From NCBI GenBank assembly GCA_002189035.1, contig NEEC01000011.1, positions 3,162,001-3,226,000 on the forward strand: a stretch of 64,000 nt of DNA, in the 5' to 3' direction. This document shows, in pieces, positions 1 through 64,000 of this stretch. Numbering within the stretch: the stretch's first letter is position 1; every line of letters starts with the position of its first letter. The translations under genes and the position numbers were made by a program. This DNA is from Utricularia gibba. Taxonomy: Eukaryota > Plantae > Magnoliophyta. A model generated the notes under the pieces. The model was not told where the DNA came from and searched no databases. It was given only the letters and a program-made list of their open reading frames with translations.

Positions 1-1782
1 GGTGTTCGTGCTAGAGCGACCATTCGTTGGCAGAGATCGTCTGTTTTTCCTTGAAGGGACTGATAGCGATCCACCTGTTTGCTGAGAAGTGATATCAGCA
101 TTGCATTGCCTTCACTCTCAGTGCTCCCACATTCTTGCTTTCCCTTCAACCTTTCGAGTACTAGAAGTTGCTGCTTCAGCCTCTTTATCTTGTAAGTAAC
201 TCCGAGTGCATGAAGGTCTAGTTTCCTGGTGGAACCGTTGAATTCAGTTCTCTTTCTGGTGCAGGCAACATCATTTGAGACTATAATCGAATGGGGAGCT
301 GCATCGACCACCGCATCCTTATTAGGATATTCAATAGCCAAAACTACGTCATCGAGCTGATCATCACTAGGGTATTTCTCCACCTTAACTTCTTGCATTT
401 CATCTTCTGGAGTGCTGTTGACGAAGCTTTCTTCGTAGCAGATAATGCTGCGGTTAGTGGCTTCTTCGCTCGGAGATGAATTGAACTCCTGCTTGTGGAG
501 ATCTGGAGAACTTTGACTCGCTAACTGCTTTTGTTTCAGTGCATGCAGCTCTCTCTTTTGATCTAGAGTCTGTGCCTCGAGCTTCATGTTCTCCTTCCTC
601 AGCTGTGCAAAGTCTCGTTCCAGTGCATGGACGTATGATCGCAACTCCTCTGTTTCTGCTTCGGTTTCCAACAAACTAGATTGAAGGGCTTTCAGGCTTT
701 CATCTTTGAGTCTGAGTCGCTCAACAAAAGCTTCTATCTCGACATTATACCTTCCCCATCTTCCTCCTCCAAATCTGCTTCGTGTTCGTCGCTTGCGGCG
801 GCGATCAAATACGGTTCGGATGCAAGGGAAAGCATGCCATTTCCTCTTCTCATCTCAGGTTGATCATAACTTTCCATTTGGTTAAACAGCAAGTTTTTGA
901 ACAAATGTTTCTCATTCTTGGACTCTTTCCACTTCTCTGCTTCTGGCTTTCTTGCTTCCTCATCTTCCTTATCGATTTAAATCCCTTCAAAGGAAACTGT
1001 CTGTCTTCCTCAGACTTCCCCCGGATAGCAGATAGCAACTGGTCCTTTTGCTCCAATTCCCTGCGCAGCTCCGTTAGCTCAGCAGACAATCTCTGGTTCA
1101 TGGCCACAGCTTTCTCCTTCTGCTCCCTTACCGGATTCGCTGCTTCGAGTCGTCTCTCAGCCCGGTTCAGCTCCGCTTGAAGCTGTCTCTGAGCTGAAAC
1201 AAGCTCTATAATGGCGGTCTTGTGCTTCATAATGTGCGCTGAATGGCGCTCAGCTTCGTGCCTTGCAATTTCCCTCAGCTCATCAACAGCAGTCTCAGCT
1301 GCAGTGGCCTTTTCCTCCATCTCCCGTCTCCTCTCTTCGATTTCTTCGATCTGTACATCCTTTTCCAGCACGAGACTCTCACTTTCCTCCAGCCTTCGCC
1401 TTAACTCAGATGCGCATTTTTCACCATCTGCCTCAACTGCTCTCACTTCATGCATAAGTAACTCTATCTGTTGCCTGAGGATCTTCCTCTCATTGAACCA
1501 GCTCTGCTCTTTTGCAGCAAAGATGCTCACTACCCTCTCATTCGCCTTTGATTCTTCATTTCTTCGTTTGATCAATTCCTCGATCTGTCTTTCAGCGGTT
1601 TCCAGCTTCCGAACACTCCACAGACATGCTCCAAATAGATATGAACAGCAAAAGCTGTGTCTCTCAGGCTCAGATGAGACATTTAGAGCAAAAAATGCAC
1701 AAGAAACACCAAGAAACACAGGGTAGAAACTGTCAATCCTCTCCTGATACGCAGCAGGAACAGAGGCTGCATCTTCATCCAT
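1..1782 (-). CDS. Long coiled-coil protein of a conserved plant family (recalled as the 'RNase P p38-related'/golgin-like family); 3' end runs off the window; apparent -1 frameshift at ~948-950
   Basis: ORF 850-1782 starts MDEDAAS...SFYPVFLGVSCAFFAL and is heptad-rich. After ...KMRKQ the protein-like reading continues in another frame (EAEKWKESKNEKHLFKNLL...) and stays open to base 1, including LDLHALGVTYKIKRLKQQLLVLERL and KQVDRYQSLQGKTDDLCQRM. Confidence 0.7.
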
Positions 1783-3464
1783 GACCCAATCTTTATGCTA
1801 ATTCTGAAACTCACAAGTAGAAGATGATCGATAGATCATGTTTTTGCATGAAACGCATACACAACAACATCATACCAAGTTCAATCTCCTCCCAAAGCTA
1901 AAATCAAGCATCAAAACCAGAAATGAAGGAGACCCAGAAAAGGAAGACGACGAAGAAGTGCTCACCAAACACTTCGACTTCTTCAGAAAACTCCCAGCAG
2001 CAGAGAAGGCTCTGAATCTGCTTACATTCCAAAATGGAAGAACCACCGCGACAAATGATAACAGTCTGATTAGCTGCACTTACAGATGCATACGCAAAGG
2101 CAACCCTTCCACTTCCCCCTCGTTAACATAAGCAGAAATAAAGACACCCTTCGCCTGCCTGAGAACAATTCTCTAGTTTTCAGTGCGGACCCCCTTCAGA
2201 TTCCTCCTCGGCGCTACGCATTAACGGAGTTCCTGCAAGCACGCTCCCCTGGGCTCGGATTTGTAGGAGCTGCAGAGGAGGGAGAGAACAAGATCACATC
2301 TTTTAGGTAACCAAGTTTCAAGGTGACAAGAACTGATCGAGGATCCTCAAGTATGTGAACGTGGACGACAACCTTGACATCAACATATTCCACCCTGTGC
2401 TCCTATTAAAAATAATAGTAATAATGCATGCCGTGGAATTAAAATAAAAATATTAATATAAAATTATACCTCTCCACTTGTTATTTTTATTATAAACCAA
2501 TGTTTTATAATTACATGATATATGTCTATATAAATACAGATAATTCAAATACAAGTGTACTGCCCAAGGAAGGGTACAAATACCTAAGGTAAATACCATA
2601 TTGTATATATGATGCAGAGTAATATTTTATATGAAGGAACTTTAGATTTTCTTTCTATAAGATTAGAAAGTAAAATGATGAAGGTTGAATGATCGAAATG
2701 GATTATTATTAAAGTCAAACCTCAACGATCATCTTGAGTTTCTAATCCAAAAAAGAATGTAATAAAATTAGATGAATTTTACATTGATTATGTAGGGTTA
2801 AAATAGACTAATATAAGGTAATTTTATTAAATTAATTTGTTATTGTTCATCTTGTAATATTTATATAAGAGAGGGTGACAACGTCATTTAAATATTAAGA
2901 AAAGGAAAAGAGGGGCATTAAATCGTAAAAAGAAAAAGACAAGCCTCGGTGTCCGTGGGATTGAATGAACTGGAAATCGACGGCAATCCAACCAACTTGC
3001 TGTCTCCACACAGAAACGAGGGAGGGAAGAGAAGGGAAGGGAAAAAAAGGGAAGGAAACAAGATGTGATTTTGATGCCTCCTGGGGCTGCTTTAGCTTCT
3101 TTCTCCTCCTCCCTTATCCTGCTCTTTGTTTCATTTCATTTCTGAAACCTTTTTTTTTCCTCTTCTTCCCTCAGTTCTTCCTCCAAGCACAAAACAAACC
3201 GTGGATTTGGAAAGCGAGAGGAAGAAGAAGACGAAGAAGGAGAATATAGCATCGCAGAAAGGGAGGTTTGGGTCATACAAAATCTGGGTGGATTCGAACT
3301 AATGTCACGTCCTTTTGAGTTGGGAATCTGATAATTTGTAAATAGGGTAAAGAATATTTCTGGGATTGATTTCAGCCAAACCTTGGTCTTTTGCAATTGG
3401 GGTTTACATTTCTCATGCGTTTCTTGTGTTAGGATTTGGATCTTTCGATTTGGTAGCCAAAAAA

Positions 3465-5001
3465 ATGGCAACTCTTGACGTAGAAAGTGTGGATTGTGTG
3501 TCGTCAATAGATGGGGTTGATGATGAAGAGTTTCAAACTTCATTCTCATCCAATCATCGGAATCCTCATCACCTGCATTCTTCGAAACTTCAAAATAGAT
3601 TGACTTCTGTGGCTGGGCTGCCTCCTACTAGCGTCCATGAACTGTTGGAATGCTCTGTCTGCACTAACTTTATGTACCCACCAATTCATCAGGTCCGTTT
3701 ACACTTGTTGCTTCTGCTTTGTTGTGGTGATATCTCTGTGTTTTTGCATATATTCCTTATTTTTTTTGAAGAAGAAGATCTGAGACAGGATCCATGAAAT
3801 TTGCATGATGATCTATTGTATCTAGAAGATGGTCCCTGCCCTGATCTCTCGAACAGTGTTTTAGGTTCTCAGTTAATTGACAAATTTTTGGTTGGAATAG
3901 TGCCCCCTATGTTGATGTTGAACAACAGTAGTAGTCAGCATGAATGTGAAAACTTTGTCCATAGACATGAGTCTTTGCAATGGTTGCCCATGTGAGTTGA
4001 TAATCCACTATGTGCATAGGATTGGATTCACAGTTTCTCTTTGCAGAAGAATTGTGATGTGATAATCGGCTTGTGGCTGCCTGTAATTGGTGATTTAGGA
4101 GTTCACTGGAATATGTTTGATTCACCAACTCCACCCTTTTTGAACAGTGTCACAATGGGCACACTCTCTGCTCCACCTGCAAAACAAGGGTGCATAATAG
4201 ATGCCCTACTTGCAGACAAGAACTGGGGGACATCAGGTGTTTGGCTCTGGAGAAAGTTGCTGAGTCGCTGGATCTACCTTGCAGGTACTACTCGTTCGGC
4301 TGCACTGAAATATTTCCCTACTACACCAAGCTTAAACATGAAGCAGTATGCAACTTCCGACCATATAACTGCCCCTACGCTGGATCTGAATGCATTGTGA
4401 CTGGAGACATTCCTTACTTGGTTGCACACCTCAGAGATGATCACAAAGTGGATATGCATAGCGGGTGCACCTTTAACCACCGCTATGTTAAGTCAAATCC
4501 TCGTGAAGTCGAAAACGCTACATGGATGTTGACAGTCAGTCCAGTGATTTCTCTGCTGCTGGTTCTGTTATAGTTTTATCATCATTAGTGCAAGAATGAG
4601 CCGATGTATGTTTTTCCTTGATTCATCAGGTATTCCATTGTTTTGGTCGATACTTCTGTCTCCACTTCGAAGCATTCCAGCTGGGAACATCCCCAGTTTA
4701 CATGGCGTTCCTTCGTTTCATGGGCGATGAAGTTGAAGCCCGCAACTACAGCTACAGTCTAGAGGTAGGAGCAAACGGGAGAAAGCTCATCTGGGAAGGG
4801 ACACCAAGAAGCATACGTGACAGTCACCGGAAGGTTCGGGATAGTCATGACGGCCTCATCATCCAACGGAGCATGGCGCTTTTCTTCTCAGGTGGAGACA
4901 GAAAAGAGCTTAAGCTTCGAGTAACCGGGAAGATTTGGAAAGAGCAGCAAAATCCTGATACCGTCCCGACTTCCCTACAACAAAATTGTTCTGGTCTTTA
5001 G
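3465..5001 (+). CDS. SINAT: Seven-in-absentia (SINA/SINAT) RING E3 ubiquitin ligase, 3 exons (3465-3692, 4148-4534, 4630-5001)
   Basis: Spliced protein has RING CxxC...PPIHQCHNGHTLCSTCKTRVHNRCPTCRQELGDIRCLALEK, a SIAH zinc finger and the TRAF-like domain (VFHCFGRYFCLHFEAF...SIRDSHRKVRDSHDGLIIQR). GT-AG introns keep the frame. Confidence 0.95.
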
Positions 5002-5434
5002 AATGCTTTGGTTGAAGGAAGCTGCTGGTTCATCTTAATAGAACATGGTTTCAGAGAGTGGTAATGTGACCAAAGGGCTTGCGTTTCTACTGTGTTTTTT
5101 TTTTCTTTTTCTAATGAGAATTTCCTTTTCATCTTGAAATTAAGATTTTTCTTCTCTTCTGTCAATCTTCCTTGTGCAATTTGCATCCAGTCCAGCGCAG
5201 AAAGCTGGGAAAAAATAGAGCTTTTGCCTTTTTCTTTCTCATGGGACTTTTTTCCACTTTCGAGAGCAACTCGTTCATAAAAAAGAGTGTTTGTCTTCAA
5301 ATTTGGTCATCTTTTTCAATCTGGACTGTGACTCATCTGCCATTTCATGGAGCATCCAAGGCGCTTGGTTCTTACGAACATGCTGTGAAAGTTATCTACT
5401 TTGTTCTTTTCTGATAATCTTTTCATTCTGAGCT

Positions 5435-8400
5435 ATGGCTACTGCGGCTTATGCCTCTCTGCTTTCTGTGAGGCAAGTTATCGGCGGAATCCGTCAACTC
5501 CATGATTCTGAAAGGATAGCTCTCTGGGACACTCAGCAGCTTCGGAGTCTTGATGACATTGCTCTATCCTTACAGGAATTTCTTGAAAAAAATCGTTCTT
5601 CAGAGGCGGAGGATTTGCTTCTTCAAATCCCTGTTCTAGCTACTGAAATACAAGCTACTTTAGATGGGGAGATCGTTAACCAGCTCAAGAGAAACTTTGC
5701 TGCTGGCTTCACATGTTTTATTCGTCCTGTTGAACTCTTCATTCTCAAGGTACAAGACTCCATTAACAATGGTGGGCTATCTCCAAAAAGGAAGAAAATT
5801 GACGATTGTGGGCTTGCGCACACTGTGGAAAGCCAAAATGCCCCCGGTTCAACGATTGCATTTACCCCGAAAGACCGAATTGCTGCGGTGGGAATTTACA
5901 AAGATGTGGAATCTATAATTGATAACCTCTCTGGTTCTGATCCGCGACTTCGAACAATCATGGTTTACACAGGGGGTTTCGAAGGTATCTCCTTCTTTGT
6001 CTGCCTTCAGCGAGATCGCCGGATACAAACGAGTTTTGAGTTGTTGTTGTGGGGAGATATTTCTGATGAAAGCAGTGCACTTTCTACTCTCAGAAGCTTC
6101 GTGGGAGTAGAAAATGGGCAAGGGAGCTTCGAGGACTTAGGCGAGAAGCTGCATAAGAAGCTGTTAAATCGCAAGTATTGCATTCTGCTAAGTGATTCTA
6201 GTTACTTGTGGGAACAACTGAGGCAATATCTCCCGGATGATCGAAATGGAAGTGCAGTTATCGTGTGCACAGCATCGACGAAGTCGTATGGTACAACATA
6301 CCCCCATTATACTCTGGCAATCGATGACAAGTATAAGCTTGATGAATACACTCTGGGAATCGATGATTTTTCCAATGAAAAGTACAATCTTGTGTTGGAT
6401 CGAATCCCGAAACAGTTGTATGCGTGTGATCACACTCTTCTAGATGCACAACAGCTTCAAAGTCTCCAAGCCCAATTTGAAAGTCTACAGAGATGTATGG
6501 ATGATCATCATCACTCTCTAGGCTATGAAACAGAGTCTTTAATTCGAGAAACTCTTGCCATTGTGGTGAAATCCCGAAACCTCGCTGACCAGCTTGGAGG
6601 ATACACCGAACAAGGCTTTTCATCGGTTATTGAACCCTTGGATAAGTTGATCAAAAGACTAGATTCTATCAGGAATAGTTTGCTGCTGGTGAAGTTAGTA
6701 AATGTGGACATTTCCTCTGTGCATTCTTTTTCTGCTGATGTTTCACTTGGGAATACCAGAGATAGAGCAACTGCTGCGGTGGGATTTGACAAGCACGTGG
6801 AATGGGTAATGGAGAAGATAAAGAGTGAGGAACGGAGCCTTCAAGTCATTCCCATAGTTGGAATGGGTGGAATAGGTAAGACGACTTTAGCTCGTTGTGT
6901 TTTTGATAAAATCTCCAAGACTAGGAGATTTGATAGAGAATATTGGTGCACACTGTCTCAAGAAAGTAATGTTCTTCATGTTCTTAAAAGCATTCTGAAA
7001 GATAGGAGCCATGGAAACCAACTTGAGGATGGACATACATTGCATGAGGAGCTCAGTGGGTACAGGTACTTGATCGTGCTAGATAACATGTGGAATTCTG
7101 GTATTTACGAGCAACTGCAGCCTTATCTGCCAGAGGGTATGCAGAGTCGAATCATAGTGACCACAAGGATGTCTGATGTGGCTGATTCAGTGAAGTCACA
7201 ACACTCTTATCCTCTAGAATTTCTAAATGAGAATGAGAGTTGGACTCTATTGCAACAAAGGGTCTTTGATGGAGATGACTGCCCAGACTCTTTAGTGGAA
7301 ATCGGGAAAAATATTGCAAAGAGTTGTGGTGGGCTTCCATTATCATTAGTCACCATTAGTGGGGTGCTTTCAAAATCAAAGAGTGTTTTGAATTGGAATC
7401 GCATTGCACAAGATGTGAGGAGAGTTTATGGTGGTGGGGATTATGAGAACTGTTTCAAAATCCTATCTTTGAGTTACAGCGTTCTGCCTATCTATTTGAA
7501 AACATGTTTTCTCTACTTCGCATTTTTCTTAGAAGAGGAACCGGTCCGTGTGACTGAACTGCTCCGGTGTTGGATTTCCAGTGGATTGGTGAAGCCCGTA
7601 GAAGATCGAACAATGCAAGATGTTGCAGAAGGGTACTTGAAGGAGATGATTAACAGGTACTTGGTTTCAGTCCGGGGTGCTAATCTTATTGGGAAGATCA
7701 ACTACTGCGGCGTTCATGATCTTTTACGAGAGTTTTGCATAAGGGAAATAGAGAAAGAGAAGTTCCTTGCCACTGATATCCCGAGACTACAGATATTTGA
7801 TGCAGAAATTAAAAGCTTGTGCAACTTGTGTAGCCGATCTGTGTCCCAAGCCTGCAATTTAGACTTGGTGGGTCTCAAGGTTTGCCAAAACTGTGTCAGC
7901 AGATTCCCATATCTTTGTAGATCAAGGTTTGTGAACTTCACCTACTTCGACTGTAGAGTTGGAAGTTACGAATGGAGGAAGAAATGTGACCAGTTACTGC
8001 CTAAAGTTACTGCAATTTGCCACAGGTGCAAACATCTGTCTTCTGTCTTGGAGGAGCCAGTGATGCTCCAGTTCCCCGAGCTTTGCGAATCATGCATGGA
8101 GTTGCTATCCTCCCTTCTCTATATGTCACTTGTTCCTGAAGGGGAGGTACATTTCACTCATCCCAATCCCACCACCGTGCAGTACATCAATTGCAAGGCC
8201 AACCCATCCTTTGAAATCTTTGCATTTGGAGCTCCGTCACCGATCCTCCTTTTCTGGAACCTACAGTTCCTTGTGATCGAAGATTATTTTTTGGACTCTG
8301 AAACCTTTTTCCCAGATGAGATATGGGAGATGCAGCGACTGAAACATCTTGAAATCAGCGATTTCTGCTTACCCGAGCCAGAGATGAAAAAAAATGTCTC

Positions 8401-9064
8401 TGTTTTGAAATATCTACACAGACTCCACGTTAAAAAGCTGCCTTGGAGCGAGGAGGTTGCTAAATTGCTCCCCAATTTGATGAAGTTGAAGGTAAACGAT
8501 TGCTGGGATGTCGAGATTTTGCCAGACGAGTCTCTGCAAACCAGTAAACTCCAATCTCTCTACCTCCGTGACAGTCCAGTCTCCGCGCTGGGGAGCTTGA
8601 GCTCCCTCTGCTCACTGAAGAAGCTCTCTTTGGAGGGATTCATTTCCTACGACTGGGGAGCAATGAGCGCGATCGGCCGCTTGCCGAATCTGGAAGTCCT
8701 CAAGCTGATCGACTTCGGTAACCCAGATGGGGAATGGGACACAACAGAAGAGGAGTTCCCCAAGCTGAAGGTGCTGCTGCTCGAGGGAAGGGGCCCTGGA
8801 GTCTGGAGAGCTGAGGGCGATGCTCCTTCTTTCCCAGAATTGAAGCGGCTGATCATCACCAGAATCGGGAAGGAGCTTGAGGTCCCTCTCCAGATCGGAG
8901 ACATCCCGACGCTGTGCTCCATCCGTCTGGAATTCGTTCACCCAATCGTGATCAAATCGGTGGTGGAACTGCTGAAGGAGAACGAGATCCTGGAAGTATA
9001 TCTGGATAAAAAGCTGATCACCAAATCTGATTTGGAAGACGAGGAGAGACTGATTTGGGCGTGA
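5435..9064 (+). CDS. CC-NB(degenerate)-CC-NB-ARC-LRR immune receptor, 1209 aa, single exon, sensor-like
   Basis: P-loop GMGGIGKTTLA, YLIVLDNMW, SRIIVTTR, GLPL (CGGLPLS), RNBS-D CFLYFAFF, MHD as VHD, and C-terminal LRRs (LPNLEVLKL, FPKLKVLLL). An earlier partial NB-like copy lies at about aa 150-285. Confidence 0.95.
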   Translation: MATAAYASLLSVRQVIGGIRQLHDSERIALWDTQQLRSLDDIALSLQEFLEKNRSSEAEDLLLQIPVLATEIQATLDGEIVNQLKRNFAAGFTCFIRPVELFILKVQDSINNGGLSPKRKKIDDCGLAHTVESQNAPGSTIAFTPKDRIAAVGIYKDVESIIDNLSGSDPRLRTIMVYTGGFEGISFFVCLQRDRRIQTSFELLLWGDISDESSALSTLRSFVGVENGQGSFEDLGEKLHKKLLNRKYCILLSDSSYLWEQLRQYLPDDRNGSAVIVCTASTKSYGTTYPHYTLAIDDKYKLDEYTLGIDDFSNEKYNLVLDRIPKQLYACDHTLLDAQQLQSLQAQFESLQRCMDDHHHSLGYETESLIRETLAIVVKSRNLADQLGGYTEQGFSSVIEPLDKLIKRLDSIRNSLLLVKLVNVDISSVHSFSADVSLGNTRDRATAAVGFDKHVEWVMEKIKSEERSLQVIPIVGMGGIGKTTLARCVFDKISKTRRFDREYWCTLSQESNVLHVLKSILKDRSHGNQLEDGHTLHEELSGYRYLIVLDNMWNSGIYEQLQPYLPEGMQSRIIVTTRMSDVADSVKSQHSYPLEFLNENESWTLLQQRVFDGDDCPDSLVEIGKNIAKSCGGLPLSLVTISGVLSKSKSVLNWNRIAQDVRRVYGGGDYENCFKILSLSYSVLPIYLKTCFLYFAFFLEEEPVRVTELLRCWISSGLVKPVEDRTMQDVAEGYLKEMINRYLVSVRGANLIGKINYCGVHDLLREFCIREIEKEKFLATDIPRLQIFDAEIKSLCNLCSRSVSQACNLDLVGLKVCQNCVSRFPYLCRSRFVNFTYFDCRVGSYEWRKKCDQLLPKVTAICHRCKHLSSVLEEPVMLQFPELCESCMELLSSLLYMSLVPEGEVHFTHPNPTTVQYINCKANPSFEIFAFGAPSPILLFWNLQFLVIEDYFLDSETFFPDEIWEMQRLKHLEISDFCLPEPEMKKNVSVLKYLHRLHVKKLPWSEEVAKLLPNLMKLKVNDCWDVEILPDESLQTSKLQSLYLRDSPVSALGSLSSLCSLKKLSLEGFISYDWGAMSAIGRLPNLEVLKLIDFGNPDGEWDTTEEEFPKLKVLLLEGRGPGVWRAEGDAPSFPELKRLIITRIGKELEVPLQIGDIPTLCSIRLEFVHPIVIKSVVELLKENEILEVYLDKKLITKSDLEDEERLIWA

Positions 9065-10186
9065 TGTCACGCGAACGCCAGCATCAGTTCTCTTTGTAAT
9101 AATTTATGATTGGAGTTTGGCTCTAAACTATTCATTATAAAAAGTTTAATTCAAAATTATACCATACATACCTCAATTTGTTTTTATCATAGAATTTATA
9201 ATGATTTATGATTGAAGTTTGTTAAGATACTTCAATTTGTAAAGAGTTTAATAATGAACTTTTGAAATTATATATTTAATATTTTATATTATCAAAATTG
9301 ATCCATTTTGATACTGATATTGTGAATAATGATACATAATATAAGATATAAATACAGTATAACAATTATCACTTTGATTTATATGAGACGTGAACATAAT
9401 GTAATTCTAACATGTTATCATTTGATTTGTCTAACTTCAAATGTAAATATGAAAAACTTTAAATATTTTTGAAAATTTTTTGGTTTTTTGGTTTTAACAA
9501 TTTGAGATATTTTTTTAAATAATTTTAAAATTTAGAAATTAAATTTTTTATATTGATCTAAATTTGAAATGTTATTTGTAATTTTATTATTAAGTTATCT
9601 GTAATTTTTTGGTTTAATTATAAACTTATATAGAATAATAATTGAAATCAAGTTTAATAATTTCTATCTATAAGTTAAAATATTTTTAAAAATAATAATT
9701 AATATTTGAAATATATTGCTCAATTTTCAATTTAATAATACAGATACATAGATATAAATGCAGTCATTAAGGCAGCTGCATTTTCTTGCATAAAATATAA
9801 TATGAGGACAGCGAGTCCTTGACATTATAAAGACCCATATACATTTATTTAAATAAAAAAATATGTGGAATGTTTTTATTGGCTCTATTTTTGTATTTTA
9901 TTTGTTCTCTGGCCAATAGGGAAATTTTTGAACCTGAGGAAGAGTAAGCGCTTGTGGGTGTGGATGTGCCCTCGGGGTTCCGTGTTGTTGAGTGAACTTC
10001 TCCAGCATGCCGTGTTTTTTGAAAGAGTCGGACTCGTTTTCTGTTGAGAGTCCCGATCGGCACACAGTGAACATTTTTTTCTGGTAGTCTAGAAGTCAAT
10101 CGGCGTGATGGGTTGTTGAAGAAGAGGGAACAGAGAAGAGGTGAGGAGGAGGGAGGCGGTGGGGCGGTGGAGAGTCGAGTTTCGTT

Positions 10187-12941
10187 ATGGCCGTCAAGAT
10201 TGCTCTCACGCTTTTCGAGGAGTACTTGAAGCAGTTCGTAGTGGGGAAGGTGGCGGACATCATCAGCTCGTTTTTCTCCTCCGAGAAGGAGAATATCGAG
10301 AAGCTTCAGAAGCGAGTTTTGAGTTTGAAAGCGGATCTCGCCGACGGGGTCAACAGGAAATCCAAAGGGGAAGCCCTCAAGAAATGGGAGAAAGCCGTCC
10401 GCGATATCATCGATGAAGCCGAGGACGCCATCGACGCGGCCATGACTGCGCAAGTGCTCCGCAAACGTGGAACTCCTGCGGATCTCAAGGGAATTCTGGA
10501 AAAGATAGACCAAGACTTCGGCAACGTCAGGGCTGAGTTCCGCATGTTGGAGCTGCAGGCGCCCAACCAGGCCGCCGGAAGACCTGCCGCTTATCGATTT
10601 AGAATGGTGATGATTTGAATTTGATCTGATACTCCACAGAGTTATTTGCACGGAGATCTGGCATGTGTTTTCTTACTTGGTATGTTTTTTGTTTGGTTAG
10701 AAAGAACCGCTGAAGGACAAGAGGGTCGTTGGTTTCGAGGATGACATACAGAAATTGATTGAAATGCTGCGAGAAGAGGAGAAGCGGACGGAAGCCATCT
10801 CTATAGTCGGGATGCCAGGGCTGGGGAAGACGACTCTGGCATCTAAAATCTACCACCATGCCGCTATGAAGCATCACTTCACGAAGCTGTATTGGGTTAG
10901 TGTCTCCAAGGAGTACAATATGAAGGAGATTTACACACAGATTCTCAAGCAACACAGGCAGACCCGGGGGACTGATTACTCCACATGGTCGGAATCTGAT
11001 CTGCTGGATAAAGTTCGGGAACGCTTGGAAATTGTGAAGTTTCTACTGGTCGCAGATGATGTCTGGCCTGGCGATGCATGGGAAAAAATCAGCGCCATCC
11101 TACCGATACGTAATGACGCATCGTGGAAAGTGCTGATAACAAGCCGTGATTCCAACTTGGCTGTGAGAGCAAACGCTAACCGACGTCCCTACGAGCTTCG
11201 GTTTCTGAATCAGGAGGACGCGTGGACTCTGCTGCAACTGGAAGTGTTCGACGAAAAGGGCAGGTGCCCACCGGAACTAAAAGAAATCGGACGAAAGATA
11301 GCGAAAAAATGCAATGGACTACCGCTTGCCGTGGTCGTGACAGGAGGGATTCTGAGAGACAAAGAACGAAGAGAAAGCGAATGGGAGAAGGTAGCAGACG
11401 GGGTGGTGATCGCAGATTCTGAAGACATAAAGGGTCTTGAAAACATCATATCACTGAGCTATGATGAAATGAATGATGAGTTGAGAGATTGTTTCCTGTA
11501 TCTCTCCGTGTTTCCAGAGGACTTTGCTATCCCCGCCAGGAAGCTGACACGCTTATGGATCGCTGAAGGCCTAATATCTGAACAGTCTGAAAACAACATG
11601 AGCTTGGAGGAGATTTCTGAATCGAATCTGAACCAGCTTATAAAATCAAATCTGGTCATGGTTGAGAAAAAGGGCGTTGAAGGTTTCCCCTCAGTTTGCA
11701 AGGTTCATGACGTGATTCGTGATTTCTGCAAGAGCAAGGCTAAGGAGCGCAATTTTGTAATGGAGCTCAGGAACCTCCCCGGGGAAGGTTTCCGTCCCAA
11801 GATTGCCGACGTTGGTATGCACCGCCGGCTGTGCATCCATTCCTCTGTTCTGGAATTCTTCAAGAAAAGACCCAAGTGTCCTCGTCTGCGTTCCTTCCTT
11901 TGCTTCACAAACACTAGCGTCGAAGTTCAATTGGAATTGGCTCCACGTATCAGGGAAGCGTTTGAGCTACTCAGGGTCTTTGAGGGAGAATCGATCAAGT
12001 TTCCCAGACCATTCCCTAAACTTACAGAGCTTATCCACCTGAGGTATATCACCTTCGCTGCAGGAGATCACTACCAGAAATTCCCTGGTAAGATTTCCAA
12101 TTTCTCCAACTTGCAGACGCTGGTCATCGAATCTTCCACTAGATTCACTGTCGACGCAGATTTACTGACACTGCCTCGATTGAGGCATTTGATCATAAAG
12201 GCTTACATTGCTATTGAAAAGTGGAGAGATGATCTTGAACCCAATGAGACTCTCCAAACTCTCAGTAGAATATCTGCTGAGAGTTGCAAGGTGGGTGTGT
12301 TGAAGAAGACTCCCCATCTCAAAACCCTGGGCATTCGAGGAGACATGAAGTGTCTATTGGGTGAGGACTCTTTGTATGAGTTAGCATACCTCAAGAAGCT
12401 GAAGGTGATTCATGTTCCGGGATCTGAGAGCTCGCTGGTAGGTTTCCTTGACAACACGAGATTTCCCGAAAGCTTGGAACACCTCACTTTACAGGAGACA
12501 AACCTGGATTGGAGTTGCATGAATCAACTGAGCATGCTCCCGTGCCTCAAAGTTCTGAAATTGAAAGACCATGCATTCAGCGGAGGTACAGAAGAATGGA
12601 ATGTTGCCGGCTATGGATTCCCACGTCTGGAGCACCTTCACATCCAACGCTGTAAACTCAAGACTTGGACCACTGAGAAGGGTTCATTCCCCAGACTCCG
12701 ATCTCTTGTTCTGAAGATCTGTGAGAGTTTCGGTGAGATCCCCAAGTGCTTGGCGGAAACACTCGAAAAACTGGAGTTGAATCATGTGACAACAGAAACA
12801 GTAAAATCCGCCATTGCGATCAGGGACACAGTGAAGCTCAATCAGGATGGATCCTCCATCGGAAAACGTGAGTTTGTGCTCAACATTGCCCCCGACGATC
12901 TACAAGGTTCAACAGCTAGCCCCCAGAAGCGACCCAGGTAA
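10187..12941 (+). CDS. CC-NB-ARC-LRR immune receptor resembling the NRC helper clade; exons 10187-10606 and 10701-12941 (possible extra micro-exon 13012-13021)
   Basis: EDVID-like AEDAID and a phase-0 GT-AG intron between CC and NB that keeps the frame (KEPLKDKRVVGFEDD). Motifs GMPGLGKTTLA, ADDVW, CNGLPLAVVV, CKVHDVIRDFC, RRLCIHSSV...RLRSFLCF and LLRVFEGESIKF resemble NRC-family proteins as I recall them. Confidence 0.9.
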
Positions 12942-13731
12942 CAGACAAGCATATGCTACATGCATCGTCTGGGGTGCCATCTTTCCCACTAATATCCTTC
13001 GTCTTCGCTAGGTTGCAGTAAGAAAAGCAAACCCAGGAGCAGCAGCAACACGCACAGTGAGCGATTTTGTACGGGCAACCGGAGACCATATTCCTTCAAG
13101 TTGCTCTCCTCCTCCCCAGTTGCGCTAACCATTTTCAGTTAATTTTAATTATTTTAAACATTAAAAATATCCTTTTTATTCACATTTTGGAATATTTATT
13201 TAATGATATCTGACTTTTCCATACCCTTTTTTATCAACTCCCATAAGTGACAATAACATATATGATTAAAAAAATACTATGTTTAGTATAAATTCTCAAA
13301 CAAATTAAAATTTTAGAATCTTCAATTTTTAAAATAATAATGTTTTTTAATTTTTAATTTAAAATCATAAATTTATGAAGTCGTCCTCGTCCATGGCCGA
13401 ACCTGACACCAAGCGTGCGTGTTTCTCGCGTTGGGTCCCACACCAAGATTTTAAAAATTGAATTTGGGAATTTTGGTGTTTTTTAGGAAATTAATAAAGC
13501 AGTCAAAAAAATATGCTCTGTTTCCAAGCTATAAGACGATTGCTTCTCCCTCCCTGCTGGAGTGACGATTGTCGCTCCTCCCGTTACGGCCGCTTGTGTC
13601 TTCTTCCTTCCTCTGCTTCTCTGCACCTGGTCGTCACCCACGTGGTGATTGAAAAGGGGTCTGCTTTTTCTGGTTCTTGTTCTGGGGGTTTCGGTTTGGT
13701 TTTGATTCTCCTGGGGAGGTGTGTTCTTCGT

Positions 13732-14691
13732 ATGGGTGAGCGGTTGCTCTGGCCTGTCAAGTTCACGGAGCACAAGAAGGTCGCATTTTTGAAGAGGAAG
13801 AAGGGAGATGGGGGTAGCGAGTTTGCTCCGAAAACTGTCAAATTCTATGTCACTGATCCCGATGCCACCGATTCCTCCGGCGACGACGAAGCTGGACTTC
13901 TGCCGCGGAGGAGGGTTAAGAAGTTTCTCAGCGAGATTAAATTCCATGCGGGTTCCGCGGATGCTGCTCTCTCTCCCAAATTGAAGAAGATGAAGGGGAA
14001 AGGGGAAACAACGGAGCCCCTGGATCGGGAGATTCCCCGGAAATTTAGAGGCGTACGGCAACGGCCATGGGGGAAGTGGGCGGCGGAGATACGTGATCCT
14101 TTCCGGAGGGTTAGATTGTGGTTGGGTACGTATGATACGGCGGAGGAAGCGGCGATGATGTACGACGTCGCAGCGATTAAGCTTCGTGGCCCTGACGCTC
14201 TGACCAACTTCGCACCCCCGCCGGTGAAGGACACGGCCGCGGAGAGCAACGATACGTCGGTGTCTAGCTACGGTTCCGGTGGGGAGTTGAAGGCGCTCTC
14301 TTCCCCTACCTCCGTTTTCCGGTACGCCAGCGACCAAGACAGTGAACACGCCCCCATGATCAAAACAAGTAAGCGTCCGGAATCACTCTGTCCTGCGGCG
14401 ACAACCCCCGCTGATCAGTACCGCTTCACCACGCCGGCCCCCGCTGATTATTCCAGCGAGTTCTCCGCGGCGGAGGAGAACACCCACTACTTCAACCTAG
14501 CGGTGGAAGAAGACCCATTTTTCAACGAGCTGTGCCGTTACCCAGATGATGCATTCCCAGATACCACCGCCGCCATTGAAGATGTGAAATACTACTACTC
14601 GGTACAGGAACTGAGCAGTTGGCATCAAATCGACCATTACTTCCAGGAACCCCTCCACCTGTCGGATTCATCAAGGCGTTTGTTTTTTTAA
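13732..14691 (+). CDS. CRF: Cytokinin response factor (CRF-domain AP2/ERF transcription factor), intronless
   Basis: CRF domain [18 protein letters not shown]...[12 protein letters not shown]2 domain [19 protein letters not shown]...[12 protein letters not shown] and the SPTSV motif. Confidence 0.93.
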
Positions 14692-15652
14692 TAGTTTCCA
14701 GAATTCAGACGACGGTCCACTCTCCACAGACCCCGCAGATCTCCCCCCCGAGCCGACATCATTGAACTACCGCAGACAAGTCAGAATCCACGCCTGAGAG
14801 GAAGGAACAAACAAAGCGGGTACTCGAGCGTGAGTGAATTTACAAGAAAGCCCATGTAGACATATTAAAATTAAAATTTATTCCGAAATCAGAGGCAATA
14901 ATTGAAGATGTCCTCCGCTTGTCCACCCGGAAGGAAATAATTCCGTCAATTATTCCTCCTTGGGCGCATTAACCACAATTAGGGTTTTTTAGCAGGTAAT
15001 TATGATTACTGGGGGAGGTGGAGAATTTAGGAAATGCACAATAAATTTGGGTGCCCGCCTCCCATGCATAATACACAAAACCATATTCGACGTAAATGTG
15101 GTTTTAAAACCATATCCTCAAGGCAAGGAAGGCAGTGTGGTTGAGTAGGGCAACCGGGGCGGATACGATAGCATCGTGATGATGCTACCGTGACTCTCTC
15201 TCTCCATGTATCGTCTGTGTGTCTGCGTCATGGCTAGTCCTAGTGGAGAACAGAGACTCGACACTCCATTGGATCCGATAGCATCGGCTTGACTTTCAGG
15301 TATTACAAAGAGACGAAAGGGGGTTAATATTCCAGAGAAGATTATTTTACTATTTTGGGAGGGGGGGTGCCTGTGGGCGCACACTCACAGTGATTGATAT
15401 TCCTGAGAGTCGAGGGGTAGCGGCATCGGCTTTTCGTTGCAGGGGAACTAAACTTTTTGCAGTACTTTTTTAGGGGGAGCGTAAGATTTGGGTGTGCTTC
15501 AGCTTCACTCCATTGGACGGGAAAGGGATGGCGCCGCGGCACATGCATTTATTTGGTAAGCGCTGTTGTTTCCGGAAGTGGGGAGATGGATGAGTTCAGG
15601 TACTATTCCCTCCGCATGGGCATCTTGCTCCATGTATGCATGTATGTGGGCA

Positions 15653-16180
15653 GGACCACACGTGTGAGCAAGCCAGCCAGCCAGCCAGGGAGTGTCTTTT
15701 CTTTCTTTCCGCTCGCTCGCTTTTCGGACCACACCAAGTGATGCCAATGATGATGGCCCTCCGTACGCAATGCAGGGAAGAAAGAAAGACATTATAATGG
15801 CAATCGTGGCGTTGAAGCATCATCACATCATTTCCCGCCCCCGCCCGGGCGGGGCCGGGCATGCGTGGGGTGTGGCACGTGGCGGAGGAGGCATGATTCT
15901 CACGTGGTGTTTTTTCAGCCTTGAGAAGACAAGGAAAGCAGGATTGGATTGCAGCCCGCCCCGCAGGTGGAATATCATTATTAATTGATGGTAATGAATG
16001 TAGAAGTTGGGGTTGGGTATTTTTGATGGGCTGGGCTTCCCCTTGGACCCTTCCAGGCCGTGAGACAGATGCATTCCTCGACAACACCCGGTCCCTTCCC
16101 AAAGGGCGACGATGGCTAGAGACGTGGTTGCGAGGAGATCGACGGATGGGGATCGCGCCTTTTTCAAACCACGTGGGCCG
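15653..16180. promoter_or_regulatory. Cluster of G-box and TCP-type motifs in an otherwise unexplained interval
   Basis: CACGTG at 15659, 15876, 15901 and 16170; GGACCAC at 15653 and 15726; GTGGGCC at 16173. Confidence 0.35.
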
Positions 16181-16532
16181 ACGGCTGACGAGGAGTTATC
16201 ATGGATGGGGGATAAGCGAAGCCGCATATGGTGCTGCAGCAAACACACAACTTCGGGATCAGCCGCGGGTATGGAAGGAAGAAATGGTTCAGGGCTCAGG
16301 AAAGCAGATTTCCCAGGGAATTCCAATGAGGCGCTGCTGTGTAAAGGTGTCTCAGATCAGGATGATTGTCTTCGGCTTCTGTGTGCCATGCGGCAGCTCA
16401 CTCTTCTGGTTCATGTTAGTGGTTAAGCAAGCTCAGGTTTATGGTGGTTTTGTCATCTAATTGTTGACCCTCTGGAGCGTCTGAAACGACAGATATCAAC
16501 AACAGGTTCACCAGGCACCAAGCTTGCAGCAA

Positions 16533-16559
16533 GGAGGAGGAGGAGGAGGAGGAGGAGGA
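16533..16559 (+). repeat. (GGA)9 microsatellite just 3' of SGT1
   Basis: Read directly from the sequence. Confidence 0.95.
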
Positions 16560-16603
16560 TGTTTACCAGAGACACACACATTAGCATCGGTTTAACCCAT
16601 CCA

Positions 16604-18725
16604 TCAAATCTCCCACTTCTTCAGCTCCATGCCGTCCGGCGGAGTCCCTTCCACTTTCTTGGCCCCAACCTCTTTCCAGTTCGTGGACAGCACGGTTCCG
16701 TTCGACTCCACCTTCCCAGGCAGGAATACTATGAGAAAAAGTAGAAAACAGCCGAAGCATCTAGCAGGTGTTTTCAAGGATGGTGGCTCTTACGAAAGAT
16801 TTGTTCATGGCCCTTCTTGTGTCCTCGTCAGCATCCCTGAAGATTTGTTGGAAAAATTTGTTCAAAGCTGCATCGCCGTCCAGTTTCTCTTCGCGTTCCT
16901 GAAATTAGCAGGATCCATGGCATCCATGCATCTACGCATTTATTATGTATCATAAATGGGACATGCATTGTGAGACACATTGAAATGCACACCTCTTTCT
17001 TCACTTGCGCTTCCAGTTTATCCCAATCTGCTCCTTTTGATTTGGAGGACGGATATGACAGCTTTTGAGTTGCTAAACATTAGGAGTAAACCATCAGCAT
17101 GAATGCAGACAACAATATTGCATGTTAAGTTCTGGGACAACTTTACCTGTTGGTGCGTTAATTCGTCGAACCACGCCATCTGTGTTGCTGTGTTCAAGCG
17201 AGGTCCAGTGTAAATTGTCCGCTTTCTGAAGCCTAATCTCTATTTTTGTGGACATTACATCATATCTGCTTTTCTCAGGAACTATCTGTAGGTACGAGGA
17301 TTCAAAATTAGTGCGCGAGGGACTGGCAAGACAAGCAATTTGATGTAACTTCCTACATCAGTGTGAAGAATACAACCAAGGAAGAATCTGTAAGAACGAG
17401 ATAATCGCACAAAGTCAGAAATACTAGGATCACCTTCCCAAATAGCCGAATCTGTAAATGATATGGATCTTCACCAGGCACATCTATTGTGACACTCAGC
17501 TGGAGATCAAGGAAACGAGATATGCAAATGCTAGGTTGGAATTCTTACACGGGAGTTGAACCAAAGTTGGAGTAACCACTTACTATTTGCCCTCCAAAAT
17601 CAACATGCACTCTACTGGCTGGTATTCCTTTTGCGAATACCGTAACGACAACTTCTTCCAATTTCTGGTAAAATTCATGCCTGTCATTTCATAAAGAAAA
17701 AAAAGGAAATCAATAAATGACGAGAAAATTCACAGCCTACAAAAACCTCAATATTAACCTGTATTTAATTTTGGGTGCCACTGCAGGCGCTCCTTGACTG
17801 GTTAAACCAACATCCGTACGCAAATTACTAGGAGTCGCCGCTTGAGGGGGCGCCAATTCTACACTTTGTTTGGGAAGTTCCAACTTTTCCTCTAAGAGAA
17901 TTGGAAAAGAATATGAGAAGATGTAAAAATAAAACAGTGTTTCAACTGGATGCACACTGAGATTGTACAAGGATCATCAACTGGACAGACAATACACAAG
18001 TATGATTTGATTATATGGGTGATAGCCACATTACCAGCGATCAGCTCGTCGCATTCCTCAATCAGCTTGCTAAATCTGGAATCGCCAGGCGCTAAAGAAG
18101 CACCTCTCTCTAGGGCTGCTTTAGCAGTATGATACTCTTCAAGCTTAATACATGCCAAGCTGAATGGGAAGGGGAGAACAGGGTGTTAAACATTACCACC
18201 GAACACACAAGAAAACCACAAGAGAACACTTCGTATCCATCTTACAATATCAACAAACTCACCCCTTGCGCAAATAGGCTTTAGCATTGGCCGGATCGAG
18301 CTCGATTGCCTTATTTGCGTCAGCCACAGCCTCTGTGAATCAAAGCAACCTTATCAACTAACACGAGAGAAAATTAAGAAAAAAAAAACGGCGGCTCGAC
18401 AAAAGCGAAAATCGGAATAGCACCCAATCTACTACCGTCCAAAAGAAACGCAAATGCAACTCGAAAAACCAAAAGAACGAAAAAGAATCAAGAATCAAGA
18501 TCATCATCGATACTCATCCAGTCGCTGCAGTAAAAAAGCAATATCGAAAGCGTTTCCCCTACCCGTGAAGTTCTTTAGCTTGATATTCGCCTGCGCACGA
18601 TCCGCGTAGAGCTCGGAATTGCCAGGCACCAGAGAAATAGCCTGCGTGTAGAGGTCAACCGCGAGCTCGAAGTGGTCGTCAATAAAAGCTTCCTTCGCCT
18701 TGCTCTCGAGATCCGCGGACGCCAT
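16604..18725 (-). CDS. SGT1: SGT1 co-chaperone (TPR-CS-SGS), 10 exons, intact
   Basis: [28 protein letters not shown] (TPR), KYRHEFYQK...[10 protein letters not shown] (CS), [59 protein letters not shown]...MELKKWEI* (SGS). All exons join in frame at GT-AG. Confidence 0.97.
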
Positions 18726-19745
18726 GGATGATTCGCGTAACTGGATTCGGAACAGAACTCTCTAGAATTCCTCACACCAAAATGGACTCCAAACCTAAAC
18801 TAATTGGGCCAACATACTTTCCTAATCATTCTCAAAAACATACATTTTCATGACCCCCTCCGTACCTTTCTATTAAAAGAACACTTCGATAAATAGATAT
18901 ATAAATATAGCTATCTTTTTAAACCGAAAATTGAGACTTAGGTTACAATAATGATAATTTTTTTACCGTAAAAATAATAAATAACATAGTATAAGATTTA
19001 AATCACATACATCTAATTTGACAAAATATCTAATTATTACTAATTTAAATCATCAAGTACATATTGTAATTTTCATCTATAACTATGAATAGTTCATAAA
19101 TGATTGTTTATTTCTATAATACTAATGATGAATAATTTACTTGTTTGAATACATTTGATATTTTTCCGATTTCAAATAATATGAAATGTAATATAAGAAA
19201 TGTTCATTTTGAACAACATTATTTCAAAAAATTCTACCTCTTTTCATTCTATTATGTTGTTTGATAATATAAAATTTAAGATTTATATCTTAACTTACAT
19301 ATAAATCATTATTTGATTAACTATCGTTTGTATGTAATTATATAACTCACATATTTAGTTTTTGAATATGTGAATGATATACACAAACAAAAAGAGAGTT
19401 AATTATTTTTATACCACTTACATACTCATATTTTAATTTTCGGATCATGTTATTTTAAAGCTCGATTCCAAAATCTAATTTGCATTTAGAATTCGATTTA
19501 AATGGTTCGAACTCGAATTTGATATGTCAATATATCAAGGATTTGATGAATGGGGCGTCAAAACAGCCGAATTGGAGTTGAGTGTGCAATGCATAGTTGA
19601 CTTGATTTCATTAAATTACAGTGGAGGGGGTTTAAATGAATCTTTTGGGGAGTGATGAATAGTGTAGTAGTACAATGAGGCGAATCGATATCATGGAGTC
19701 CGCCATTGATTCATGATGCTCCTCTGTCATAAATTTATGTGTAGC

Positions 19746-20799
19746 CTAAGCCCTTCTCTTCGCCGCCGCCGTGCGGAGGGGGAGGGGGAGGGGAGGGGAG
19801 GACGGCACGGCGCTGGAGAGCAGGTCATCGCCTGGGTGGGGATGATGGAGCTGTTGAAGCAGCAACTCGTCCCCATTTGCAACCCTAATCATGCCATTTA
19901 ACACCGTCTGCTCCGGAGGTGCAGCACCGCCGTTCTGGGCCTCCGCGGTGAGGTTGGAGGCGGAGCCCGGCGAGTGGGGGGCCTTGGCGGAGGGAGTGCT
20001 CCGCTGCGCGGGACGGGGGTGAGAGTGTTCTCCGGTGTATGATACCAGGAATAAGGATGGATCGTTGGGGCTGCGCTCGACGTGCTTCTTTGCAACGCAG
20101 TATTTCGACGTGCTACACCGATAGTAGCTTCTGATACACATGCATAAGAGAGAGTCAAATATGGAGGTCACTGGGTAGTTTGGATTCCATCCCTTCGGAC
20201 AAGAGCCGCTGGTCGGGTTACATAACCGAGAAGACAGAAGGAAGTAGCAGCAACCTGGGATAGGAGGAACCTTTGATGGGTTTTTGTCCGTACTTTCTCC
20301 ATGCCCAGGAGTCAGCAGCCAGCTCCTCTTGTGTCAACTCACGAACCATTTTCATCGTCTGGGTTTTGCTGAAGAAAAGAATGAAGATTTTTCCAGTCTC
20401 AACCAAAACAGGGATTTGTTCACCATAAATGATTTTACCGTCTCCGAGGTCGAGACGACGGAGGAGGGTTTCCTGTCGGAAAGCTGTTCGGATTACAAGA
20501 GCCAAGCAACTGATTCTCAACCACCACCTGCGCATGCGAAACACGCGGCACCGGAGGGGCGGCGGAGGGTCGACGTAGAAGTCCCCATAGATCTCCTGCA
20601 ATCCTTGAAAAGAGGGGTTTTCCTTGCTTTCCAGATGGGAGAAGGAGAAGTCCGGGCGGGAGGCTTGTTCCACAGGAGCCATGGACAAACTAGGAAAAGG
20701 GTCATCATCATAATCATCATCCTCCACGGCGGCGGTGGCGGTGGCGGTGGCGGTGTATCCTCTGACGACGGCGTGGAGATCCCAGTCGTCCTCATCCAT
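19746..20799 (-). CDS. WRKY: Group IIe WRKY transcription factor (WRKY22/27/29-like), 3 exons; apparent -1 frameshift at 20556-20559
   Basis: N-terminal DDWDLHAVVRG, WAWRKYGQKPIKGSSYPR|SYYRCSTSKYCVAKKHVERS...YTGEHSH (C2H2). Introns at 20369-20438 and 20131-20254. Confidence 0.93.
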
Positions 20800-21266
20800 G
20801 GGGAAGCGCGGATTCCTCCGATGGAGTACTGGGGTGTTTTTTATCTGCTGGGGAGGAGATGGGGACATCACATTCTAGCCCCCAGTAAGGTCGGCGCTGA
20901 CTTTTCCAAATCGTTTCGCTAAATACTAAACAATTCCCCAAAAATTTCACAAAATTTAAAATAATTTAATCAGATTTAATTCAACTTCACGTGGCTTCCA
21001 AAACGCTTGTGCATCAATTTGGGAATTGGGGGCGAGGGCATATTCGAATTGGATATGCAAAGAAGGAGGTGATATTTTCAGCGGGGGGAATGTTACAAGA
21101 TTCATGCGGATTAAAAGGGAAGAACGAAAAGGGCCGCCGGAATGTGATTTAGGACATGGTTCCCAGCCGTCCCCTGAAGATGGAAAGTGAAGGGGGCAGT
21201 ACACACTCCACATAGAAGGATGCGGCGAGAAGGGGAATATTTTACCTCTACTTTTTTCTTCTGGTT

Positions 21267-24013
21267 CTAGATAACCATTTGGTTGGCATCCAGGGCCTTG
21301 TGGGGTTTCATATTTTCAATCTGCTCTGCAACTTTTACTGCTTCCTTCCACCAGTCTTCTTTGTCGCTGCTCTCTGTTGGAATCTCTTGGACGTTGTTGT
21401 GGATGCTTTGGTCGTCTTCGATCAAGTGTGGAAGGATGTGTTCCGGGAGAGGGCGCAGCGGGGATCGGTAGCCTGTTAGGAGGAGGGAGTAGAAGAACGG
21501 GGATTAGATGGGAACTTGGGAATCAGATGAAACATTGGAGTGTCTCCTCCCACCTCTGCAGTCAGGGTCATGGCACTTCTGATAGTAAGCCATCTTCCGA
21601 AGGTCAATCACGTATATGACTGCAGCAAAGAGTAGCAAGATAGTTAATGCAGCAAAGAGTCATGGGATATTGGTAGCCACATTGCGAGGAGCAGTCTGAT
21701 AACGCACGTACACATATTTAATGTTGGAATGCGCAGAGGGGAAAAGAAAAATTACCATGGTTGCTTTTGTGTTCTCTGCCAATTCTTTCACAGTATCTGT
21801 TTCTGGACATGCTGTAAACCATCACAGCGTCTTCTGAGAACCAGTACCATGCCTTGATTTTGCCTACAGAAAATCAGAATCTGATGAGAGAACGAGTTCA
21901 GGAAGTTGGAAAAATGTTAATGATCCTTCAAATTTGGCATCACCTGAGATGTTTCCAGTTGAGGCGATGGCTTCAACAAACTCATCCAAAGATGGGAATG
22001 GTGATTTTCCATTCGAGTATGTTGGGGCATTACTGGGATCAAACCTTGAAGGACGATAAAGGGGCAGCTTCTGGTTTTTACTTGCTATCTGCAGTGAAAA
22101 TGAATTTGGACTCAGTAATATCGGTCATCGAGGATGAGAGAGGCCACGCCATCAAGAGGATAAATAAGGAGAACAGATAAAGCAAAGTAGGTGGAGAGAT
22201 AAACTGAAGAAAGGCTAAGATACCTCTGTCTCAAAATGGAGTGTTTTCACACAATCCAAATCCATCTTGCAAATTAGAAGCTTCTCGGTGTAATCATCAA
22301 TGTTGCAAATCAAAGAAGCCATAAATACTTCTTCTTCGCTCTGCAGGATGTGAAGAGAACTTGATTATCCAGTTATCCCCGATGCGCATAAGGAATAACT
22401 TTGAAAAAATATTTTGGTCTTTTTTTTTTTCCTTTTGCTCCTTACCATGTTCTTACACTTGAAACGCCCAGTAGGTACAAGAAAGGAGTTTTTCCCAGCT
22501 TTTGAAGAGAAAGGCAATCGAAAGCAACGGTTCCTAGTATACACAGCAGCATCCACAAAAATCTGGCATTGGCCATCAGCTGCACAACTCGGCTCCTTTG
22601 AAATGAACAGCTTTTCCCACTTTCCGTCTCTTTGTCTGTTACTTTGGATACGTGACAAAAGCTGAATAAAATAAAAACATCCCTTAATTAATGACGAGGG
22701 ATCCTAAATCATTGTATATAGGAAGCAACAAATAAACTGTCATCATGAGATGTACCTCAGCAACAAATGCGCCAACGTGTGAGTTGTCTTTGAATGCGAT
22801 CTTCGGTAACCGGATGATAAGATGGCGAGAGAACTTTTCTGCATGGAACAACGTGAGAAAGTTGGTGTTGCAAACTTGAATTCAGGAAAGAGAACAATAG
22901 CGCCACTTGCTACCTTCAGTTGAGGAATCAAGTTCAATGAGATAATCTTCATCCCGGTGGATGTCATATTTTTCATATAATACATCAAACATTATATCAA
23001 TCAGGAGATCCACCATTTCATCCCCATCTCTGCCCGCATTTGCTGCCTTATTGAACTCAAGATCAAAATAGAGATGACATGGAAGTGCCTAGCAGATGGG
23101 GCATCACCCACATGAGAAAACAGTGCCTTCAGTACTTTACACAACAAGCCGCAAACCAAACTCATCCCATCCTTACCAAGGCAAATTACCTCTTGAATCA
23201 CTTCATAGTGACGACGAAACTTAGAGTCCATTTCCTTGTACCTACACAAAACCACCACCGAAATCACAGATATTCAACATCATTGGAAATTGATTCCTTA
23301 AAATCAGAGGAAGTACAACATAGTCTGAAAACGTATTCATCAGAGGGACAAGGATTTGCCTCTGCCAGAATTCCTTATAGTTGGATACAAGGAATCTCCG
23401 CTGACCAGTCATGTGATCTTGGTAGCTAAAAATACGAGCATTTGTGTGCAGCTTCATGAATTTCATTGCTTCCACTTGCTTAGGAAACGTGGACCAAACC
23501 TTCTCTCTGGACAGGCACCATTGTACATTTTCTTACAGAAAATCCTTTCAGCAGAAACCAGTTTCGTTCACATGTGCATGAACTTAACAATGAATTACCG
23601 CAAGTCATGTTGTTGGGCTAAATCGACACGAATTTCCCGAAGCAATCTCAGCAGTCTAGCCGGTCTCTTCGGAGGCACTCCATTAGGAGAACCATAGAAC
23701 ACCCCTGGAGAGAACTTTTCACGAACTCTCGGTTTGATATTCTTAGCGTCAGAACCCGGTGACGCTTCCATCAGCAGCGAAGCACGCTCCTTCAATTTTC
23801 GTTTTTCTGATCTACTCTCCCTCTTAGCAGACACTGAATAACAACAGCCAGATTAGAAGCCGAAAATGTAGACGTTCACGCGCTGAACATGCCGTGTTCG
23901 AACTACGTCTATAAAACCTAGATTAAACTGACGAATAGGGTTAGATCAGCGAGCTTACGCGGCGGAGAGGCCCCGCACTTGAAGCACTGAAACAGGCGAT
24001 CCACATCGTCCAT
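21267..24013 (-). CDS. PRIMPOL: DNA-directed primase/polymerase PrimPol (AEP domain plus C-terminal Zn finger), multi-exon; last exon uncertain
   Basis: MDDVDRLFQCFKCGASPP, FYGSPNGVPPKRPARLLRLLREIRVDL, CHLYFDLEF (motif I), KFSRHL (motif II), FVDAAVYTRNRCFRL (motif III), RYCERIGREHKSNH...YYQKCHDPDCRGYRSP. Confidence 0.9.
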
Positions 24014-24441
24014 GAATAACTCCCCGATTCTCAACTCTCCGGCCGGCAGCAGCGGCGATCGCCTTGATGCTCGTCTAGGTATCCCACAACGCTCCTTTGA
24101 GCGGGAAAGGATGTTAAAATCAGTCCTCCAAACGAAAATAAGACAAAAAATGCGTTTGTAATCTCACCAAGGGCGTATTTGTAATTTCACTAAGGGCATA
24201 TTTGTCATTTCCCAAAAAATTATTATGACAAAATACCAAGGAAAAGTGCATGCACCGCCGGCGCCGGTGAGCTTTCTCGGAGGTAATGCGTGACCGCTCT
24301 TCCCGGGAGGTAGGCCATAAAGCTGGTGGATGACGGGATGCGGTAGGCCTGTTGGCTTCAGGGTGATCTCATTCCAAGCTAACTTCTTCATCTTTTAATA
24401 CCCCATTGCCTGGAGGTCTCTTCTCTTCTCTGTTCCTGGTG

Positions 24442-26155
24442 ATGGCCGCAAACGATGTTCCATGCTGCGAAACTGCGTTTTGGGTGTATTTATTCATCTG
24501 CGTCGCCTTGGTGCTGTTCGCCGGCCTCATGTCCGGCCTCACTCTGGGGCTCATGTCGCTCAGCCTCGTCGATCTCGAGGTCCTGATCAAGGCTGGCCAC
24601 CCAGACCACAAGAGAAACGCAGGTACCCATCAGTTCTGATGATCAATTTTCCTTCTTGCACATGGAAGTGAGACCGGAATGGTTGCCGGTGGTTGCAGAA
24701 AGGATCCTTCCGATCGTCAGAAACCAGCACTTGCTCCTCTGCACCCTCCTGATATGGAATGCTTTGGCAATGGAAGCTCTTCCTATATTCATAGACGCTC
24801 TCCTCCCTGCTTGGGGTGCTATTCTCGTCTCCGTCACCCTCATCCTTGCCGTCGGAGAGGTACACAAACCTTCACGCCGGAAAACTGTGTAGTTACTAAT
24901 ATTGTCTTGGTCGGCACAGATCATCCCACAAGCCGTTTGCTCCCGTTACGGCCTAAGCATCGGCGCGAGGTTGTCTCCGGTGGTTCGCCTTCTGGTTATG
25001 GTTGCTTTCCCTGTAGCATACCCCATCAGCAAGGTCAGATTCAACATCCCACATCAGCGTTACCCTCCCCGCATGCACATGACTTCCTTTTTCACCGGAA
25101 TGCTCGTCCATAGCTTTTGGATTTGCTGCTAGGGAAGGAACACTCCGTGTTGCTCCGGCGGGCAGAGCTCAAGACACTAGTAAGCATGCACGCGAACGAG
25201 GTTAACAGTATCCATTTTTCAGGAGAGACACTGGTTTACCAGCATTGGTTGATCTTGTTCTGAAACGGCTGGCTCTGTGGTGATCAGGCCGGCAAAGGAG
25301 GGGAACTAACCCACGACGAGACGGTGATCATCTCCGGTGCATTGGACCTCACGGAGAAGACGGCCAAAGACGTCATGACCCCGTTGTCCGATGTCTTCTC
25401 TCTGGATATCAATGCTGAGCTTGATGAGTATGTTCTCACCTTTTCTGTTTATATGGAATGAGGCACTCTCCTGCTTCACTGAGAAGATAGATTACACCTG
25501 CAGGGAGACAGTGAACCTGATACTCAAGAAGGGGCATAGCAGAGTACCGATACACTCCGGCAGCCCCAGCAACATCATCGGCCTCATTCTTGTAAGGGCA
25601 ATGGAGCATCTTATGGGGAACTCCGTTTCTGGTTCTTATTTCTGCTGCAATCACCAGGTGAAGGACCTGATCAAGCATCGTCCTGGACATGGGGCAAGGA
25701 TCAGAAACCTCAGCATAAGAAGAATTCCGAGGTAGAAAAGCTTCTATCATAGGAATACAAGGAGCTTCCAGCTCACTCATTGGTTCACCGTGCAGGTTCA
25801 ATGAAAACCAGCCATTGTACGACATACTTAACCAGTTCCAGAAAGGGCAGAGCCATATGGCTGTTGTGGTCAAGAGCATGCACCCTGCAAACGCCATGAG
25901 CATGAATGCAGGTTCAACCCAGAGTCTTGTTTGGAGCCATGAGGAAGTTCTTGGCATCATAACCATGGAAGATGTACTTGAAGAGCTCCTCCAGGTTCGA
26001 ACTTTTCGTCCCCCATGGAGCTTCTCTTTGGTTTTCAGTTACTGATTTTCATCATATAGGAGCCAATATTTGATGAGACAGATGAACATGTTGGGATTCT
26101 CACAACCAGTAGGCTAAGAAACCAGATAATCCAAATATGGCTCCATGGCTTATAA
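24442..26155 (+). CDS. DUF21/CNNM plus CBS-domain membrane protein (CBSDUF type)
   Basis: [17 protein letters not shown]...[67 protein letters not shown] and [14 protein letters not shown]|EPIFDETD. Confidence 0.92.
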
Positions 26156-26485
26156 AGAAGCAGAATGACTGAACTTTTATAACAGGACAATGGATGGAAT
26201 ACTAGTTCCCCTTTATCCAGAGTCTAAACCACATCCCCTTCTAGACAAGACATTAAGATATATTAAAAAAACAGCAACATTGGTATTCCATAAGCAACGG
26301 AAGTCTAGGGCAACAAATTTTGTTTTTAGGTTGTAGACTGAGAATTCGAAATATGCATTAGAATGTCATAAAAGGGATTCTTCACAGAGAGAAGACACAC
26401 TAACAAGAGACATTTTTTACCCAAATATACAGAGACGTCAAAGAGTCTTCATGTAGTTGGCAGAAAAGTGTGAAAGTTCGTCACC

Positions 26486-28729
26486 TCAATCGACTTCCTC
26501 CATTTTGCTCTCTTCATTACCCGCTTCCTCCAACGCAGGCATTTCCTGGTCTTCGGCAGTTTCATCCTCACCAATGCTCAATCCCAGCTTCAACATCCTG
26601 TGAATCCTGGATGCAAACGTGTTTGGATCGTCCAAGCTGAACCCAGAAGTGAGAAGAGCAGTTTCGAAGAGGAGCAAGACTAGATCTTTCACGGATTTGT
26701 CGTTCTTGTCAGCCTCAGCTCTCTTCCTTAGTTCCTCCATGATTCCGTTATCCGGATTGATTTCCATCGTCTTCTTGCTTGACATGTACGAGCTCATGCT
26801 TGAATCCCTCAGTGCTTGGGCTTTCATGATCCGCTCCACGTTCGCCGTCCAACCATATTCGCCGGTTACCAAGCAACATGGAGAGTCGACGATTCTGTCC
26901 GAGATCACTACTTTCTCAACTTTGTCACCAAGGATGTCTTTCATCACCTTGCAGAGGCTCTCAAACGACTTTTCCTTCTCCTCCTTCTTTTTCTTCTCCT
27001 CATCAGTTTCGTCTTCCAATTTCAAGCCTTCTTTTGTAGCGGATACGAGCTTCTTTCCATCGTATTCCTTCAGCTGTCCAACTGCATACTCATCAATCGC
27101 ATCCACCATGTCGTATCCCTTCTTCTTGAGGCGTTCTAAGAAGGGTGAGTTCTCCACTGCCTTCTTGCTCTCACCAGTGATGTAGTAGATATCCTTCTGA
27201 CCCTCCTTCATCCTTGTCACGTAGTCTTTCAAACTCTTCATGTCGTCGCCGCTTTTCGTGGAATGGTATCTGAGCAAATTGGCCAGCTTCGATCTGTTCT
27301 GGCTGTCTTCATGGATACCGAGCTTCAGGTTCTTGGAAAAAGCTTCGTAGAATTTGTTGTAGTCCTCCTTGTTCTCAGCAATTTCAGAGAACATTTCGAT
27401 GCACTTCTTCACGAGATTCTTCCTGATCACCTTGAGAATCTTGTTCTGCTGCAGCATTTCGCGGGAAATGTTGAGAGGCAAATCATCAGAATCCACAACA
27501 CCATTTACAAATCCGAGGTACTCGGGATCAGTTCCTCGCAGTTGTCCATAATGAAGACTCTCCTGACGTAGAGCTTGGTGTTGTTCATCTTTTTCCGGGT
27601 GTCGAACAGATCAAAAGGAGCCCGTTTAGGAACAAAAGGATGGCTTTGAACTCGAGCTGGCCTTCGACAGAGAAATGCTTCACAGCAAGATGATCCTCCC
27701 AATCGTTGGTTAAGCTTTTGTAGAACGAAGCGTATTCGTCCTTGGTGATCTCTTCCGGTTTCCGCAGCCAAATCGGCTTCTGCTTGTTGATGAGTGACCA
27801 TTCGTGAGAAACTTCCTTGATCTTCTTTTTCTTACCCTTCTCCTTCTCTTTGTCCTCATCGATCTCCTCAATTTCACCTTCCTTTTCCTTCACGGGCTCA
27901 TCGTCGCTGATCTCTTTCTCCGTTGCTTTCTCGGTCCACAGATAGATCGGGTAACTGATAAACTCAGAATGCTTCTTCACTAGATCCTTGATCTTCCTCT
28001 TCTCGAGATATTCCAACTGGAAGCACATTCAACAGTCATGAAAGAAGATTCTAACAGCATAAACAAGCGTATTAAAAGAAGGAACCCAAATCACCTGATC
28101 TTCCTTCAAGAAAAGAGTGATTTTGGTTCCCCTGCCAAGCTGCTCGCCATTGGCATCCCTTGTGACGGTGAAGGAACCACCAGCTTGCGACTCCCAGATG
28201 TACTGCTCATCGTCGTTATGCTTGGTGGTCACAATCACCTTCTCAGCAACCAAATATGGAGAGTAAAAACCAACTCCAAACTAACCAATCATGCTCACAT
28301 CCGCACCAGCTTGCAACGCCTCCATGAATTCTTTCGTTCCAGATCTCGCGATAGTCCCCAAGTTGTTCACCAAATCTAACAGCGGTTCAAAACAAATCAC
28401 CAAATCAAAACCCCATAACAACAACAAAGAAAAGCAAACCAATCAAGTAGATATGACTACTCACCTGCTTTGGTCATTCCTATTCCACTATCGATGATCG
28501 TCAGCGTCTTGTTAACCTTATCAGGAACAAGACGGATGAAAAGCTCCGGCTGCGCATCGAGCTTACTCTTATCAGTCAAACTCTCGAACCGAATCTTATC
28601 CAACGCGTCGGACGCATTGCTGATCAATTCACGCAGGAAAATCTCCTTGTTGCTGTAGAACGTGTTGATGATCAAACTCAGAAGCTGGTTGATCTCCGCC
28701 TGAAAAGCAAACGTTTCCGCGTCTGCCAT
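26486..28729 (-). pseudogene. HSP90: Cytosolic HSP90 (HSP90.1 type), probably pseudogenised: premature TAG, 9-nt deletion, two -1 frameshifts, several substitutions at near-invariant residues
   Basis: [38 protein letters not shown]...MEEVD is unmistakable. Exon 2 reads [13 protein letters not shown] (TAG at 28281-28283). KKGYDMVD replaces KKGYEVLFMVD (~27110). Frameshifts at 27634-27637 and 27524-27526. Confidence 0.75.
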
Positions 28730-28846
28730 CGGAATGCACCGCAACAACAAAACCGAGCAACGAATAGAGCAAAATCTTCTCAAGATCCTTCCGAATCGCA
28801 CGCCAAGTGACGCGAAAATCAGCGGCGGGGGTGGATATATCAGGGG

Positions 28847-28945
28847 GAGTTCTAGGAGGTTCCATTGGGAAAGCCTCACAAAGGGCGGTAGAAAATTTGA
28901 GATGAGTTCCAGGAGCTTCCATTGGCCCTGGAATCAAGAACCTTC
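28847..28945. promoter_or_regulatory. HSP90 promoter: duplicated heat-shock-element plus CCAAT module and a third HSE-like site
   Basis: GAGTTCTAGGAGGTTCCATTGG (28847-28868) and GAGTTCCAGGAGCTTCCATTGG (28904-28925) form a 22-bp direct repeat with 2 mismatches. Each has TTCnnGGAnnTTC followed by ATTGG (CCAAT on the gene strand). GAACCTTC at 28938. Confidence 0.7.
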
Positions 28946-29184
28946 GAGGGTTTATATTCATCATTAAAAGAACTCCATGGGCCTTTAGAACAGCCCATGG
29001 ACAAATTGAGCGTACGCATTCCTGGCCATGAACATGATCCTATTTTCAATTTCCTTTTTCTGTTTTCTGAAAAGGTATATAAAACTTGATTTTTCAAAGC
29101 CACCAACCACCATCCGAACTGTTTTCTCAGAATGACCAGGTCGTCGGCTGACCGACGCCGGCGATGAGATCAGCGTCCTATTAG

Positions 29185-31089
29185 ATGCGTATCAGAGGTC
29201 TGAAGAGGGCGCCTACAAAGAGTTCTTCCAGTTCAAGGACGCCTGATCTCGGCAATAGCGATATGGCGCCATTTGCGCCGTGGCTGCATTCCTTTCGGGC
29301 GATTCTTCCTTTAATGGTTTCCGGTGGTTTTCTTCTATTCCTTGTGCTTTTCGCGAAGGTATCTTTCTGCGAGGAGAGCGTGATTGCGTCGCAGTCGGCT
29401 ATCGGTGAAGTTTATGGCGTCCAAGTTGTGAACGAATTTCCGCATGATCCTCGTGCTTTCACTCAGGTTTTAGTTTTATGCCCTTACACTTGTCCGCCCT
29501 CATCTGGATGTTTTCAAGTTAAAATGAGTGACGGTTACAGGGACTGCTGTATGGTGGAAAGGATACCCTGTACGAATCCACTGGGCTTAATGGGCGTGTA
29601 AGCTTGCTTCCCTTCTGTATCTTGTAAAATTTTGTTTCAATGAAACGCCAAAGCATATGATTCAGCGTCTGAGACCTGTGATTCTTTTCATACCTGAGAT
29701 TGCAGTCATCTGTTCGCAGAGTTGCTCTTCAGACGGGCAAGGTGCGGATGCGTCCAGTTTTGTGCTTTTCCCTGATACATCAACTTAAAGCTAAAATATA
29801 ACTCATATTTGGTCTGGAATGATTGCTCATCTTGGAAGCTGATTTTCCTTGCAATCAGGTGCTTGAGATGCATGAAATGCCAAGAAAGTACTTCGGCGAG
29901 GGTTTGACGCTTATAAAGGACAGGTTCGTTTTGCCCCTGTGCTTGATCCTGCTGCAACATTGACCTAAAGAAAATGCTTTGCTCAGTGGGTTTGTCTAGC
30001 TAACTGAGGATGCACTTTTTCAGGTTGCTTCAGGTCACTTGGCAGACAAAAACTGGCTTTATATATGACCGCAGCAACTTGAGCAATGTTTGTGCTAAAG
30101 CTTTAACAATTATCTTCTTGCTCTTTTCCTTCTCAACATGTTTCCTTTGTTGAACTGAAACTCCACTGGTATCTGCAGATCAGGTCTTTCCAAAATGAAA
30201 TGCAAGACGGATGGGGTTTAGCAACTGATGGGAGGATTTTATTTGGCAGTGACGGCACTTCAACTCTATATCACATTGACCCCCAGTCCTTCAAGGGTTG
30301 GTATCATCTGCAATATATTTGCTTGGGTAATGAGAAGAAACCTGACTTATTTCGTGTTGTGACTTCTGTTCCAGTGTTGAAGAAGTTCACTGTTATGTAC
30401 AATGGGCATCCAGTATACAACTTAAATGAACTTGAATATGTCAATGGCGAAGTTTGGGCAAATACATGGATGGTATGCACCAACTGCCTCATGAATTGCG
30501 ATACACATCTAGAATTGATCGTGTTTTGGCTTGGTAACTTCAAAATACATGTGCACCTTGTCTCCAGACAGATTGCATTGCAAGAATATCGTACAAGGAT
30601 GGTATTGTGCGGGGATGGATCTTCCTACCACAATTGAGGTCCAGTCTTCACCTTGTGCTCTGTAGCATATAAAATTTTTCTGGCTGTTCAACTGTTAACT
30701 CTCTCGAAATCCATTGACAGGGAAAGATTGTTAGCAAATGGACATATGGTACCTTATCCCTCTGGCATGTTATTTTTCATTCTGAGAATGCCACCTGAAG
30801 CTCCTGCTTGATTTTTCAGGGCATCGACGTATTGAACGGCATAGCATGGGATCCGCAACGGAACCGTGTCTTTGGTAATTAGATCTCAATATTTTTTGTG
30901 GATACTCTTTTCACTCTTCTTCTACATCATGATGGAATAGCATGGTCTTTCTTCTTCTTCACTGCAGTCACAGGAAAGCTTTGGCCAAATCTATATGAAA
31001 TCAAGGTGCACCGGGTGAAGAAACCACCCAGGAGTGAGGATATCGAGAGTCTCTGCATGCCCCCACCATTCGATTTCCAAAGATCATAG
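29185..31089 (+). CDS. QCT: Plant-type glutaminyl-peptide cyclotransferase (glutaminyl cyclase), multi-exon
   Basis: VVNEFPHDPRAFTQ|GLLYGG..LYESTGL, YFGEGLTL, LLQVTWQ, DGWGLATDG..LFGSDGTSTLY, LNELEYVNGEVWAN, VLNGIAWD and VTGKLWPNLYEIK. Confidence 0.93.
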
Positions 31090-31417
31090 CGAAGTCACAT
31101 ATACATCTGTTGTAAATTATCTGCACCCCGAGAAAGGGTTGCCTTGTTTTCCCATTGTTGTCAAAACCCTGTATTGATCACCTTGTACTCGTTATTCCTT
31201 GAGGTCTTATTCAAGTAAAATGTTTCAACTCAGATAATTTACAACAGATAGATAGATTTGCATATTTTTGGAGTAGTTAAATCTAGATATTGATAAATGC
31301 AGAATGAAGATTTAACGCTAACAGAATTGACTGATTCCCAAGTTTTTCTCAATTCAGTTAGCATTCATTATCTGGAACGAACTGAATCCAAAGTATCCGG
31401 ATTCATCTTCATTAGCC

Positions 31418-33158
31418 ATGGTAGACTTTCTGTCCTCTCTCAAGCATATTCTTTCGAAGCTACCATCATTTCTCACCATCAAACTATGGGCCATCATGAT
31501 CACAATCTCGTTCCTTTTGCTTATTGGGATTCTGATTTTTGCACTGGTGACCTGGAGATACAGAAGAAGATTAAGGAAAATAACAATGAGTCGTCAAGAA
31601 AATGCTCAGAGCATCTCTTCCATGGACAAGGGGATGCTGCTATCATCCCACAATATAGAAGTAAGCAGTGGAACCCTAGAAAAGCAAGCAGTGTGCTCTG
31701 ATCAAGTCTCTAGTAACAAGAACAATAACAAAAGCTCAGGATCTGTTGGATCATACACATTGGACGAGATTGAAGCAGCAACAGATGGATTAGCATATGA
31801 GAAGGTTATCGGGTCTGGAGGATGTGGGGTGGTTTTACAAGGAGTGTTAAGAGATAAACACCCGTTGCAATCAAAAAGTTGTTCATTGATAGGTAATTCC
31901 TTGGTTAAAACCTGATATGTGTTCTTCTTTCATTCTGGATGATAGTAAATGAAATACAATTTTTATATACAGAAGAGAAAAAACGTTATTTGTGAAAGAA
32001 GTTGAAGCAATGCAATTGATTAGGCACAAGAATGTGGTGCAGCTGAAGGGATACTGTGCTGAGAGTGGCTACAGGTAAGTGATCTACTCTGTTGTAAAGG
32101 AATCTGAGAAAAAAGAAAGAACTTTACTAAGATTTCTCTAACTAGGATGCTTGTCTACGAGTACGTTGAGAAAGGGACTCTTGAGGATTGGCTGCACCAC
32201 TGCACAAGTGCTGTTAGCCCACTGACTTGGAAACTCAGACAACTCATAATCATGGGAGTTGCCAAAGGGTTCGATCTCGATTTTCTGTCAAAATATGAGC
32301 TTTAAGCTTCAGCGCGTAGTTTTTGATAGGGAATATATGCTCTACAGTTTAGCGTACTTACACGAAGACAGTGAGCCGAGAGTTGTCCATGGGAACTTGA
32401 AATCAGGCAACATCCTTCTTGATCTCCAGTGGAATCCAAAGATTTCTGATTATGGGATCACCAAACTAATGGAACATGAGTGGACTCGTGGCTCTCATCC
32501 ATCTGGAATGTCAGGGTAATAAATCCTTATCTGCCTGCAATGCTCAATAATGTACTGTCAATATTGATGTGCTGTTGGGTAGCATTACACAATGTGTGAG
32601 GAAGCTTTTGTTCAAAATATTCAGATATCTTGCATCGGAGTACCACAAAACTCGTGTTTTTGATGAGAAGAGCGACGTATACAGCTTCGGAGTGCTTATG
32701 CTGGAGATAGTATCAGGGAAAACAGCAACAGAATCACCCGTTTCTGAAATAGAGGTAATCATGACACATGCTCATCTCCCAGTAAATGCGTTTCCTGGAT
32801 CTAAAAAGATGCTCTTGCAGGAGTACCTGGTTGACTGGATAAAATGCTTTGTGGCAGATGAAAGATATGATCTGATACTAGATCCCAGGCTGCCAGAGGC
32901 ACCTTCCTTGAAGGAGCTCAAACGAATTCTCCTCATCGCTCTTCGGTGCATCGATCTTCACCCCCCAAACAGACCTAAAATGGGAGAGGTTGTCCACATG
33001 CTCGAGCCTTATGGCTTGCTGCTAAGTGATGTAAGTAAACGTGTCGTCTCCTTTTCACCACTCCAACAAACAGTACAACCTGCTGCTGTCATGCTGATCT
33101 TTTCATTCAATATTTCCAGGAGACGGTGAAGAAAAGACGGATTTTCAGGCACTGCTGA
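31418..33158 (+). CDS. Single-pass receptor-like kinase without ectodomain, predicted pseudokinase; apparent -1 frameshift at ~31856-31863
   Basis: N-terminal TM (LWAIMITISFLLLIGILIFALV) followed by RYRRR, YTLDEIEAATDGL...VIGSGGCGVV, VAIKK (after frame correction), HKNVVQLKGYC, MLVYEYV, LAYLHEDSEPRVVHGNLKSGNILLD, ISDYG and SDVYSFGVLMLEI. Confidence 0.85.
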
Positions 33159-33644
33159 TAGAAAGAATATCATCATCAGCAGACCAAGGCAGGCTGAATT
33201 CAGAAAGCTCCCATTGCTTCACATGCACTTGTTTTAATGCAAGAAGACTTGAATTGCTATATTTCCAGGAAAAGTTGCCTCCGAAAACTGACCTCAAAAC
33301 CTGCTATATTCCCGATCGTCCATCGCCGTCGCGACGTCTGCCCTCGGTGATCGGGGGATAAACAACATTCCCTGGAGTGTGGACAACACAATATCTCCGA
33401 AGCAACCGCTGGAATGTGAACAGCAAAAAGTAACTCCGAATTAACCCCACTAATTCCGTATATTTTCAGTCCAGTCCCCAAATTAAACGCAATTTCCATT
33501 GTGCCACTTCTGGCAAGTAACATTGTAATTTCATTTGATTTGGTAACCAGAGGGAACAGGAAATTAAATACTGTCTACTCATCTCCATCCTCTTACAGCA
33601 AAAGTGGATCCAGACGCATTGGCCCAGGTGAAAATTTCGACCAC

Positions 33645-35998
33645 TCAGACATCCCTTGTGCTCTGGCGGTCCAACCGGTTTGCGGCGGCTGCTCGTCGGT
33701 GAATCGTGCGGGCGCCACCATCCTTCCTTCTATCATAGTAATCTGATTCCAAGTTGAGTCCATTGCTGGGGGGCATTGCAGAGAATCTTCCTGAATGATG
33801 ATTTACTGGTCTGTAGTAGTCATCTGATTTCAAATGCGTAGTGTCATGTCTTTGAGGGCGCTTGAATGCTCTGGTGGGGGAACTTCTCCGCTTCACTCGG
33901 CTCAGATCACTATCTTGTGAAGATCTGCACTTGTTCTGTGAGGATGGGCAGCCTCTTGGTGCAGGGAGGTAGCAATCTTCGTATCCTGGTGCTGAATCTT
34001 GTTTTAGCTTCGGCTCTCTGACTCGTTCCATCCTACTTCCAGACCGGTAATCCGGCAACCTGCTGCGACTTCTGCTTGAGGTGTGGTTCCATGTTCTTGA
34101 TCTGGAACGAGAACTTCTATGGGGGAAATGCTTGCGAGAACTCCTTCCTGAATCAAGGGAAGAACTGTGGTTTCGTCTGGATGAGCGTGGAAACCACATA
34201 GATGCTTCACGTTGATGGGCAAAATCCTCAATATCATCAGTGTGATTCAAATGACTCCTTTCACTCCTAAAAGTGCTGGCTTCCTGCGTTAGCGGCATTC
34301 TTCTCCTTACTCGAAGATAATGCTCCTCCACTTGGATAGAAGATCGTCTCATGATGGATCGTTTCCTAGAATTGGAGGATTTCTCAGTGAATTCCAATGG
34401 TGGTTCACATCTACTCCAGGATCCTGGTTCAACATGTTTTGCACCATGAGAAACGTCAGTGCCACCTTCTGCCATCTCATGGAAATCAGCCGCATCAGTC
34501 TCATGTCCATTCCCTCCATCTGATTCGTAGTCACCATTTTCCTCAGAGGAATGCATACGAGAACCCCTTAGTTCCCCCTCCTCGTATGGGGAATTGTATC
34601 CTTCCTTGATGATCGTTGAGTTGTTTCCATCATCTGTGCAAGCCTGAGAAATATCGGAGACTTGTGGCACTTTCTTATCAAAACCGCACACTCCATCAGA
34701 ATGCGTTGGATCATCAACTGGACTATCAATATGCCTCCTGTTGGTCCCTTCTAAAAATTGATTATCACTCTGATGATATGGAACAACCTCAGCAAATACT
34801 AAATGGCCTAAGCTGCCAGATTTTGCAGCGCCAAAGGTTAAAGACTTGCAACTTTCCCCGTTGGAGTCAGCAGTTAAAAAAGATTGGCCATCTTCAATAC
34901 CTATAAAATTTCACAGGTAAGAACAAGAAAGAAAAAAAATGGACCAAGTCTACAATACTAACAGAACTGCTGATCAGAGAAACAAGGTACCATGTAGATC
35001 AGCAGATTCAGTGTTCGAACACAAATTTCCGGTTTGGGAGCCTTTACCAGAAATACTCGCTGCATAATTTTCACTTATTGAAACAGAGTCACAAAACAAA
35101 AATTGATTTTTGATCCTCCCAGAAGATTCAGGCTCAGAGTTAACTTGTGACGAAAACAATGGCCCACTTGCTTCCGGTTTCCCATCAAATGCCTCAGTAC
35201 TTGTATCAACAGCTGCATTCGAGAGTAGACAGCCACTGGATACCCTTTCACCCTTTTCCATATTGATATCATCCTTCGATTCAGAATCATATGGTTCATC
35301 CCAGTCATCCATCGGAATGTTTAAATCCCAGTGCTTTCGATTCACTGCCTTCGTCAAAACTCCACCAACGGTGTTGCCCCCCTCAGACAAATTGTAAGTA
35401 AGTCTCTCGGATTCCGAAACTGATGATGAAGCAGAAACGGATGAACCAGGGGTTTTCAATTTCAGTGATGAATCTTCCGCAACAGGACTCTCTTTATAAA
35501 CATTATCAGGTTCATCATTCATACTAGCAGCAGCAGCAGCAAGAAGCTCAATGCCAGAAAAATCCCCTGACAGCATAGCGATAAAGATCAAGAATTTTCA
35601 TTAAAGTTCACTTAATCTTCAGAGAAAGGGCCTCTCTCACCTGAGTGACTCCAGGACGCATATATCGCATTTTCTGCTCTAAAGAAAGTGAGGGAAAACA
35701 ATGTCTTTTCTTAATGGGCACATTCCCCAGGTTTCTGGGGCTTACTTGCCCGAAGCATTCACCAAACTGCAAAAACACCTTATATGAACAGTTATGCACT
35801 GGAAAAATTAGACATAACAAAATATGGAAAAATTACCTTTTCGGTATCAGACCCAGAAAAATCCCCAACTCTTTTAGGGCTAGCGAGGTTACAGAATTTC
35901 GTAGACGCATCCCAGCGTAAGCGTCTAGGCAACAGCCTCTTGGATCTCCTACCTTTCTTCACGAGCTTCCACATCAATTCTTGATTGCAGGAGTTCAT
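33645..35998 (-). CDS. Uncharacterised Ser/Arg-rich, probably nuclear, plant protein; multi-exon
   Basis: In-frame GT-AG joins (…GSDTEK|FGECFG…). Motifs VPIKKR, DFSGIELLAAAA, HWDLNIPMDDW, YEEGELR and SRSRLPDYRSGSRMERVR resemble a family of uncharacterised plant proteins as I recall it. Confidence 0.7.
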
Positions 35999-37332
35999 GG
36001 CGTCAATCCGCCTAACAGAAGCCCTTAAAAAATATACGGTCTATCACCGCAACGCAAATGGTTTCTCAAAAACGTTTTCCATGATTGGAACACTCGGTTG
36101 CAGGAAAAGCATCAGATCCAGTTTCATAATCCAAGACATCCTCCATGCTCAATGAAAATCACTCTTCAGTTAATCATTTCGTCACAACAAAATCTCTTCC
36201 CCGCCCGAATCTCGTTTACAGAACCACAACCAATGCGGCGCCACGCCACCGCCCGCAAGCCGTGAAGCGCCCCGAGGCGAGGCGATTCACAACCACCACC
36301 GAGGGATCGACGCCTCGGAGGCGGTGTCAGTTCCTGATAAGAGCGGCGAAGAATTATCAGATTTGGAAGGACCAATCTCATCGCACTCACCCTCACTCCA
36401 TTTTATGCTTTCTTTTTCCATTTCCCTCAATGACGAAACTACCCTCGATGCCCTAGTGCCCTTTTTCTTTTTTTATTTCCCCCTTATATTCATGCCCAGT
36501 AATATCCCCAGAACCGAATCTCTGTCCCCAATTAAATGCCGGTGATGCCAAAAATCCACCCCTTTGATTCCCAAATCAGATTTTGCTGATTTTGAAAAAT
36601 TACTAGTTTTTAAAAAAATTATCATTCCATTTATAAATAATTTATACCCCAATTGCACTTGCCAGGATATCTTTGTTTTTTTTTCTAATATATTTTTTAA
36701 AAAGCAGTTATAATAAGTTATATAATTTTTTTAATGAAATTTTTTTACAGAAGTAAAAACTATTTCAAATACATTCATAACAAAGCACACAACAGTTACA
36801 TTAATTAGGATTTACTGTTTTTTACGCATTGTAATATGTACGGCAAGCACATGGTGTAATAATATTATCTATTTGGGTGGGGGTAAATAGTGAAAATGAG
36901 CATGCCAAATATACTACTATTACTATATAAACAAACTGAGAAAAAAGGCAAAACCAAAAGGATTCTGAATGGAGGTAGAGGGCTGAGCCTCCAATAACCT
37001 GTCTTTAATCAAGGGCAAATAATAGAAGATAAGTGACCTGTGGTCCTGTTTTGACGCTTACCTATTGAAGATTGAAGATGAAGGAAGTGTGGCCCTGGTT
37101 TGATTCAAGATGCGTCAATGCACATGCGTTTCCAAGGTTAACTTCAAAGGGGGACTCCTCCTCCTGCAAATGATCCAATCTCTGGGTGGTTTGGTTTCCC
37201 ACTGAAACACAGGATGGTGTAGGATAACAAGGAAAAGGGCTGTAATATATGCAAGCAATCAAGCATCTAGTATACACTTGTAAAAGTTCAAACCAAACTG
37301 TGACATCCCCCGTCGTTGCTAGAGAAGGCTGG

Positions 37333-38405
37333 CTATAGATTCACTTTATTCTGTGTCACACAAGGGGCTGCTGGTACCTTGAAGGCTTGGCATTTCCAGG
37401 TAGATGTTTCCTCGACAGTGACCAAGGTTTTGGTTGTTGTCTGCGGTGGGAAGGAGGACTCCTTGGTTGTATTGTCTTCGGGATTTTGAGTGGCTTGGGG
37501 CTTTAGTTCATCCCTTTGGTTAGTTTGATCCCTGAAGCTACAAATGCTCAGTGGCAGCTTTTTCTGCTTCATCCTCCCCTTTTCTTGCCAGCAGTATCAC
37601 ACGATTCTGTAGGGCAAGTCTCCAGTTTTGGCTGATCTGTTTTAGTGGAATGCTGTTCCTGTTCCACCAACCTTGGCACACTATCATCGTTCGTCTTTGT
37701 AGCATTCAAATCATCCATGATCATATCTGTCTCCTTGGCTGGAGATTCTGAATTCTCTCCTGTGGTCATACCATCTCTTGTGGCCTGAGAGGAGCCGTTT
37801 TTATTTTCATCAGCTGGTGGAACTGCACTTTGGATACTAGCTCTATCTGAAGAAGAGCTCTTGAGTCTCTTCTCCTTCTGGTTCTTCGATTCAGAACATG
37901 ATGTATTCTTCAAAATTCTTGGAGAACTATTGATGGCCTGATGTAATTTTCGGGCAAGTTCTTCATCTCCTCTGGAGTTCTTATTGCTTCTGTTCTTGCT
38001 GTACAGTGCCTCGACCGCAACATGCTTCTTCATCTTATTCTTCCTTAGTTGTTTTTCTCTGCTGGATATAGTGGCAACTAGATCCAAGGCGCTCTTAGCT
38101 GCGGCCATTGCACTTGCTGCTTTCAAAGCCTTTACTTCAGCATTAGCCCTAGCGGCCTCTGCAGCACTCGCAGCTTCTGCTGCAGCAGATCTAGAAATTT
38201 CAACAATCTCATCATTGGAGAGGTTGGGGTCATTCAGCTTAGCCCTCAACACACTATTAAGACGACTGTCATATATGGGATTAACAATATGAGAGGCGGA
38301 TGGAGGAGGGCGATTAACATCGGAGCTCTGTCTCTTCAATCCAGCTAGAAGCCGTTTTCGAGGTGGCAAAAGTGAATCTGCATCACACTTATTTGCTGCC
38401 TCCAT
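37333..38405 (-). CDS. Uncharacterised plant protein (LPPRKRLLAGLK family); apparent -1 frameshift at 37576-37579
   Basis: LLPPRKRLLAGLKRQ, an Ala-rich helix, DEELARKLHQAINSSPRI. Adding one G gives KKRGRMKQKKLPLSICSFRD, which joins ORF 37333-37572 ending WKCQAFKVPAAPCVTQNKV. Confidence 0.75.
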
Positions 38406-40624
38406 CTACTTGCTCTACCCAATAACAGGGAGCTCTGGATATCCTGCAGATGAAAAAGCTCAGCTGAAACCAAAACTCCCATGAGCAAGTATCAAGATTA
38501 TGCATAAATTGAACGTGTTCTGGCTATATGCAGTAACAAGAACGACATAAAACCTGGACCAAAAAGATTGCCGTCAGATATAAATTAGGGTTTTAATTCC
38601 GAAAAAGCACCAAAGGCTAGACTCCAACAGATCATGGCTTTCAGGTTTTGCATCTAACAGTATGCTCAAACGCCAATTCCCCTCTTGATGACGACAAAAC
38701 CGCAAGCTAAAAACGAGCCATCCAATTTTAGGTTACATAAACGAAGAGAAACAAAGTCCCTGCCTAAAAAAAATGCAGAAATCAAATCCCATACCTGCAA
38801 CCAGGTCACAAATCAGCAGGTGGAAAGATCAGATCATTCAACCATCATCACACCCTCGCGCATCATCTTAAATGAAATCCTACAGAAAAAATAAATAAAA
38901 AGCAGAGACGATTCAACCTATTCAACCATAATATATATCCTCCGATTTCCCCCAATCCGTGCCTCAACACTTGCACCAAAACGAGGCCGCGCAGGCAAGA
39001 CTCCGGGAGAATGCACCCCCGCGCCGCAGTGCGTGAGATTAGATCAATGCAGAGGTAAAAGAAATCCAAGCAGGACGGTAGTGGTTTCAACGTCGGGCTC
39101 CGGTCACCAGCGACGGTTACATCGGAATTGCTGGATTGGTCAGTGGTTGGGTTAAGTGAAGGATTCGTGTCAGAAGTTCAGGCTTTCTGTTTCTTCCGTC
39201 CGTTTTGGCAAGTGATGGGAGGAAGAGCCCAAGGGCCGAAAGGAGGGGGGACGTACCCGATATTAAGATTTTTTTCAAGTGAAATGTGCTTTGACGAAAC
39301 TACCCTCCCCGCCCTAACCCATCCCCATCTCCATGATTAATGTGAATTTCAATTTCACCTCAAAACTTCCTGTTAATTCCCCCCTGCGGGGCCCACATCC
39401 ACGCCCCCTCCACGTAGCTTTGTCTTCACCCCCGCAGATTTCAAGGGCCTTTCCTTGAAAAAACGAAGACCCAAAATCATGGTATCCATCCATTTCCACT
39501 TCATTTTCAAGCATTTGAATTTGGGTTTCATGTTGATGCATCCCAAGCCCTGTTGCGAACCGAGACAGATCCGCGTCGGATGGTGCGGTGCGGGACGGGA
39601 CACGGCCCCGTGTCCTGGGGGTCGTCGATACGGATCGGCCGTACATGAATGACTTGACAACCAGAGAGCGGAACGTGAGCCAGACGGTTCCTCCTTTCCG
39701 TTAGTAAAGATGCATAAATCCAACATACGCTGCGCCTCTCTTGTGTTGGGTCAATGCCACCACTCCCTGTCAAAAGCTCCCCTCCCATGCTCTTTTATTC
39801 CTTCAATTCACATACTCAAGTCTTCTTTTCATTATTATTATATCTATGCTTTTTGAATGCTAGTTATTCAATCAAAATGTGGATAAGGAATATACCACAC
39901 TAGAAAGAAAGAAACGCATGAAAAGGTAAGGATGAATGCAGAACTATTTATTATAAAAAAAAACACATTTCTTCAAAAACATTTTTCTAATATTAATATC
40001 GATAAACCAATCCCAAATACATGGAGACAAGATTGAGGGGATTGGTTCGAGTCTCATTTAGAAAAATGATCAAACGTACCATTTATATTACAAAGTAAGT
40101 TTAGATGATGGCATAAATCTCAATGATAATGCTGAGTTTCCAATGAATGAAAGGGTTCCATCAAAATAAAATTATAAATATCTTAAATGAATCTTACATT
40201 AATTATGTATAAAACAGGAAAATAATTTATATAGAGTGAGTAATCTTATATAACATCATGTTAGATATTTTACTCAAAAATAAATAATGTCAAATGATCA
40301 TAGATTGAATTTTCGAAACGAATAATATCATATAATCATAATATAGGGATTTATTACATTTCTAATACATTAGGTTGATCTATTAGAAATGAATAGTGAT
40401 TTTGAATAGTGTGTTGCGTGGAGGGAATAGTGTTTTGAGTTTTGGAAAGAGAATTTTTACAAATTTGGTAAGGAGAATGAATGGGCCACGTGACGAGGAG
40501 CATTTACTAACAATTATAAATATTAATAATAATAAAAGTTTACGAATTATGCAAGGCAGGGGAGGGCAGGGGCAGGCATTCAGTGATGTAATAGGGCTGG
40601 CGGGCTTTTAACTACTCCAAGCAA

Positions 40625-42380
40625 TCAGCGCCACGCAGACGCGAAGGCCAGCGGTTTTCCTTTCCACGCGAAGCAGATCCCGCCGGCGTCCAGGCTGAGG
40701 CTGAATCCTGAGGTGACACGTGTGGGGGCATTTAATTTCGCCCGGAGGGACTCGCCGGCGCGTGTGCTCACTGGGAGGGGCTGAAACCCTGCCATGCTGA
40801 GCCTCGCCCGCCACTTGCCGAAGACCTCGCAGCGCTCCACGCGCTCCCGCCCCTCGCATGCGATGGAGTTGGTTAGTTTTAGTCCGAGGCCGTCGACGAT
40901 CCTTGTCCGGTCGGGGTGGTCGGGGGGAGAATGGCGTCCAGGGACTCGAGCAACGCGGCGTAGTAGTCGTACGCGTCGCGGACGCGCGTGACCAGCGGCG
41001 CGGTGTTGGTGTTCAGTTCTTGCTCCACAACGGTGACGACGGCGGGGGACAAAGTCTTCACGCGGCGGAGGAGCGCGTCGCGGGGATTCTCCACTGTGAC
41101 GCTCTCGTCGGGGAGATTGTGGAGTTTGAATGCGAAATTCACGGCAAGTGCTTCGTCGGGGTTGATTTCGAGCTTGTCACGGCTGAGTTCGTCGATTTTG
41201 AAATCCCTGATGTGAAAGCGGAGTGAGACTCCGTTATTCGCAGCCAGGGCCCTGAGATCGTCTCCAACTAATCTCAGACTCTCTTTACCGGCACCGCCGT
41301 AGGCAAAGGCGGTGATTGTGAGAGACATGGCGGCCTTGCCCTCGTGTTTCGCATTCGCCGCCAGGGTACGAATCAAATGGACGTACTGACCTCCTTGCCC
41401 TAACTCGAACTCCAGGACATGTATTTTCTGGAACGAGAGCTCCGATGTTGCTTCAAGAATTGCGAGATTTGCAGCCATGAAACCAAGCATAAAGCAGGGG
41501 GGAACACAATAAACCAAACGGGTCGCCGCCGCTTGTTCGTCCGAATAACCCTCGGCTCCCGCCGGAAACCTTCCCACCGTCGATTCAACCCGCGCTTTCA
41601 AAGCCGAAACCATGTACTCTACCAACTTCTTCTCCGAAAAATTGTTCTTCGCCTTCGCTTCCTGCAGAAGGCGCGTGAGAAGTTCATTACCGGATTCCGG
41701 TTTCCCTTCAGAAATAGCCACCGCTGCTTCAATTAAGGCTTGTTTAGAACATAAGGGAGGGTGAGACGCAGAGGTGGAGGTGCAAGACGAAGAGGATGAA
41801 GTGGGCGACGGAGAAAGATGTTTCTGAACGGGGCTAATCAGATCGCGAATCGCCTCCGACCATTCGCGTTCCGTAACAACGGAAGCCGCGTCACCATCGT
41901 CTTCATCGTCGAGAAGCTTCCTTTCAAGCTCTTGCAGCCGACGATTCATCAAACTCTTGTCCGAATCCTCCTGATTTCCAAACTCCACACGCCGACCAAA
42001 TCCCTCCACCGCAGTGTCCAAAACCCGCAAATTATGAGGCGTCTGATGCCGCAGAATCGGAAACCCATACCTCGGATTCGACAACTCCGGCCGCGACAGA
42101 GGAGACGCATGGTAACCGTAATTAGCCCTCATCCTCACGTTCCGAAGGTAAAACTCCATCGCCTGCTGATTCTGTTGAAACTCCATCAAAGACCTCTTCC
42201 CCATAAACTCCCCACTTCGGATCTGGCCTGGAATCTCCTGCCCACCCGGCAACCTCAAAGAAAACTGCTGTTGCTGGGTAGAAAACTGGTCACACCCCCG
42301 CCACCGCTCTCCGCACCCACGGGTCTCCTCCCACCGCAGTACAACAAATCTGGCGCATCCGCCGGGTAGCCGGAAGACAT
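40625..42380 (-). CDS. SCL8: GRAS transcription regulator, SCL8-like, intronless; apparent -1 frameshifts at 42295-42299 and 40922-40927
   Basis: MGKRSLMEFQ, LQELERKLLDDEDD, SPTSSSSSCTS, FMAANLAILEA, KIHVLEFELGQGGQYVHLI, LAVNFAFKLHNLPDESVTVENPRDALLRRVK, IACEGRERVERCEVFGKWRARLSMAGF and SAWR*. Confidence 0.93.
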
Positions 42381-43419
42381 GATTCGGCCCAGAAGACGGT
42401 AGATTCAGCCGGACAAAGCCTTCATAGAGAAGGAAAGAAAAGCGGATGCGTTGAGGGGTTGGTTCAGAATTTGTTTTCAATGGGGGAGAAGGAAGCTTGG
42501 CGTTGTTGCCGTCATTCATTATAAGCACAGAAAAACTAAAAAGAAGGGGTTTAATGGGAATGCATTAATCTCCAATTAATGACTTTCTTTCCATATTTTC
42601 ATAAAGGTTTTCAAACAATTCATTTATTTTATAATTCGATTATTCATCATTAAATAATTAATACCTTTTTATTTTCTTCGGTATTAAATATTTTAAAAAA
42701 TAATACAACGTAAACTACCAAATATTTTCAAATTATTATCTGTTTCAATTACACAATCCTTTTATATTCTCTATTTTCAGGAAAATCTCTATTTATTTTA
42801 AGCATGTACCTTCCTATTGGAAACCAGTGTAAAATATCCTAGTGTTTCTAGTTATAATGTTTAGAATAAACTAAAAAAATCATTTAATTAAAAAAACCAA
42901 CTAATATATATGATTATTTTAAAATGGCATATGTATTAAAAATATGCATGATTGATGTCGAATATAATAATATAATATTATCATCATTTATTAATCGTGT
43001 TTAAATTAGAATAAACTCAAATTCAATGAATTAAATCTGTTTTAAATAATAATTTTTGAATATAATTAAAATTATTAAGTCCTTTTTCATTCATCCTATT
43101 TTTGGAACGGGATTGAGAATTTACCATCTAACCACTCCTCCAAAAGAAAAGCAGAAAAGTTTTTTTTAATAGATATTTCTAATTTCGGGAGGGGCGAAAA
43201 GGACATTTAATAGAAGAAGAACAGTACGACAAACGGCCACGTCTCGTGTGCGCCCCACATCTGAAGCTATTCGGTTTCCAGAGGTTGGGCTGCGCCGTCG
43301 GATGGACGGTCCAGATTTCGCGGCTTCACGTGGCACACGCTTTCGCAGCGGAGGATAATCGGGTGTGGTTAGAACTAATTCATACCAACTTACCCCTCTG
43401 GGTTGCATCGTCTTCTACA

Positions 43420-44480
43420 GGGGTGACGTGACCTGCAATGCAGCACGCACAGCATGGTCCCCTGGGGATAGCATTAGGCGCCGCATGGCGTTTGTCGTGA
43501 TTCCTTTGGCTGTAGCTTCTTAATTCTGGGATTCAAGTAGACCCTTTTCGATTTCATTGCTTGTTATTGGTGGATTAGAGGCAGCTCTGGTCGCCTGCGG
43601 CCTAACTGCTGCTATGGGCACCTCTCGTCAGAAAGATGACGTGGTGGGTGCTGCTGCTATGCTTCTTCCGGTGGAAGTTATCTGCCGTGCTCACCTGTGG
43701 AGTGAAGACAAGGAGGGGAGGCTGTGAACCAGACACACACCATTAGAATAAACATGTATATTTACAAAGCGGGGGCTCTTCTGCAAACCTGGATTCATGA
43801 ACGGAGAAGTGGGAGGCATTCAGCGTCTAAGATTCTTGCCTGAAAATGGAGGGGGGTTGCAGGGACACTAAGAATGAGATCGAAATGCAGAGGGAGCTTC
43901 CGGGGGCTTGGGGAAAAGGATCATCCATGATGTCAAGAAGGGGAATCCGAGTAAATCATCCATCATCAGCTGATTGACATGAAAACAACAAACACAAACC
44001 ATGGTTTTTTCAGAAGCAGCATGAACTGAGAGAATAGTTGCCGGAAACGTAATACGCCGCAATGGAAATTGAACATGACTGAGCGAGGTAGAGTTACGGC
44101 ACAGCAACAGCAAAGACCCACAACACAAACGGTGATATGCATTCAATGATCGAACAAACAGCATCACTTTCGGCGAACCATAAAACTAACCTGCACAGTG
44201 ATTCTTTTTTTAGTTGTAGACTGCTTTACCAAGAACGAGGTTCCTTAAATATCGTCCTCCCCTGCCGCCGCCTCTCTTCATCGCCCTCCATCCAAAGCCT
44301 CCCAGACTCGCTTCTGCCGCTCCATCCCTCAACCGCCTCTAAATCCGCCGCCATCACCATGACCTGTTACAAATAGGAATCAATTATCGGTGTTCTTGGA
44401 AAACCATTCTTCTAGGTTGGAAAATCAATGCAGCTTCAAATCTTCCGATGGTATTATTGCAACCATCAAGCTAGGGTTTA
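43420..44480 (-). other. Candidate unannotated multi-exon transcript (small protein or lncRNA)
   Basis: On the minus strand there is a telo-box AAACCCTA (plus 44474-44481) with site-II-like elements upstream. Several pyrimidine-tract AG acceptors and GT donors bound GC-balanced segments, e.g. one reading MVMAADLEAVEGWSGRSESGRLWMEGDEERRRQGRTIFKEPRS. No long ORF. Confidence 0.25.
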
Positions 44481-44899
44481 TGCAACAGAGTAAATTTCTT
44501 GGAAGCCCAAATGCTTCAAGCCTGCTATCAACCCCAATTCAAAAGCCCACTCCATGAGTGGCCCTGATTTTACTGATTCAGCAGGATTATTTTTCCATAC
44601 CGTGGAGACTGCAGTGAAGATGGCCGGCTCGGGAGGACCGGTGGTCAAATTTTCCAGCACCCGCCCAGTTTCTGGAAGCGTCAATTATGCGAGAGGATTT
44701 CAACGTTCCAATTCAAACCATGCTGCTGGTTTCGCCGATCGGCGAAGTCAGTGTGGGCGACACATGAAGCGAAATGTCGACGGAAGCGTGCGACGACGCG
44801 TTATGCGTACTATATATACATATGTGCCTATATTCGGTAACCACGACTGCTCATAAGAAAAAAAGAAATTTTATAATTCTGGTTTGAGGAAAAATAGCG

Positions 44900-46779
44900 A
44901 TGGCGGTTTCCACCCTCACGGGATTGTTGAATCACGTCGCCCAAGTCTATGGTTCACGCCGAGCGATCGCCGTTTCGGGGAAATTCGATGTTACGCATTC
45001 GCGGTTAAGTCGACTCGTTGATGGTGCCGCGGCGCAGCTTTTCGAAGCCGGCGTTAGGCCTGGGGATGTTGTCGCCCTCGCCTTTCCGAATACTGTTGAG
45101 GTATTACATTAAGTCTCCTCGGATTTACGTCAAATCTGGTTCCAAATGTTTCATTCTCTTAGCTGGTGGATTTGCATGGCGGAATTCGGAATCTGTGAAA
45201 CATGCCATTTTGAGCGCAACGATCATGTATCATTTATTCAATCGTGGCAATTTTTTTTTTTTTTTTTTTTGCAGTTTGTGGTGATGTTTTTAGCGGTGGT
45301 ACGCCTCCGCGCAACGGCGGCGCCGCTCAACGCTGCCTACACAACCGATGAATTCGAGTTCTATCTCGCGGATTCTGGATCCAAATTTCTGATAGTATCA
45401 AAAGAAGGAAACTCAGCGGCCGAATCAGCAGCCGTGAAGGTCAACATTCCTCGTCTCTCTGCCTCACTTCCGGAAGCTGATTCGGAGATCATTCTTTCCC
45501 CCGTGGTGTCCAATGTTGACACTGCTTCAATTGATGGAATCATCAACGATCCATCAGATGTCGCTCTCTTTCTCCACACTTCCGGGACTACGAGCCGGCC
45601 TAAGGGGTGCCCCTCACTCAACAAAACTTGTTCTCATCGGTGCAGAACATAAAATCTGTGTACAAATTGACGGAGCTGGACTCAACCGTGATCGTCTTGC
45701 CTCTGTTCCACGTGCATGGTCTGGTTGCAGGGCTGTTGAGTTCACTAGCTGCAGGGGCCGCTGTTGCTCTCCCTGCGGCCGGGAGATTCTCAGCCTCAAC
45801 CTTTTGGTCAGATATGAACAGATACAACGCCACATGGTATACAGCGGTTCCCACCATTCATCAGATCATCCTTGAACGCCATCATAGCATCCCGGAGCCT
45901 GTATATCCCAAGCTCCGGTTTATTCGTAGCTGCAGCGCATCTCTAGCACCTGCAGTTCTAGCTCGGTTGGAAGAGGCATTTGGGTCTCCTGTTCTTGAAG
46001 CCTATGCCATGACTGAAGCTTCCCATTTGATGTCATCCAATCCATTGCCTGGAGAAGGCCCCCATAAGCCAGGATCTGTGGGTAAACCTGTTGGTCAGGA
46101 GATGGCCATTTTGGACGAAAATGGCGCTGTCCAGGAAGCTGATGTCAACGGAGAAGTATGTATCAGGGGCCCAAATGTTACAAACGGGTATAAGAACAAC
46201 TTGGAGGCCAATAATTCAGCTTTTCAGTTCGGATGGTTCCATACAGGCGACTTGGGGTACTTCGATTCCGATGGATATTTGCATCTCGTGGGAAGAATCA
46301 AGGAACTGATCAACCGTGGAGGTAAAAATGCCATGTTTCTTTCCCTTTCCGCCCTAAACATCAACGCCATGATTTTGTTCCAAACAAAATAACCATTGCT
46401 TTCTTGTGCAGGTGAAAAGATATCGCCAATTGAAGTCGACGCTGTCCTTCTTTCTCACCCCGACGTCGCTCAGGCTGTTGCTTTTGGCGTACCCGATGAC
46501 AAGTACGGAGAAGAGGTGAGGAATCTGTTTGTTTTTTTGCTTCCTCATCGTTCCATAACAAAACTACTGCTCCAGATAAACTGCGCTGTAATCCCGAGGG
46601 AAGGATCAAATCTTCAGGAGATGGAGATCTTCAGGTTCTGCAAGAAGAACCTCGCGGCTTTCAAGGTCCCCAAGAAAGTGTTCCTCACAGGTTCGGTTCC
46701 CAGAACCGCCACCGGAAAAATTCAACGCCGAAGTGTTGCAGAACACTTCATCAAACAGCACCAAATGCCCGTCCACTAA
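44900..46779 (+). CDS. AAE3: Oxalate--CoA ligase (AAE3-like acyl-activating enzyme), 4 exons; apparent -1 frameshift at 45604-45607
   Basis: ALFLHTSGTTSRPKG(V)PLTQ AMP-binding motif, VLPLFHVHGL, WYTAVPTIHQI, LRFIRSCSASLAP, VLEAYAMTEASHLM, WFHTGDLG, GRIKELINRGGEKISPIEVD and PRTATGKIQRR. Confidence 0.95.
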
Positions 46780-47099
46780 TATTTTAATTTAATTTTTTTA
46801 CTTTTAAATTTAATTTTTAAAAATATTCATTCAACTAGTTATTCTTTAAACCGATTCTAGAACAAACATGACTCTCTCGTAAACATGTCACAAACAGTAC
46901 GGAATAATTCTTGATTTACTTATATTGAAAAAAGGTAAACAAACCTAACCGATTCACCCGACACCCACCATCCACATCATGGGTTTCGATTAACAATAGC
47001 CTATTACGACACCGTTCCACCAGAAGACAGTCAAATAACAAAGCACGCAAATGGTTGTCGTCCCCGGGCAAGAGGGGAACGTCGCAGCAAACAGACTCT

Positions 47100-48827
<1,728 letters not shown>

Positions 48828-49273
48828 TTTCCTTTTCTTTCTCAAACTTGCGCCGGAGAGAGCAGAAGAACAGAAGCTTGAACGTTACACAAAAGCGGTA
48901 GGGTTTCTTTCCAGCTAATCCTCTGGGTTGATTTATACTGAGCCAGTGCAATTTGAAATTTGAATTCCATTTCATGAAGGCTCAACATCGTGGGCCCCGC
49001 TCGGCACGTGACCACAGCTGTGGACGCACGTGGGGTAGCTGGCCCACACAATTAACGGTACCTTAAATTGCCATTGACTGGATTTTGTGTTGGGCTTGTG
49101 ACACAGGCTCGATTGCATAGTAAGCCCAATAGTTGTAAATGGGCTCGGAGCAGGCCCATGTTAGGTGCCATGTCATTCTCCAATTGTTGAAATTTTAAAA
49201 AGGAGAAGGTTTCAGTACAAGTCCAAGGCTGTGCTAGAGCTTCCTTCTCGCCTTTCTCCTCCTCCATTCCCAC

Positions 49274-49788
49274 ATGGCGCAGGTACCCATCTTTCAGTTT
49301 CAGATAGATAAGGAAAGGCATCCAATGATTTCTTGTTTCTGCAGAAGGTGGTGATCAAGATTCTTAGCATGAGCGATGAGAAATCTAAGCAGAAATCCAT
49401 CGAAGCCGTGGCTGATATTCTTGGTAACTTCCTCTTGTTGAAGATTGAATGATTCTTATATCGAAAAGGGTTGATGGGTTGCTTTCGTCGTGTACATTCG
49501 GACTGAGTAGGGTCATGGTTTCTGAATTCAGGGGTCGATTCAATCTCCGTGGATATGAGCAATCACAAGCTGACTGTGATCGGGGAGATGGACGCGGTGG
49601 CGGTGGTGAAGAAGCTGAAGAAAATCGGGAAAGTCGATATTTTATCGATCGGACCCGCGAAGGAGGAGAAGAAGGAGGAGAAAAAGGAGGAGGGGAAGAA
49701 AGAGGAGAAGAAAGAAGAGAAGAAGGAGGAGAAGAAAGAAGAGAAAAAGGAGGAACACAAGGAAGAGAAGAAAGCACAAGGAAAGTAA
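49274..49788 (+). CDS. HMA-domain protein (HIPP39/HPP-like) with KKEE-repeat tail, 3 exons
   Basis: MAQ|[26 protein letters not shown]|[50 protein letters not shown]... Confidence 0.9.
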
Positions 49789-49847
49789 AGAAGTTTATCT
49801 GTCTATTCACTAGATGGATGACACAGAGATCACACAGCTTCTGTAAT

Positions 49848-50964
49848 CTATAAGAAGAATACGTATTTGGAAAGAAGAGCCCTATAAACCCTTTCGGACT
49901 CCAGACAACCATCACGAATCACGTCACTGACCAAAGGGGAGATTTCAGAAGTGTCATAATTTACCAAGTGCATTAGCCTCGCCCTGAACTCTGTTATGTG
50001 ATCCATGACCTTCGCCGTTTCGATCGTTCGGCGTCTGATGCAGGAAAAAGCACAGAACTTGCCACATATAAAAAAGGTGGGATCGAATGCTACCTGTTGG
50101 ACAAGATCCAGAATGATCGACAAGGTATCTTGTTGGTCAATGGGAACAACACTCATTGTCCACTGAGCTTGATCAATCGTCGAGAGCAGTAGCATAACTG
50201 CACCAGATTCCATTATAAACTTCTGAGATAAGTGAAGACGAATGCGCGGTATCCATTGAAGATAATGGGAATTGAGATCACCATCTACAAGACTGACGAT
50301 GTTTGGCATTCAGATAGAACACGCTCATTTCCTAAGTAAATGCGCAAACATCCGATTCGTTGTTAAAGGGCAGATCTTGAAAACAGCAAGGAGATCTTGA
50401 AATAAAGGCCGTTGATGTTGTTCAATTGAAAGCACATGCACACTGAAAGGGGGGCTTTTAGATTCTTCACATGATGGGGGTTCAGGGAATTGCAGTTGGC
50501 GTGAAAGCAACTGCCGGAGTTTCTAGCTCCGGTGAACCGATTAAGTAGCAACTGTAAAGCAATGATTTTGCTTAAACCGCATCACTCTCAACAGCATGAC
50601 TAAAGACAAACCGCATCTTTATCAATATTGCCTTTGCAATCTTCTCAAGAAAATGAAAGGAAAATTCTTGCGTCTGTAGTCTGCTACTCAGTGAAACCTG
50701 GAGCGACATCAAAAAGAAAAACCGCATACTCGCGCAGCAGTTTTCCCCTGTGAGTAGCTTTCCCGCGCCCGTGCCCCGCAATTAGCCCCTGAATTCCGAT
50801 TTCGTATTCGAATCAGAAGTGGGAAGATCGGCATCCTCCTCATCATTTACACAAGAAGCAGTAGTAGTTCGCTCGGAATCTTCAATTTTTTGTTTTTTTG
50901 GCTGAATCGATTTATCCCTCACCCTTTTTTATTTTGTTGATGAATCTGGTTATCGTTTCGCCAT
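49848..50964 (-). pseudogene. Interrupted ORF fragments, possibly a Ulp1/C48-peptidase-like relic of a DNA transposon
   Basis: A 153-aa ORF (49848-50309) is preceded by in-frame stops and more protein-like fragments. It shows a weak resemblance to the C48 pattern (QWTMSVV...ILD, QV...ICGKFCAF, HITEFRARLMHLV). No TIRs seen. Confidence 0.25.
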
Positions 50965-51162
50965 GATCCTTCGTTCAGATGATTCCTCTGTATTTTGCAA
51001 ACAGGGTTGTGTATATTATATTCCACAGAATAGGGGTGATCCACTTGTCACCTAAAATGCAGCCGTTAGTTCTGACAGCGGGAACATTAGAATGCACTCC
51101 ACAGAGCAAACTTGACATGAGTGAATCCAGAATATGGTGTATTTAATCAGTGTTATAAGTTT

Positions 51163-54100
51163 CTAGTTTTTCTTGGCACCCTTCAGATTTCGAAGGCTCA
51201 TTACAAGCTGTTGTCTTTCACCTTCTACCTCAGCAAACCTAAGACTTATTTCTGAGTACCTTTCCCGCATCTCCTTCAGTTCTTGTTCCATTCTTCTGTT
51301 TTTGTCTTTCAGTGATTCCACTTCGCTTAACGAAATGGAATTGTTAGTACCATCACCATTGTGGCCGCAGGTCTCTCGTGCAGGAAGATCTTTTGAGTTC
51401 GTGAATGCAGTAGTAGGGCATTCTCCGGGCAGATCGAGTTGCTTACGCTTCTGTATAGAATACATGAAACATGTGAATGAGTTCAATAAATTGGAGGTTG
51501 AAAAGTGATTCCTTTTTTTATGAGCAATGAATAGCTTACCTGCTCTTTCTTGCATAAGTCACCTTGTAGTTTAGAAACCTCCTTCTTCAGGCTTTCCTTC
51601 TCAGATTTGAGATCGAGCAGTTGATTCTTCACCTCATTGTTCTTAAGCCGTAGTTTCCTGACTTCCAGATGCAGGTTTTCTTCCTTGGCCTTCTTCTGGT
51701 CGAGTTGAAACCTCATAGAAGCATTATCTTCAGTCAATTTACCTGCTTCTTTCCTGACTGAAGTTAGCTGCCTCTCTAGATCTTCTTTTTCCATCTTCAG
51801 CATCTGTAGCATCTCCATTTCCCATTTTGTTTCTACAGATTCATTGCCACGAGTAGGTCCTTCTGCTACTGAAAGCTCCTTGTTGCTTCCTGTGGTCTCA
51901 TCATGATTTACTTCATGCTGGCGTCTTAAAATTTGAAGCTCCTTTTCTGCTTCGTGGAGATGATGCTCAAGTATTTCATTTTCCTTCCGCAGATTGCTAG
52001 TTTCTGCGTTTGCTTGCTCTGTTGATTTCTCATATTCTTCAAATCTCTTTAAGTTTTCAGCATCAAGCTCCTGGAATTCTTCTTTGAGTCTCTGGATCAT
52101 ATCTGCGTTACTGGACCTTGTCCTTCTTAAGGCTTCCTCGGCTCTCACAGCCCTCTTTTCCAACTCCGCATTTGCCGAGTTCAGTGTCTCCAGATCTTGT
52201 TCTGCAAGTTCTTCTTGCCTTTTCAGTTCTTCCTGCAGACTATCCACCTGAACCTCAAGTTTGTTGATCATATTTAAGGATTCGGTATACTGAAACACCT
52301 GCCTTTCACTCTCTTCTTCAAGATCTGCTACTCGTGTCTTGAGATGGCTCACCTCTGAAGACAGTTCCTTGCAGGATTTTTCAATTTCCACTTTTTCTCT
52401 TTCCGCTCGCTCTAACTTGAAGTACAGTTCCTTGTTTTCTGTTTCCAAGCTTTCGTAATCCTCTGTGAGGTTCTCTGCCTCCATAAGAATATTAGCTTTC
52501 TCCTTCTTAAGAAGTTCTATTTCCGCCTTGAGCTTCTCCACGTTCTTCAAAACTTCTCCCTCTGCATCTCTGCCATACTTTTCCACGTCTCTGGATATTC
52601 TACTGTCTTCCTGCCGATCAAATTTCTTACTCAATGGTGCTGTATCCTTGGATCCAATTTGCACTGCCTTGATCTTGTTTGAAAGCTCAGATACTTCTGT
52701 TTCTTTCAGATCCAACTTCCTGGTAAGATCCTTCATTGCAAGAACATACTCAGAGTTTGAGTCTTCAATCTCCTGTAATTGTGATTTCAACCTCTTATTC
52801 GACAGCTTTTGATTTTGAAGCTCGCGCTTGGTATTCTCCAGTGTAGCTTTGATATCATCATTTTCCTGTTTCCTCCCAGAAACCATCTCATCCTCCCATG
52901 CTCTTGAAGATCTGAGGCGTTCACATTCAACCTCAAGGGCACCCTTTTCTTCCTTCAGGCCAATTACTTGCATGGCTAGTTGCTCTACGTTCCTCGTTTC
53001 CTTTATAAGTTGCTTTCGGAGAGACTGCATCTCTAAATCAGAAACTTCCAGCTTTCTCTCCAGCATCTTAACTTCATATCTCAGTGAATTTCCTTTCACC
53101 CCATTCCTTGTTTCTGAAGTACTGGTTTCGGATTCGGCATCATCCAAGCTCTCGTTCCGATCGTCGAGAACAGGCGTTTCTGCACTTAGCTCATCACTCT
53201 ACATAACAAGAAGCAGTATTCTGATCATGGATCATGGATGCATACTCATTGCACTACGTTTGAATGGGAGCAAATTGCTGGAGACCTTACTTCAGGTGAC
53301 ATTGGATACTTTTGTCCAACGCCTTGAGTGTCTCTCCCGGAGTCCAGATTCTGATAGCATGATTCATCCTCCCTTGTTGTTTCACAAACATCATCGTGCC
53401 TGCAATTTCACCATTGAAGGAAATATACATGTTCATCATCTCCGAATTGAAGCTTCTCTGTAATGACAGAAAGATCATATAAAAACCCCACCTTGACTCA
53501 GAGCCTTCTCCATTCATCCTCTGTACAGTGACCTAACAACAGTAACCACCATCAGCAAGGCCAAGTTTTGCAGCTTGGCCTAATGATATACAAGCAGACA
53601 GAAAGAACTAACATGTAGTATGGTGCCAGATTTGGAGGTCTGAAGAGGAAGACTCAAGTGAAGTGGTTTCATGGCATTCACAAGGTCTGCAAAATCAACT
53701 GACACTTCTCCCAAAAATCCAGACTTTGATGAGCCCTGTGAATGCAAGCAAAGTTTTGCTGTTATGGGATCTGTTCTCATCAAATGTAACTCATAGCGTT
53801 GATGAATGGCGACTTACTGTTGAAACAACAACGTAGTAGAACTTCTCCCTGATACGCCCTGTTTTGATCTCCTTCACCAGTTTTACAGATTCATACACAG
53901 GCTTCTCCCATGTACAAGTTCCTTCCAGGATCGGTGCCTTGGGCAATCTCGTTGTGGGCTTCCCGTCATCTACTGGGACAAGAGAAATCATGAGCTTTTT
54001 CGCCTTCAGCTGCGGTACCTGAGTCAAGGAATCGAATCACGTGTAAGAATTCCGCATCCAAAACATTCCTGATCTTCTCGGACTGTTCAAGGTTTAATCG

Positions 54101-54310
54101 TTCATCATGAAATGACAAGAGCAAAAAAAATCAGTTTCGAAACGCATTAGCGACCATTTCTTCAGATTTGAACTCAACCCTAGAAACCACCATCATCTCT
54201 AAAATCGGCAAACTCTAGTTCCCGTTGCCAACGCACAAAAAAAGTACCTGGGTAGCATGAAACTGCATTTTGAATACAGCTTTGATCTTCTTCTCGCTTC
54301 TTCTGAACAT
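51163..54310 (-). CDS. NT-C2 (EEIG1/EHBP1 N-terminal C2) domain plus long coiled-coil (myosin-heavy-chain-like) protein
   Basis: MFRRSEKKIKAVFKMQFHATQ|VPQLKAKKLMISLVPVDDGKPT...CTWEKPVYESVK...|GSSKSGFLGEVSVDFAD, a 554-aa heptad-rich ORF, and C-terminal ELKEMRERYSEISLRFAEVEGERQQLVMSLRNLK. Confidence 0.9.
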
Positions 54311-55255
54311 TTTTCCCTCCTTGAATACACAGGAAAGTCTGTGCGGGACTGGAATCGGATCTGGAGTCCTTTATTGCTATTCCAGTGGTAGGTGAATGAA
54401 TGAATGGGCATCAATTAAAAATCTGAATTAACTTATCCGCCTGTTCAATCAAAGAACAGGATACAAGTTGCAGTCGCCACATCGCACCTCCGGAAGACAT
54501 CTTGCCACAGGTTGCAGAGTGAAAGCTCCGTCTTTTCCACGTCGAGCTTGGACGACTCGTCGACCCATCTGCAAACAAGTGAAACCCAGTTACCAGAAAG
54601 CTCGTTGGTCGAACGCAATCGTCTTCCCAACGGAGGGAGGTACTCCAGAGTTGGTATACTAAAAAGAAAACAACCCAAGCACTTTATTCTGCCTTGTGTC
54701 GGTGGGATTTGACGCTGGTTGCCACTCCACTCTCTTTTGAGTAGCATCTTGGAGCTGTCTGTCCGGTGATTAGTTAAGGAAGATTATTAAGCCATGATTA
54801 GGTTTAGGAAGCAATAATCATCCCCCACGGCGCGCGCCCCCAATTGTATTGAATGCTTCCATAAATGCTCTGGGCCATCTTGGCTCCTTGATCCTTGACT
54901 ACACAGAAAGTGAACATTTCAGAAGGAATGCAGCAGAAGAGAGACAGGGCGCAGCCCAAAGGTACATCTTGGATGCTTCTGATGATCTGATTCTTCGAAT
55001 TGAATTCAATATAACTCTATATTAAACTCATGATCTTAAAATATTGATAGTGATGAAGACTTGCAGCAAAGTATTTATTATAAGTTCAATTCAATAGCAA
55101 GAGACAAAGCTAACGCTATCAGAAGGCATGGTAGATAATGAATGCAACCTACGGCTACCTAAGCCTCACTCAATAGTCGCACTAGCAAAACTTATTATGG
55201 CATCAAGACGCGCGAGATTCCGCGTCAGCTCAGTATTCCATCTGGGATCTGTAGT

Positions 55256-56519
<1,264 letters not shown>

Positions 56520-57057
56520 CCTGCCCTTTCCAGTTCTCCAACTCTACTGCCTGATGAAACCCGCTTTGCCGCCGAAGATCAGAACTCAAATGGGCTGGAC
56601 AAGATTTTCAAATCTGAAGTATAATTCTTTAATTCTATTTTACCCTGTTACTTTTTATATAATGTATTTGGGCCATGGGCCTATTAATCAACCGCTAGAA
56701 AGGGGCTTACCCGCAACTCATCAGGCCCCAACAAGCCTGGCCTGCAAAAAATAACCTTCTCGCCATTGGAAGAAATAATATCATATTCGAAAATTAAAAT
56801 GATATGGTTGAATATATAATAAATTATGTATCATTAGTAATTGATTGTATTTACATTTTTTAAAATATAATTCATATTTATTACATATTTCAAGTTCACA
56901 TATATGTTTATCCAATCTATCAAATTTATAATTTTAATATGTTATCATATCATTTATCTTGGACCACGATTTGGGCATCTTAGATGGGTTTCAAGGTGGC
57001 ATGAGTTATGATTAAAAAAAAGTATTCACCATATAAAAGAAAAGTAAGTTCAACTTG

Positions 57058-57060
<3 letters not shown>

Positions 57061-57090
<30 letters not shown>
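57061..57090 (+). repeat. (AT)15 microsatellite
   Basis: Read directly from the sequence. Confidence 0.95.
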
Positions 57091-57093
<3 letters not shown>

Positions 57094-57862
57094 ACGATTT
57101 ATTTTCTTTTTACATAATATTATACGTTTTGAACACTCAATTTATATTTTCTTTTTTCAAAGAAATGACTTAATCAATTTAAGATTTGACTAAACTTACA
57201 CTACCTTTCCTGGGTCGAGGCATTTTAAATAATCTCACATTTATTATTTTGTTAGACTCCAAATAACCCATGGAATCTTTAAATTCAACCGTCACCATTC
57301 GATCAAGATCAATTGAAAAAGAAGGAAAATTGAGTGGTTGTTGCGGTGTTGTTGTGAAATGGGTATTTAATGATTCATTGATGCTAATAATGTCGCCTAC
57401 TGCCGGAATCGAACAAGTATCGTTAGGGAGGCTCGGCTGGGCTCGGCACCCTGAACTCGTTTGTTTTCCATTTAACGCCATTGAATGAAATAGTGGTTGT
57501 TGGAAAAGACAGTAACCGGGAGGGCGTTAAATGGTGCAGCATTTGATAGGCTGTCGAGAAGAGGACATGTTGGCGAGATTCCCGGTGAGTTCTTGCCCTG
57601 AAATCTTTAGATGACCGACGCCACGCCCTCTCTTATTGTTCAACTGTAACTGCACTAACATACAACACTGCGGCTGTGGCTGTGGCTGTGGCTGTGGCCC
57701 TGAAAAGAATCATGTCTTCCCGAGGTATCCGCGCCTCCTCTCTCTCCATTATAAATGAAGCGGAACGCCATGGCTTCTGCTACTCCCCCGCATTCTACTC
57801 AGCTTCTGTCTACCCTTCTTGTGTGTTTGTGTGTGTGGGTGTGTGGGTTTGATTCTTCGGGA

Positions 57863-59847
57863 ATGGGTCTTCTTTCAACCTGTCTGATTTTGGTCTTCTT
57901 GTTATCGGCTTCTTGTTTTGCAGAGCGAGGTATGCATGCCATTTGTGTTCTTGTTCATATGGATTTGGGCTACAATGGGATGTCGTGTACTGATAATCTG
58001 GTTTTGATTTTGTGGGTGTAAGCGCCATATACTTCGTTTGTGAAAGATGCGGTCTTGGCGCCGCAGGCGGGGAGCTACGATTACATAATCGTCGGCGGGG
58101 AACGGCGGGGTGCGCGCTGGCGGCGACGTTGTCGGAGAGTGCGAGAGTGATTATGCTGGAGAGGGGAGGGCTACCGTACGACAACCCAAACGTGACTCAC
58201 ATCTCGGGTTTTCAGGCGGGTCTGGATGACACGTCGCCTGAATCCGCCGCGCAGGTGTTTGTATCCACCGACGGCGTTTTCAATCACCGCGGCCGCGTTC
58301 TTGGAGGTAGCTCCGCCATCAACGCCGGGTTCTACACTCGCGCGAGCAGTGATTACGTGAAGGCGGCGGGGTGGGACCCCCGCCTCGTGGAGGAATCGTA
58401 CAGGTGGGTTGAGAATAAGGTGGCCTTTTGGCCGGTTGTTCGCCAGTGGCAGGCCGCGGTGCGCGACGGCTTACTGGCCGCCGGAGTTTTACCGTACAGA
58501 GGATCCTCCTTGGAGCATCGCCGTGGGACTAAAATCGGAGCCTCCACATTCGATCAGGGTGGCCGTCGCCATTCCGCCGCAGATTTGCTAGAATACGCCG
58601 TTCCGGAGAGGCTCACTGTCTTCTTACATGCGACAGCAGAACAGATTATATTCCAGACATCTTCAGGTTTTATTCAATAACAATAATAATTTAATATTTA
58701 AAATATTATTTTATTCTTATCTTTACAGGAGGACGGCCTAAGGCCTCCGGCGTCTATTACCGGGACTCCAGGGGCGGAAGGCACGCCGCGTATTTGAATA
58801 CCGGGCCTGGGGCGCAGGGCGATGTGATTCTCTCCGCCGGAGCCGTGGGTAGCCCACATCTATTGATGCTGAGTGGCATCGGGCCGGCGAATCAACTCTT
58901 AGGCCACAACATTCCGGTGGTTCTGAACCAGCCAATGGTGGGTCAGGGGATGTCCGATAACCCCATGAACGCAATCATGGTGCCGTCTACTCGCCCCGTT
59001 GAGGTCTCCCTCATCGAAGTGGTGGGCATCACAGACGCCGGCACCTACATTGAGGCCGCCAGCGGGCTCTACCACTACGGATCGGCCCCGCCGTCGCCCA
59101 GCTCCTTGCAAACCTCGTCGCTAACGAGGTTGGTAAAAGCCTCACCCAATACGCATGCATCTCGACTGGACTCAATGCATGTATTTAACTAAGAGTGATT
59201 TCATCTGTATCAGAGTTCGCCGGAAAGGCAAGATATCATGAATCCTGATGTGGCCGCCGGAGTAATCCTGGAAAAGATCATGGGGCCGTTTTCAAAAGGG
59301 TACATGGAGATTGAAAACAGGGATCCAACCGACACTCCCATCATAACTTTCAACTACTTCCAGGACAAAAGAGACCTGGAGAGGTGTGTACGGGGCATGG
59401 AGATCATCAGAAACGTGGTGGAATCGAGCGCCGTTTCGTCGTTCCGGTACCCCTTCACCTCCTTCGAGTCACTAACCAGCTTAATGCTCGGCCTCCCCAT
59501 CAACCAGAGGAGAAGGGACTTGACCGCCCGCTATTCCATGGAGAAATTCTGCATGGACACCGTGATGACCATCTGGCACTACCACGGCGGGTGCTTGAAA
59601 AACCACGTCGTCGACGGCGACTACCGGGTGATCGGGGTGGATTCCTTGCGCGTCATCGACGGATCGACGTTCGACTCCTCGCCGGGGACCAACCCTCAGG
59701 CCACCGTCATGATGCTGGGAAGGTGATCAACCTCGTCCTCATAACAACTGAAACCAGCCATTAAATGATCTCTGTGTGCGTGTGTGCAGGTACATGGGGA
59801 GGAGGATTTTACAGGAAAGGGAGGCTCAGACACAGAGACACGGCTGA
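57863..59847 (+). CDS. Secreted GMC (glucose-methanol-choline) oxidoreductase, HOTHEAD/mandelonitrile-lyase-like, 5 exons; apparent -1 frameshift at 58097-58100
   Basis: Signal-peptide exon MGLLSTCLILVFLLSASCFA, YDYIIVGGG(T)AGCALAATLS (FAD motif after adding one G), RGRVLGGSSAINAGFY, VILSAGAVGSPHLLMLSGIG, TIWHYHGGC and SPGTNPQATVMMLGRYMG. Confidence 0.93.
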
Positions 59848-61936
59848 GCACACCACACACGACTGTAACACAAACCGGCGCACCGTTCTGAAGTTGGCAT
59901 TTCTCCCACAAAACGGCTGATGACACCAGAGCTGCGACCGAGCTGCGGTGGCTTCCTGATTGATTTGGGAACTAAAGTTTACATTTCATGTTTTCCGGTC
60001 GACCATTTTATAATTGATCGTAGTTTTTTTATTTAGTAGCATGTTTTAAAACACAGATTTCAATAAGATTTTGATTTCATGCCATTGAAAAAAAAAGAGA
60101 TTTTGATTTTAATAAATTGTGTCGAATAACTAATTTAGTACAATAATGATATTATTGTGAAATAATGAAAACTAAAAATATTGGATCTGTTATGCAATTT
60201 AAGGTTGTGATTAAAATTATGTCGGATAAAATCGATTTTAAAATTATGTGAATTTTCGTGATATAACATAAAATTATATTGTAAAATTTAATAAAATAAT
60301 TTATATATTATAAAATTTAAATATATTAAATTATTATATAAATTATATTATGATATGAATATATTTTTAGAAGACATAAAAGTTGAATAGTGTAATTTAT
60401 CCAATTAATCACTGAAATGGTGATTTAAGAATTCAATAATTTTTAAATTTAATTACAGAATCTGAATTTTTAATTTTATTACTGAATAATTATAGATTAG
60501 AATCTTAAAAAATAAAAAAAAAGAATTACTTCAAAAAATTATGAAAATATAAAAATGCTCGATACTCTAAATAATGGCAGTTAAAATTCTAGGTGCATTC
60601 AATATTGAAAGATCAATTATGATAATAAAAATTAAATAACGGAAAATAATTGTACTATTACAATAAATAATATGAATTTTTGACGTCAGCATTCAGGTTT
60701 TAGTTAAGGTTTTTGAGGAGAGGATTGCTGAAGTTGGGCCTTCGCGGTTGTTGAGCCTCCAGTTGGGAACTGCATCTGCCTTCTCCTTCGTGCGTTGATT
60801 TTCTTTTGTGGGAGGTTTCTGGAGGGCTTCCCGGTCGTGAAAAGTGAAAACAGGCACGATGAGGAAGCTTTATTCCACTTTGGTCATCGCCCGAGCAAAG
60901 AATCGAGGAACCCAATTCGCCATGTACACGCGTCCCACATATGGGAGCAAGGTGAGAGACAGACAGCGACGGAGGAAAATGGCTCGATTAAGGCAAGAAA
61001 AACAAATCTGTGCTTTGAGTCATGCAAACGCGCCTCCTCAAATGATGGATAGAGTAGATGGATCTCAGAGAAATGAGCCACGCTGATGGCTCTCCTCCAT
61101 CCAGTTGGACGTCGGAGGAGTACTCTGTAAGTTGCGTTGTCAACTTTTGGATCGTTGGTTGTCAAATCATTGTACGATGATTCGACGTTCAAGGAAAAGA
61201 GCCTCCATTTATTTACCCACCAGCATCCTTGCAAAACTTTACACCCTTTTTCTTTTCTGCTGAGTAACTGGTTTTTTTACTAGAAATTGCTGTGGTAAAA
61301 CCCGTCGTCTGTGTTCTTTTCTTCTCCAGTCATATTTAGCTAAAACAGGATACTGGTAACAAAAAGATCGTCTCTTGCGTTTACCGTTTTTGATGGTTGC
61401 ATTATTTTAGGTTTAACTTTTTGTAGGCGTTTCCATTTTTGCTTGTGAGCCACAGACAAGAAGCACAATGAATACGGGGTTTGTGGGTTCTGTGGTCTAG
61501 AAATAAAGAGATTCACAGTTCTCATCCGATTGGAAGAGAAAGCTCCCTTACTGTTTGATTGCTTGCTGCTCTATTTTCGCCATTGAAATGAAAAGTCTTG
61601 GAAAATAGCTGCACTGGTTCTTCCTTTTCCACCAAGAAAACCACAGTAAAAAATCACATTCTTGCCCTTCCTGCTTTCTGGGGCTGTTGTTTCATATTCG
61701 TTTGGTCTCATTCAAAGAAAGAGACCAAACGTGAATTGAGTTGAGGTGAGCTTTTAGGGTTTCCAAGGGTTCCCACCTTGGGAATAAAAGATGAAGATGG
61801 CTTCTTGTGTTCCATGACAGTTTCTGTTTTTCTAAGTAGTTTCAAAGCTTGCATGAAAAAAGTGTGAAGATTTCTGACTGAAAGCTTGGTTCTTTACTGA
61901 ATAAACCTTGTGGAATCCCCTCCTACAGAAGAAACA

Positions 61937-63185
61937 ATGGCTAGAGGAAAGGTTCAGCTGAGGCGGATTGAGAACGCATCTAGCAGGCAGGTGACGTTCT
62001 CAAAGCGTAGAAACGGTCTTCTGAAGAAGGCGTATGAGCTCTCAGTTCTTTGTGATGCAGAAGTTGCTTTGATCATCTTCTCCAGAAGGGGAGGCTCTAT
62101 GAATTCTCAAGTTCCAAGTAAGATGATGCTGTTTTTTCATTGTTAATCCTTATGCCCTGTCTAAGAGCCATTCAGGACACAGACATGCTTCGAGTTTCAA
62201 ATTGCTTGTTTTCACCCACGAACTGTGCATATTCTTACCAGTTCAACTGCCTGTTTACACACATAGGGAGCTAATGCATGATTTTGCTCGTTTCAGTGTG
62301 CAGATGCTGATACAAAAGTATTTAGAACACAGGAAAGAACAAGTCACTGGCCCGGAGGCAGAAGAACGCATTGAGGTTTGTCTTAACAACACCATGCGCC
62401 ATGGTTTGCATGTCACTGATGTAAATCATATTTTCTTGGTGCAGCAACTGAAGCAAGAGGTCACGGTCTGCCGACAGAAGATCCAGTGGCTGGAGGCATC
62501 CCAAAAGTGAGCCAGTTTGAGTCGCATCTGTTTTAGCATGAAAACTAATTCTTCTGGATGAGATATATCAGGAAGCTTTTAGGACAGGAGCTCGGGGCAT
62601 GCTCGATGGAGGAGCTGCAGGAAATTGACAATCAGCTAGAGATAAGCCTGAACAAAATAAGATCGAGGAAGGTATGATGGTGTATTTGACACCATGAACA
62701 GAATCTGAATTTTTTTGTCTTGACTGAGGATGATGTATAATCAATCACCTAACGCTGTCTGAGAGCTGATATCACAGGCTCAGATGTTCAAAGATCAAAT
62801 TTCAAAGCTTCAAGAAAAGGTAATAAAAATATCTCTCCTCACTTCCTGTGCTGGTTTTCTCTCCTCAATCACTAGATTCTCAGATCCTTCTCGGGATCGC
62901 AGGAGAAGTTATTGCTACAAGTGAATCAAACACTCAATTTCAGGGTAAATATTTTCGATCTTATTCCATGACAGTTCTAAATCAAAGCACTCACGTACCA
63001 TATCCATGACCAAAGAAACTATCTTTGAGGTATTTCATTGCTGAAGGTTTTACATGAAGCTTTTTTGAACACTACAGCTGCAGTGCGAGTACAAGCATAT
63101 GGAAACAGGAAGCTGCTCCCAAAGCACGCAGCACTCCGAAGTGGTGACTGAGTTGTTCATCGGCCTACCAATAACGAAGAACTAG
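61937..63185 (+). CDS. MIKC MADS-box factor, SOC1/TM3 clade (AGL42/FYF-like), 7 exons; apparent -1 frameshift at ~62082-62091
   Basis: [58 protein letters not shown] (after +1 nt), K-box [34 protein letters not shown], and the C-terminal SOC1 motif [12 protein letters not shown]. Confidence 0.93.
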
Positions 63186-64000
63186 CAAATGGTGTTGTGT
63201 TGTTTCAGTTAAGGAGTCATTTTGTATGACAATGATGCTTCATCACGCACTTACCATGCAAGTGCTGGGTAACCATCTGCTCCGTCTGGGGCGTATTAGT
63301 ATTCAATGAACTGGACAACATGGGATTAAGAAGAACTTAGCAGATAAATAAACAAGAACAAAAGGTTTCAACCAAACTCCCCAAGATTTGACTTGTCTTT
63401 TGAATCGCCATTCTCTCCGATGAAGAATGGAAAGGCACACATGCTGAGATGCTCTTTCAGCCATAAACCATTCAAGGGAACTCGTAACCAGCTCACGCTC
63501 CTCCGTCCTTCAAAACCCCTAAATCAGTCGCCTCCTTCCGCTCATCAGTGCGCAGACCAACAACGACTACAGAGGCAATACCCATCAACGAATAATGCGT
63601 AAGCATGAAGTCAAGGAGGAAGCTGAATACTTACGATTACATCATTCGCGAGGTCAAAGGAAATCAAGTACCAGTAACGTCTTCCCCTGAAAAAAAGTGG
63701 AGGGAATTCCGCATAGATCGCTTCCCTTCCCTTCCCTTCTTCCGCCACCGAGATTCTTAGGTGGGAACTGACGGGTCGGGTCGGGTCAAGCGAGGAGACG
63801 GTGATGGGTACACAAATCCAGGTTTAAAAAGAACCAGAGGATACTTGAGTGGGGCCCCGTATCATCCAGTACCCGAATCTTTGGAGCCAAAATATACCGG
63901 GGGCGACTATCAAATATGAAACACATTCTGATCCAGCAATGAGCAAGCACCAAGATTCAATTTTTAAAAAGCTTCAGAGATCACTATCAAATATCAATAA

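Follow-up and report, generated by a model that had tools for sequence, protein, structure and literature searches.

A gene of the NRC sensor clade lies 1.1 kb from a gene of the NRC helper clade in Utricularia gibba and may form a sensor-helper pair with it

Paired NLRs of the RGA4/RGA5 and RRS1/RPS4 type share a promoter, from which they diverge head to head, and include an integrated decoy. NRCX, which belongs to the helper clade, reportedly has no canonical, functional MADA helix at its N-terminus, and the helper linked to the tomato Hero/MeR1 cluster is one that we take to be NRC6. The Hero/MeR1 sensors of this large, multi-gene, root-specific Solanaceae cluster reportedly lie together with their own helper, a member of the lamiid-expanded clade (PMC12236159), so that functional linkage is not restricted to NRC0. 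Linkage of NRC helper and sensor genes is considered ancestral in the large asterid NRC network, with NRC0 as the conserved example so far (Sakai et al. 2024, PMC11371149).

In this work, we analyzed a 64-kb stretch of Utricularia gibba DNA (the window), in which a sequence-only reading had pointed out two co-oriented, very dissimilar CC-NLR genes with intact ORFs, 1.1 kb apart. This description holds: both genes, NLR1 and NLR2, lie on the forward strand, and their products share 26.8% identity across 914 aa. As no further NLR was found in the 64-kb window and the E-values of the domain matches are extreme, chance is excluded as an explanation of the pair. The features, in window coordinates, are the following.

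5435-9064, + strand: NLR1, single-exon uninterrupted ORF of 1209 aa, stop TGA
5435-6394, + strand: NLR1 N-terminal module, sensor-type first helix MATAAYASLLS followed by a degenerate CC and NB duplicate
6788-7735, + strand: working NB-ARC and winged helix of NLR1 (Pfam)
6860-6892, + strand: NLR1 P-loop, within the working NB-ARC
7070-7093, + strand: NLR1 Walker B, LIVLDNMW (motif comparison across clades)
7709-7723, + strand: NLR1 GVHDL, at the MHD-type motif position
7817-8134, + strand: Cys-rich part of NLR1 with four CxxC, after the winged helix and before the LRR
8237-8935, + strand: NLR1 LRR domain (Pfam LRR_14, residues 935-1167)
9065-10186: intergenic gap of 1122 bp, in which the 3' end of NLR1 and the promoter and leader of NLR2 must lie
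10187-12941, + strand: NLR2, 886 aa after removal of the 94-nt intron, stop TAA
10187-10606, + strand: NLR2 exon 1, CC domain, 140 aa (Pfam Rx_N)
10187-10240, + strand: NLR2 non-canonical first helix (surrogate MADA profile, CC alignment)
10418-10435, + strand: NLR2 EDVID-like AEDAID (CC alignment)
10607-10700, + strand: NLR2 intron, 94 nt, GT..AG, phase 0, at the CC/NB junction
10701-12941, + strand: NLR2 exon 2, NB-ARC, winged helix and LRR, 746 aa
10809-10841, + strand: NLR2 P-loop GMPGLGKTTLA, intact
11043-11066, + strand: NLR2 Walker B LLVADDVW, intact
11700-11714, + strand: NLR2 KVHDV, MHD-type motif, intact

The NRC superclade was recovered with a support of 100/97 in an NB-ARC tree of 104 rows that included published anchors. 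The outcome that the sequence-only reading had named as refuting, a position of NLR2 outside the NRC helpers, did not occur: NLR2 falls within an NRC-H clade of 56 rows (99/99), which also comprises published anchors from sesame, olive, Phtheirospermum and Camellia together with Solanaceae representatives, and the AU test rejects its exclusion from this clade (p 0.006). Furthermore, NLR2 aligns end to end with NRC2, NRC2a and NRC3 at 477-487 bits, compared with 177 bits for ZAR1 and Sr35. Its place is in the Lamiales subclade of the lamiid-expanded NRC-H group. The closest sesame relative, XP_011087333, is classed as NRC-H and not as NRC0 by Sakai et al. 2024 (PMC11371149), whose published tree groups it with tomato NRC1/2/3/4 and separates it from NRC0; the closest olive and Phtheirospermum relatives are likewise NRC-H and not NRC0 (Sakai Data Set 4, PMC11371149). 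Membership of NLR2 in NRC0 was rejected on the published class of these relatives and on the rejection of a joint group of NLR2 and the basal NRC0-like rows (p 0.004, in a tree whose rows hold no certified NRC0 sequences). The earlier analogy with NRC0 helpers thus fails as a statement of ancestry. NLR1, which had been called sensor-like, is indeed a member of the NRC-S clade: it is sister to the Genlisea aurea proteins P0155/P0179 (100/99) and belongs to a 16-row clade with three sesame NRC-S anchors (100/96), nested in a 37-row sensor clade (100/89), and all six sesame proteins looked up among the NLR1 matches are NRC-S by the classes of Sakai et al. 2024. Taken together, we regard it as very nearly certain that NLR1 is an NRC-S clade member and NLR2 an NRC-H clade member in tight linkage; they are known NRC-family members and not a new kind of system.

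The compact NLR2 with its CC/NB intron, as first described, was recovered, and Pfam assigns to it Rx_N (E 5.6e-10), NB-ARC (E 3.5e-55), WH and LRR_14. If read unspliced, the gene meets an in-frame stop three codons inside the intron. We accept the splicing since the intron position is conserved with a sesame intron after codon 142, supported by alignment of a cDNA-type contig to genomic DNA; the position is also conserved in Paulownia, Erythranthe and Buddleja. The P-loop, Walker B and VHD had rightly been called intact, the GLPLA motif is intact as well, and the helper-typical GMPGLGKTTLA and TSR are present. The first helix of NLR2 itself appears to be non-canonical for MADA, a point that the sequence-only reading had overlooked. 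On a surrogate MADA profile, an HMM built from the N-termini of 128 NRC-H proteins that differs from the published MADA-HMM (cut-off 10), NLR2 scores 0.5 bits against 11.6-51 (median 45) for the 128 helpers, and the CC alignment shows a one-residue offset and a five-residue insertion in the first helix, which counts against functional pairing. Because a canonical MADA helix appears to be missing, the competence of NLR2 as cell-death executor is less certain than had been assumed. At the positions matching L9, L13 and L17 of NRC4, which have been demonstrated to be critical (PMC6944444), NLR2 carries hydrophobic residues whichever register of the alignment is used.

In NLR1, Pfam detects NB-ARC (E 3e-54), WH and LRR_14, and the clade-typical sensor motifs GMGGIGKTTLA and TTR are present. 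Its start resembles the frequent sensor starts MAYAA, MAAYA and MAVAA, and its N-terminus scores -0.7 bits on the surrogate profile with no MADA-like match, so that both N-terminal hallmarks proposed for a sensor stand. The extra domains seen earlier turned out to be a degenerate self-duplicate and a Cys-rich insert. Residues 335-577 recur in degenerate form as residues 30-279 (29% identity, E 3e-18), a copy in which the P-loop and Walker B are gone, the P-loop position reading VYTGGFEGISFF; residues 192-282 retain a weak NB-ARC remnant (E 0.0011, under the Pfam cut-off). This N-terminal duplicate module is absent from both Genlisea relatives (925 and 1019 aa). The Cys-rich stretch has no Pfam match; two of its CxxC are conserved throughout the NLR1 subclade, and about 70 residues with the two further CxxC are unique to NLR1. 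The Walker-B change was also corroborated, the second Asp being replaced by an Asn found in just 2 of 209 sensor-clade sequences; to judge from the motif, this rare residue could alter or disable the nucleotide cycle of NLR1, which counts against functional pairing. Both genes are apparently transcribed, as judged from matches in five RNA-type runs, in which 0.57-0.80 of the sampled words of NLR1 and 0.40-0.53 of those of NLR2 exon 2 were present.

With respect to the NRC0/NRC0-S cluster of asterids (PMC11371149), the locus is similar in that (i) an NRC-H gene adjoins an NRC-S gene at well under 50 kb, (ii) the sensor N-terminus is non-MADA and of the MA.AA...SL type, the NRC0-S consensus MAHAAVVSL resembling the start of NLR1, (iii) neither protein carries a named integrated domain, and (iv) the expected logic would be activation of the linked helper by the sensor. 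It differs in that NLR2 lies outside the NRC0 subclade, its grouping with the basal NRC0-like rows being rejected as above, and in that NLR2 fails the surrogate MADA profile whereas 90% of NRC0 orthologues have a canonical MADA (PMC11371149). With Solanaceae NRC2/NRC3 (8xuo, 8rfh, 9fp6, 9ri9), NLR2 shares the CC-NB-ARC-LRR architecture, the length, the helper-type motifs and the end-to-end alignment; unlike them, it belongs to a Lamiales-specific subclade, its first helix has diverged, and it lies 1.1 kb from a sensor whereas NRC2/NRC3 are genetically dispersed from theirs. As in the Hero/MeR1 cluster, a helper of the lamiid-expanded clade is found beside a sensor, although here there are two genes of different subclades. 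NLR2 is similar to NRCX in being a helper-clade protein that appears to lack a canonical MADA helix, but its critical hydrophobic positions are kept and it is sensor-linked, which NRCX is not known to be. Adjacent dissimilar NLRs, one a proposed sensor and the other a proposed executor, are also found in the RGA4/RGA5 and RRS1/RPS4 pairs; these differ from NLR1-NLR2, which is a tandem on the + strand and belongs to the NRC superclade. A head-to-head integrated-decoy pair was rejected, both genes being on the + strand and the extra parts of NLR1 being its own degenerate duplicate and the Pfam-less Cys-rich stretch.

Related loci in other Lamiales give a divided picture. Perilla and Salvia have a sensor upstream and a helper downstream on one strand, as in NLR1-NLR2, with halves belonging to sister subclades of NLR1 and NLR2, which counts in favor of pairing. 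However, the CC exon is missing from the downstream helper in both, so these loci are not plain two-gene pairs, which counts against it. So do the sesame locus, where sensors of a different subclade flank the nearest relative of NLR2, the finding that the helpers of Buddleja, Paulownia and Erythranthe have no sensor within 10 kb, and the lack of a helper beside the Genlisea relative of NLR1. On one sesame chromosome, NRC-H genes occur together with sensors of the NLR1 subclade within a span of 0.3 Mb.

We consider the mechanism of the established NRC model the most likely one: a pathogen effector would be detected by NLR1, whose NB domain would then activate an NRC helper, and the activated helper would form a helper-only resistosome leading to cell death; the adjacent NLR2 would be the first candidate for this helper. 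We infer that NLR1 may signal through NLR2 and that NLR2, although its first helix has diverged, may have remained able to execute cell death. Most NRC sensors of other plants rely on unlinked helpers, and no flanking-gene synteny was found around NLR1-NLR2; both points count against pairing. No hidden MADA-type exon was detected in the gap, with 9668-9705 masked. On the other side, the gap between NLR2 and the NRC-S gene lies within the 50-kb linkage criterion of Sakai et al., and a precedent is provided by the NRC0 helpers, on which the sensors linked to them depend in four species (Sakai et al. 2024, PMC11371149). On balance, the genes and their placement make NLR1-NLR2 a credible candidate for a functional sensor-helper pair, an interpretation that we favor by a narrow margin over its negation. 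Of the linked helper-sensor unit that had been proposed, the clades, the linkage and the intact genes stand, but a minimal, self-contained network is not supported.

Several other explanations have to be considered. That the two are ordinary unrelated CC-NLRs with a superficial NRC resemblance could be argued from the top identities to named proteins, just 46% for NLR2 and 37-42% for NLR1, but this idea is close to refuted by the strongly supported superclade, NRC-H clade and sensor subclades with their published anchors, by the agreement of the AU test and by the end-to-end match of NLR2 to NRC2, which scores nearly three times that to ZAR1. A more serious objection is that the genes are neighbors and not dedicated partners, left from a larger mixed NRC-H/NRC-S cluster compressed by genome reduction, so that NLR1 may depend on a different NRC helper, with NLR2 perhaps acting for other sensors. 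Both sesame arrangements speak for this, as does the fact that helper and sensor are mixed in only 13 of 438 linked NRC-superclade pairs, the networks being mostly dispersed (Sakai et al., PMC11371149). Still, Perilla and Salvia share the order, the orientation and matching subclades, all linked NRC0 pairs tested to date are functional (PMC11371149), and a 1.1-kb gap is unusually tight; we consider such a remnant possible but unlikely.

It could also be that NLR2 is no longer a cell-death executor and, its pore-forming first helix having diverged, acts as an NRCX-like modulator or is a helper in early decay. Its N-terminal score is the lowest among 129 helper-clade proteins, the helix has its insertion and register shift, the terminal branch is very long (0.84, median 0.25), and an atypical network modulator of the NRC clade is known (PMC9851556). 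The fast evolution may, however, be a lineage effect, since NLR1 (0.81) and one of the Genlisea proteins (0.83; the other 0.32) are long-branched as well. Besides, the 886-codon ORF is intact, the P-loop, Walker B, GLPL, MHD-type and EDVID-like motifs are kept, the equivalents of the critical NRC4 leucines (PMC6944444) are hydrophobic whichever register is used, and the low score comes from a surrogate and not from the published MADA-HMM. Loss of the executor function appears improbable, somewhat more so than the remnant of a larger cluster. Coming back to the functional pair, a fuller reading, which we put forward as speculative and on the whole doubtful, would make the locus a surviving, unfused example of an ancient sensor-then-helper unit of the core Lamiales that is separate from the NRC0 cluster. 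In Perilla and Salvia, the helper CC exon would have been lost and the genes spliced into one sensor-helper fusion protein, while here the two genes would be a functional module whose helper, with a re-registered non-canonical first helix, is still competent.

The locus sits in a small, very gene-dense Lamiales genome; for this lineage, loss of the alternative helper pathway, with RNL helpers and EDS1/PAD4, has been reported (Baggs et al. preprint). It contradicts a preprint statement that the Utricularia gibba genome has no detectable NLR genes, a minor contradiction, as the same preprint elsewhere puts their number below 50 and retention of NLRs is reported by Baggs et al. A working pair would offer a small, cloneable two-gene module for studies of sensor-helper specificity, as well as a test of the tolerance of the MADA helix to sequence change. 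Altogether, NLR1-NLR2 presents tight helper-sensor linkage that uses a helper from the expanded, normally dispersed clade.

The window carries two NLR genes on the + strand within 5435-12941, a sensor-type gene (NLR1) followed by a helper-type gene (NLR2), flanked by two genes of other families:

5435-9064, + strand: NLR1, a single ORF of 1209 aa with NB-ARC (Pfam E-value 3e-54), winged helix and LRR region
10187-10606, + strand: NLR2 exon 1, 140 aa, Rx_N-type coiled coil (E-value 5.6e-10)
10607-10700, + strand: NLR2 intron, 94 nt, GT..AG, phase 0
10701-12941, + strand: NLR2 exon 2, 746 aa, with NB-ARC (E-value 3.5e-55), winged helix and LRR
4190-5001: SINA-type E3 ubiquitin ligase gene, seen as two ORF pieces with the domains Sina_ZnF and Sina_TRAF
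13513-14691: AP2/ERF gene, the neighbour 3' of NLR2

The sequence-only reading had described two co-oriented, very dissimilar NLR genes spaced by 1.1 kb, the second with an intron at its CC/NB junction, and each of these points held: both genes are on the + strand, their proteins are 26.8% identical, the gap between them measures 1122 bp, and a GT..AG intron is predicted at the expected place. No further NLR was found in the 64-kb window. Gene packing at the locus is very dense, with 434 bp from the end of the SINA gene to NLR1 and 572 bp from NLR2 to the start of the AP2/ERF gene. In NLR2, the unspliced frame meets a stop three codons inside the intron. A sesame relative has an intron after codon 142, as seen by aligning a cDNA-type contig to genomic DNA, and the protein match is interrupted at residues 131-138 in the Paulownia, Erythranthe and Buddleja relatives. 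The relatives of NLR2 too have an intron at the CC/NB junction, and its conserved position supports the NLR2 gene model. Searching with the 140-aa CC exon turned up neither a close relative nor a fragment of a spliced transcript. In five sequencing runs of guessed RNA type, the fraction of sampled NLR2 words present was 0.40-0.53; for NLR1 it was 0.57-0.80, also in five guessed-RNA runs, four of them shared with NLR2. One run that contains the sequence is a 2016 'plant metagenome'.

Comparison with solved structures and phylogenetic analysis both bear on the family membership of the two genes. NLR2 matched NRC2, NRC2a and NRC3 from the NB-ARC start to the LRR end at 477-487 bits, NRC4 at 391 bits, and ZAR1 and Sr35 at 177 bits; the match of NLR1 to the NRC helper structures was confined to the NB-ARC, at 238-250 bits. 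Database searches gave Lamiales proteins as the closest relatives of both genes, with identities of only 46% (NLR2) and 37-42% (NLR1). The accessions of some relatives were obtained and then classed through the supplement of Sakai et al. 2024 (PMC11371149): the NLR2 relatives checked from sesame, olive and Phtheirospermum are all members of the NRC helper clade (NRC-H) and none is NRC0, and the sesame relatives of NLR1 that were checked belong, six out of six, to the NRC-dependent sensor clade (NRC-S). NB-ARC segments were taken from 422 retrieved proteins and an overview tree was built first; the main tree has 104 rows and was computed with IQ-TREE under LG+C20 by PMSF, rooted on a Ricinus CNL. 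It recovered the NRC superclade with support 100/97 and, within it, a 56-row helper clade (99/99) that includes NLR2 together with all published NRC-H anchors, the Camellia proteins placed basally in the published tree, and representatives of Solanaceae, Ipomoea, Cinchona and Saponaria. Two of the Solanaceae representatives, the retrieved proteins P0311 and P0301, are NRC-family by PDB searches, which ruled them out as NRC1-4 orthologues. Inside the helper clade, NLR2 belongs to a core-Lamiales subclade of 27 rows (100/99), where its closest neighbours are a Buddleja protein and the sesame XP_011087333 group. NLR1 falls in the sensor clade, joined by two Genlisea aurea proteins (100/99) and nested with them in a 16-row clade (100/96) containing three sesame NRC-S anchors. 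This grouping, together with the absence of close relatives from annotated proteomes, points to a species of Lentibulariaceae, probably a bladderwort. The motifs typical of each clade, GMPGLGKTTLA and TSR in NLR2, GMGGIGKTTLA and TTR in NLR1, agree with these placements. The proposed sensor type of NLR1 and helper-clade membership of NLR2 are both supported, and trees with NLR2 outside the helper clade were rejected by an AU test (delta lnL 48.9, p 0.006). The placement that the sequence-only reading had named as contrary to it does not occur.

The same reading had likened the pair to NRC0, the helper subclade that is clustered with its own sensors, and here the evidence went the other way. 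The published tree of full-length NRC-H proteins places XP_011087333, with 100% support, in one clade with the other sesame NRC-H proteins and tomato NRC1/2/3/4; NRC0 forms a separate clade. In the 104-row tree, four starred nodes part NLR2 from the basal NRC0-like rows of Camellia, Rhododendron and Helianthus; forcing NLR2 together with these rows, a group chosen after seeing the tree, cost 51.8 lnL (p 0.004). Short tags from the paper's supplement detected no true lamiid NRC0 in the retrieved protein set, the nearest being Camellia NRC-H at 75-78% in those pieces. We accordingly reject an NRC0 type for NLR2 on the published classifications together with the AU test against basal NRC0-like rows, in a tree that holds no certified NRC0.

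Most NRC helpers carry the MADA motif in their N-terminal first helix, and we made a surrogate HMM by taking the 24 N-terminal residues of each of 128 full-length helper-clade proteins. These proteins scored a median of 45 bits with a minimum of 11.6, and the sensor clade a median of -0.3. NLR1 scored -0.7, in line with the earlier view that it has no MADA-like helix, and NLR2 scored 0.5. In the CC alignment, NLR2 is offset by one residue and carries an insertion of five residues in its first-helix region, and an EDVID-like motif is retained. No alternative MADA exon was found 5' of NLR2, where 9668-9705 is masked. By this surrogate profile, the predicted first helix of NLR2 is not a canonical MADA motif, which weakens a simple helper reading of this gene. 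It may still be functional; the residues at the positions of NRC4 L9, L13 and L17, which are critical in NRC4 (Adachi et al. 2019, PMC6944444), are hydrophobic whichever register is taken. The terminal branch of NLR2 is also very long (0.84; median 0.25), possibly through a lineage effect, as long branches are likewise seen in NLR1 (0.81) and in one of the two Genlisea proteins (0.83).

NLR1 has peculiarities of its own, and both the Walker-B change and the extra domains that had been noted in it were confirmed. The N-terminal 320 residues form a degenerate copy of the protein's own CC and NB, in which the P-loop and Walker B are lost; this duplicate module is missing from the Genlisea relatives. 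In the working NB-ARC, the second Asp of Walker B is replaced by Asn (LIVLDNMW, 7070-7093), a residue found at this position in 2 of 209 sensor-clade sequences, both Genlisea relatives having Asp-Asp. The other addition is a Cys-rich stretch after the winged helix (7817-8134), to which Pfam gave no match. Its CxxC...CxxC arrangement is common to the whole NLR1 subclade (Genlisea, Sesamum, Andrographis) and missing from the sister subclade, so that these two CxxC motifs are a clade feature rather than one specific to NLR1, which carries about 70 additional residues with two further CxxC.

Linkage of the two types was also seen in other Lamiales. Annotated proteins of 1583-1599 aa (P0150-P0154) from three Perilla loci and two Salvia species contain two NB-ARC units each. 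The first unit belongs to the sensor subclade sister to that of NLR1, and the second to a 22-row helper group including NLR2, except in Perilla P0150, whose second unit falls in the adjacent helper subclade. As in the window, the sensor comes first and the helper follows it on the same strand. The gene models use a donor that precedes the sensor's own stop by a few codons and join it to the conserved exon-2 acceptor of the helper, for instance at these loci:

L006:12480-12800 (Salvia miltiorrhiza): NRC-S joined to NRC-H NB-ARC-LRR
L001:12440-13400 (Perilla frutescens): NRC-S joined to NRC-H NB-ARC-LRR

These proteins look like sensor-helper fusions, and may be natural fusion NLRs of Lamiaceae or, alternatively, an artefact of annotation; a helper CC exon was not found within 10 kb at these loci. 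In sesame, the nearest NLR2 relative has two sensors at 3.4-7.3 kb, of a different subclade from that of NLR1, and Sesamum indicum CM002358.1 4.25-4.54 Mb (loci L009 and L010) holds NRC-H of the XP_011072129 group and NRC-S of the NLR1 subclade (XP_011072143 group). Spanning about 0.3 Mb, this region forms a large cluster in which helpers and sensors are mixed. No sensor was found within 10 kb of the helper in Buddleja, Paulownia or Erythranthe. The NLR1 subclade has two members in Genlisea aurea (locus L004, KE528346.1), namely M569_04260 and M569_08671; no helper adjoins M569_04260, and no Genlisea protein is among the best 120 relatives of NLR2, whose counterpart may be absent from a fragmentary assembly or lost. 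Microsynteny, which had been put forward as a check, gave no support, with no shared flanking genes between the window and the Perilla, sesame or Genlisea loci. Altogether, the evidence fits, short of proof, an ancestral unit of core Lamiales in which the sensor preceded the helper; alternatively, the pair is what is left of a mixed NRC cluster.

From the original interpretation, the linked NRC-S and NRC-H pair stands on predicted gene models and tree placement, but its NRC0 type does not, given the trees and AU tests, and the idea of a minimal, self-contained network gained no support. The pair is a reasonable candidate for a functional unit. For Rx-NRC2, what has been proposed as conserved is the mode of binding and the orientation of the domains, rather than a residue-level signature. 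NRC sensor-helper pairs are already a known kind, to which NLR1/NLR2 adds one more. Lentibulariaceae are reported to have lost TNLs, RNLs and EDS1/PAD4 while keeping some NLRs (Baggs et al.), and the NLR-atlas preprint of Liu et al. (10.1101/2021.02.10.430603) puts the NLR genes of U. gibba at none detectable in one passage and at fewer than 50 in another. If the window is truly from U. gibba, the statement that this species has no detectable NLR genes would be wrong.
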